Source of the DNA: Eledone cirrhosa | Lineage: Eukaryota | Assembly: GCA_964016885.1 (NCBI GenBank) | Contig: OZ024743.1 | Coordinates: 164,052,001-164,116,000 of the forward strand | Reading direction: 5' to 3' | DNA length: 64,000 nucleotides | Part shown: positions 1 through 64,000 of the stretch, one piece after another | Layout of the letters: each line of letters starts with the position of its first letter | Position numbering within the stretch: position 1 is the stretch's first letter | Translations under genes and position numbers: made by a program | Notes under the pieces: model-generated | What the model was told of the DNA's origin: nothing | The model's input: the letters and a program-made list of their open reading frames with translations, nothing else | The model's database searches: none

Positions 1-71
1 ATTTTGAGCTTGCAGTTGTTTAGTCCCAGATCAACTCTGCCTTAGCAGACATTGGATCAAAGGCATTCAAT

Positions 72-250
72 CTTTATATTGGTTCCAATACTACCACTTT
101 ACAAAGTGTACTGAATGCAATTGTATCATGGCACCTGCACTACTGCTTTACAGAGTGTACTGCATGGAATTTATACTGGTTCCAGTACTGCCACTTTACA
201 GAGTGTACTGAGTTCATTTTATCATGACACCAATGCTATCATTTTATAGG
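72..250. repeat. Degenerate ~51-bp tandem repeat (core CCACTTTACAGAGTGTACTG), related to RTE/SINE 3'UTR subrepeats
   Basis: CTTTACA(A/G)AGTGTACTG recurs at ~96, 146 and 194; similar units at 35850-35930 and 61400-61600. Confidence 0.6.
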
Positions 251-1248
251 GTTTACAAAAATAATAATTAAAGAAAAATTTCTTCTCCTTTTCACCTATG
301 AACTCTAACTGGAACTAAATAATGCCCGAAGTTGAATTAACAGATGGTAAAAATATCTCCAAAGCACCAGTTTTTGTTAGGAAAACAGTACTGTATATTT
401 TTTATGTTTGGGTGGGTGGATTGGTTTTTGCTGAAGTAATTTGTTTTTACAGATGGATGCCTTCTCAGCTGTTAACTGCTCAACTGTGAAGAGGGTGGGG
501 GTGAAACTGTCTTATCTCTGAAGTAAGCTTTGTTTGGTGCTTTGTTGAAGAGCACAGTAAACTCATCATCATACATCTGTTATCTATGCTGGGGCAACAT
601 GGGTTCTTGAGCAAAACACTTAATTTCACATTGCTTTTCATTATAGGGCTGAGTCTCTTACCATTAAAACACTTGAGAAACCTGAGATGTAACTTTGTAA
701 GAATCCAGCAACGGTGTGTTCTGTAACAACACACACGCACGCACGCGATAGGATTAGGGCCAATAATTAAAACACATGAGAAACCAATGAGATGCAGTCA
801 GCTAAACTGGCATATGTGTGAGCTGTGAATTTCTTGTCTTTCTGGCATGGGTTGGACAGGTCATCATGGTCTATGCTTAAACGATCAAAGTACCACATCT
901 TGTTTATAAATAAGTTCCATATTTTGGCATTTTTATGACTGGATATGACAAGCTTCATACTCATCGTGGAATCCTTTTTGAGGTTGTGTTTTATGGCTGG
1001 AAGCTCTTCCTGATGCCAATTCTTTTAGTTGTCCCTTGTCCCTTATAGTCTACCTACTCTCACCCAGATACAATATATTATGATATAACACGGGTGAAAG
1101 AACAGAAATTTGTTTTCTGAACTTTGTTTTATTTGTGGCCCACTTTAGAAGAAATAAAAAAAATTAGCGAACTGAGTTCATAAAGTTAAAAATGAGTAGT
1201 TATATATTTTAACCTATATAAAATTTATTAAGTAATTTCCTTATTTGT

Positions 1249-1790
1249 GAAGGCATGTAGCTTAGTAGTTAGAGCGTTGAGCTCACAATTGTAAGGTTGT
1301 GAGTTTGAATTCCGGACTGGGCAGTGCATTGTGTTCTTGAGCAAAACACTTTATCTCATGTTGCTTCAATTCACTCAGTTGTAGAAATGAGTTGTAATGT
1401 AACTGGTGCCAAGCTGTATCAGTCATTGCCTTTCCCTTGGGACAACATCAGTGGCATGGAAAGGGGAGACTGGCATGCATGGACAACTGTTAGTCTTCCA
1501 CAAACACACCTTTCCCAGGCTTGTGCCTCAGAGGGAAACTTTCTAGGTTCAAAACCACGGTCATTCATGATTGAAGGGAGCCTACGAATTTCATGCAACA
1601 ATAAAATACCCCCAGTACACATTGTAAAGTGGTTGGCATTAGAAAGGGCACCCAGCCATAGAAAACCTGCCAAAAATGAAATGTATGAATAATAGGGAGT
1701 CACCTGACTTATCTAATCTCAGAATATGCCAACCACTTCGACAATTGAAAATAGGCATAAAATGGTGATGAGGAATTTTACGATTTTCAT
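1249..1790 (+). mobile_element. tRNA-derived SINE with RTE-type 3' segment
   Basis: A-box-like TAGCTTAGTAG, B-box-like GAGTTTGAATTCC, central GTGTTCTTGAGCAAAACACTTTAT, 3' GTGGTTGGCATTAGAAAGGGCACCCAGC shared with the RTE 3'UTR. Confidence 0.75.
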
Positions 1791-2776
1791 GGCATACTTA
1801 GTTACATCTTGTGACACTCCAATGTGCTACAGCATACTGTTTGATAATCTCTCCAACATCTTCATATCTACCTCTTATTTAGTGAAAAGGAACATTCATT
1901 AATAATACTTTCTATTTTTATGGAGGACAACTTCAATTTATAGAGGAGGAAGAGCGAGAGAGGAAATATCAAGTTCTGTTATTCATACCTGAGTTTAGAG
2001 CATAAGCATGTAACTGAAGATACTTTTATCTAATTATAAGCTGAAAACTAGGTCATGGACTTAGTTCACTGAAATCTTATCACCCGAATAAAGAGGCTAA
2101 TCTCAATAACTACAACATTAAAATAAAGAATGAGGTGATTTTAATAGTTGTCAAGTTCATTTATCGTTAAGGTCATATGTCATAGTTAGTGTTGAACTCT
2201 TCATAAGACTTGCGACAGTAATATTAAAACCCCCAAGAAACCTCCTATGAAGTACAACCATGTTAGGTACCAGCTGAACTTGCATTGCTGTCAGATGTAA
2301 TTTTCATTTTTTTTTTTTTATTCGAATTCATTTTTCATCATCACTTTTGTTGCTTTTCTTTCCACTTTCATATGTGCATGGGTTGGACAGGCTTTAATTC
2401 ATGGATTCCACTCTTATGATTTTGCATCATCATCTTGTCTATGATAACCAATTTTAGATGTGATTTAATTATTTCGTCCCTGGTTTCATTCTGAGATGAA
2501 ATAAGTAAATCTTGAAATAGCACAACTTTTGATATTCTCCACTCCTGCCTCACTCCACACTATCTTTTTATTTTGTCTATATTTTAGCTGGTTTCACAGC
2601 TACGTGGTTTGCAGTTCAGTCCCACTGCGTGGCACCTTGGGTTAGTATATATTATGACCTGAGCTTGACCAATGCTTTGCCAGTGAAATTTAATAGGCAG
2701 AAATTGTTTTCTGGCAGACTAAGCAGATATGTAAAGACTCCATGTATTTTGTAGTTAACATAGTTCACATATTTAA

Positions 2777-2973
2777 CCCTTTACAATTTACATTACTTTA
2801 TATATATACTATTGTATTTTCATGGTAAAGGATTTATCTCGCATAATATCAAATCTATGATATTTTGATATTTATTTTAAAAACAATACCTACTGAGTGG
2901 CCAGTTACAGCTGGATTGAACAGAAAGGGGTGAGCGAATTCTGGCTGGATATGGCCAGCTTAAATGCTAAAGG
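2777..2973. mobile_element. piggyBac-like MITE
   Basis: TTAA|CCCTTTA ... TAAAGGG|TTAA termini with TTAA target duplication. Confidence 0.7.
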
Positions 2974-4189
2974 GTTAACCACACTCAACCTTTTCTTTTA
3001 CCCAATCATTACACAGAACCTCTATGTACATGTTCATGTCTTCCTATGAAACCCCATTGCATTTCTTTTATATCATATTTTTCTATGTGTAAAACACATT
3101 TTTAAACTTAAAAATTTGATGTTGAAATCCTTCTGTGTCCAAATACACCAAATGGAAATATTAGATACTACAATAACCTTTTCCAAACTCTTTTCTCTAA
3201 AATAAGGATGTGTCTTATACAATGATGTACCTTATATTCCAATCAATCTGGGATACCCTCCTCATCTCCCCCCATACAATTGTCTTGCATTGCCTTGAGA
3301 ATATTCCCAATAAATGTTTATTATTTAAACTTTTTAATACATGTTCCCTACACATAAACACATACATGTGCACATGTGTGCCCACTGTTTTTCTCTGATT
3401 TAATTATACTTTTTCTTTCAATCTTATTTCATTTTATTTTGCTTGCTCTCTCTCTCTCCCTTCTCTTGCTCTCACCCTCTCTTTTTTTGGCTCTGTCTCT
3501 CCTCTCTCTCACTTGCTGTCTCTTACTCCCCCTTCTACTCTGAATCCTTATACAGTGTTCTCTTAGTTTATTTCTTTCAACTATTCCCTATTTATTTTGA
3601 TATTTTAGTGTTTTTAATGATCTCCATAATGGTTAAAGATCTTTTTTTTAAATAATACCTTAAACTAAAAATATATCTCCATTTCTTTATATTATATTAA
3701 TTTAGAATTTTCTTATGCTTTTTTATTTTCTAGATATAAAGAAATAAAATTTGAAAACAATGCCATAATGTGTTGATTAGCTGCCTCAGCTTATAAAGTG
3801 GGAGGAGGAGGTCCATTTCTCAGACATAAAATAGAGGGGCCCCGGCATATATTCAAGTATATATATGATAGCTCCAGGTCACTCCTGACCAAGCAGACAT
3901 TTAATCAAACGCATTCCAGCCATGACTATACCATCAATTTTTGGCAATGTGTATCTAGGACTTCATTGTTCAATTTGTTCTTTTTTTTTTTTTATGGCAT
4001 GGTTGCTATTTCTAACATATTGAGTGACCACAGAGAGGTTCCTTTGTTAGTTAAATCTCAAAATAAGACAGCTTGGTTGATCTATCATTCTGAAAGGTTT
4101 TTGGTTTTAGTCAAAGAAAGTTGAACAGTTTGAGTAGACTGATGCAGTTGATATCCCACCTTGAACATCTTTGGATTTGTCTACATGTA

Positions 4190-4555
4190 CTCTTGGGGCT
4201 TGAATAATCGTCCTCTCCCACCTCCACTTATTAAATTTTCAGATTTTTTCAACACCCCCAACCCCTGTTGATTCCAACCTCTCTGCTCATTAAATTATGC
4301 TAATCTATCTCCAGCAAAATTTTATTTTAAGTGATAGCTTTCCTGCGATAATTAATTTTCTTTAGACATTAAAAAACAATTTCACATGACAACAAAAGAA
4401 CATCACAAGAAATCTCATGTTATAAAATGAATAGGATGGATTGGGGTCTCAATATGTAAACTAAACAATTAATTGTGGGGTTTTTTTTAATCAAGGGAGA
4501 CAACTCAGAACAATTATCGATTTTCCACCCTCTTCTATTATTTGGGACCCAAGAG
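4190..4555. mobile_element. Tc1/mariner-pogo-type MITE, copy 1
   Basis: TA|CTCTTGGGGCTTGAATAAT ... ATTATTTGGGACCCAAGAG|TA; homologous over its length to 11351-11697. Confidence 0.75.
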
Positions 4556-4797
4556 TAAAAACACCAAAAGCTGTCAGTTTTAGAAATGTCAATGTTGCTG
4601 TTACTATTTAATTAAAGTTTGTGTGTATGGGGTTTAGAATAGGTACACTGTATCCTTGCATGTTGTAAGGGATGTTGAAAAGAGTTTGCACTAGGAAGGG
4701 CATCAAGATGTAAAGCATTGATTTGAAAAGGACTCAGTGAGCCTTTCAAGGGAACCACAAAACCAACCCTTGTTTTAGTAATTAAAAATAGCCTTAA

Positions 4798-4994
4798 CCC
4801 TTTTGTGACTGTATTTCTAATGAAATACTCCATTTCAATTAATTGATGAAATATTAATTATCTCATTACTAAGGTAGTAATGATTTTTATTTAAAACTAT
4901 GTTGAAAGCTTTTAATTTAGATAGGAGCTCTTTAAAATGAGTGGCTTTGTTTCATAGAACTAGAGCTGGTTTTGACCAGGTTGGTATCAAAGGG
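4798..4994. mobile_element. piggyBac-like MITE (second family; degenerate relatives near 11.8-12.0, 13.8-14.0, 26.5-26.6, 35.9-36.1, 53.8-54.2, 58.8 and 60.5-60.8 kb)
   Basis: TTAA|CCCTTTTG ... CAAAGGG termini; internal motif GTTTCATAGAAC recurs in relatives. Confidence 0.6.
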
Positions 4995-5483
4995 TTTTAA
5001 ATATTTGCTGCAGTAGACCAAGCCATTTGCGAATTACTCCTAATCATACCTTGTGAGAACTGAAACAGTGGCATTGTTCCCTGAATATGATATAACACAA
5101 GTGAAATGTTCACAGGCAACTACCTAGAAGAGAGCTCATGCTTTTCCATGCTGGAATGGATAGGACAAAAACTGTTTTTGAGACACTTATGTATGGTAGA
5201 AAGTCTTTTCTTCTCTGATGCCAACCCTTACTTGTTGAACCAGTCAACTGCAGGACATAAACACATATCACCAGCTTCTCAAGTTGTGTCAATTTGTGGG
5301 GGGACACGTAAACAGGGATCGAAGAGATTAATACATCTTGTTTATTATGTAACAATTTAACTTTTGTTGCTACAATAATTTTGCTCTCAACTACAATGAT
5401 GTTATAGCTGGATTCAGACAATTATCACATCTTCAGGCATCTATGTAGGCCATCAGGTACATAACCAGCCTGTCATTAGAAAT

Positions 5484-6962
5484 CCTCATCATCATACGTC
5501 AGTCCGCTTTTCTTTACTTGCAAGGGTGGGACGGGTCTTCTTCGGCACAGCATCTCTCCATTCGTCATGGTCCTTCGCCTTCTCCTCTGTGAGCTTCAGC
5601 AATCTAAGGTCAGCTCTCACCACCTCCGCCCATGTTTTTCGTGGGCTTCCTCTCCTGCGTCTTCCTTCCACCAGAATTTCTTGGCACTTCTTCACTCAAC
5701 TGTCATTTTCCTGCATATCACATTACCATACCAACGCAGTCTTCTCTCCTGCACACTACAGTTTATTCCACTTATATAGTGTCACTCTCAACTTGTCCAT
5801 GCTTGGTCATTCACACACATTGACATTGCACACCCATCAGAGCATGCTTGCTTCATTTCTCTCCAGCCGTCGCATATCCTCCGCAATTGCTGCCCATGTC
5901 TCACTACCATGCAGCATCACGCATCTTACACAGGCACCATACAACCGACCCTTTGTTGTCAACAGAGTAAGCAGCTCCCTAAACTTCTTCCAACCCATCT
6001 TTATTCTAGATACTATGGCCTCGGAACACCCCCATGCTAATCTGATCACTTAGGTACCGGAAGCTATCAACCACTTCTATAGCACCCACCTGCATTTGAA
6101 AAATGTGTCTATCAATGCGACTTCTACTGTCAAATTTCCTTGTACATCTACTGCATACATATTTCTGCCTACCTGTTAGTTTGCTTGCTATCCCACTACA
6201 TCTCTTGTGTACCCAAGATCTGCATTGTGTACATTCTATAGAGCAGGCATGTCAAACTGAGGTTTCTCCTAGGGCCACATGGGTCACATATGTGTTGTCT
6301 GAGGGCCACACATGACAACTAATTGCGCACATTACAATAAATTTTTTTATTTTATATTATGAAGATAAAACTTGCTTATGCTGTAAAAATCTTTGTGTGG
6401 GCTGCAGGTGTTCTTGTGAAGAGCCGGCCGCATGTTTGACATGCCTGCTATAGAGTATATGCCAACTCCTTTTCTACATATCAAGCATGGCCATTTCCCT
6501 GATGGAATCAGAGTCTTGTCCTCTTTCCTACTTATCAACACTTTAGTCTTTGCTAGGTTCATTTTCAGTACCCTTGATTCCAACTGCTGTTTCCACAGCC
6601 GGAATTTCTTCTCTAGCTCCTTTACTGATTCTGCAATAAGTACCAGATCGTCAGCATAGAGGAGTACCGATAATGAATAAGAGTGGGCTGAGGACCGAAC
6701 CCTGATGAACTCCTATTTGTATCTGGAATTCCTCACTAAACTCCATTCCTACTCTCACTTTACTGACAACACCTCTGTATATAGCTTACACTGTCCTCAC
6801 AAGCCATTCCTCTACACCTAGTTTCCTTAGGGAGCACCAGATGACAGATTGGGGTACTCTATCAAAGGCCTTCTCTAGGTCAACAAAAGCTAAGTATAGT
6901 GGCTTATTCTTCTCTACGAACCTCTCTTGTAGTTGTCTCACTAAGAAGACGGCATCTGTTTG
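5484..6962 (-). mobile_element. 5'-truncated, degenerate RTE-type LINE (RT with PHD-like insert)
   Basis: ORF fragments LVRQLQE..AFVDLEKAFDRVP, YADD, GKWPCLICRKGVG, MLHGSETW, RPRKTW-like end; (GAT)n tail at ~5485-5495. Confidence 0.9.
6244..6447. mobile_element. hAT (Charlie-like) MITE inserted into the RTE copy
   Basis: 14-bp TIR CAGGCATGTCAAAC/GTTTGACATGCCTG; exact 8-bp TSD CTATAGAG at 6236-6243 and 6448-6455. Confidence 0.9.
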
Positions 6963-7013
6963 ATATAGATGAAAGTTCATACACAACAACCTACTGCACG
7001 CAACTGAAGAGAC

Positions 7014-7115
7014 TGGTGCATAACCAGTCTGTCGTTAGAAATACAGGTACATAACCAGTCGTTAGAAATACAGGTACATAGCCAATCGTTAGAAATACAG
7101 GTATATAACCAGTCT
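7014..7115. repeat. 26-30-bp minisatellite (CAGGTACATAACCAGTCGTTAGAAATA), ~3.5 units
   Basis: Direct tandem units; one more unit at 5454-5483. Confidence 0.8.
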
Positions 7116-7900
7116 CTCACTATGTTACAAAATAGAATATTTTTAAATGTTTATATTTATCTAAAACCTTTAATCATAATTCTTATGTAACGGCCATTGT
7201 TATAAAATATACAGCTAACACTCCAATTTATTATTTCAATAGTAAATTGGAGTGTTTTAGTAATATAAAAATCACAAGCAGTTATTTTTCATTAGAAAAA
7301 AATTCAGTAACGAAAGTGTTAAATGTCCCGGCTTACAGAATCAGAACAACACTTTTAGTAGGATATCATCTGCTGACCTTTTCAGTCAGTAACCCAACAC
7401 CCATGATATTTTTTAGCTTGCTCCCCTCTCTTTTTTTTTGTGTACACACACACACACACACACACACACGCCTTACCATCTGCTGGCTTTCACTGCACTG
7501 CTTTAAATAAATGGAAGCCCTCAATAACACAGTGCCACTATATTTCTTAATTCAGTATTTCATAAACAACCAGTTACTTGAGTCTATGCCATCCTCAGAG
7601 CTAAGTTAAGCACCCAAATCCCTAATGACCTGGAATACAAAAGGTTATCTATCCATAGAGTTCATCAGCTGATATTGTTGGTCAAACCTTTGCAGAATAA
7701 AAACAAAATGGTGTGTGCATGTACATGCAAAACCATTATTCAACTTAGTACTCCATACTTTAAGGAGAGTGAATGTGCATATGTACACAGATAATCTCTC
7801 TCTCTCTCTCTATCAACCAATGACCTCTACCCATCCCACTCCCCACCCTCTCCTACCACCTGATAAGAGCTATAAATACCACATTTATTTTTGGATAGCC

Positions 7901-7951
7901 GGATTCCTGATGATTTCTAAAGAATGAAACAGTTCTAGTCCTGTAGAATCT
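7901..7951 (+). ncRNA. Type I hammerhead ribozyme, canonical core
   Basis: GATTC-CTGATGA-T TTC TAAA GAA T-GAAA-CAG ttctagtc CTG-TA-GAATC: stems I and III pair, GUA triplet at 7943-7945; TATAAA at 7871 and ATTAAA at 7957. Confidence 0.7.
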
Positions 7952-7961
7952 CATCTATTAA

Positions 7962-8010
<49 letters not shown>

Positions 8011-8011
<1 letters not shown>

Positions 8012-8044
8012 GTACATACATATATGTGTACAGACGTACAGTAG

Positions 8045-8082
<38 letters not shown>

Positions 8083-8637
8083 CATGCACACACATATATA
8101 TATATATACGTATGGGTTTACCGAACATTTATTATAATGTCAAGTTTGTTTGTAAACAAACAGCCCGAATTGAGTGAGAAATTAAATTTTGTTTCATTCT
8201 TTTCCTTTTATCGTTTTCGGTACGCCCGACCGACTAACTCACTCGATATGCAAATTATACTGCTCAGCCATTAATATGCATAAGGAAAGTATATACTTTC
8301 AAACGTTCAATCATCTGTCAGAAAGGTCTACGATGCTGCCGATAGCTAATAAGCTTGAAACTAGTACATCGTTCCTTTGTCACTGTTGAACAAAAGGGCG
8401 ACGATGGTTGCCGAGCACTGTACAGCGTAATTCGGGCTGTTTGTTTACAAACAAACCGAACATTATAATAAATGTTTGGTAAACCCATACATACATATAT
8501 ATATGTGTGCATGTATGTATATATATACATACTACTGTACGTCTGTACACATATATGTATGTACGTATACATACTTATATTTAGGTATCGGCCGTACTAA
8601 GAGTGAGAAATGAAATTTCGTTTCATTCTTTTTCTTT

Positions 8638-8640
<3 letters not shown>
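8011..8640. repeat. Fold-back unit: inverted arms 8011-8171 and 8429-8566, plus direct repeat 8172-8211 and 8601-8640
   Basis: Arms read as reverse complements (GTTTGTTTGTAAACAAACAGCCCGAATT vs AATTCGGGCTGTTTGTTTACAAACAAAC). Confidence 0.9.
8331..8371 (+). ncRNA. Minimal type I hammerhead motif (PLE-type) with one core mismatch
   Basis: CGATG-CTGCCGA-T AGCT AATA AGCT T-GAAA-CTAG-TA-CATCG; perfect 5-bp stem I, palindromic CTAG stem III; CTGC replaces CTGA. Confidence 0.6.
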
Positions 8641-8669
<29 letters not shown>

Positions 8670-9496
8670 ATGAAGATAGAAGAAACATTAGATAGTAATA
8701 AGATATATCATACCTAAACTGCTTCTATAGTCCCCGACTACGTAGTTTTGTGGCATATTATGCAAAAACACTACATCATAGAGATATAGAGTTTTGTGAG
8801 GTCTGCCGACTTATCAAGGGGGTACCTCATTAAGGGTTTCAAAACATGTCTGTGATGCGCGAGATAGAATCTCGAAAAGGCGGAGGGGGAGTCAATCACG
8901 TGATACAGCGGTCAAGAAACAGAGCTAAGCTCCTTATAACCCTGAAAAAAATACTGCGGAGGGGGTATTTATATCAAAGCCATAGAAGAGGTGGTTTGAG
9001 GAGGCGAGAAGTATGAGTAATGGGTAGCTATCCAGCAGTCACTACACTTCAAAGGTTACTCGACCAAAGGGAGCTATAAACAATATATAGAAAAACACAC
9101 AGATACATGCCTTTTCGAGATTCTATCTCGCGCATCACAGACGTGTTTTGAAAACCTTAATGAGGTATCCTCTTGATAAGTCGGCAGACCTCACAAAAAC
9201 TCTATATCTCTATGATGTAGTGTTTTTGCATAATATGCCACAAAACTACATAGTTGGGGACTATAGAAGCAGTTTAGGTATGATATATCTTATTACTAAT
9301 TATATCTAATGTTTCTTCTCTCTTCATAATGTATTATATAGCTCTGATACTGAATCAGTCTAATCCATTCAGATTGGTTTGTCCCAGTTATTCATAGAGC
9401 AACATAGGTTGAGGCTGATACCACTAACTCAGGGATATATGTGGATATATTCATGTGTATGTATGTGTCCGCATGTATCTGTGTGTTTCTCTATAT

Positions 9497-9503
<7 letters not shown>
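8670..9503. repeat. Fold-back unit: ~210-bp inverted arms 8670-8881 and 9109-9328, plus short inverted pair 9075-9110 and 9471-9506
   Basis: Reverse-complement identity, e.g. GCGCGAGATAGAATCTCGAAAAGGC vs GCCTTTTCGAGATTCTATCTCGCGC. Confidence 0.9.
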
Positions 9504-9550
<47 letters not shown>

Positions 9551-9551
9551 T

Positions 9552-9900
9552 GTACACCCAAGGCTTGGGCCCCGTGCTATCCGCCCAAGACAAGAATCCC
9601 ACTCGCATCACATAACAACAATACGGCACAATTATTTTACCTCAATTGGCCCTGCACTCTTTAACATTACACCAAAACACATCAAAGCAGAGACAGACCC
9701 CATCAAGTTCAAGAAGTTTTGGGATAAATTCCTTCAAGAAATCCCGGATAAGCCTCCTACACCCGGATATGCCTCCGTAAACAATAACTCTCTGCTCGAG
9801 TGGGCCATGGTGCCCAAACACTGATTTGTAAGACTTCGCCAGGTGGTGCTATTAAGTTAGACATGGCCTGGGCCAATACTGGCAGAAACCTACCAAAGTT
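9552..9900 (+). mobile_element. 3' fragment of a CR1-group LINE
   Basis: HPRLG...GPALFNITPKHIK...FKKFWDKFLQEIPDKPPTPGY...NNSLLEW resembles CR1-type ORF2 C-termini; flanked by (TA)n on both sides. Confidence 0.7.
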
Positions 9901-11350
9901 ATATATATATGTATATGAGAGAGAGTTTATCATTCCCTGTTCTATATTACAATAAAATACAGGTACAGAAGGAAAGAATATTTTATTTAAGAGTGTTCAG
10001 TTAATGAAAAGCAGGCCAGGGGAGTTTCAGTCTTGAAATTGTGAGGATAACCTCAGTTGATTAGACTTTTTCCCCCACTTGCCATATTTAGGCTGTAAGA
10101 CTCCATTTATAAGTATTCACTTCATGTAGAACACTCCTCTCAAAAGAATTAGTGAATAATTTCTTTCCCTTTCCCTATATTGAGGTTTATTGTTTATCTC
10201 AGTGGTTTGTTGGAGGTTTATACTTTAGAAAATTTCAGGAGGCGCAGTGAAGGGGTGGAGCAATTATGCAATGGGGTCATAGTTGCTGCAGATAATAATG
10301 ATTATTATTTTATAGAAACTACATAATATGACAGCTTCAGCTTGATAACGTCTGTCTTTGCCATACCAGTGATTGATGTCGGTCAGTGGTGTTAGGGATA
10401 TAGTCAGTTGTAAGAACATGCATGTTCTAGCTCGTCCTTGAGTCGTATGGTAGGTTGCCTGAGGTCAAGTATAGGTGTATGGTTTATGTCTGGCTTATGT
10501 TAGAGGTTGGCTTTGATTTTCTGGATGTATTTAATCACAGGTTCAGGCAATCAATGGTCTTAGTTGCATATATATTTGGTTATTCTAGTTTATTGTTGCT
10601 AAGTAAATATGCTTCCCTGAGAAGATCTAATAAGATCAAAACATGTCTATTGCTTTCACCAAGTTGTCATATAGACAAGGTTCACTCCCACTGCATTGTC
10701 TTAAATTGTTCCAGAAGACTTGAATCAGCTCAGGCTCTAGAATTTCTCTCTTTTCACTGTCTTATTATCTGAACACCCTTAATGAGGGTGTCGGTTTTGA
10801 AATTGAAGGATAATCTCAATTGTTTTAAGTTATTTTCCTATGTGCCATATTCAGACTACAAAACAAATCATGTAGAGGAAAACAATAACATATCCCTCTT
10901 TCTATTCACTCTTAAAATAAAGTCAAACTTTTGTGAATATTAACTCAGAAACGTTTGGCAGTTTGGTCCTCAATGCAATCTTGTTTAATTATTCAAAGCA
11001 GTACCCCCCCCCCCCTTTCTATCTATCTCTTGCTATCTCCTTCCCTCTCTCCCCTGCCTCAACCATTCACTCCAGCCACATCAACAGACAGTATAATTCT
11101 TATTATGACTGTTTCCATGACAGCACTGACCAAAGGTGAATAGTGATAAAGTTTGTGAATTATATTTGACCCTTTCATCAGTCCAAAGGTCAAGTGTATT
11201 ACATGTTGTTAGCTTTGCTTCTGCTTAGTGGTCAATCATATAAACTGTTCTAGCTACTGGCAGACAAACAGCCACAGACAGACTTTCTGTCCCCACATTT
11301 TTCTTCACAGACACAAGTTAAACTGTGATTACTTATTGCCTGGTGTTGTA

Positions 11351-11697
11351 CTCTGGGGGTCTCGAATAATTGCCCTCCACACCTCCCATGCTTATTAACT
11401 TTTCAGATACTCCCCACTCTTATTCCAGCCCATCTGCTTATTAATGTTTGCTAATCTATCTCTGACAAAATTTTATTTTGTGATAATTAGTTTTCTTTAG
11501 ACATTAAAAAAGATTGTACATGACAAAAAAAGAACATTACAAGAAATCTCATGTGTTATAACATAGATAGGATGAGTTGGGGTCTTAATATGTAAACTAA
11601 GTGACTAATTCTGGTTTTTAAAAAAGATCAAGGGAAGCAATCTAAAGAAATTACCGACCCCCTCCCCCCTCCCCCCATATTATTTGGGACCCAAAAG
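11351..11697. mobile_element. Tc1/mariner-pogo-type MITE, copy 2
   Basis: TA-flanked TIRs and internal homology to 4190-4555; partial third end at ~35546. Confidence 0.75.
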
Positions 11698-13389
11698 TAC
11701 ATATTTGGCAACTGGCATAATCTGATAAGGGAACCATGTGTGGAAATTGAAGCAATTATATTACAGGAAGAGTCATTTCTACTCACTTAACCCAGACAAA
11801 ACTAGCTCTAGTTCTATGAAGCAAAGCCATCCTTTTTAAAGTATTCCTGTTTAAACTCTTCCAACATAATTTTATATAAGAACCATAAGTTACTATATTA
11901 GTAATGAAATGATTAGTAATTTTAATAAATAACCCAAAACTCTTTGTTTGTTGATTGAAATAGACTGTATTTTGATATACAGTCATGAAAGGGTGAAGAA
12001 CTTATATGAAGGGACGTAGCCTAGTGTTTAGGGTATTGGAATCACGATCATAAGAGCATGGGTTTGATTCCTGAACTGTGTGATACATTGTGTTCTTGAG
12101 CAAGATGTTTCACTTCACAATAGGACAGGCCTCTATCATCAAAACACCCAAGAAACCTCCTATGAGATGTAGCCATGTAGGAAGCCTGCTGAACATTTGA
12201 AAAAATGTACTGTGGTTAATATGATTGACTAAATTTCTTGATAGCAGTGCTGATGCATGGCCTCAGTCTAATTACTGAAATCAAAAAAAGTCATTAACTT
12301 CGAATTAGGACTGACTGAAACTAATGACATGCCCAACCTGTGTCGGGAAGCTGATGTAATAAGATGGTGATGATGATTTAAATGCTCTTCTTTTTTGTCT
12401 TTATGCTAAATGGAAAAAAATGAAATTTACAATTCACACAGCTGGCCTCCTATGAGGTTGTATCTTGTAGGAAGGTTCATGTGTGTTTTAATGGCAGTCA
12501 CTCCAGACCTTTCATGAAAAGCAGCATGAAATGAAGTGTCTTGTTCAAGAACACAACACATCATTTGGTTCAGAAATCAAATCCACGACCGTATGATTCT
12601 GAATCCAACATCCTCACCAAATGAATGCAATTGAAAATGTAGAAGAATTGGGGAACCTGGGATTGCAAAGGGAGGAATATGAATTGGGTCTCTGAGAAGC
12701 ACTGTGTTAGAACTTTGAGAGGAACAATATTAATGGAGAAATACTGCAAGACCTTGGGTCTACCCACAAGAGATGTAATTCAGTTCTGCCATGCCAACAT
12801 TCTGTGAATTATGATGGTTACTTTTACTGCCAGGAAATTGTTCTTGAAATAGAAAGAACTCATTACTCTTAGTTGAGTAAATTACATTCTCATCTGCAAT
12901 CTAAAACTGCCAGACACTCCATTGTTTCTTATCTTCCTAACTTACCTCCTCTTCCTCCTAATTATTAGTATTGTTGCTGCTGTCACTGTTGTCGTTGTTG
13001 TCGTCGTCATTAATTTTTTCATCCATTATATATATTTTTTTACTTACTTTTTCCCACTCAATGATCTGTCTGAAAATACTCTTCATCAATATTTTAGCTT
13101 GAATTCTATTGTTTCTTTTTCTTTTCTTTTTGTTGTTTTGTTTCTTCCCAATATAGCTCCACTGTAGATATGTTTCCATGCTGTTCAATAATGAGCTATA
13201 TGCAAACTATATTATTGTTTATGAAAGAGAGATTAAAAAAAACACATGTTAGTCAAAGATGGTTTATGGTGACCCTGTAAGAGCAGTATTTCCCAAACAG
13301 GTTCCTAAGAACCTCAGGGTTCTGCAAGATAAAATGTCTTTTAATTAAGTTTAATGAAAAATTTATGCATTTCTTTTAATATGAATATA

Positions 13390-13720
13390 TCCATCCATCC
13401 TTAACTCCTAATGGAATCATAGGGGTGCTGTCATGACATATGACGGGTGTTAGGCATTTTAACCTGGTATTTCTCCAGGTTTGAACACAGCTCATTTTTA
13501 TTTTCCAGCTAGAGTGAGAGAGAGGCAAAGATATAAAATGAGTAAGAGATAGACGAAGAATCATTTCCAGTACTTGACTGGTACAGTACATTATCAACCT
13601 TGAAAAGATAAAGGGTAATTCTAGTTGTGGCAGGATTTGAACTCGGACTGCAGAAATCTAGAACAAATACCACAAAGCACTCTATCCGACGTTCTAACAA
13701 TTCTGCCATTCTGCCACCTT
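13390..13720 (-). mobile_element. tRNA-derived SINE, second family
   Basis: Minus-strand head TGGCAGAATTGTTAGAACGTCGG...GAGTTCAAATCCTGCC; tail similar to 58370-58460. Confidence 0.65.
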
Positions 13721-15465
13721 GTGAATAAATACTCTTTCTCTACAACAATTTTTGTTTCATTTTCTTATTTTTCTAATGAAATACAATGTCTATGATTTTC
13801 AACAATTTGGAAAAAATTCAAGAATTTGCAAAGATTTAGTAATATAACTTTCTCATTATTAAGCTGGTGTTTGGAGCGTATCTTAACAAAATTTCCTATA
13901 TAAAATTTTGATGAAATCTTTTTAGATAAATATAAACACTTTAGAAAAAACAGTGCTATATTGTAAAATTAGGGGTGGTTTCATATAAAAAATGTTAATA
14001 TCTTAACATTTAAGATTGTGCATAAGCATTGGTGTGGGTACTGTGATTTTAAAAAATCATATAATTTGTTCCGTGACAAAGTATGTTTGGAAACCATTAG
14101 GATAGAGAAAGAATACATTAGCATTTCTATTTCCTATTGCTTTCAGTTTGGCCTATTAGAGATGTTGTGGTTTGTTTAGCCACATGACACCCCTTGATAA
14201 AAACTGTTCCAGTCTTCACCATTCAGTATTCATTCTTTTTCAAATTATCTAATGTGTCCTTTCTTTTTTAAAATGGTACAATATTGAGGGAAATTTAGCT
14301 GCTATATCTAGTAGGTCCAGCAAATAGATAGAGGCTTGACTTACAGTTGGTTTAAGTATTGCCAGGTGATCCAAGTGGAATGAAGACTCAGTGGTGGTGA
14401 ATGCTAATATCAAAATACTGAATGCTGAACCTCACAAAGGAAGACAAGTGGTGAGATGTGTTAGAGAGAACCCATCCAATCCATGCAAGTGTGGAAATGA
14501 TAATTATACATACTGTAAAAAGAAATGTAGCCAGCTATGAAAAAAAGAAACAAAAACTGGGACTTAATTGTCCAACTCATGCCAACAGAAAAAAAGAGAC
14601 ATAAAATGATGATAATGGTGATGTTGGAGATATATATAAAATGCAGCAGCAACTCTGTAGAAGTTATGTATGTATGCCATATAAACTCAAATATAGGAAT
14701 ATGTGACCAAAACATTGATGGTAAAATAGGTGGGGGTGGTCAGCTTATATTCAGGGTTAATATTTCGATGATTTTTACCAACTTCAGATTCTATGTAAAT
14801 AAGGTGTTAAAATATCTGGAAAAATTATTTCACAATGAAACACTGTTTTTCTACATTTACTATATTGTGAGTTTTATTTATGCATTGCATTGAGAACATT
14901 CCCAACAAATATTATTTGAATTTTTTAATACATAAATATCCCCCACACATATACACATGAATGCATGTATGTGTATATGTGTGATTCTTTTTTATTTTTT
15001 AAATAATACCTTAAACTAACAATATATATCTATTTCTTTATATTCTGTTAATTTAGAATTTTATGCTTTTTTTATTTTCTAATTATGAAGAAATAAAATT
15101 TGCTAAAAATGTGGCAGGTGATCTTATTTTCACTTGGGGGTTTTATCTGTACCTTTCAGTGATTTTCTTACACATGTAACATGTTTCTAACTGAATCCAA
15201 TACTCGGAACTATTCATTTGTCTTTTCATCGCCCATCACGAAAAAAGATAAACTACACGCTAAACTAGTCCTTGTAATCCATTTTTGGTGTCAGAAAAAT
15301 TTCAAGCCCACAAAATCACAAATACAAATTCAGTGTAACAGAAAATACATTTTATTTAGAAGAGCAAATTTGGAAACAGAAGGCAACCTGGAGAATATGT
15401 ATATATATATATATATGTATATAAAGATGAGTATTGACGTACATGTATGTGAATACTCATCTTTT

Positions 15466-15863
15466 AAGACCCGCCTTACCTAAATACATAGTAAAACCTT
15501 CTACAGCCAGTAGGCATCTCTAACAAAATACACCCCCGTCCCACCACCCACACCCCATCCACACAACCCCCTCCTATGTAAAGTTATGCTGGTGCCACAC
15601 CATCCAGGCCGAAACAAATGAGATCGTGTAGGTGTCACGACAAAAAAACACAGTCCACGCCGTAATGTGGCCGTGTAGGCAACACGGTAAAAACCTCCCA
15701 GACCCACACTGTAAATGTGGTTGGTGTTAGGAAGGGCATCCAACTGTAGAAAACCTGCCAGACAGTCCTATGCGAGCAAGACAATCACTCTTGCCTCAAG
15801 TGGGAATACCCCCGTCCAAACCCATGCAAGCGTGGAACACGGACGTTAAACGTTGATGATGAT
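15466..15863 (+). mobile_element. Extreme 3' end of RTE LINE (last codons KTRLT* plus 3'UTR)
   Basis: Homologous to the reverse complement of 39350-39850; terminal hairpin and GAT tail. Confidence 0.85.
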
Positions 15864-15988
15864 ATGTATATGTATATATGTATATATATATATGTATATG
15901 TATATGTATATATATATGTATATGTATATATATATGTATATATATATATATGTATATATATATATGTATATGTATATGTATGTATATG

Positions 15989-16041
<53 letters not shown>

Positions 16042-16141
16042 GTATATCTATATGTGTGTGTCTGTGTCTCAGCTTGAATTCAAATGCTGCTGAAGTCATT
16101 CTTCAAGTACTCTCGTCCTCTCTTGCACACACACACACACT

Positions 16142-16196
<55 letters not shown>

Positions 16197-16380
16197 GCAC
16201 ACGTGTATACTTTCATAATAATAATAATTATAATAACTACTTAGTTCAAAAGACTAAAATTCAGTGAGGACACAATAAAAGATATTCCATTACCTAAGGT
16301 TTCATGAAATTAGATGATTCTAACATATATATATATATGTACATATATTGATATATGCATATATATATGTATGTATGTAA

Positions 16381-16427
<47 letters not shown>

Positions 16428-16686
16428 CACAGAGCAAATGTTTATTATTGGAAGAGATTAAATGTTGATGCAGAAATCTCTGCTTTCACTCTATCCAGGG
16501 TATATATATATATATACATGTGTGTGTCTGTATTAATATGCATACATGTATGTGTATGCATGTATGTGTATGTATGTATATGTATGCATGTGTGTATCTG
16601 TATGCATGTATGTGTATGTATGTATAAGTAAGTATGTATGTATGTATATGTATGCCTGTGTGTATCTGTATGTGTGTATATGTATG
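15864..16686. repeat. (TA)n/(TATG)n/(TG)n microsatellite cluster
   Basis: Direct inspection. Confidence 0.95.
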
Positions 16687-18320
16687 TTACCTACACGACC
16701 ACATTACAGCATGGACTGTGTTTTTTTTGTCGTGACACCTACACGATCTCGATCTCATTTTCTCGTGCTGTTGGTGGGAGTAGGAGGATAGGGTAGGGGT
16801 AGTGGATTGGGGTGTATATTTGGTTAAGAGGTGCCTACTGACTAGGTTTCGCTTTGTACATAGGCAAGACAGGTCTTCTGTATTACTGCGTAGCGCCAAA
16901 ATCTTGGTCCAGTGACATTGTCTTAGAGAGGTGCAAGTGTGTAAGGTCGGAATTTATCAGATCATCCCAGGTTTTTCTGGGTCTACCTACTCTGCAACTA
17001 CCATCAATGTTGATCGCCCTGCACTTTTTTATGCAGCTGTCGTCTTTCATGCGCATCGTAGTCTTCTCTCAAGAAACAGCATCTGATCCCTCTTATTCCT
17101 AATTTCTCACCTAGTTCATTTATGCTTTGCCGTTCACGTATATTACTATTACACATCCAACGGAGCATGCATGCTTCATTCCTTTCCAGTCTGCGCAGGT
17201 CCACTGCACATAATGCCCATGTCTCACTGCCATGTAGCATTGCTGTTCGTATACAAGCATCATACAGTCTGCCTTTCATTTTTAGAGAAAAACCTTTTGT
17301 GACCAACAGCGGTATAAGCTCTCTGAACTTTTTCCATCCAGTTCTGACTCTGGCTACTGTACTTTCAGAACACCCTCCACCACTGCTGATTTCGTCACCC
17401 AGGTAACGGAAAGTGTCTACTATTTCTATAGAACCATCTGGGCAATAGAAGGAGCTAGTGTCCTTTGGACACTTACTACTTATTGCACCTGAGCATCGGC
17501 CACATATAAAGTCTACGTTCTTAGATAGTTTACCTGTGATCCCACTACATCTTTTATGTACCCATACTTTGCATTTGGGACATAAAATGGAATTTCTGCC
17601 TACTCCTTTCCTACGCACTGAGCATGGCCATTTCCCTGAGGGCACCTGTGCCCTATTTTCCTTTCTACAAACTAGAACTTTAGTCTTAGACAAGTTAACT
17701 TTAAGGCCTTTTGATTCTAGGCCATGCTTCCATGTTTGGAATTTCTTCTCTAGTTCAGCTATGAGCATTAGATCATCTGCGTACAGGTGTTCCCATGGGC
17801 AGCCGGTCTTGAACTCCTCTGTTATAGCCTGAAGAGCAATAATAAATAAGAGGTGGCTAAGGACAGAGCCTTGATGAATGCCAACTTTTACTTCACTATA
17901 TTCATTGTTAATTCTAACCTTACTGACTGTTTCATTATACATAGCTTGTATAGCTCTCATAAGCCATTCATCTACACCTAGTTTTCTGAGAGCCTACCAG
18001 ATAATGGAGCGGGGGACTCTGTCAAAGGGTTTCTCCAGATCTACAAAAGCTAAGTAGAGAGGTTTACTTTTAGCTAGGTACTTCTCTTGTAGTTGTCGTA
18101 CAAGGAAAAGAGTGTCTGTGGTACTTTTACCTGACACAAACCCGAACTGCATTTCATCTAGATCAATTCGCTCTGTGATTAGTTGCGCTATAACTTTTTC
18201 TGTGACCTTCATGACCTGGTCAACTAACTTAATGCCTCTATAGTTTCCCCTATCTAGAGCATCCTCTTTACCCTTGTAGCAGTTAATGATGATGATGCTG
18301 CTATGCCAGTCTTTTGGAGT
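16687..18320 (-). mobile_element. RTE LINE fragment (RT with PHD-like insert, partial 3'UTR)
   Basis: ORFs 17004-17960 (HQGSVLS, YADD, PHD, FRYLG) and 17994-18320 (NYRGIKL, QFGF, AFVDLEK). Confidence 0.92.
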
Positions 18321-18672
18321 TGTCGAAAAGTAGGACTGTCTTCCTGGCGTGGAGGATGATATTTCTTTCCTGGTCGGTGATGGGCGTGAATGTTTCGGCA
18401 AAGTCCAAGGCGGCCGTAAGGAGCAGTAAGGTAATTGATGCATAGTAACTCTCTATGCCAAACTGGATGAATTTTGTGTGTCGTTTGTATTCCATATTGC
18501 TGAACCATGAGATTACTTCCTGGGTGTTGATCCACAGGCTAAGTCTCGCGTTTTGCTTAAATTTTCGTATAACGCGGTCTAGGATTTTTTTACTGATTCT
18601 CCCTATGTCATACTTCGTTGGGTTTATAAGCCTTATGGATGGTTTGCGGTTGAAGTCGGGCTGGGCGTGGCA
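18305..18672 (-). mobile_element. Penelope-like RT fragment
   Basis: Translates PDFNRKPSIRLINPTKYDIGRISKKILD...WINTQEVISWF...KFIQFGIESYYASIT...IILHARKTVLLF, matching PLE RT N-terminal motifs. Confidence 0.75.
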
Positions 18673-20298
18673 CTGTGGACATGATCTTTACAGCCAGACA
18701 ACGGCAAGAAAAGTGTGTTGAGCAGAATGTGGATCTCTACCAGGTGTTTGTTGATCTGACAAAGGCGTTTGACACGGTCAACAGAAAGGCTTTATGGGAT
18801 ATCTTGAAGTTTGTTTCCATTTTGCGTTTGTTCCATGATGACATGAAGGCATGGGTAAATGTTGGTGGAAAGCTCTTTGAGCCGGTGATGGTCGAGAATG
18901 GAGTCAAACAGGGTGACATTCCAGCTCCAACGCTCTTTGCTTTGTACTTTTCCATTGTCTTCGAACAGGCCTTCGGGAACTGCAATCATGGTATATATGT
19001 TCGCTCTCGATCAACTGGAAAGCTGTTTAATATCAAGAGGTTCAATGCTAAGTCAAAGGTTCACTTGTCACTAATCATGGATTTGCTTTATGCAGATGAC
19101 TGTGACCTGGTAGCGCAGACGGAGGTTGATATGCAGCATCTCATGGAAGCATTTTCTAATGCGTGTACTGCATTGGGACTTACCATAAGCCTGAAAAAAA
19201 CAGTAGCCATGTACCAACCAGCCCCTAGTAAGCTATGTTGTGAGCCCAACATCTTGGTTTATGGTGAAAGACTAAGGGTCGTTGGCAGTTTTGTATATCT
19301 TGGAAGCACTCTGAGTATGTCCTGCGATCTTGATGGGGAAATATCAAACAGGATACAGAAAGCCAGTGATGCTTTTGGAAAACTGAACAAGCGTCTCTGG
19401 TCTCAACACGGAATTTTGGTAAAGACAAAGCCCAAAGTGTATCGTGTGTGTGCTCGCGGCACTTCATGCTTGTGAGACGTGGGTGGTCTACCGTAGACAG
19501 ATGAAGCGACTTGAGAGGTTCCACCAATGCTGCTTACGTCGGATCCTCGGCATAACTTGGCAAATGTTTGTCACTGACGTCGAGGTTCTGGACAGAAGTG
19601 GCTGTGATAATGTTGAGTCCCTGATTTTGAAACATCAGCTGCGCTGGACAGGCCATCTTGTAAGGATGAATGACAAGCGAATGCCGAAGCAGCTGCTTTA
19701 TGGCGAGCTCCAAATGCAAAAAAGGAACGCGAGCAAACCCAAGATGTGTTTTAAGGACTGCATCAAGGGGGCGCTCAAGAAAAGTAACATCCCTTGTGAG
19801 CACTGGGAAGCATGCGCTAGTGACCGATCGCATTGGAGGAAAGCAGTGGCTCGTGGCAAGAGTCTATTTGAGGAAACAAGAAGAAGGCACACGACACTAA
19901 AAAGAGATGTCCGGAAACGAATCCATGTTGGCCTGACCTGACATGTGAAACCTGTAATAGGGTTTGTCTGAGCATGGCAGGTCTAAAGAGTCACCTGAGA
20001 GTGCACAAGAACAGGGAAGCAGGCACCTGTGGAGCTATAAGTGTTCATCAGACGACGACATGTAATATTTGTGGAAGGGTATGCAGGTCGAGTAGTGATC
20101 TCACATGACACCTTGGGTCACATGGTACCATGGGCCCAGCACTAGGTGTCAATAATTGTCACAAGTGTAGTGTTTGTACCAGAGTTTTCAAGTCGCTGGC
20201 TGGACTAAAAAGTCACACTCGTTCAGCGTATCGGTAGGGGGTCTCCTACATGGATATAAAGTTGTGGCTGTACTCGAAAATGAGTTGGCAGCCACCAT
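18673..20298 (+). mobile_element. RTE/BovB-like LINE 3' half with three C-terminal C2H2 zinc fingers (frameshifted)
   Basis: FVDLTKAFD, GVKQGD..APTLF, LYADD, FVYLGS, LRWTGHLVRM..MPKQLLYGEL, then three CxxC..H fingers at 19944-20234; no PHD insert. Confidence 0.9.
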
Positions 20299-20299
20299 G

Positions 20300-20348
<49 letters not shown>

Positions 20349-20431
20349 ATGTGTGTGTATATATGTATATGAAAAAACTATTTTTAGAAATATACACAAT
20401 ACAATGGCACAGATAAAGTTCATGTTCACAC

Positions 20432-20469
<38 letters not shown>

Positions 20470-20729
20470 CATGGCTATGGTTGCAAATTCCACCACTCTC
20501 ACCACTAATTAATTTGACAGGTGTCAATAACCCATTGATATCAAAAATTCTTTGGCCAGAGCCTGACAATTATCAGTCACCTTTTTGTTTACTTGAAATA
20601 AATGAACCCTGAAATGTGTTGGCGTTTGTGTGTATGGTTACTTGAGTATGAACGTGAACCTTGTCTTTTATAAGTATTATTCTGTTTATTTCTAATAATA
20701 GTTTTTTGAAAGAATCCCTGTTCTTTAAA

Positions 20730-21190
20730 ATTCCTTTGCCAAGGAGCCTGCAATGGGTTCGTTGGGGTGAGCCTGGCAAGAAGAGTAGCGTCTGTGAGGG
20801 TGATCTCATGGGGTGGGATTTGTCCCAAGACCTGTTGAAGCTAGTTGTAGACAGTGTCCTCTGTGATGTCTGTAGGGGCATAGGCAATGATGATAGTCAT
20901 CTTCCCATGCTGCTGCAGAAAACGGCAGACAGCAAACGGTCACACACTGGATTCCAGCTGATGAGTGACTTGCAGACGTACTTGGGAATGGTCAGTGACA
21001 TACCACAGTGGCCCGTCCTATCCTCAGGGCCACTCCAGATGAGGCAGTGGTCGCCTGCGATGAATTCCTTGCTGTCAGGCCAGCGCGTCTTGCAGAGTCC
21101 TGCCAATGTGCTGTTGTAGTGTGATAGCTCTCGGGACAGTGGGGTGGCCGCTCCAGGGCAAAGGAGCGACAGGACATTACATGTAGCAAA
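20730..21190 (-). mobile_element. APE endonuclease N-terminal fragment of another RTE-like family
   Basis: ATCNVLSL...ELSHY..LAGLCKTRW...LIWSG...LISWNPVCDRLL (APE WNV, ETRW and DRI motif equivalents). Confidence 0.7.
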
Positions 21191-21209
21191 TATATATATA
21201 TATATGTAT

Positions 21210-23790
21210 ATCATCATCATCATTTTATGTCAACTTTTTCTTGCTTACAAGGGTGTGACTGCTCCTCTGTGAGCTTCAATGATCTGAGGTCAGTTCTCAC
21301 CACCTCCGCCCATGTTTTTCATGGTCTTCCTCTATTGCGTCTTCCTTCCACCAAGATTTCTTGGCACTTTTTTGCCCAGCAGTCATCTTCCATGTGCATC
21401 ACATTGCCATACCAATGCAGTCTTCTCTCTTGCACACTGCAGTTTATTCCTCTTATACACGGTTTCATTCTTAACTCGTCCATGCTTGGTCGTTTACGTA
21501 CATTGACATTGCACGTCCATTGGAGCATGCTTGCTTCATTTCTCTCCAGCCTTTGCATATCTTCTGCAGTTTCTGCCCATGTCTCACTACCATGCAGCAT
21601 CACACATCTCACACAGGCATCATATAACCGATCTTTCATTCATAGGGAGAAACCCTTCGTTGTCAACAGAGGAAGCAGCTCCCTAAACTTCTTCCATCCT
21701 GTCCTTATTCTAGATACTGTGGCCTCGGAACATCATCCTCCCTTGCTAATCTGATCATCTAGATATCGGAAGCTATCAACCACCTCTATAGATCCTACCT
21801 GCATTTGAAAAGTGTGCCTATCACTGCCACTTCTATCAATTTTCCCTGAACATCTACTACATATGAAGTTTTTCTTTCCTGTTAGTTTGCCTGCTATCCA
21901 ACTACACCTCTTGTTTACCAAAGTTCTGCATTGTGTACATTGTATAGAGTTTATGCCAACTCTTTTTCTACATATCAAGCGTGGCCATTTCCTTGATGGA
22001 ATCTGTGTCTTGTTCTCTTTCCTACTTATCAACACTTTAGTCTTTGCTAGTTCACTATCAGTCCCCTTGATTCCAACTGCTGTTTCCACAACTGAAATTT
22101 ATTCTCTTCTGATTAGAGAAGTTCCTATGGGCAGCCAGTCTTAAACTCCTCTGTTATGGTTTGGAGGACTATAATGAATAAGAGTAGGCTGAGGACTGAA
22201 CTCTGATGTACTCCTACTTGTATCTGGAATTCCTCACTAAACTCCATTCCTACTCTCACTATACTGACAGCTCCTCTGTACAAAGCTTGCATTGTCCTCA
22301 CAAGCCATTCCTCTATACCTAGTTTCCTTAGGGACCACCAGATGACAGATTGGGGTACTCTACTAAAGGCCTTCTCTAGGTCAACAAAAGCTAAATATAG
22401 TGGCTTATTCTTCTCTAAGAACTTCTCTTGTAGTTGTCTCACTAGGAAGAGCGCATCTGTTGTACTTTTCCCAGGCACAAAACCAAACTGCATCTCATCT
22501 AATTTGACTCTTTCTCTAATTAGTTGTGCTAGCACTCTTTCTGTCACTTTCATAACCCGATCCATCAGTTTGGACACACTTATCTCCAACAACATCCTGA
22601 TTTACACTGACACACTGCCTTGCAATGCAGAACACCTCACGTCTCTGATCCTCTAGTCGCAGAACATTGGCAAACCTCCTACTCTCAGCTTATCTGCATG
22701 CTGTGTATACCTGACGTCTAGCCTCTCTTTTAGTGGCTGAGTATCAGTCTCTACTCCCCCCATTTTTCCAATCCTCCCATGCTTGTCTTTTGTTCCATCA
22801 CCAAGTCACTTTCTGTCTGGTTGGAGCTTTTCTCCAGCCACAAGTCTCTTTAGTTGCGTGCAGTATGTTGTCGCATAAGAACTTACAGTTTTTGTATATC
22901 ATAATATTCGAATTTGTCTTCTTTCTCATCATACACATCTTGTGGGGCTTTCCTAAATTTATATTTAAGTGAAAGGTCCTTAAGCTTTCAGACCTTCCTT
23001 TTCCATACCTTCCTGCGTGTCTCATTTTGTCACTTGTTTATTGAGCTGTCACTAACGACTAACCTATGTTGGGGGGTATATTCTTCCCTGGGGTATGCCT
23101 TAGTATTTGACACCATCTGTCTGTCTCATTGCCCAATTAGCAATAAGTCAATCTGGCTTATGTGCACGCCTGATTGATAGGTGATTAGGTGATTGGCAGG
23201 TTTCCTGAGGTTAGTGTTGCAAAGGGTTAGTTCACTTGCATCACAAAATTTAAGAAGCCTCACTCCTTCTTCATTTCTTGAGCCATGACCTTAACCACCA
23301 TGTACCCAAGTATATCCATCCTGGAGCTGCCCAACATGACCATTGAAGTATAACTAGGTCTCTGTCCTCTGTCACTATGGTTGTCTCTAGAAGTTGCTCG
23401 TAAAAGCAGTCCTTCTCTTCTTTACCTAGGCTCGTTCGGGGAGCATAGGTAGAGATAATTGTCGGCAGTCTATTGCCCACAACTTATCTAATCTTAATGA
23501 TTCTCTTACTTACTCTAACTACTTCTATTGTCTTATTAATCCACTTCTCAACCAGTAAAATGCCTACCCCACCTACCCCATGATCTTTTCTTACTCAGAA
23601 AAGCCTATAGCTAAGCTGTTTGCTTGCGATTAGCCTTGCTGAGGCACCTCTCCATCTCACTTCTTGTATGCAGCACACATCCACATGTCTTCTCTCTAGC
23701 ATCACTACAATCTCACCAGATCTACCTCTGAGTGCCAACATTAAGTGTGGCAACCCTGAGATGTGTCATCTTTTGTTGATTTTTACCTTT
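21210..23790 (-). mobile_element. Degenerate, nearly full-span RTE LINE (APE+RT)
   Basis: RVATLNVGT, VDVCCIQEVRWRG, IISTYAP, VTWW, QFGF, AFVDLEKAF, PHD remnant, MLHGSETW; (GAT)n tail at ~21210-21222. Confidence 0.9.
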
Positions 23791-23864
23791 TTCTCTGCAA
23801 TGAAAAATATTTAAAATCATTATCATCATTATTATTGTTGTGTGTGTGTGTGTGTGTGTGTGTA

Positions 23865-25376
23865 TACAAGCTATGTATAAAGAAACAGTCAGTAAGGTTA
23901 AAATTAACAATGAATATAGTGAAGAATTTAGCGTAAAAGTTCATCAAGGCTCTGTCCTTAGCCCCCTCCTATTTATTATGGCCCTTCAGGCTATAACAAA
24001 GGAGTTTAAGACCGGCTGCCCATGGGAGCTCCTATATGCAGATGATCTAACTCTCATAGCTGAATCTATGGCTGAACTAGAGAAGAAATTCCAAACATGG
24101 AAGAATGGCCTAGAATCAAAAGGCCTTAAAGTTAACTTGTCTAAGACTAAAGTTCTAGTTTGTAGAAAGGAAAATAGGCCACAGGTGCCCTCAGGGAAAT
24201 GGCCATGCTCAGTGTGTAGGAAAGGAGTAGGCAGAAATTCCATTTTATGTCCCAAATGCAAACTATGGGTGCATAAAAGATGTAGTGGGATCACAGGTAA
24301 ATTATCTAAGAATGTAGATTTTATATGTGGCCGATGCTCAGGGGCAATAAGTAGAAAAAGCCCACAGGATACTAGTTCCTTCTATTGCCCAGATGGTTCT
24401 ATAGAAATAGTGGACACCTTCCGTTACCTGGGTGACAAAATCAGCAGTGGTGGAGGGTGCTCTGAAAGTACAGTAGCCAGAGTCAGACGGGATGGAAAAA
24501 GTTCAGAGAGCTTATACCGCTGTTGGTCACAAAAGGTTTCTCTCTAAAAATGAAAGGCAGATTGTATGATGCCTGTATACGAACAGCAATGCTACATGGC
24601 AGTGAGACATGGGCATTACGTGCAGAGGACCTGCACAGACTGGAAAGGAATGAAGCATGCATGCTCCGTTGGATGTGTAATAGTAATATACGTGAACGGC
24701 AAAGCATGAATGAACTAAGTGAGAAATTAGGAATAAGAGGGATCAGATGTTGTTTACTTGAGAGAAGACTACGTTGGTATGGTCACATGAAAGACGACAG
24801 CTGCATAAAAAAGTGCAGGGCGATAAAAATTGATGGTGGTTACGGAGAAAAACCTGGGACGATCTGATAAATTCCGACCTTACACACTTGCATCTCTCTA
24901 AGACAATGTCACTGGACCGAGATCTTTGACACTATGCAGTAATACAGTCTAGCCTATGTACAAAGCGAAACCTAGTCAGTAGGCACCTCTTAACCAAATA
25001 TACACCCCAATCCACTACCCCTACCCTATCTTCCCACTCACACCAACACCACCCTCTCTCTGTAAAGTTGGTACCACAACATCCAGTCCAAATAAATGAG
25101 ATAATGAGATCGAGATCGTGTAGGTATCACGACAAAAAAAACACACAGTCCACGCTGTAATGTGGCCGTGTAGGTAACACGGTAAAAAGTTCCCAGTTGC
25201 ACACTGTAAATGTGGTTGGTGTTAGGAAGGGCATCCAGCCGTAGAAAACCTGCCAGAGAGTCCTATATGAGCGAGACACGGTCACCCGACCAACCTTGCC
25301 TCAAGTGGGACAACTCCCGTCTAACCCATGCTAGCGTGGAAGATGGGCGTTAAACGAAGATGATGATGATGATGAT
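23865..25376 (+). mobile_element. 5'-truncated RTE LINE with complete 3'UTR
   Basis: ORFs 23840-24547 and 24523-24867 (YADD, intact PHD, FRYLG); terminal hairpin and (GAT)n at 25358-25376. Confidence 0.92.
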
Positions 25377-25486
25377 GTATGTGTGTGTGTATAGTTATAT
25401 ATATGTATATATGTACATGTTTTTATGTGTCTATATCTATCTATGTATATATATATATATCAATATATTTGTGTATATGTATATAT

Positions 25487-25827
25487 ATCATCATCATTTC
25501 ATTTTACGTCCGCCTTTTCCCTGCTTGCAAGGGTGGGACGGTAACTGATTTTTGGCTTGATTTCTACAGCTGGATGCCCTTCCTAACACCAACCTCATTT
25601 ACAGTGAGTGCTGGGTGCTTTTTTGCCATGGCACCTCCACGACCACTTTGCAGTGGAATTATAGGGACACCAGTCCCTATCATCTCATTTCTACAGCTGA
25701 GTAAATTGGTGCAATGTGAAATAAAGTGTCTTGCTCAAGGAAACAACACATCACCCGGTCTGAGAATTGAACTCACAACCTTTCGATTGCAAGCCTAATG
25801 CTCTAACCACTAAGCCATGTGCCTCCA
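25487..25827 (-). mobile_element. Young tRNA-derived SINE with RTE-derived tail
   Basis: Near-identical reverse complement of 57111-57447. Confidence 0.88.
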
Positions 25828-26844
25828 TATAAATATATGTATGTGTGCGTATATATATATATATATGTATATATATGTGTGTGTATATATATATATATAT
25901 GTGTGTATATATATATACATGTGTGTATATATATATATACATGTGTGTATATGTTTATGTATATGTGTGCGTGTATATATATATGTGTTTGTGTATGTAT
26001 ATTATATATATATTTATATTATGTCTTACAAATGTACGTGTTCATATTCATACATCATGGTTTATTAAGAATTCTTTACCATATTGTAAATTGTTACAGA
26101 ACGTTAAAAAAATGTTAAAAATTATCTCTTTTGTTCCTGTAGTCAATAAGTAGTTATTCAAGTGTGTAAATACTGAGTGTTCTTAAAAAATGTATATATG
26201 TGTATATTTGTCTATATATATATATATATATCTATATATATATTTATGATTTCCAATCTTTTCTCTACTAAGTATCTCTTTTGTTACCACATTTCTAAGG
26301 AAATATACTCAATATTTAAAGAAATTTGACAGATTTACTAACATATGATCTGAGTTCAAATCCCACCGAAATTAACTTTGCCTTTCATCCTTATGGGGTC
26401 GATAAAATAAAGTACCAGTAATGCACTGGGATAATTGCTGGCCTTGTGCCAAAAGTAGAAATAATTATTATTTCATTACTCATATGCTTCCTATATAAAA
26501 CTATTTTGGAAGATTTTAATTTAATCCTAGAAATATGTTAAAGATAGGCTTAAATAGGACCGCTTTAAAGTGGGTAAGTTTGTTTCAAAGAGCCTGTTTT
26601 AGTTTAGTTGGTATCAAGAAGGTTGAATGAATTCTTCCACAGACCCCACTGCTGTAATTCCTCCCCTCTCTGATTGGTATAGAAGAATACTAATCTACTA
26701 ACAGAGAGATGTTTATATCTAGAGAAGAATGGCTATCCAATAGCATGCACATTGTTCTTTTCACAAAGTATTTGAAACTTTGAACCTATGCCATGGACCT
26801 CCAGCTCTAAATTTGTGGACTGCAGGTTGGGAACTGGTGATATA

Positions 26845-27626
26845 CTGTATATACTCGAATATAAGCCAACCCCATAATTTTATGTTTATGAAATGTATAA
26901 ACTGAGGCAGCTAATCAGCACATTATATTTAAATGGCACAGTTTTGATATTTAAAATGTTTTAAGTATTGTTTTTGTTTCACATTACTATGTAATGATTT
27001 TTTACCATTTCATCCCTTTATAAAGTTTCAACAAGTTTGTTGAATTTTTGCTTACTTCCAGTCACTTACATGCTGGGAGTATTTTGCCTTTCTTTTTTAG
27101 CTGACAATGATAGCGCCATCTCCCAAATGTAATAGATTTTTATTTAATATACACATCAAATTTGGAAATCATTTAACATGTACAGGTATTAATAGATTTT
27201 TGCAACTACGCCCATTTTGCACCAGAACACTCCCTCACTCAGTTAACTAAAAACAAATAATTTCCAACCATTACAAAGGCCATATTCATTCAATCCACAC
27301 TAAAATCAATAAGAAAATCAAATTTTACTTCCAAAGTGAAACTGGTGTAATATTCAGATCCAAAGCGAAACTCTGTATGTGCAGGGGATACTTATATATT
27401 AAAAAAATAAAAATTCTAAAAATTTGTTAGGAATGTTCTCAAGAGAATGCATGAATAATAACACTCATGAGGATGTAGTAAATGTAGAAAAACCGCTTTC
27501 TTGTTTTAGCACTTTATTTACGTAGAATTTGATGTTGGTAAAATAGTGACCTTGATTATAAGCCGACCTCCCATTTTACACCAATTTTTTTGTCATATTT
27601 CTCGGCTTATATATGAGTATACACAG
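26845..27626. mobile_element. pogo/Tigger-like non-autonomous DNA transposon
   Basis: TA|CTGTATATACTCGAATATAAGCC ... GGCTTATATATGAGTATACACAG|TA. Confidence 0.8.
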
Positions 27627-27629
27627 TAT

Positions 27630-29140
27630 ATCTATTGCACATGATGGTGGGAACTCTTTCCAGTTGTCATCATTATCATGAGAGAGTTAGGTAGAGGTAT
27701 TGAGGTTGGCTGCTCCACCACATGCAATTTGTTTGAGACTAAAGTGCAAGAAAGTTGGCAGAATTGCGTCACAAAGAGTGGATAATAGCCAACTAAAAAT
27801 CTTCAGGTGCAACATACACTTGCAGTAAATATGACCAGCAACTTACAAATGCTGCCTGAAAATAGGCTGTCTAACACTACAGAAACTGATGTTGCATGGT
27901 GCAGTTGCATGAGGCAATATATAAAACAGCTGCTGCCTTAATCAGCTTCCCTAAACCCAAGTATGCTGAAAATTATGTGAACATACGGCAGCTGTTAGCT
28001 GAGAAATGTAAATACCATCACGCTGTTCTTAACAGACAGAATACATGACAAGTTACCAGATGGGAGGGCTTTACTACTGTTGAAAGAATAATGGTGGGAT
28101 GAGAAGGTGGCTGAAATTCAGGCACTTGCTGATACCCATAATATGAAGGCCTATGCTAGTTTGAGTAAGGTTTTCAACCCCAGAAAGGTTGTGATGCACA
28201 AATAAAGAGTAAAGATGGTTCACACCCTTCCACGGGGGAAAATGGCAGGAACATTTTAGTGAACTATTAAATGAGCCCTCAACAATTTCTCACAAGGCTC
28301 AGGAACATATCCAACAACTTCCCAGAGATGCCAGTTTGTATCTAACTCTGAGTATGGAGGAGATAGAAACTGCCACCATAGGAACAAAATCAGGAAATGC
28401 TCTTGACATTGGCAACTTTCCCATGGAGGCCTACAAATATGGTGGGATAGAATTGCAGTGTAGACTTCTCCAGTTCTACACAGGGCATTGGTAATGTGGA
28501 AACCTCCTGGAACACTTCATAGATTCTCAAATAATCACTCTACGAGAGGAGAGATGACCAACAAGACTGGAAATTATCGAGGAAGTTTCCTTCTCTCAAT
28601 TGCAGGGGAAATTCTATAGAAATGCTGCTCAGGCAATTACAAAAAACAAACAGATACTTCCAGAAAGCCAATGTGAGTTCTGTGCATCTAGGAACGCCAG
28701 TGACGTGGTTTTCACCTTGAGACAAGTTCAGGAGAATCTATGGAATGAGTCCCACTTTTTATCATTCATTGACTTTAAAAAAGACATTCAATAGTATGAG
28801 AAAAGTATGGATGTTTGGACAAATTTGTGAAATAGTCAGACAAATGGCATGGGACGATAATTCAGCCTCGTTTCCAATTGCTCACGAGGTAAAACAAGTC
28901 TGTTTTGACGCTATTTGCATTATTCCTGGGTGCTGTACTTGAAAATATGGTGAGCGTCTCGCATGTGGAGTAAATATCTGCACATAAGTAGATACTGGAC
29001 TGCTAAACCTACTCAGGTTGAGATCCTCAAGGAATTGCCATGATACATATGTATATCTGTGAGCTGCTCTTTACTGATGACTCAGCTCAACCATTTAAAC
29101 TTCTCGCCACTGTCCCCCGTACATTTGGGATGATAACAGA
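27630..29140 (+). mobile_element. Old, heavily decayed RTE/BovB-like LINE
   Basis: Remnant motifs GNYRG..LLSIAG, ILPESQCEF, DVVFTLRQVQE, FIDFKK, ELLFTDD. Confidence 0.7.
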
Positions 29141-30089
29141 TTTGCAGCAATTCCAGATTCTCTGTTTTTCCTATTTTAGTTCTTGAATATTATCTCCCCC
29201 ACCCTCCTTTTTAACTCCATATTCAATTAATGTTTACTGAATGAATTTAACTGCTTTGAAGAATAAGAAGATTCAAGAAAAAGTTGAGATGTCTTGTTTA
29301 TTCTGTATTGTGTCAGCTTGTTTGAAGTTATCCTTTCAAATATGTTGCAACAGCCATCCAAATATAGATTTATTTCTCTTTTTTTATCATTTTATTATTT
29401 ATGTTTGTGTCTGAATGTATATATGTGTGTGCCTTTTTTTCTTCCTCTCATGTTGTTTCAGTATCTTTCCAAATATGATGTAACTGACACCATTTAAAAA
29501 AATATTTTTGCTTCCCCTCACCTCTCTCTCCACATACATACACGCCACATACACATACACATACATATATTTGTACAGGCATGTATACACATATATATAT
29601 ACACTCATATGCATGTGTACATACACACACACATGCACATACATATATATTAGGGAAAAAAATAATTGTTTTAGATTTGTCAGAGCATTCAAATGTAGCA
29701 GGTAAAAAGAAAATTGAAATGAAATGAGAGGGAAACATCATACTGGTAGACATGCACACACATATACGTATGTATATACATAGACATACACACACATATA
29801 TATACGTACATACGTACTGACATTTGATAATCAAAGAATAGTTTTGTTCACCTTCTCTTTAATTTTAAACTTCAGGTTTTTTTTGTTATTGGTGGTGTAA
29901 GTCTTGTTGGTGGTGGTGATGATGGCAATTGTGATGGTCTTGTTATTTGTTGTGGTAGTGGTCTTGTTGGTGATATTGTTTTTCTTATCTGATGTGGTGA
30001 TTGTGGCAGTTGTGACAGTGACATTGGAGGTATCTCTTTTGTTTCTTTAACATTTTCATGTATTCTTAGCAGTGCAGCTTCAGGCTGGG

Positions 30090-30275
30090 TGAGGCTCAAA
30101 CCTGATGGCTGGATGTTATCAAGGAAGATCTCCAGAGGCTCGATGTCACCTTGGAAGATGCAGAGGGGCTGGTGGACTTAGTCAGCTCTACACACGATGA
30201 TGCTTCTGGGATCACTGATCTAGGATGATTCTAGTCTCATTGAGCAAGAGCAGAGAGCGAGTCTATACAGCCTGA
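30090..30275 (+). mobile_element. RTE-like LINE C-terminal fragment
   Basis: WLDVIKEDLQRLDVTLEDAEGL resembles the RTE W.D.I..DL C-terminal motif. Confidence 0.5.
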
Positions 30276-30644
30276 GATTGTCCACGTTGTTGTTGTCACT
30301 ACATATTATTTAACTTGGAAAAAGATTTAAACAATAGATACATTATACCTCAGAATATTCACTTATCTAAACTATAATAAAGTAAGGAGTGCGGTACTAC
30401 GTCCAGAATATATTTTTTTATCCCGTTTGTAAAATAAGTTGGATTACTTTCAATAAATAATAAATGAATATAACATAATTTATCTACTAAATTTCGTTAT
30501 TCTTGATTAAATATAAATAATTTTGTTGCTTATTTTAAGATTCACTTCTTTAAAATTTTCAAATGTCAACACATCCAGTTCGCGATCGCTTAAATAAAGA
30601 TTCATATATTTCCATCACTAATTTTCTCCTAATGCAGTTTATAT

Positions 30645-31140
30645 ATAACTAGCAGAGGTAGTTGCTCGGATATTAAATAGCAGTTGTGTATACCATTTAT
30701 GTCAATACTTCAGTGCTGCTTCAAAAACTATACTTTTACAAAATCATCGGCTTTTTCCAAAAGGGGGTTCCTGCCCACAGGAGTCCCCTACCCAATATGT
30801 GCCAATTCTGAGAGTTCACATTCATCTGTAGGACAAACGTAGCCCATGTGTCAAGTTTTGTGAAAATCAGTTGCGAACTCCAGAAGTTATGACGTTTTGT
30901 TGCATTGCACTGCAGTGCTTCAGTCGACTCCAATGAAGTGGTTAAAGGGGTTATCTGCCGGGGGGCCCTATAATCAATATCTGAAAAAATGACAGTGCCC
31001 ATGACCATCCGGAGTACATAAGTAACCTATGTCTTAAGCTTGGTGAAAATATAGTAGAAATGCATAAGGTTTATACATACGCGCGTGCGTTTGTGTGTGT
31101 GTATGTATGTGTATGTCCGTCGGGGCATACGTATGTACTG
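30645..31140. mobile_element. Possible non-autonomous Helitron-related element
   Basis: Begins TATAACTAGCAG...GTTGCTCGG; internal AAG(T/C)TT(T/G)GTGAAAAT motif twice; weak evidence. Confidence 0.35.
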
Positions 31141-32764
31141 GCCTAAATCTTCACTATTTACTTTTACTATTTTAATAACCTCTGTCATTTTCGTTTTCAA
31201 TTTTATTTACATCATTCTTAAACTCCAGGGCTGGAAATTATTCTGTTATTTTAAATAGAATATTAGTCTAACGACTCAATTTACACCATAAACTTGGTCT
31301 TGTCTTTGCATGAAATTGTTCTTCACGCTCCACATAACGACGTATTATCCTCGCTTTTTTTCCCGTTCATTGCCAGGGAACGTCTTCACGAACCAAAATA
31401 TCGTCTTCCTGTTTTCCTTCGGTTACAACGTTTCTCGAAATAATTACTTCTGTATTCACAGACTCTCAGTTCAATTTGAATGGGAAATTCCTGTTTCATC
31501 GATTTTCTCCATAACCATGGAAGATTGTAGATTGAAAGTCGACCCAACGCCGCCTCGGGTCATTCTGCATAACTGTGTAAATTTTCGCTGCATTCCACCA
31601 AGCCGTTTTGACGTTTATCCGACTACACCTACAAATACAACGTCCGACCACTTCCAATTTATATAGTAGATTTGTTTATATATGAATGACAAAAAGAAAA
31701 GTACAAAACTATGCATGAATTGTTTCTACTAAACCTTCAATTTAAGACACAACCTACATATTTCATAGGACTCCAGCTCACTTCTTCTTCTTCTTCTCCT
31801 CCTCCTCCTCCTCCTGGAACATTGGGCTGCGAGCCACCCCCACACTGCGCCATGTTCTGAGTCTGCTTTTCAACTTGACCATGATGCACGGTGCGTCATG
31901 GTGTATCTAACCATTTTTTTAGGTCTTACTACGGCTGATTTCTTCCAGAGAGAAAGAAAGAGATGGAAAAATGCAGAGAAGATTCATCCCCGGAGGAATA
32001 ATAAAAAATGTTTACACTGCACATTTCATTTTTTCAAAGCTAAAGCTGCCGATCCAAAATCAGTAATTCAACTCTCTGAAAACTTTCAAATATATGCTGT
32101 TCTAGCATGAATATTATGCTAAGGATAAGTTGTCCACAAAGTAAGATTTACTTGCATATCCCCGCTCATATAAACACATAAATACATGCATGCATACATT
32201 ACAGTTGATATTTGATAGCGTTTTCATATTATATATATTAGATATAGTGACGAAACATAAGTCAATTGCATGAACTCATAATCCTTTATTTACTGCTTTA
32301 TTTGTATGAAATTGTAAATAAGACAAAAGTATTAGAACAGGGGGAAATAGCTCACCGAACGCGATAGTTTTGGATCCCCAGGGACCATATTTTTCAAGTT
32401 AGAGATTTGAAACCTCATCTATTTGCTTCCTTGGCACTTTTTACATAGGTGTGTAAATTTTCATGTCAGTCCGAGCACGTCTACTACCATTTAACCGTGC
32501 ACATCTGAATTTCAACCACCACCCATTTCACAAATATATATTAGATATGGTTTTTTTTAATGTTGCATGGATTACGTTACTGATTACATAAGAGAGTGTA
32601 ATGCAGTCTTCTTTCAATTTCTGTGTATATTGTCAATTACGATTTTATTTGATATATCATATCTACATGTATATATACTTGCATATAATATCAATATGCA
32701 CACTACACATGCTAGCAGAAAACCACCCGAAGGTGTTAGTTTTAGTTAATTATTACATTGTTGT

Positions 32765-33405
32765 TGGGATGGTGGCAGTATCAGTAGAGCGTTGTCTTAG
32801 CATCGGACAAGATGCTTTGTGGCATTTAGTTACAGCTCTTTACATTCTGAGTATAAATTCTGTTGAGATCTATTTTGTTTATCATCCTTTTAGGAGTTGA
32901 TAAAATAAAGTACCAAATACTGGGGTTGATATAATTGACTTTTCCTCCTTTTCCTAAATTATTGAACTTGTGCCAAAAGTAGAAAAATTATTATTAAGGG
33001 CAGTGTATTGGCAGAATTGTAATTGTTAGTGTCAGATAAAATGTATTGCAGCATTTAGTTACAGTCCTTTACTTTCATTATCAACTTTCTGAGGTCAAAT
33101 TTGTCTTTCATCTTAACAGGCTTAATAAAATAAAGACCAGTAATGCACTGAAGTCAATTTAATTGACTTTTCTTTCCCTTCAAATTGCTGGCCTTGTGCC
33201 AAAGGTTGAAAAAGTTATTACCATAATAATTGTTTCTACTTTTGGCACAAGCCCAGTAATTACCACAGTGCATTACTGGTGCTTTATTTTATCGACTCTG
33301 TAAGGATGAAAGACTAAGTTAACCTCGGCCAGATTTGAACACAGAAAGTAAAGGGCCATAACTCTGCTTCAAAGCATAGTGTCTGACGCTCTACTGATAC
33401 TGCGG
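32765..33405. mobile_element. Cluster of three SINEs of the second family (two +, one -)
   Basis: Repeated TGGCAG head, CTTTCATCC...GATAAAATAAAG(T)ACCAG and GGCCTTGTGCCAAAAGTAGAAA tail; more copies at ~26350-26470, 34200-34375, 35050-35465, 53970-54130, 58165-58325 and 62070-62250. Confidence 0.8.
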
Positions 33406-36400
33406 ATCCACAATAAAACATAATCATGTAACATCCACTTATCTGGGATGTGGTAATTTGAGCATGTATGTGCTTTGATATCTTCTTCCCTACCTTTCTT
33501 TCCCCCACACAGTGCTGACAGGACATATTCACCCTCTAAATGATCAGTGGTAGAACAGCAGCTATCTATATTTCTATTTATCTCTCTATCTATCTGCCTG
33601 TCTATCTGCCTACCTATTTGTCTACCACCGATCCACCTACCTACTTCTCTATCTATAGCTATCTGTTCATGTATCTATCTTTGGACAATAAGAACATCTA
33701 TCTATCTGTCTAATTTCTCTCTGCTTTTCTATCTATATTCCTATTTATCTTGCTCTCTATCTATCCACCTGATTATCTATTTACCTATTTGTCTATCATC
33801 AATCCACCTACCTACCTATAGCTATCTATTTTTGTATATTTACCAATATATCAGGCAAGAATAACATTAAGGTACAGATCTCAATAGCAGTCTAAAGACA
33901 ACTAGATACATATATAAATCCAAGTTACCACAATTTAGTGAGTATATGCTACTTCTCCAAATCGAGAGATCATAGCTCTGATACTATGGGCATGTGGTTA
34001 GAATGTCTCAGGAAAGAATCACTGAACAGATTTTATGGGCAAAACCAACTGGCAGGAGACCAAAGGGTAGACCCTGAGCAAGATGGTTGGATGTTTAGCC
34101 AGATCGGTTGGAGGCAGTTGCTTCTGACAGGACCCAATGGAAGGATTGTTTGAGGACTGCCCCCACAACCCTCTCAGGAATAAGTGGGCAAAGATGATAA
34201 TTGTTTCTACTTTAGGCACAAGGCCAGCAATTATCCAGTGCATTACTGGTACTTTATTTTATCGACCCCGTAAGGATGAAAGGCAAAGTCAACCTCAGCT
34301 GGATTTGAACTCAGATCGTAAAGGGACGTAACTATGCTGGAAAGCATGGCGTCCGACCCTCTACCGATACTGCCAATGATGCTTGATAATGGTTAAATCA
34401 AATATGAAAGAAAGTTAGTGTAATTAATTTAAATAAATGTAAAATGAAACACAGCAATGACTGGAGCGACAAGCATCTCAAGGAATTTAATAATTTTTTT
34501 TTTCTTTTTGTATTATAAACCATTCTCGTGGGTACTATGCTAGTTTATATTTGTTTGAAAAATTGGTTCACTTATGAAGCATTGGGAAATTTTGAATTTG
34601 AAAAATATAGTCACCTCAATGCAGATAAGTATGATAATAGTTAATACTTATAATTAAATAGTTAAATAAATCAAGTAAAGTACCCCTTTGGAGAAGGGAA
34701 AACTGGACAGTTGTGCAGTTGAGAACAAAAGAAATATTTTTAAAAAAATAAAAGTATTTTTAGATATTTATATTAATAGCCATTTAGATCTTTTTGGTAT
34801 GTCTCTCAGTTGTGTAATTATTGGATTTACCATAATATAATATTAACTCTACATCTATTATTTGTTATAACAAAAAAAAAAAACCCATAAAAGAAACTAA
34901 ACAAAAGTTCCTTGACCATTGAAGTTCTTAGGGGGTTCTTTTTGTAATTTTGTTGTTTTCTTAAAGAATCTAAAGTTCTCTATTATTTGCAGCTGCTATC
35001 AAATATTCTCGGAATAGTGAGTGAAAAGAACCATTACAACAATCAGGGATTTCTAATTTAGGCACAAGGCCAATGATTTGTGAGAAGGGGAAAGTCGATT
35101 ATGTCAACCCCGGTATTTGATTGGTACTCTATTTTATTGACCCTGGAAGGATAAAAGGCAAAGTTGACCCCAGTAGGACTTGAACTCAGAGTATAAAGAG
35201 CCAAAATAAATAAACACATTGTTATTTCCAGCTGTCAATTGGCAGCTTGAGGGATTGTTGATTGGCAGATCAATAGAGCATTGGAAAAAATATGCTGCAG
35301 TATTTAGTTATGTTTTTCTGTGCTGAGTTCAAGTCTCGTTGAGGTCAGTTTTGTCTTTCATCCTGCCAGGTTGATAAAATAAGTACTAGTTAAATATTGG
35401 GGTTGATATAATCAACTTTCCCCTTCCCTCAGAATTGCTGGCCTTGTGCCAATGTTAGAATTCTCATTTTCAGCCATAAATGGTTAGACTAGATAGCATC
35501 TCCTAACATGTGTAAATATTATTTGGGGTGAAGAGGGGCCACACTTACTCTTAGGTCCCAAATAATAGGGGGATTTGGAATAAGAACGGGGGGGGGGGTA
35601 TTCAAGACCTGAGAATAATCTATGGGAGGGCAGTTTTTGTATGTAGTGAATGCGCAAAACAAAAACAACAAATAGTTGGTTTGTATGGCCAGATAGTTAT
35701 TTTCATAACAAATCAGCTGAAGCCACTCTGGGTTTATGATACAAAGCCGTTTATTTTAAAGTGTTCATGATCATCATCATAGGTCTATAATCCATTCCAA
35801 CATGGATTGAATTGGTGTTATGGTTGGACGCCCTTCCTAATGCCAAGCACCTTACAGATTGTACCAAAGGCATTTTATCAAGCACCAGCATTACCTCTTT
35901 ACAGTGTATACTGGGTGCATTTTATCTAAAAACATTCCATCATAATTTTATGTAAGAACTTTTGTTAAGTTATGTTCCAAACAATAGCTTAATGAGAAAA
36001 TTCTCGATTATTTTCAAAACCTTTTGAAAATTATAGTGGCAGTGTTTTTCATTAGCCATATGGTAATGAAAGGGTTAAAGGATGCTCTGATTTGTTTTCA
36101 GTGTTTACTGGCATAGCTATATGATTAAGCAATTTGCTTTGCAACCACATGGTTTGGGGGTTGACCTCACTGTGTGACATATTGAATAAGTGTCTTCTAA
36201 TATAACCTTGGGTTGACCAATACCATTTAAATAAATTGGGACTGGTACAACCTCAGTATTTGATTGGTATTTTATTGAACTTGGAAGGAAGAAATGCCAA
36301 ATTAATTCATGTGGAATACAGAGCAGCAAGAGCTGGAACAAATACCACAAGACAATCTGTGCCCTAATGATTTTCCCAATTTGTGACAACTGGTATTTGT

Positions 36401-36687
36401 TGTTATTTTTTACTCTCATTTATTTTTATAAATCCTGAAAATGATCAAAAGCAAGGTAGACCTTAGTGGACGGGTTTAACATAATGGGGGAGGGAGGTTT
36501 AACTAAATATCACAAGATATTTTGTCTGTGGTCTAGTGATTAGGGTATTGGACTATGATCATAAGGCTGTGGGATCAATTCCTTGATCAGCCAGAACATT
36601 GTGTTCTTGAGCACTGTGCTTCATCTCATTTTTATCATCATGTGACTGGGGCCTTAATCATTAAAATACTCAAGAAACCTTAGTTCC

Positions 36688-37715
36688 ACAACAGTTAGTT
36701 CACCATTACTGAGAACAATTGTTTCACCTTATTTGAATCATCAGCTCCATTTAAATGGGGTTGTACAGAAAAGGAAAAACAACAACTATACAAATACGCA
36801 TGTTCAGAAACAGTCACTTCTTAAAGGAGGGGGGGGGGGTAAACCTGTGAAAGATCGGTGCAAGGGAGAGACTGTGGGTACTCAGAATAATTATAGATTA
36901 TTCATGTTATTCAGTCCAGAATATTATAGATTGTTCATGTTAGTCAATCTAGAGACTTGTAATTACGTAATAGGTGTTTCCAGACGTGTAGACAGCATGA
37001 AAAAAGTTCATTAATTAAATTTAGACAAGTGCTATTATGCAACTTCTCAGGATGTTGATTCTTTCTTCAATGCACAGCCCACAAGATGGATTCCCATTTC
37101 CATATGGCTTAGACTTAGTAATAACTTTCCACTGAATGGAGTAATCCACTCCTGTTTCCTTGGGGGACCATACGTGGCTCGCGAGCTTCGTGCATGATTG
37201 TTTGTCCAAGTATCTGAAGGTCGGCAGATGATTCAGGAAGCATTCTTTAAACCGGACCTCTGCCATACTTACATAGGATTTGACCTCTTGTTGTTGATTT
37301 TGTCGGTTAGAAGTGACCGCAGCTTTGTAAATTACAGCAGGTGTGTTACATTGTTGTTGAAGGGGACAAGCTTCAGGCCTTCAGCAAGAGCATCCTGGTG
37401 GGGTTCTGCTCTTAGAGCTGTTGGTGATATGGGTCTTCATATACTAGCACAGGAGTATCTTAGTTTCACTCTGTGTTAAAGATGGAGTGGTATTTATGAC
37501 CTATGGGGAAGTGTCTATCTAAGAGAGCTAAAAATATTTTACCTACATTAGTTTTAATGTTGAGTGAGAAGGGAGGGGGCACAAATTATTTTGCTATTAG
37601 CACGATTTCTTTACTTATTGTTGTTGGCGTTAATAGGGGAGTAAGCAATTGGTTGTCCCATGGACTGAGTGCTCTACTACTACGGATATAACTCACCAGT
37701 GTTCTACTATTATAT
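36688..37715 (-). mobile_element. Penelope-like element 3' part (GIY-YIG endonuclease remnant plus pLTR)
   Basis: YVGMAEVRFKECFLNH...TKLASHVW..K....YSIQWKVI..SKPY.NG..SCGLCIEE..ELFSCCLH; hammerhead downstream; inverted pLTR piece at ~37650-37715. Confidence 0.8.
36711..36747 (-). ncRNA. Minimal type I hammerhead motif in PLE pLTR
   Basis: GAG-CTGATGA-TTCAAATAAGGT-GAAA-CAATTG-TT-CTC; palindromic CAATTG stem III; weak stem II. Confidence 0.55.
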
Positions 37716-37719
37716 ATGT

Positions 37720-38809
37720 ATATATATTAAATGAGCCATACACATTTTACTTTTCTTAAGACTTTATTTCTGAAGCAATAGTGGTGGAAGCTACCAGACT
37801 TGGTGCATTTCTGGTTATAGGCAGGGCATTTTTTCATGCGCTCCTGTACATGGCGTTTGTGGCCTTGTTTCCCACAGTGGCTACAAAGGGCAGGTGAAGG
37901 TTGAGAGTTGTCGGACCTGTTGACGTATTGGTTCCTTTCCTGGTGTCTGTAGGAGCTGGAGGCGGCTATGGTTGAGGTGATGCCTTGACGTACATCAAGG
38001 CCTCTTAGAGAGTCATACCCTGCCGTGAGTTACCAAGGATGTCTAGGCGGATCTCATCATCCTCCAATCCTCAAATGAGGGTGTCACGGACCATGATGTC
38101 ACTATAGTCAACCGCAGTGTGGCATGAGGCCAATGGGCATTCTACTTTGAAATTGAAGACACCGGCCTGCCCTTGGAGACGGGCAGCGAAGGCCGGTCAT
38201 GCTGGTCCTGGCGCATCTGTTGCAGCTGCACATGAGCAGCCATGACGTATTCTTGGCGAAAGGCCAGGGACTTAATGTTGCGAAGGGCTGTTTGCTCATC
38301 GCTGGTAGCTAAGGCACCGAATTTCTGTATGAGGTCCTTCCTCAATTTTTCGTCACAGCACTCGAGAAGCTGGAAAAACATCCCTACCTGTAAGGCTCAT
38401 AGCACGTTTGTAGTCCAACCATCTCTGCTCAAAATAGGTTCACTCTTCACTCGTTCCAGCCACAGAGATGTCAGGGTGTCATACCTTCTTGGGTGTAGCT
38501 GCTCGTGTAGTGGGTGGCGGTGCAATTGTGCTGTGAGTGGTGAAACTGTGAAGGCCGATGAGGCGAATCAGCAGCTCCATAGGAATGTTGGTGGACCATG
38601 TTGTGCCGCAGTCAGGTGCAGGGCAAGGTATGTTGCTCATGTTGCTTTGCAGGAAGTTGAATGTACTTTTTTTGTCATATATGAGTCTTGAACACTCTTC
38701 GCTTTTCTCATGACTTTATTTCTGAAGCAATAACAAAAGAAGTTCTTAGCGCGTCTGTGACCATGAGTAAGTAATTTGCAAAGTGACAAAAGCGCTTTGA
38801 CATCTAACA
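37720..38809 (-). mobile_element. Internally deleted LTR retrotransposon (LTR, gag remnant, partial 3' LTR)
   Basis: Putative LTR 38809-38640 (TGTTAG...GCAACA, internal AATAAA); gag-like QLLECCDEKLRKDL, VRDTLI.GLEDDEIR, CSHCGKQGH; repeat GACTTTATTTCTGAAGCAATA at 37760 and 38712. Confidence 0.65.
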
Positions 38810-39057
38810 AAGAAGAGTTCCACGATAAAGGGCAAACCTGTACGAGTCTTATCGCCCCCCCCCCCCTTCTCTCTCCCTCTATATATATATATATATATAT
38901 ATAAAATTTTGTGTATGTGTTGGTTGTTTACCGACACCTTAGTATGCAGGTTGGAGCACTCAACGAAGTGCGCAGGTTGGTTTGTTTACTCCAGAGTAAT
39001 GTAAAAATAAGAAGGGTATGTCAACAGGGTAAAATTGGCTTCATTTATTCACATTCG

Positions 39058-39114
39058 CCTCTATATATATTTCAGTGATAGCCATTATTTAACAGCTATG
39101 ACCTCATCAGGCTG
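39058..39114 (-). ncRNA. Minimal type I hammerhead motif (antisense arm)
   Basis: CAGC-CTGATGA-GGTCATAGC..GCTATCACT-GAAA-TATATA-TA-GAGG; palindromic stem III; stem I imperfect. Confidence 0.55.
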
Positions 39115-39206
39115 TAAGAATTTAAACAGAAAAAACAGGAGCTGGGCATATCAATGAATTAACACAGTAAAATCCATTACATCATGTTTTTCTGTTTAAA
39201 TTCTTA

Positions 39207-39263
39207 CTGCCTGATGAGGTCATAGCTGTTGAATAATGGCTATCATTGAAACATATATAGCAG
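39207..39263 (+). ncRNA. Minimal type I hammerhead motif (sense arm)
   Basis: CTGC-CTGATGA-GGTCATAGC..GCTATCATT-GAAA-CATATA-TA-GCAG; stem I CTGC/GCAG; AATAAA downstream. Confidence 0.6.
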
Positions 39264-39835
39264 CAAATGTGAATAAACGAAGCCAATTTTACCCTGTTGA
39301 CTTACACTTCTTATTTATATATATATATATATATATCATCATCATCATCAGGTTTAGCGTCCGTGTTCCACGCTTGCATGGGTTTGGACGGGGGTTTTCC
39401 CACTTGAGGCAAGAGTAGTTGTCTTGCTCGCATAGGACTGTCTGGCGGGTTTTCTACAGTTGGATGCCCTTCCTAACACCAACCACATTTACAGTGTGGG
39501 GCTGGGAGGTTTTTACTGTGTTGCCTACACGGCCACATTACAGCGTGGACTGTCTGGCGGGTTTTCTACAGCTGGATGCCCTTCCTAACACCAACCACAT
39601 TTACAGTGTGGGGCTGGGAGGTTTTTACCGTGTTGCCTACACGGCCACATTTACAGCGTGGACTGTGTGTTTTTTTGTCGTGACACCTACACGATCTCAT
39701 TTGTTTCGGCCTGGATGTTGTGGGACCAACATAACTTTACATTGAAAGGGGCGGTGTGGATGGGGTGGAGGTGGTGGGACGGGGGTGTGTTTTGATAGAG
39801 ATGCCTACTGACTGTAGTAAGTTTTTACTTTGTAT

Positions 39836-41410
39836 TTAGGTAAGGTGGGTCTTCTCTATTACTGAGTACTGCCAAAGGTCTCGGTCCAGTGACATTGTCT
39901 TGGAGAGGTGTAAGCGTGTGAGGTCGGAATTTATCATCTCGTCCCATGTTTTTCTGGGTCTGCCTATTCCGTGGCTACCGTCTATCTTTATTGCCCTGCA
40001 CTTTGTTATACAGCTGTCGTCTTTCATGCGCATCACGTGACCGTACCAACGTAGCCTTCTCTCGAGTAAACAACATCTGATCCCTCTTATTTCTAATTTT
40101 TTCCTTAGTTCGTTTATGCTTTGCCGTTCACGTATATTACTATTGCACATCCAGCAGAGCATGCAAGCTTTGTTCCTCTCTAGTCTGCGTATATCCTCTG
40201 CACACAATGCCCAGGTCTCACTGCCATGCAGCATTGCTGTTCGTATGCAGGCATCGTATAACCTGCCTTTCATTTTTTGGGAGAACCCTCTAGCGGCTAA
40301 TAGTGGTATAAGCTCTCTGAACTTTTTCCATCCAGTTCTGACTCTAGCTACTGTACTTTCAGAGCACCCTCCCCCATTGCTGATTTTGTCACCCAGGTAA
40401 CGGAAGCTGTCCACTATTTCTATAGCACCCTCTGCGCAGTTGAAGGAGCTAGTATTTTGTGGGCACTTGCTGCTACTTATTGCACCAGAGCACCGGCCAC
40501 ATGTAAAATCTATGTTCTTAGTTAGCTTACCTGTGATCCCACTACATCTTTTATGCACCCATACTTTACATTTGGGACATAAAATGGAGTTTCTACCTAC
40601 GCCTTTCCTACACACTGAGCATGGCCATTTCCCAGATGGGACTGCCGCCTTATTTTCTTTCCTACAAACTAGAACTTTAGTCTTAGACGGGTTAATTTTA
40701 AGGCCTTTTGATTCTAGGCCGTGCTTCCATGTTTGGAATTTCTTCTCTAGTTCGGTCATTGATTCAGCTATGAGCATTAGATCATCTGCGTATAGGAGTT
40801 CCCATGGGCAGCCGGTCTTGAACTCCTCTGTTATAGCCTGAAGGGCAATAATAAATAGTAGGGGGCTAAGAACAGAGCCCTGATGGACACCAACTTTTAC
40901 GCTAAACTCTTCACTATATTCGTTGTTAATTCTAACCTTACTGACTGTTTCTTTATACATGGCTTGTATAGCTCTCACAAGCCATTCGTCAACACCTAGT
41001 TTTCTAAGAGACCACCAGATAATGGAACGGGGGACTCTGTCGAAGGCTTTCTCCAAGTCGACGAAAGCTAAGTATAGGGGTTTACTTTTAGCTAGGTACT
41101 TCTCCTGTAGTTGTCGTACAATGAAAAGAGCGTCTGTGGTACTTTTGCCTGACACAAACCCGAACTGCATTTCATCTAGATCAATTCTCTCTCTGATTAG
41201 TTGCGCTATTACTTTTTCCGTGACCTTCATGACCTGGTCGACTAATTTAATGCCTCTATAGTTACTCCTATCTAGGGCATCTCCTTTTCCCTTATAGCAG
41301 TTAACGATGATGCTGCTACGCCAGTCCTTCGGAACAACCCCATTCTGTACGACTTGGTTAACTATGCGGGTGACCATGGTGTGTCCCACCGAACCAGATG
41401 CCTTCAGCAA
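39836..41410 (-). CDS. RTE reverse transcriptase, C-terminal half, with inserted PHD-like finger
   Basis: NYRGIKL, QFGF, AFVDLEKAFDRVP, GVHQGSVLSPLLF, LLYADD, FRYLG, RLRWYGHV, GRPRKTW. Confidence 0.93.
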   Translation of the reverse strand: MLKASGSVGHTMVTRIVNQVVQNGVVPKDWRSSIIVNCYKGKGDALDRSNYRGIKLVDQVMKVTEKVIAQLIRERIDLDEMQFGFVSGKSTTDALFIVRQLQEKYLAKSKPLYLAFVDLEKAFDRVPRSIIWWSLRKLGVDEWLVRAIQAMYKETVSKVRINNEYSEEFSVKVGVHQGSVLSPLLFIIALQAITEEFKTGCPWELLYADDLMLIAESMTELEKKFQTWKHGLESKGLKINPSKTKVLVCRKENKAAVPSGKWPCSVCRKGVGRNSILCPKCKVWVHKRCSGITGKLTKNIDFTCGRCSGAISSSKCPQNTSSFNCAEGAIEIVDSFRYLGDKISNGGGCSESTVARVRTGWKKFRELIPLLAARGFSQKMKGRLYDACIRTAMLHGSETWALCAEDIRRLERNKACMLCWMCNSNIRERQSINELRKKLEIRGIRCCLLERRLRWYGHVMRMKDDSCITKCRAIKIDGSHGIGRPRKTWDEMINSDLTRLHLSKTMSLDRDLWQYSVIEKTHLT

Positions 41411-42932
41411 CTATTTCCGAAGGACCAGCCGCCTTACCCGTCTTCATATCTTTGATTGCCTTGCTTATTGTACTACCCTGGACTAACACTGCTGGTCCCT
41501 CTATTGGGTCGATGTGGGGGAGACTGTCTTTCTCCCATTTGTTCTCATTTAGAAGCCTTTCGTAGTGACACTTCCAAGCTACCTTCTTATCAGCGTCGGT
41601 GATGGCAAGTATGCCATCATCGTTAAGTACACACTTCTCCCCGACAATATCATGGTTTTCCTTGACACATTGCCTGGCAATCCTGAACACCTCACGTTTT
41701 TGGTCCTCACGTTGTAGAACATGCTTGAACTTTCTTTCCTCTGCTTCCCTTCTTGCGAAGTACACTTGTCTCCTAGCTTCCCTCCTGGCCACTTGATAGT
41801 CTTCTCTACTTCCCCCATCCCGCCATGCTTTCCAAGCCTGCTTTTTGGCCTTAATTGACTCCTCCACCTTACTGTTCCACCACCATGTTACTCTCCTCCT
41901 ACCTACAGGCCTGCTCCAGCCACAGACTTCGTCTGCCGCCGTCAGCAGGTTTGCTCTCAGGAATTCCCATTGTTCCTCTATATTATACGACTCTAATTGC
42001 TCTTCCTTACTGTCGAAAGCGTCAAGTAATATGCTTTGAAATTTATTTCTGGCTATGGGGTCCTTTAGCTTCCATATTTTTCTCCTGAGGATAGTCCTCT
42101 TCCGCTGTCTAGTACGTCTCGTCCTGACTATGAGGTCGCTAATTATCAGTCTATGTTGGGAGGTGAATTCTTCATGGGGGAGGGATTTAGTGTTAACAAC
42201 AGACACTCTGTCACGTCTTCTGGTAAGGATATAATCTACCTGGCTTGTGTGCTCCCCCAATCTATAGGTGATCAAGTGATTGTCTCGTTTTTTGAAGTTA
42301 GTGTTACAGATAGTTAAGTTATTTGCGTCGCAGAATTCCAGGATTCTGGAGCCTTCCTCATTTCTAGTACCGAACCCATAGCCTCCATGGATTCCGTCAT
42401 AGCCGTCACAATGTTGTCCAACGTGACCATTTAGGTCGCCTGCAATAACTATATAGTCACTGTCGGTTATTTGGGAGGTAGCGAGCATCACTGTCTCGTA
42501 GAATCTGTCTTTTATAGCGCCGGGCAGTCCGGATTGGGGTGCGTACGCAGATATTACTGTCACCGTAGTTTTATTGAGGACAAGTCTTATTTTAATTATT
42601 CTGTCGTTCACTCTATTTACGTCTATTATCTTATCTGCCCACTTTTCTGCTACCATGATTCCTACCCCACCCAACCCATTGTCATTTCCCACCCAGAAAA
42701 GCTTATAGCATCGTTCTTTACCCACGATGAATCTAGCCGACCCTCCCCTCCACCTGGTCTCTTGAATACAACAAACATCGACCTCCTTACGTTCAAGCAT
42801 TTCTACAACCTCGTTAGAGCGACCCTTTAAGGTGCCTACATTCATGGTACCAACTCTGAAGTTTTGGATTGCGTTTGGAGGGTGGGAGCGGGGGGGGGGG
42901 GGGGTTATGTTAGCCATCCTGGGCCGAAACAA
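41358..42932 (-). CDS. RTE APE endonuclease plus linker (N-terminal half of the same ORF, split by a frameshift)
   Basis: MNVGTL, CIQETRW, SAYAPQ, GDLNGHVG, QVDYIL, SQHRLI, WWW, KAAGPS. Confidence 0.93.
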   Translation of the reverse strand: MFRPRMANITPPPPRSHPPNAIQNFRVGTMNVGTLKGRSNEVVEMLERKEVDVCCIQETRWRGGSARFIVGKERCYKLFWVGNDNGLGGVGIMVAEKWADKIIDVNRVNDRIIKIRLVLNKTTVTVISAYAPQSGLPGAIKDRFYETVMLATSQITDSDYIVIAGDLNGHVGQHCDGYDGIHGGYGFGTRNEEGSRILEFCDANNLTICNTNFKKRDNHLITYRLGEHTSQVDYILTRRRDRVSVVNTKSLPHEEFTSQHRLIISDLIVRTRRTRQRKRTILRRKIWKLKDPIARNKFQSILLDAFDSKEEQLESYNIEEQWEFLRANLLTAADEVCGWSRPVGRRRVTWWWNSKVEESIKAKKQAWKAWRDGGSREDYQVARREARRQVYFARREAEERKFKHVLQREDQKREVFRIARQCVKENHDIVGEKCVLNDDGILAITDADKKVAWKCHYERLLNENKWEKDSLPHIDPIEGPAVLVQGSTISKAIKDMKTGKAAGPSEIVAEGIWFGGTHHGHPHS

Positions 42933-43774
42933 GGAGGAGTGCTTGCATTCTCGTCCACGAGGTGAATTTGGCTTTATATATATAGGACTGTGGCCCTGTC
43001 ATTAACCCATTTTTTCTGTGGTACAAAACTTTGTTTTAAAATGTTTATATTTTTGTAAAAACCTTTCATGATGATTTCATTTAATGTCATGAAAACACCT
43101 GTGAAAGCTATATGATGTGGTAAGAGCTAGTTAAACTTACATAGGTGTAAACTTTAACATAAAATTAATAATCTTGTAAAGTGAAAGTATTAACAAATAC
43201 AATATTGTAGAATATTGTAGAATGTCTGTCCAGTATCAATGACATGGCTCTCTAAGGCCCTCTAAGGTATGTAAGACAAGCAAGTAATAAATTATGTAAG
43301 TAGCAAACATTACTACAATGAGTATAGTATGTAGTGCTTGGTATCAGTTACACAATGTGGTTGATGTAGTGGTAAAAGATTCCATAGATATATAATTGAT
43401 AGGTGGAGTAGAGTGAGAGAGAGGAGTAATTAATAGATAGTGGAATATGGAGAGGATTGGAAGAAAGAGTGAAGGAGGAAGATATGGCATGAGTTAGTGA
43501 TAAAGTAAGAGAGAAGTGGAATGAAGAAAGATATGTGTAAAATAGAAAGATTACTTGATAAAATAGAAATATATAGAAAGCAAGGTGTGAGAAATGATGA
43601 GAAGAGGTTGAGAGATATTTTGACTGAGAAATTAAAAAGACAAGGAAATATATACATGAATATCTGTATGTATTGCCTCTTTCTGTTAATTTCAAGTTTA
43701 TTTTTGACTGGCTGCCTTCCTGGCAGCAAGGTTATAAAGAAAAGCAAATTTTTTATTGTCTCTTGTGTAATCAT

Positions 43775-44215
43775 TCATCATTTGAATTGTAAGAATGTTT
43801 TACAGATTTTGAAGGTTCCAGGTATTGTGGTCATTTGTAGCTTATGAATTAAGGAACTACATACTTTCTCCACAAATCCAAGTTCAGTTTTACTTTGGTC
43901 CAGGCAGGTTGATATATATCCTGTAGCTCTAATAATAGGTATGAAACTGAACGTGTATTTTAGGTACTGGATCTGCAAACTCCTCATCAGTGGTCCATAG
44001 ATATCCTCCTCTTCTTTTTTCTTACTACATTTACATTAATTGACCAACTGACTTCTGCAACAGCATGCTATTAATATGTGGTCCCAAACAACAATATCAA
44101 GTCGGTTATGTTTTAATTTGTTAGCAATTTATATATTTAGGTTTGACTAATATTCCTTTGAGCCATCAGTCTCAAAGTATTCCACCCTATTTGTTGTTAT
44201 TTTCATCTTCCAAAC
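43775..44215 (-). mobile_element. Degenerate restriction-like-endonuclease (R4/Dong-like) non-LTR element C-terminus
   Basis: KHNRLDIVVWD (RPD motif), EVSW, KEEEDIYGPLMR, FIPII.ATGYI, LQ.TTIPGTFKICKTFL. Confidence 0.6.
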
Positions 44216-44653
44216 TTGTTTCCGCTGGGTTCAGCACGGCCAACTAGCCGGTGCCATCCAGTTCCAGGCTCCCAAACTATGGTTCAACTGAGAGAAAGGT
44301 TTGGCATGGCCAATTTGCCTGTCCCTCCTCATAACAGTGCCATCTAGGTCCACACTATAAATGTGGTTGCTGTTAGGAAGGGCATCCAGCTGAAAAAACC
44401 CCGGCCAAATTTAGTCTCACCTGAGGAAAGTACGGTGTGGCTAATTCTGGCCAGGCTTGTCTCTTGATGTGGACGACCCGACAAACCCATGCAAGCATGG
44501 AAAATGGACGTTAAATTGTGATGATGATGATATATATGTGTGTCTATATATATGTGTGTGTGAATGCAAAAATGTAAATAGATGTACCAAAGCAAGCAAC
44601 ACAGTACAATGAATAAATATATTAGTTTAATGTTTGATATAGTAGAAAAAGAG

Positions 44654-44689
44654 TCTTAATGCTTCAGACTTTAGTCCTTCATCAGAAGA
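44654..44689 (-). ncRNA. Decayed minimal hammerhead motif in a solo pLTR-like segment
   Basis: TCTT-CTGATGA-A GGAC TAAA GTCT-GAAG-CA-TT-AAGA; GAAG replaces GAAA. Confidence 0.5.
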
Positions 44690-45114
44690 TAGAATAATAA
44701 AAAATGAAATAGAAAGATTGTGAGAAGAAGAAGCAACAGAATAAAAAATATTTTTGATAAAAACAAAAATGTCATTGCTCTCTGTAACAATGGTTTGATA
44801 TAGTTTGTTGGCAGGTGTTCCTCACGCTAAAAAGAAATGGTAACAGGTGGAAATTCAGGTATGGTAAGCACTCACCTGAGACTGCTTTCTAGGTTCTGAA
44901 CAATACTATAGTATTTACTCACACATTCATGCATTGACAAAGGATTATATATATATGTGTATATATATATATATATGTGTGTGTATGTATATGTGTGTGT
45001 GTATATATATATGTATATGTGTATATACGTATGTGTGTGTGTGTGTATATGTGTATATGTGTATATATGTATGTGTGTATATATGTATATAAAGTAGTAA
45101 TATATAAGTAGTAA

Positions 45115-45422
45115 TACAACAGTTAGTTCACCATACTGAGAACAATTGTTTCACCTTAGCGGATCTTCAGTGCAGACTGGTCATGGTTATACAGAACAGG
45201 AAGAACAACCATATGAACGCGCATGCGTAGAAACGGTCACTTAACCTAAGCGATACAAAGCCATGGGCGAAAGGTGTAAGAGAAATAACTGCAAAAGTCC
45301 GGAAAAGATGTTCGAGTTGATTAGAAAATTAGAATGTTGTTGTTATTCAATCTGGAGCTTTGTAGTTATGCAAGAGGTGTCTCCAGACATGTGGACAACG
45401 TGAGAAGATTTCGTTTCTTGAA
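45115..45422 (-). mobile_element. PLE 3' terminus (same family as 36.7-37.0 kb) with hammerhead at 45136-45175
   Basis: RNEIFSRCPHVWRHLLHNY vs NELFSCCLHVWKHLLRNY; CTGAAGA-TCCGCTAAGGT-GAAA-CAATTG-TT. Confidence 0.75.
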
Positions 45423-45613
45423 TGTGTATATGTATATATATATGTGTGTATGTATATGTGCGTGTATATATATATCATCATCATCATTTAACGTCCATTT
45501 TTCACGCTAGCATGGGTCTGGACAGGAATTGTCCCACTTGAGGCAAGATTGGTTGTCTGGCGGGTTTTCTACGGCTGCATGCCCTTCCTAACAGCAACCA
45601 CGTTTACAGTGTG

Positions 45614-45671
<58 letters not shown>

Positions 45672-45736
45672 CGGTGCCCCAGCATGGCCTCAGCCGGATG
45701 GCTGAAACAGGTAAAAGAGTAAAAAATATATGTATA

Positions 45737-45779
<43 letters not shown>

Positions 45780-46012
45780 ATATATATATATGTACAGTAT
45801 TTACGTATCGAGAAAGAGAAAAAAAGGGGAGGATAGGTGATACATATAGTTATTTGCCAAGTAGCGTATGCCAAAGGTGCTCGATACTAGTGCCGGCAGT
45901 ATTAAATATTCGAAGTGTTAATATTTAGTGGGCTAGAGAGTTAGCAGAGCGTAAGCACGTGGGAAAGTAAAAAATCGGAGAATAGACCGTTAAAACATGT
46001 TTATTTAAAACA

Positions 46013-46052
46013 GCACCTACGTACGTTTCGCCCAGTTGGGCTTCTCAAGGGC
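46013..46052 (-). ncRNA. Minimal type I hammerhead, U3-A8 core variant
   Basis: GCCC-TTGAGAA-GCCC AACT GGGC-GAAA-CGTACG-TA-GGTGC; AATAAA ~10 nt downstream. Confidence 0.7.
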
Positions 46053-46352
46053 ATAAATAATCACAAGTGTTCCTTATATTGCTCGGAAAGAGTTTTGGGG
46101 GTTAAATCCACATCAAGGTTCATTGCTCGCAAAAATATCTTGTTTTGATTTTGCAGCAGGTCAAGGGAGGTAACTCTGGCCGGTGTTAGGGCAGTCTTTC
46201 CCGGACAAATTTTTTTTTTTTTTTTTTTTTTTTGCCGCATCTGTTTGTCTGAGGCTGGGTCTGGTATGCACGGATTGTTTCCTGGGTGTTATTTTGCAGC
46301 GCCTGCCCGCCGGGGTGTTAAGACTTGCTGCAGGGAGATCCGGTGTACGGTT

Positions 46353-46946
46353 TCACTCCTCATCCTTAACCCATCTGAAGAAGGATATTTTTAAGCGATG
46401 TGTACAACTTATCGCTGTTTCAGCTCTGCTGTTGATGAGCTCGTGGGGTGCAGTTATGATGTGGTAGAGCTCCATGAAGCAAAGATCGCATTTCCTCTTG
46501 AAGTTGTACGGTGCAGCCCTGCCGACAATCTCCCAGTGCGTGGAGAAGCTGATGTTTAAGTCCTTTAGTGATGTGATGTAGTCCGCGAGCGAAGTGGAGT
46601 GCCTTAGTTTTCTATTTGTGAAAGAGTGGAGATGTGTTCGAAATCTAATTTTGAACGGGCCGGAGGTAGCCCCTATATAATGTTTAACGCTATTGTGGCT
46701 AGTAATAGTGCATCTATATATAACCCTATCAGTCAAGCAGTATCCTCTAAGGGGGCAGCGTCCTCTGTCGCGGCAGTTACAATTTCTGTCGCGGTTCCGT
46801 CTATTTTCCACGGTAAGGCTATCATTGTTGCTGCCTACGTTGTTACCTACGCAACCGCAGCTGTCGTTAGCACCATTACAACCCACAGCACGCGGGGTGG
46901 TGCGATTGTTATTCCGCACGTCATGTCCTGCATGTTCCCCAGTCAT
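46353..46946 (-). CDS. PLE GIY-YIG endonuclease domain (interrupted ORF)
   Basis: CNCR..CPL.GYCL, VIYRCTI...YIGAT..FKIRF..H, STSLADYI, CDLCFME, INSRAE..SCTH. Confidence 0.85.
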   Translation of the reverse strand: MTGEHAGHDVRNNNRTTPRAVGCNGANDSCGCVGNNVGSNNDSLTVENRRNRDRNCNCRDRGRCPLRGYCLTDRVIYRCTITSHNSVKHYIGATSGPFKIRFRTHLHSFTNRKLRHSTSLADYITSLKDLNISFSTHWEIVGRAAPYNFKRKCDLCFMELYHIITAPHELINSRAETAISCTHRLKISFFRWVKDEE

Positions 46947-47525
46947 TTCGCGGTTCTACTGGTTGCGTCTGCGGATGCCATTGCCAACACTATTGGATGC
47001 TGCCAGGGAGTTGTTAAGGCCGATATAGTTATTGTCAGGTGTAGGTGCGTCTGTGTCTTGGTGCTGTATCTTGGTGATCTTACTGTGGTTCGTTGTTCCT
47101 ATGATGTCTGCTAGGTTAGGAGTAGTAGAGAAGGATATTTTTATATTGTTCCTATTAAGAATTTTTCTATACCTATGGTTGGGCGGGAAGTTCTTCTCTA
47201 AGGCTTCGAAGAACATCCGGGGTATATTGCAGGCCACACTCCGAGAGTAGGGGGTGTGGAACCATAGGACGTTACGGTGGCGATTACGTGTCCTTGTACT
47301 TTTGCTACGGGTGGTTCCATCTAGGTGACCGCTCTTATGTGTGTTAATGCGCAGTCGCCCGTTCGGTGCCCCTTTCACTTTATGCTCGGGTGCACTCTTC
47401 CTACCTCTTCCATGTTTATGTACACGAAGATGTTGGTTGGAAGGCGTTGGTTTTGTAATAGGGGAATAGTTCGAGTAATCTACAGTGTTCACCGTCGCCA
47501 GGGTCGTGATCTTTGGTGCGGTTAT

Positions 47526-47558
47526 CTATATATGTATATATATATATGCGGTTATATA

Positions 47559-47599
<41 letters not shown>

Positions 47600-47811
47600 G
47601 TTTATGTGTATATATATATGACGGCGATGAATTTGTTTTGTGAGGTTTTTTATATGAAATCGTGTTGAAACAAATATATATGTATGTCTGTATATGTATA
47701 TACATGTATATGTGTGTGTATATATATCTATGTGTTGTGTGTGTATATATATGTATATACACACACATATACATATATACACACACATATATATATATAC
47801 ACACACATATA

Positions 47812-47861
<50 letters not shown>

Positions 47862-47907
47862 CAAATACATATATATATATATGTATATGTGTGTGTGTAT
47901 ATATGTT

Positions 47908-47954
<47 letters not shown>

Positions 47955-47955
47955 A
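47526..47955. repeat. Compound (TA)n/(TG)n/(CA)n microsatellite
   Basis: Direct inspection. Confidence 0.95.
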
Positions 47956-48870
47956 ACCATGTATGTCGATCTGAGGCCACAAAATCCAAAGTGCGCAATC
48001 CACTCTTGTGCTGTTGACAACAAAAATCACCCAATCCACTGTTAGATGGTCATTTTGGTGTCATGATAAAAAACACCCAGCCCAGACTGTCATATGGTTG
48101 GAGTAACGAATGGCATTCACTTGTAGAAACCAAGCCAAAATACAGATCCGTATGAGCAAGACGTCTTCACCAGGCCTGACATATCTCATAACGAGACAAC
48201 CCGTCTAATTCCATGCAAGAACGGAAAAATATACATTAAATGCTGATGATGATGATAGCTGGCATGAAGTTGGCGAATGGTCTGCCAGAACTCTTTATTT
48301 GCTGATCTGAAGTTGGACTTCAGCTTAACCCATAAGTCCTCCCTTTTCTTAACTTTAGTCGCCTTTACCGTCTCTTTTGTGACCTTTCGCGCTTGCTTGT
48401 ACCACAAGAGCAAAAAGGAGGACCTATTTCCAAGCCAAGCTATGTAAGCTCCCATCTTTCTTCGGCCGGCATCTTTGACTACATGATTGAACTAAAGAGG
48501 TCCTCCTGTCACCCGGCGCCACACCATGCCGCTTTTGCCTGCTGCATTTAATAGCTGAAGCAGAAACTGTCGTATATGTACATGTGTGTGTGTCTTGGTT
48601 TGTAAGTTCATAAGAAATGCTCTCAATATGTGTTTCTTATTTTATAGAGCAAGACTCAATAATTAACTGAATAGCTATCAATGTGAACATCAAACTGTTT
48701 GTCGTTTACATACTCAAATGATCTTCAAACAACAATTGTTGTCAGATATACCAATTCATATCACTTTCTTCCTATCTATCTGGCTATTAATTTAACATGT
48801 ACATACATTATTATATATATCTATATTTATATACATAGATATTTTATTACGAAAGTCATCATCATCATAA

Positions 48871-48873
<3 letters not shown>

Positions 48874-48930
<57 letters not shown>
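48874..48930. repeat. (CT)n microsatellite
   Basis: Direct inspection. Confidence 0.95.
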
Positions 48931-48933
<3 letters not shown>

Positions 48934-48964
48934 ATTCTGCGATACCAATGACATGTCTATATGT

Positions 48965-51669
48965 AACACAAACTTTAAAAAAACCGATAATCACCTGATT
49001 AACCAACAGATCAGGGCAGCATTCTAGTCAGATAGATTTTATCCTCATCAGAGGATGTGCCAGATAGACGTTCGTAAACACAAAAGCCTTCCCTAGTGAG
49101 GAATGTACCTCCCAACATAACTTAGTTGTCAGCGACCTCATTGTCAGAGTTAGACAAACATGGAAACAGAAGGCAACCTGGAGAAGAAAGATCTGGAAGC
49201 TGAAAGACCCCTCATCCAGTAACAGATTTAAAGATATTTTACTCAACGCCTACGACAGTAAAGAAGAACAGATAGAGACATTCAATGTAGAAGAGCACTG
49301 GGAGTTCCTAAAAAATAACTTAGTAAAGGTGATGGATGAGATCTGTGATTGGAGTAAGACCACAGGCAGGAGGAGAGTGACTTGGTGGTGGAACAATAAG
49401 GTAGATGAAGTAGTTATGAGGAAGCAGGGTACATTACATAGAGACCATGAGGGAAGCTAGGCGACAAGTATACTTAGCTAGGAGGGAAGCGAAGGATAGA
49501 AAATTCAAGTATGTTTTGCAACGCGAGGACCAGAAGCAGGAGGTGTTCAAGATCGTGAGGCAGTGTGTCAGAGAGAATTGTGATGTCATTGGAAAGAAGT
49601 GTATCCGGAATGATAAAGGTGAACTTGCCCTCACAAGTGCTGAGAAGAAAGATGCATGGAAGAGCCATTATGATAGATTACTAAATTAGGAGAATGCATG
49701 GGAATAAGAGACCCTACCCCAAGTAGACCCTAGAGGGGCCAGCAGTCAGCAGCAGCGTACTAAGTAAGGCAATCAAAGATATGAAGACGGGGAAGGCAAC
49801 CGGTCCATCGGGTATAGCTGCCGAGATGCTGAAGGCATCTGGGTCGGTAGGTCACACCATAACCACACGTATTTTTAACCAGGTAATACTAGAAGGATTG
49901 GTGCAGTAGCATCATTGTCAACTGCTACAAAGGTAAAGGTGATGCACTAGATAGAGGAGACTATAGAGATATAAAGCTGATGGATCAGGTTATGAAAGTA
50001 ACAGAAAGAGTTGTAGCACAGTTGATTAGGGACCAGGTGAAACTAGATGAGATGCAATTTGGGTTTGTGCCTGGAAGAGGCACCACTGATGCCCTCTTCC
50101 TTGTGAGGCAATTACAGGAAAAGTACCTAGCTAAAAGTAAGCCGCTCTACCTGGCATTCTTCGATCTCGAGAAAGCCTTTGACAGAGTTCCCCGTGCTAT
50201 AATCTGGTAGGCTCTTAGAAAACTAGGAGGAGATGAATGGCTTGTGAAAGCTGTACAAGCCATGTATAGGGGAGCAGTCAGCAAAGTTAGGATTAGCAAT
50301 GAGTATAGCGAGGAATTTAGCGTACAGGTTGGGGTCCACCAGGGCTCTGTTCTTAGCCCTCTCCTGTTCATCATAGTTCTGCAGGCAATAATGGAGGAGT
50401 TTAAGACCGGATGCCCATGGGAACTCCTGTATGCAGATGACCTCGCACTTATAGCTGAATCTATGGTAGAACTAGAGGAGAAATTCCAAACTTGGAAGCA
50501 GCGACTAGAAAGAAAGGGTCTCAAAGTCAACCTGACAAAGACTAAGGTCTTTGTAAGTAGACAAGAAAACAGAACCCAGATCCCCTCAGGGAAATGGCCT
50601 TGCTCAGTATGTAGGTAGGAACTCCATTCTCTGCCCCAAATGCAAAAAATGGGTACACAAGAGATGTAGCGGGATCTCAGGAAGCTTAACTAAGAATGTA
50701 GGCTTCACATGTAGCAGCTGCACCGGGACAGTAAGCAGCAAAAAGCCACAAGAAACAAGTATCACCAAACTCTGGGAGAGTTCTGTAGAAACAGTAGACT
50801 GCTTCTGCTACCTAGGTGACCGAATTAGCAGCGGAGGTGGGTGTTCAGAAAGTACAATAACTAGGGTAAGAATGGGATGGAAGATGTTCAGGGAGCTGCT
50901 GCCACTTCTAGTTGCAAAAGGCTTTTCCCTCAAAATGAAAGGCAGACTGTATGATGCGTGTATATGAACAGCAATGTTACATGGTAGTGAGACCTGGGCG
51001 CTGTGTGTAGATTAGAAAGAAACGAAGCCTGCATGCTCCGATGGATGTGTAATAGTAATATACGCGAACGGCAAAGCATAAATGAATTGAGAGAGAGACT
51101 GAGCATAAGAGGAATCAAATGCTGTGTGCAGGAGAGGCGGTTGCGTTGGTATGAACATGTGATGCGTATGAAGGATGACAGCTGCATAAAAAGGTGCAGA
51201 GCACTAGAAGTCAATGGAAACCGCGGAGTGGGGAAACCCAAGAAAACCTGGGATGAGGTGATAAAAGCTGACCTTACCCAATTACACCTCTCAATGGCGA
51301 TGACACACGACCGTGATCTCTGGCGTCACAGTAATACAGAAGACCCAACTCCCTACGGGTACAAGCTGAAGCATATAGACAATATGCCCCCACACCCTCC
51401 CACTGCAAAGTGGTCGTGGAGGTGCCATGGCAAAAAAGGACCCAGCCCATACTGTAAAGTGGACGTGTAAGCGCCACGGAAAAAAAGCACCCAGCACTCA
51501 CTGTAGATGAGGTTGGTGTGAGCAGGGCATCCAGCTGTAGAAATCAAGCCAGAATCAGTTCCTATATGAGCAAGGCATGGTCAGCCGACCGGACACTGCC
51601 CACAACAGGACAACCCGTCTAACCCATGCTAGCGTGGAAGAACGGACGTAAAACGATGATGATGATGAT
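48965..51669 (+). mobile_element. 5'-truncated degenerate RTE LINE with 3'UTR and (GAT)n tail
   Basis: FKKTDNHLI, SQIDFIL, VTWWWN, QFGF, DLEKAFDRVP, YADD, GKWPCSVCR; hairpin at ~51615-51648. Confidence 0.92.
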
Positions 51670-53079
51670 ATAGATATATATGTATGTAATATTAGAACTA
51701 GATTAATATTAATGGTAATATATGTATACTTTGTATATATATCAGGATTAAACCAGTATTAGACTAGTAAGACCATTATTTGGCAGAGTCCTCAATACTT
51801 GGGATAGTAGAATCTGGATAGATGAGTCTGAAATTAGCTGTCAAAATAGCAAGAACTCAGCAGTCGGGCCCTGACTCTTTCTAAGATATATGTATTCGTA
51901 GAAGCTGTTAAAAGAGCAAAATGCTGTTAACGCCAATGTTGGGTAAAATTTACCTCAGTGGCTAGAAGTATGCTGGCCTCCAGAAGTGATAGGAGAAAAG
52001 GAAGAAAATCGATGAGACAAGATCAGACAAACATTCATATACATCATCAGCTCTTAGACCAACTGTGGTTTCACATGATTTAACTTAAGAGTACCGCGTA
52101 AAATAGTCAGCTTGTGCAAAATATGTATTTCTGTTGATATGATGTTTGCATGAAAAACGAACAAATTAGATAGACAGATAGATATATCTTCCTTTTTCCC
52201 TTCTTTCCTGCTCTCCCTCACTGTTCCCTTCTTACTGCGTCTTTTCTTTCCTTCTCCCTTCTACCCGCTACTCTTGTCACATCCGCTTGCTACCACCTCC
52301 ACAGCCAGGGCTTTTGTTGTCTTTTCTAGCAGCGACTTGGTGCCGAGAGGACATATTTTATTTCTCTCTCTCTGAAACTAGAGAGGTTGTCATATGTACA
52401 GCGAAACATGATTGTCTTCTCAAACCCTATATGGCCTCCATTCAGTCACCATCCACTTTACAGAGTTTAGTGTGTGCTAAGTACATTTTATCGTGGCACC
52501 AGCACTGGAAAGGTTGTCATATGCTCTAGTATATATCTAAGCCTTCATCATCATTTTTATTTTATGTCCAGTATTTTATGTATACATATGTAAGCATAGT
52601 GAATATATTGTTTATAATCAACAGGTTGTTCAGGAATTCTTTCTCATCTCCCCACCCCACCACTGCCTCTCTCTCTTTCTCTTCCACATCTCTTTTTTCA
52701 CCCTTTCTCTTGCATCTCTCTTTCTCTCCCATTTTCTTCCACCTCTCTCCCATTTTCTTTTTCTCTCTTTTTTCTCTTTTGTCTTTCTTTCTTGCTCCCC
52801 TCTCCCAAGTTCCTTTCTCTCCACTCCTCCTATTCTGTCTCTCTTCCATCTCTCCCTCCTCCCTGCCATGAAAGGAATTAATTATATTTTGTTAATCAAT
52901 AGTTAGCATTATAAACCTAGATTTGTTAGAACCGATCAGTTTTAGAGGAATAAAAATAAATTATTGATCCTGTTGTTGAAAGAACAATTATTAATGGAAA
53001 GATCTGATGCATTGATTGACACTAAGGCACCAATGTTTACATTTACATATATATGCGTATGTTAGGCATTGGTATAACC

Positions 53080-55531
53080 GACAGAAACATATTCTATACA
53101 CACACAAACACAGATATGTACAATACACAATTTCTGCTGTTGAAAAGTAATGATTCATGCCAACAGAATCCATCATTTTCAATATCTTTTCATACACACA
53201 GTACTTAGTCCTCTACCTGATCACTACTTTTGTGCACACATGTATATAATCCCCATATATTCTATACCAAGGGTCTTAAGAAATGGATGGACTTTGGAGT
53301 TAAGCTGAAATCTGACTTCAGATCAGCAAATAAAGTGTTCTGGCAGACCATCCACTGATTTTGTTATAAGAAGTCCTCCTGTATGCCTGCTATCATCATC
53401 ATCATCACCATTTAACATCTATTTTTCCATGTTTGCATGGAGCTAGACAGATGGTAGGAGCATGACCTAATGGTTAGTGTTGAATTCATAATCACAAGAT
53501 TATGCATAGCTGTAATTACTGGACCACGTAGCATGTTGTGTTCTTGAACATGGTTTTTCATCTCCTGTTCCTTTTCATTATAGCATGGGGGCCCCTCCCC
53601 TCTCATTAAAACACCCGAGAAACCTAGGCAGTCAATGTAAACTATAACATGATAGGACTGGAGCCACTCTTATTTTTCCTACTTCGTGGCACCTTGGGCA
53701 AATGTTTTCTTCTTCCATAGCCTAGTAGCTTTGTGCAGAAAACTGGGTAAATGGAAAACTATATGGAAGGTTTTGGGATAGACTGTACCTATAATTGAAA
53801 GAGTCTTCCTCGTCACACACATACTGACAGGAAATTATGTTATCCCTTTCCTTGCCATATTTTTAAAGAAAGACACTATGATTTTCAAGTAATTTTGTAA
53901 TATGACTAACTTTCTTATTGTTAAGTTGGTGTTTGAAGTGTAACTTAAAGATTGTTGTATAAAATTATTATTTCTACTTTTGGCACAAGGCCAGCAATTA
54001 TTCAGTGTATTACTGGTACTTTATTTTATCAATCCCGTAAGGATGAAAGGCAAAGTTAACTTCGGCGGGATTTTAACTCAGATCATAAAGGGCCGTAACT
54101 CTAGCGTCCGACCCTCTACCGATACTGCCAATATGATGAAAAGTTAGTTATAAACATTTTAAAATAGTCAGCTTTGTTTCATAGAACCAGGGACAGTTTT
54201 AAGCAATTTAATATCAAAAAGGGTAAATGTGGAATAGTTAACTACTATCATTATTTTACACCTATTTGTCTATGCCCAGCAGGTCTTTTTCAATACCACG
54301 TCTCACCACATGTTGTAGTCCACTGGCATCTGCTTCATGTGGTTCAGCCTCTAGAGATCTTCATTTGAAACTTCTTTTGATCTTCACCTGAAAGAGAGAC
54401 AAAGGTTTCCAGTATTGGCAGAGGTTGGTGAGTTCGTTTTCACATCTATCGAAAAGCAAATCCTATCTGCTGGTTTCAAACAAAGATTTGTTATTTAGGA
54501 GACCCTATCAGTTATGAGGGAGACTCCTCTGAAAGTGTGATAGCCATGGTAAGAACTTGGCAGGAAAAAGTTTAGTAGAGTTAGTATCTCTACTAACAAC
54601 AAAGGGCTTCTCTCTCAGAATGAAGGGTAGACTGTATGATGCTTGTGTGTGAACTGTGATGCTACATGGCAGAAAGAAAAGAAGCAAGTATGATCTAGTG
54701 GATATGTAATGTTAATGTGCATGAACAATGTATCGTAAGCAAGTTAAGAAAAAAACTTGGTACTTTTCTTTCCAGTCATGCTGCACCATACTGATAGTGA
54801 CCTTGATTCAGGTCTGGCCTCTTCAATCAGCAGCACTTTAAACCAAAACATTTGCTAGAATAACACCACTTATTTACATACACATATATATTTAATGTAT
54901 AGAATAGGAGTCTCAAATTCAAAGACTCAAAAAAGCCATTACAGTGTGTGGAAGAGGCACAGCAGTCCAAATGTGAGATGAGGAAGAAGGTTGTGGATTC
55001 CATCAGTTGCAATACAGCTGATAGGCTGCTATTTATCTCTCCATCAAAATGAATACACATATGATAGTAAGTGGGATATGTGAATTAGTACAAAATGTAG
55101 GGGAACAAATTTTCCATAATTTTATTTTTACTTTTAGTAAATTTCTCTTTTTTTTTTTCCATTTTCAATTTAATAAATCCCATTGTTTTCCATTTTATTG
55201 TATTTCATTGGTAAAATACATTAAATTGTACTATAAATATTATTAAAACAGGGACACATTTCACAAAAATTGTTCTACTACTGGCCATAGAAAAATAGTT
55301 TGTCCCATGGGCCTCGTGTTTAAGACCCCTGGTATAGAATATATGGGGATTATATACATGTGTGCACAAAAGTAGTGATCAGGTAGAGGACTAAGTAGTG
55401 TGTGTATGAAAAGAATTTGAAAAGATATTGAAAATGATGGATTCTGTTGGCATGAATCATTACTTTTGAACAGCAGAAATTGTGTATTGTACATATCTGT
55501 GTTTGTGTATGTATAGAATATGTTTCTGTCT
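53080..55531. repeat. ~200-bp inverted duplication (53080-53279 vs 55320-55530)
   Basis: Reverse-complement identity with a ~10-bp indel. Confidence 0.9.
54540..54760 (+). mobile_element. Small degenerate RTE fragment
   Basis: LLTTKGFSLRMKGRLYDACV.TVMLHG. Confidence 0.7.
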
Positions 55532-56846
55532 GTAGTATATGTCTCTGTGTGGATATACAAGTACATAAAAAAACTTTTTTTTCTGAGGAAAATGACTGAT
55601 TATGCAGTCTGTGTGTGTATGAATGTTTGTTTTTATATGCATGTATATGAATGTGTATGTGTGTGTACAAATGTTTTTGCGTGTGTGTATGCACAAAACA
55701 TATCTTATGGAGATTTATATAGTCTCTCTGTGTGTATTACTATCCATATGGATGTATATGCATGTAAATATATGAATGTCTTTGTGTGTGTAGGAATGTG
55801 TATGATATTTTTATATTCACTCTTTAACTTGAGTTTTTATCTTGTTTCAAGATCAAAGACTGAGATTAAGTTCCTTGAATTGAAAAAATATAAAATTACT
55901 AGTAGTAGTAAAAAGAAAAAATATTAGTAGTAGTAGTAGTAGTAGTAAAAAAACAAAAAATATAATATCGATAGTAGTAGTAAAAAATATATATATTAGT
56001 AGTAATAGTAATAAGTAAGAAAAAAATAATGGTGGCAGCCAGTAGTAGTTTATTTGCCATATGGGCAAGAGTTCTACACACACATACATGTGTGTGTGTT
56101 TGTGTATACAATATATATAAATGTTTCTAAGTTGGGAAATAGACTGGTTTAAACACGCAACTGTCGCTACCAGCCCGCTACTCTACATCGCTGTATAGTA
56201 GATGGAGGCAGTTAATGTCCGTTAAAGGTTCTAGGCCCTACCACTGTTACCATCACCATCCTATCACCATGGGACATGGAGACTAGAGCTGAATGCTACT
56301 ATTCTACTGTGCAACGATGTGGAACTGCTTTTTCTCATAACCAACTTTTCACTATCTTATTATTAATGTGTGTTTGAGACACGTTGGCTGAGAGCTTTTG
56401 GTGGGAACAAAAATATTTGTTTTCTAATCTCCCGCCACCACGTAAATTTGTAAATCGGTGATTGATCGAAGGATGGAGTTGTATCAGATTCCAGTTGCTA
56501 ATCACTTTACTGTGTTGGCCGTCACAAACAGTCATATCCGGCATGGACTGGAGTTTGAATTCTGTCGATCAATTGGTTATTGATTAGGCGATACACGCTG
56601 ATGAATCCACATGCGCCGATTATGCATTGTTGCATAATATATGCAGACAGAGGGTGCAGTGCACCGTACTGCTGCATTGTGTGTGGCCGAACTGAGTCCG
56701 GGTACTACTATAGGCACCCGTTTACATGTGTTGTATTGAAGCAAATAACTGAGTATACTGTGGGGATATGTTCTACATTGCCTATTGAGTACGCTGAAAT
56801 ACAACTGGTCCTGGTATTGTTAAATATGTTGGGTCCGTCAATTCCT

Positions 56847-56894
<48 letters not shown>

Positions 56895-57110
56895 TTTTTA
56901 CCCATAACCCCTGATGGAGTTGCAGGAACACCATAGTGACATAAAGCATTTCTTGGGCATTTTTAAAGCCTGGCAGGGCTGGCACAAATACCACAAAGTA
57001 TTCTATCTGACAGTCTAACAACTCTGTCAATTCGTACATGCATATATTCATACATACCTACCGTGTGTATGTATATATATACATGTGTGTTTGTGTATAT
57101 ATATATATAT

Positions 57111-57447
57111 GGAGGCACATGGCTTAGTGGTTAGAGCATTGGCCTTGCAATCGAAAGGTTGTGAGTTCAATTCTCAGACCGGGTGATGTGTTGTTTCCTT
57201 GAGCAAGACACTTTATTTCACATTGCTCCAGTTTACTCAGCTGTAGAAATGAGATGATAGGGACTGGGGTCTCTATTATTCCACTGCAAAGTGGTCGTGG
57301 AGGTGCCATGGCAAAAAAAGCAGCCAGCACTCACTGTAAATGAGGTTGGTGTTAGGAAGGGCATCCAGCTGTAGAAATCAAGCCAGAATCAGTTCCTGTC
57401 CCACCCTTGCAAGCAGGGAAAAGCGGACGTAAAATGAAAATGAAATG
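57111..57447 (+). mobile_element. Young tRNA-derived SINE with RTE-derived tail
   Basis: A box TGGCTTAGTGG, B box GAGTTCAATTC, core CCTTGAGCAAGACACTTTAT; tail matches local RTE 3'UTRs. Confidence 0.88.
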
Positions 57448-58875
57448 AATATATAGTCTGTGTGTGTATATATAATGTATGTGTATACATTGTGGCAGTA
57501 GTGCTAGTGGTGCTGAAGGAAGTGGGGGTGGGCATGTATTAGGAACTGAGTACCATGTTGCTGTTATTGATAATGCAGTAATGTGAATAACATTCATGAT
57601 GTTAATATGTTAATGGTAATATTGTTTCTACTTTAGGCACAAGGTCAACAATTACCCAGTGCATTACTTAGGTATGAGGATAATGATTGATGATGATAAC
57701 ATGTTATTGATGATGATGATAATAGCATGTTATTGATGATGATGATGATGATTATGATTATGCTATCTGCACCCTATATATGCAACATCACAACACATCA
57801 GCAAATAAAAAATAGATAGCCATTTTCTTAGTTGTGCATGCACCTACATATATAGAATGTACTTTACTGATACACATCAATTGTTGTTGTTGGATCTCTG
57901 TTGGTTTCAACAAGTGTCCCAGTTGTTTGAACTACAGAAATTAATGTTGAAGTGACTGAGCATTCTACAGATGCATCTACCGTTAATGTGGTTCTCAGGG
58001 ATAAACAGTGTGACACAGTTTGTGGCAAGACTGGCCCCTACCATTACATGTGAAACTCATTTGTTCCAGCTGAGTTGACTGGAGCAACATGAAATAAACT
58101 AGGTTGTGGAGGAGGGATTCTATTCCAGTCTTGTCCTCTATTGAGGTTCATTTCATTTTCTATTAAGGCAGCAAATTGGCAGAGTTGTTAGAATGTTGGC
58201 TAGAATGCTTTATGGTATTTATTCTGGCTCTCTGCTCTCTGAGTTCAAATTCAACCTTGGTCAACTTTACTTTTCATCCTTTCAAGGTCTATGAAAAAAG
58301 TACCAGTCTAGTACTGGGGTCGATTCTTCCTCTATATCACTCTCTATCTTTCTCTGGAAGAAATCTGCCTGGAGAGAGATGGACTCCACCAAGCCTAAAT
58401 TACCCAGGAAACATTGTACATCAATACAGTGCCCCTATGATTCCATCAGGAGTTACAGGGCCATGCATTCATTTTCTATTATTCTGTCTGAGCATTGCAT
58501 TGGTTCTGTGTGTAGATATAATTTTTACCATAAGGTTGTCTATTGAGCCACCATTTAGCATGTTGGTAGAAGACTGACAAGTTTTTCTTGTCTTTAAATT
58601 CTTTTCAGTGTTTTCATACGTTCTCCTATGCATGTCATGGTCATGTTTCTACATTGTCTCATCTTATGCTATATTTCTAGTTTTACAAATTATCTGTATG
58701 CAAATTCTGTCAATACAGAGGGGTTAGTTTCTTAAATGGGTAACTTCTGACAAAAGAACTTTGACAGTTAACCCTTCCATGACTGCATTTCTAATGAAAT
58801 ACACTCTGTTTCTAATAGTTAATAAAGAATTTCACATCAAAAATTTTGCAAAACAACTGCAAACATGAAGTATAT

Positions 58876-59360
58876 ATCATCATCATTTTTATATCTGCTT
58901 TCCATGATTGCATGGGTTGGACGGGGTCTTTCTTCATACGGCATCTCTCCACTTGTCGCGATTTGAGGTCTGCTCCACATAACCTCTGCCCAGGTGTTCT
59001 TCATCGCTCTCTATTGTCTTCCTTCCACTGGGATTTCCTGGCATTTCTTCACCCATCGGTCATTGTCCATGTGCATCACATGTCCATACCAATGCAGTCT
59101 TTTCTCCTGCACACCATTTCGGATTCCCCTTAAGCCCAACTTCTCTCTCAGCTTGCCCAAGCTCTGCCTTTTTCTCACATTTACATTGCACATCCAATGA
59201 AACATGACTGCTTCATTTCTCTCCAGTCTACGCATGTCCTCTGCAGTCACAGCCCATGTTTCACTACCATGCAGCATTGCTACTATACAGACTACCATGT
59301 CTCATGACCATACAGACTTCCTTTTGTATGTAGGGAGAAACCTTTTGTTGTCAGCAGTGG
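58876..59360 (-). mobile_element. RTE LINE 3' fragment
   Basis: AMLHGSETWAVTAEDMRRLERNEA...RLHWYGHVMHM; GAT tail. Confidence 0.85.
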
Positions 59361-59414
59361 GAAATAAATGAAAGAAATGGTAAATAACATGTTATATATA
59401 AGTATATCTATATG

Positions 59415-59735
59415 TTGTTGGACTCTTTGTCAGTTCTGATGATATGTGTCTCAATTGTTTGATCAATGGAACAGTCTGCTTCTGAAATTAACATTCAAAT
59501 GGCTGAGCATTCCACAAACACATGTACTGTTAACACAATTCTAAAGGCGATTCAGCATGACAGAGTGTGACATGGCTGGCCTTTTGAATTACTGGTGCAA
59601 CTTTTGTCACCTAGGTTGACTGGGGCAATGTGAAATAAAGGCTCTCAATCAAGAACACTAATGCATTGCTGGGAATTGAACTCACTACATTATGATTGTA
59701 AACCAAACACCCTAACCTCTGAGACATGTCTTCAC
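59415..59735 (-). mobile_element. tRNA-derived SINE, third tail type (partial copy at ~57885-58100)
   Basis: Same head type as the 1249 and 57111 copies; shared body GGCTGAGCATTC..CAGCATGACAGAGTGTGACA. Confidence 0.7.
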
Positions 59736-61289
59736 AAGTATAGGCACACCTATTTTAATAATGATGTGTTATAAATATGACTATATATACACGCACAGGC
59801 ATAACTATTAATTATATGTAGCTCACGTGATATATAAAAAGATTTTCCCTCAGGGTGTTGAACTTATTAACTCAGTAACCACCAGCACCTTTAACCCCAC
59901 CACTAGCATCAACACTCTCTACTCTCCTATTGCCACCTCCACCCCCACCATTATCACCACGACCATCTCCATCACCACCACTACCTTCAATGCCATCTCC
60001 ACCATAATCCACTCTTATTGTAATTTATTTTTATCAATTTATTTTTATGTAAGATATCTTACAGGAGGACATTCTCTCTATGCTACTTGTTACACAATCT
60101 GCATACTTACACATATACACACATATAACTGCATGTACACAGACATACACACATGTGCACCTGTCTATTTCCAGATGTTCACACCCATTCAAACACACAA
60201 AACCTCACATAATCATAAATACACATGTGCATATCAACATTTACACACACAAACACACATCTTTATATACAGATGTTCACATGCCTACAAATTTGACATA
60301 CGCACACATATATATAACATAATTTGCAAAGCTTTAGGGCACATTCTTTCATTATCACAAATATATCCCTCCCTCTCTCCCTGCTCGACAAACACACACA
60401 CACTCTCTTCATTTCTCATGCACAGATATTCTCAGTTTCTTCTTTCTCTCACTTTCATTCACTCCCACCCCACCCTCTCACACACACAGTGATCCTGTTC
60501 TATCAACCTTAAAATATTTTTCTGAATAATTCTCTATCTTAAACCTTTTGATACCAAACTGTCTGAAAGCTCCCTTGTCTCATCTAAAAAGTTTCCATCA
60601 TAATTTTATGTAAGAACCTTTGTTAAGTTACATTCTCATTTATGGAAATTCTCTTCAAAAGCAACATCAATCATCGTCTCTCTCTCTCTCTCTCCTTGAA
60701 TTACGTTCTCCCTTTCTCGTTTTAGTTATATTCATAAATCTCTTCATATTCTGGATTATTTTCAAAATTATTTGGAAATCGTAAGCAGTGCATTTCATTA
60801 GAAATATGACAATGAAAGGTTTCATATAAACTGTGCTGAATATTTAATATAAAAATATTGCCTACTTTCATATAAATATAGTATAAAGAAGGTTGTGTAA
60901 ACTATTTTAATTCTCTTTCCTGTTTTATGCTTAAGTGTAAATTTAATTATTTAATTTTTGTATTTGTTTTGCAAGTCTTGATGTGAAATGTGTTGAAACT
61001 GATATTGCTGCACTTTATTACCATATTCCATATGAAATACACTATTTGAATTAATTAATGAAGAATTTGGAGGGATAAACTAAAATTATTAATTATTTCA
61101 TTATTAAAATGTAACCTAACTTAATAGGTTGTGTTGTAATAGAGTTAATTTTCCAACCACATGGTCTGGGGTTTTATTCCACTATTCAATCTAACAATAA
61201 TAAAATATGTCTATTGCTTTCACTCGTTGGTTTACCAGGCAACATCTACTCCTTACTACATTGTCCTTGTTTTCCAAAACTTGGTTTAA

Positions 61290-61600
61290 CTATTGGCATG
61301 GGTTAAACAAGTTATGTTGGGAGCAATGCCAGGTCAATGCTTGTACAGAACCAATTTTGGTTTGGTTTCTATGGCTGGATGCTCTTCCTAGCGCCAACCT
61401 CATTTACAGTGAGTGCTAGGTTCTTTTTGTCATGACGCATACACAACCACTACAGTGTGGACTTTTGCTTTTTGCCATAACACCTACACGACCACTTTAC
61501 ATGTGAACTGGGTATTTTTTGCCATGACACCTACACGACCACTTTACAGTGTGGGATGGGCGCTTTTTTACCATGTCGCTGTCACGACCACTTTACAGTA
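61290..61600 (-). repeat. RTE/SINE 3'UTR with four to five ~50-bp tandem subrepeats
   Basis: Repeated GCCATGACACCTACACGACCACTTTACA units after GCTGGATGCTCTTCCTAGCGCCAACC. Confidence 0.7.
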
Positions 61601-61960
61601 TCGCAAACCATGTATGGAACCTCAAAAATAATGGCAAAGCATTCTCCATTAAATGGAAGATACTGGCAAAATTTTGTCCCATTGACGTAGGGGGTGGAAA
61701 AATACACCCCTTATGTCAATGGGATGAAATTTTGCCAGCTGTGTAACTCAGAGAAGTGGAATATACTCTCACAACTGGCTTCATGGAAACACTGCTTGAA
61801 TACACAACTGCTTCAGTCATTGTCCTCATGAAGCAAAACTTGTTCTGAAAAAAGGGTTTTGACCAGTACATGTTAACTGTTGTAATTAATTATACTTAAC
61901 TTGTCCTATGGACTGAATGCTCTAACCTTTGGATATTTATACCGAATTTGTACTATAATA
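61600..61960 (+). mobile_element. PLE GIY-YIG C-terminal remnant plus pLTR end
   Basis: ANHVWNLKNNGKAFSIKWKILAK; TTGTCCTATGGACTGAATGC shared with ~37653. Confidence 0.65.
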
Positions 61961-62344
61961 TATATATATATATATCACAAATTTAAATCATATATATAGC
62001 TCCATGAACATAAAGGGTAAAATCCAAATTTTCAGAACTTCATTTACAAAAAATTTATTTTGGTATAATAATTGTTTCTACTTTTGGCACAAGGCCAGCA
62101 ATTATCCCAGTGCATTACTGGTACTTTATTTTATCGACCCCTGTAAGGATGAAAGGCAAAGTTAACCTTGGCGGTATTTGAACTCAGAACGTAAAGGGCC
62201 ATAACTCTGTGCTGTAAGGCATGGTATCTAACGCTCTACTGATACTACCAATTAACTGCTCTTATTTCGGTATAATAATGTAGTAAAATATAGTGTAGTA
62301 AGGAAAAATATATTTAAAGGCAAACATAATTTGACTTACATTAT

Positions 62345-64000
62345 AATTAGTAAATTCAACCCAGCTATTGCCCTGGTCTGTATTGTTGTATTGTGCTCAA
62401 ATCTATTTATAATGCCCATTTTTCATAGAATAAAAGATGTTAAAAGGTATTTAAATATTGCATAACATACTTTTAAAAATTTATTTAGAATATCTAAATA
62501 CAGAAAGAAATTTAAAAAATAACAGAAAAATGCATTCTACGAAAATTATAAAACATTTTGGTATATACAATGTTTTTAACTTTTTTCTTTGGAGCATATA
62601 TGAAGAGTTTGTGGCGACTTCCTATTCTGAAACAACCTTCATACAATTGACCATGTGAGAAACAGCTCTCTTCAAGATGGAGACCTTCAAACTGCAGTGT
62701 TTGAACTTGGGACTTGTTGATGGTCATTGTGTAACTAACTCTGACTGGGAATTGCAATTCTTTGAAATGAAGAGTGACACCTGTTGGTATAAGTGGTATT
62801 CTAGGTATAACCATGATGTCTCCCAATGAGGATTTTAGCTTCAATAATGTAAGGCAGTAGTTTAGTCACAGCCATACGCGTTCCATTGCTCAATCTTGAC
62901 TGATCCAGGTTTCTGAGAAGCATGATACTGTGCCCTTCTTCAGGTCAAGGTTGTGTGGCTGATAAGATATTTAACGGGATAATAAACAGCTTTGTCCTTC
63001 TTGACAACTTTGTCTATATATTTATAGGTCTGGCTACTTCCAGGGATCATTTGTGAGAGATTTATGTAGATGACATTCACTGTGATGTTTTGTGGGGGCA
63101 AGAATTGTTCTTTCACACAACCACTCCTTGGAATGGTGAATTTCGAATTGGGGAATACTTGATTAATTAAGCTTTCAACGCTTTCAACAACAGTACAAAA
63201 TGATGAAGGATCAAAATATCCTTCAGTATCAGGGTATATTTTGCCTTCACCAAGTTTCAGAAGCTTTTGAGCAAACTCTGCAAAAATATCACCGTGAAGT
63301 TGTGCCCCGATATTGAGTTTGGTGATGCATGGCCATAAAGTTGATGATTTTAGGCAAGCTTAAACTTAATCGGTGTGAGTCCCCTCGGAAATCCCCTGAT
63401 AGTGATTCCTCCCATGATTGTTGTGCTGTTCCGGATATCTTTCAGTTTTCTGTCCAAGACTTCCAATGCACATCTGTGCACCATTGTGCAATCATCCCCC
63501 CAAATTGCCACACATCTTTACAATACTTGGACAGTTCCTGAGTTCTTCTTTATATAACACATGGACATTTCATTTAAACTGAGGTCCAAGTTCAATTTGA
63601 AAGCAGAATGAACTGCCTGACTTCCAGGTAAAAATGTAGCAGCAATTCAAGATTAAGCAACCACTAAAGGTATTTTTTGGTCTTGTATTTTAGACAACAA
63701 TAGGTTTATGAAGAAAGTTTTACTAGTTCCACCTGGAGCATCAATAAAAAAAAAAATCATCAATAGTAGTTTTTGCTTTTTGTTAACATAGGAGATGGGA
63801 TTTTCTATGTTGTAGGAAGTTTCTTGCACAGTTTCACTCGTTAGGTCATACAAATTAGTTCTATCGGTGCGAAGAAGGCATAATAAATGTAGAGCAGGTC
63901 CATATATTTCTGCCAGTTTGTCTTCAATCTTGATCACAGCTGCGTTATAATGTTTGTCTAAAAAAGTTACTTCTATGTCAGGGTTTCTAAATTACACTTC
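62345..64000 (-). mobile_element. Helitron 3' part: degenerate Pif1-like helicase and terminus
   Basis: FFIDAPGGTSKTF (Walker A), IPRIPLIP..QFPVRVSYTMTINKSQVQTL...FSHGQLY...KNIVY; terminal CCAGGGCAATAGCTGGG..CTAA near 62347. Confidence 0.88.

What the first reader, a model, noticed from the sequence alone, without database searches (positions are those of the whole stretch)
39020..39301. Compact 280-bp fold-back with a hammerhead ribozyme motif on each strand
Seen: two ~117-bp inverted arms with a ~47-bp spacer. Each arm holds CTGATGA-stem II-GAAA-(C/T)ATATA-TA followed by AATAAA, so a transcript of either polarity would be a rod-like hairpin with a hammerhead in its 3' arm. No ORF lies between. 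Known: Penelope-like elements carry minimal type I hammerheads in their pLTRs and often form inverted partial pLTRs, and minimal hammerheads with palindromic stem III can cleave as dimers. Inference: either a one-off inverted pLTR remnant or a non-autonomous ribozyme-bearing fold-back (retrozyme-like) family. Each arm has a different defect (stem I in one, the palindrome in the other).
Basis: partly seen in the sequence, partly recalled or inferred. Interest (0 to 1): 0.72.

Follow-up and report, generated by a model that had tools for sequence, protein, structure and literature searches.

The report
Two-ended Hydra Penelope insertion stub
This hairpin is one decayed, 412-base insertion of the end of a Penelope-type jumping gene, likely made when both cut DNA strands copied the element's RNA and the two copies joined head to head; it is ordinary debris of a published kind, not a self-copying ribozyme family.

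Summary
The fold-back and both hammerhead motifs are real, but the unit is larger (38905-39316, between TA runs) and has no true spacer. It is two 5'-truncated copies of the 3' end (pLTR) of a Hydra-clade Penelope-like element, head to head, overlapping by a 5-nt microhomology. One copy runs on into RT and GIY-YIG coding sequence, and a sister subfamily has an intact 894-aa ORF with all Hydra motifs. The window's junction occurs once in 3.0 Gb; other fold-backs have other junctions, so this is not a fold-back family. Copies end at two fixed sites 94 nt apart, and two-armed insertions pair one of each (31 of 31 classifiable in one sample, 19 of 20 in an overlapping one), which favours priming from both target strands. 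The hammerhead covaries across subfamilies, but both window copies carry private lesions and would be trapped in the hairpin (82-84 kcal/mol penalty). Copy ends do not pile up at the cut site. Opposite-strand hammerhead pairs and inverted pLTRs with a one-sided tail are in print, and this scan has reported the same pattern on other DNA, this genome included.

The parts
38880..38903 (.). (TA)n run, left flank; the family's usual target. A target-site duplication cannot be told inside it.
   Evidence: TA runs beside most copy ends
38905..39140 (-). Long-ended (L) arm: pLTR from -29 to +206 (C3 of the hammerhead = +1)
   Evidence: 90% identical to L029 over 243 columns and 77% to the 5' pLTR of L140
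38905..38998 (-). 94-nt tail (+113 to +206), present on this arm only; in a tandem copy of the sister subfamily it runs straight into the sequence before the ORF start
39058..39114 (-). Type I hammerhead motif, intact core and TATATA palindrome, stem I broken by three private changes (found in 1, 2 and 1 of about 100 arms); predicted cut after 39062
39136..39140 (.). 5-nt microhomology CAGGA shared by the inner ends of both arms; junction unique in the genome
39136..39316 (+).
   Evidence: 85% identical over 206 columns to the 3' end of the RT/EN-bearing copy L031
39207..39263 (+). Type I hammerhead motif, stems I and II intact, palindrome broken by a private T-to-C change (1 of 104 arms); predicted cut after 39259
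39317..39336 (.). (AT)n run, right flank, followed by the (CAT)n end of a neighbouring LINE

Best explanation
This is a single, decayed insertion of two 5'-truncated 3' ends of a Hydra-clade Penelope-like retrotransposon, head to head in a TA run, likely made by twin priming: the endonuclease would cut both strands of the TA run, each strand would prime reverse transcription on element RNA at one of two fixed start sites, and the two short cDNAs would join at a 5-nt microhomology. Shown: family identity, link to RT and GIY-YIG coding sequence, two fixed 3' ends, one-of-each pairing, unique junction, microhomology, private lesions in both hammerheads. Inferred: the order of cutting and priming, and whether one RNA or two served as template. 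The hammerheads are passengers of the pLTR; in this copy they are predicted to be inactive.
For: Family: 2946 first-look candidates, 40 scored; 92 exact matches of a hammerhead 23-mer at 86 places. L031 carries the same end (85-92%) behind decayed RT and GIY-YIG frames (Pfam PF01541 E 0.0012, below its curated cut-off). Sister subfamily: 894-aa ORF with RWK, DKT, CxCX5C, CxxC, CxH, YRDD, the motifs given for Hydra in PMC8557442 section 11. End pairing: of 83 loci picked by a motif 3' of the ribozyme, 39 have an adjoining inverted arm; 31 could be classed and all 31 pair one S with one L end (independent pairing could give at most one half). In the hammerhead-picked set (77 family loci, overlapping the first), 34 are two-armed, 20 could be classed, 19 are S+L and 1 is S+S. 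Reading the table: in 14 of the 31 the L arm is tail only and does not overlap the S arm; in 24 of 31, the window among them, the S arm reaches further 5' than the L arm (3 by under 10 nt), which a simple snap-back of one target-attached cDNA cannot give. In vitro, the Anolis PLE protein cuts and extends both strands and starts at two sites that bound the tail (PMC11167929, passages). Junction unique. The two arms share four subfamily variants and differ only by rarer changes.
Against: One S+S insertion exists (L049); 8 of 39 and 14 of 34 two-armed loci could not be classed. 44 of 83 loci show no adjoining inverted arm. Junction microhomology is not universal: of 33 junctions measured, 9 have inserted bases and 6 are blunt. 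Three pairs of unrelated loci share a junction (L145/L155, L198/L199, L085/L086), so some composites may move as units or recur. The window arms are no closer to each other than many other arms are (44 of 94 and 22 of 97 as close or closer) and share no rare variant, so a single RNA template is not shown. Clade placement rests on motifs, not on a tree.
Confidence: 0.75

Rival explanations
1. Same element, other route: one cDNA (or an antisense RNA) starts at the L site, folds back on itself at the microhomology and copies itself; the endonuclease then trims one arm at the S site during integration. This joins the self-priming idea of PMC3846280 with the 'EN-mediated resolution' that PMC8557442 suggests for the tail.
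For: It also gives head-to-head arms, one tail and microhomology. 6 of 31 classed insertions fit a plain snap-back (table). L022 has the window's junction position with S and L swapped.
Against: 24 of 31, the window included, need the extra step of removing the tail from the first strand (table). The two start sites and both-strand extension were seen in vitro for another PLE (PMC11167929). No palindrome lies at the window's junction.
Confidence: 0.17
2. The unit is a member of a non-autonomous fold-back or retrozyme-like family that replicates as a rod-like, self-cleaving RNA.
For: 16 of 74 hammerhead-picked loci carry the motif on both strands within 700 bp. Three other junction types recur at two loci each. 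The motif is conserved with compensatory changes.
Against: The junction is unique; the 16 differ in their junctions; hammerheads are on opposite strands, not in tandem; both are damaged by private changes; forcing the hammerhead fold costs 82.3 and 84.2 kcal/mol and core bases C3-A9 are predicted fully paired.
Confidence: 0.04
3. Two independent insertions landed next to each other, or a later inverted duplication made the palindrome.
For: TA runs attract many insertions; unrelated hammerhead families lie near several copies. The arms differ by 9.5%.
Against: No target DNA lies between the arms, they overlap by 5 nt; strict S+L pairing is not expected; neither arm is contained in the other.
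Confidence: 0.04

Closest known systems
Hydra clade of EN+ Penelope-like elements (PMC8557442, section 11 read; Hydra-1_Obim, 2507 bp, (TA)n, listed in its File S1)
   Same: RWK, DKT, CxCX5C linker, CxxC and CxH, C-terminal GIY-YIG without CCHH, hammerhead in the pLTR, (TA)n targets.
   Different: Unit about 4.1 kb against 'generally short (<3 kb)'; tail 94 nt against the 30-40 bp the paper gives for PLEs. Not compared by sequence with Hydra-1_Obim.
Inverted pLTR with a one-sided tail in EN+ PLEs (PMC8557442 Fig. 2 legend and section 6 passages; Pen2a_Av in PMC3846280, passages)
   Same: An inverted 5'-truncated copy directly at the 5' end, tail at one end only.
   Different: Here both copies are cut down to the pLTR; those papers invoke self-priming or EN resolution, while the counts here favour priming from both strands.
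Minimal type I hammerheads of metazoan PLEs (PMC4209133, parts 1-2 of 4 read)
   Same: Long stem II, 4-5 bp stem I, small palindromic stem III; the paper reports dual motifs about 100-700 bp apart on opposite strands in Schistosoma.
   Different: 6-nt palindrome; near-invariant C.C mismatch at stem II position 4 (87 of 93); first pair of stem II is often G-U, with G-C second.
Metazoan non-LTR retrozymes (bioRxiv 10.64898/2026.07.22.740005, part 1 of 5 read)
   Same: Short, non-coding, PLE-derived, type I hammerhead.
   Different: Retrozymes are head-to-tail tandems with at least two same-strand hammerheads; this is head-to-head with a unique junction.
LINE-1 twin priming (recalled, no call)
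   Same: Inverted 5' part joined to the 3' part through microhomology; the 14 tail-only cases look just like it.
   Different: Second priming site is fixed, and the two cDNAs often overlap, giving a palindrome.

Membership tests
Hydra-clade PLE | Single ORF, RT then C-terminal GIY-YIG | tested here: met
   L031 (decayed) and L125/P0002 (intact 894 aa, sister subfamily). Pfam gave no RT hit; RT read from motifs.
Hydra-clade PLE | RWK, DKT, CxCX5C, CxxC and CxH; no GxKF/Y; no CCHH | tested here: met
   P0002 positions 39, 122, 754, 852, 880; GxKF/Y absent; one Cys in the GIY-YIG core. L031 has RWR, DKT and a decayed linker.
Hydra-clade PLE | Hammerhead in pLTR; (TA)n target | tested here: met
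Hydra-clade PLE | Generally shorter than 3 kb | tested here: not met
   L140 hammerheads 3438 and 7573, unit about 4.1 kb; the paper says 'generally', so not decisive
Hydra-clade PLE | RT tree placement with reference Hydra proteins | not tested
   No reference proteins were fetched
EN+ PLE inverted-pLTR insertion | Inverted 5'-truncated copy adjoining, tail on one end | tested here: met
EN+ PLE inverted-pLTR insertion | Target-site duplication | tested here: inconclusive
   Both flanks are TA runs
Type I hammerhead ribozyme | Core plus stems I-III with covariation | tested here: met
   Family level: 93 distinct strings, stem I pairs 1-4 91-96% paired, stem II 80-98% except the C.C; compensatory changes among subfamilies. 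The search fixed the core, so core conservation was not measured. No Rfam match.
Type I hammerhead ribozyme | Intact fold in the window's own copies | tested here: not met
   Private lesions and sequestration; stem III duplex -2.4 against -5.2 kcal/mol for the plus arm
Type I hammerhead ribozyme | Self-cleavage | not testable with these tools
   Bench assay; copy ends show no pile-up at the site
Non-LTR retrozyme | Head-to-tail tandem with two same-strand hammerheads | tested here: not met
Fold-back or MITE-like family | Many copies with the same arms and junction | tested here: not met
   1 match genome-wide

The most novel reading that the evidence does not exclude
The strict pairing of a short and a long end, with fixed start sites 94 nt apart and arms that are often not nested, records how Penelope-like elements integrate: an RT dimer primes both target strands at two sites of one pLTR RNA, displacing its own first cDNA, and the most common template is a transcript starting about 120 nt before the hammerhead, so solo and inverted pLTRs are routine by-products of the 5' end of full-length RNA. 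The young sister subfamily with an intact ORF makes this directly testable.
Probability: 0.45. Interest if true: 0.5.

Novelty: new member of a known kind. Interest (0 to 1): 0.2.

Why it matters
The locus itself matters little: it is dead repeat DNA. As one of many such insertions it bears on an open point named in PMC8557442, how PLEs form inverted ends and one-sided tails. The counts favour priming on both strands over self-priming, and the genome holds young copies with an intact ORF for an in vitro test. It also warns that hairpins with a hammerhead on each strand in such genomes are not viroid-like or retrozyme-like units.

Tried and rejected
Rfam: no hammerhead family in the window (E up to 5, best 150 of 160 rows shown) or in 38900-39420 (E up to 10); only hairpin look-alikes below their gathering scores. 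Monomer folding of each arm's hammerhead is not better than shuffles (z 0.10 to -1.72). Cut-site signature: 0 of 52 inner ends at +48 to +52 (1.4 expected) and 6 of 52 at +50 to +62 (3.6 expected, p 0.15), so no sign that cleaved RNA is the usual template. Single-RNA test: window arms share no rare variant; over 17 two-armed loci rare shared variants are in excess (23 against about 4) but 10 come from one divergent locus and subfamily origin explains them as well. My first label, Neptune clade (notebook), was dropped after the motif check. DNA-transposon (MITE) reading rejected: arms of unequal length, no shared junction. Pfam does not see the RT. Paper searches: penelope/hammerhead/pLTR/inverted/octopus and Penelope-like/twin priming/inverted/retrotransposon (2 papers listed, neither read, neither about PLEs by title); subscription papers are not covered, so twin priming of PLEs may be in print elsewhere. 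bioRxiv supplements were not seen.

Full report
Observation. The inverted repeat is real: arms 38999-39134 and 39187-39322, 136 nt, 91% complementary. The 16-mer that starts the hammerhead core occurs once on each strand and nowhere else in the window. Rfam has no hammerhead match here.

Extent. A search of the own genome (3.0 Gb, 1796 contigs) with 38995-39325 gave 2946 candidates, 40 scored: many single arms, some fold-backs. Against real copies used as rulers (L031, L029), with C3 of the hammerhead as +1, the insertion is an inverted arm from +206 to -29 (38905-39140) and a forward arm from -86 to about +110 (39136-39316), overlapping by CAGGA, between two TA runs.

Parent element. L031 carries the same end (85% and 92% to the two arms) behind about 1 kb of non-coding DNA, a GIY-YIG frame (PF01541, E 0.0012, below the curated cut-off) and broken RT frames. 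Its RT piece finds 32,426 candidates, 150 scored. Of 20 such loci fetched, several belong to a young sister subfamily with 99-100% identical repeats and an intact 894-aa ORF; in L140 two hammerheads lie 4135 bp apart and the tail runs straight into the region before the ORF start. The protein has RWK, DKT, CxCX5C, CxxC, CxH and no GxKF/Y, the marks of the Hydra clade in PMC8557442 (section 11), whose File S1 lists a (TA)n-targeting Hydra-1_Obim. No tree was built. The window's own subfamily is older: arms differ from the majority base by a median 7.3% (104 arms).

Family or one-off. The junction 23-mer has one match in the genome at up to 2 mismatches, the window. An exact hammerhead 23-mer has 92 matches at 86 places: 77 of this family, 9 of a second family. 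After dropping 3 segmental duplicates, 16 of 74 have the motif on both strands within 700 bp, each with its own junction. So double-hammerhead fold-backs are a common outcome, not a lineage. Against this, three other junction types recur at two unrelated loci each; one has a 7-nt microhomology, and two join to the common -121 end.

Two ends, one of each. Copies end at about +112 (S) or +206 (L). In a second sample picked by a motif 3' of the ribozyme (85 matches, 83 loci), 39 have an adjoining inverted arm; 31 could be classed, 26 L+S and 5 S+L, none S+S or L+L; 8 could not. In the first, overlapping sample 34 of 77 were two-armed, 20 classed, 19 mixed, 1 S+S (checked). From the table, 14 of the 31 have a tail-only L arm, and in 24 the S arm reaches further 5' than the L arm, as in the window, where each arm holds sequence the other lacks. 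A plain snap-back cannot give that. The Anolis PLE protein cuts and extends both strands and starts at two sites bounding the tail (PMC11167929, passages). I infer twin priming with joining of the two cDNA ends, often but not always at microhomology (18 of 33 measured junctions overlap by 1 nt or more, 6 blunt, 9 with inserted bases). A snap-back followed by endonuclease trimming, closer to PMC3846280 and PMC8557442 (passages), is not excluded.

Inner ends. 34 of 98 inner ends between -300 and +85 fall at -127 to -105 (5.8 expected), likely a transcript start or a microhomology with TA (inference). None of 52 falls at the cut site, in line with the report that uncleaved RNA is the main substrate in vitro (PMC11167929).

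The ribozyme. Among 93 distinct motif strings from the loci held, stem I pairs 1-4 are 91-96% paired and stem II 80-98%, apart from a C.C mismatch in 87; several positions change on both sides between subfamilies. The search fixed the core, and related copies count many times. This matches the minimal PLE hammerheads of PMC4209133, which also reports pairs 100-700 bp apart on opposite strands, no cleavage for a single motif and low cleavage for dimers (parts 1-2 read). In the window the damaging changes are private (1-2 of about 100 arms), while the arms share four subfamily variants: decay after insertion. In a transcript of the whole unit the core is predicted fully paired, and forcing the hammerhead costs 82-84 kcal/mol; the antisense arm is made first.

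Verdict. A real but ordinary feature: a new member of a known kind. The anatomy is published; the one-of-each count and the non-nesting argument add modest support for twin priming, which my two paper searches did not find stated for PLEs, but which earlier notes of this scan reached on other DNA and in this genome (unchecked AI notes, not counted as support). Interest 0.2.

Noticed in passing
L125:3913-6594, L129, L140: Young sister subfamily, 99-100% identical repeats, intact 894-aa Hydra-type ORF with a long low-complexity stretch between RT and EN; kilobase-scale inverted insertions of the same layout.
   Followed up: partly
L044, L047, L055, L058, L069, L070, L093, L098, L099; L025, L070, L111; L007, L137: At least three further families share only the hammerhead, the TA target and short motifs of the tail; the first has a fixed 5' end about 70 nt before C3.
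   Followed up: partly
all subfamilies, stem II position 4: C.C mismatch kept in 87 of 93 motif strings while neighbouring pairs covary; may be a tertiary or protein contact.
   Followed up: no
L145/L155, L198/L199, L085/L086; L022: Same arm junction at two unrelated places, three times; L022 has the window's junction position with the S and L ends swapped.
   Followed up: partly
window 39337-42998 (-): Nearly intact LINE with endonuclease and RT frames (39836-41410, 41358-42998) and a (CAT)n end abutting the right TA run; RTE type by recalled resemblance.
   Followed up: no
window 37727-38715 (-): Broken gag-like frames with a Cys-His knuckle, and a 41-nt direct repeat 952 bp apart; label recalled, not tested.
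   Followed up: no
window 37021-37380 (-): Another GIY-YIG-like remnant of PLE type, 119 aa.
   Followed up: no
L059: The segment around the S end is expanded into a tandem array over at least 1.2 kb.
   Followed up: no
L065, L094, L191 and others: The same short repeat appears inserted inside several copies, with duplicated flanks in L094; L095 is interrupted by a different insert.
   Followed up: no
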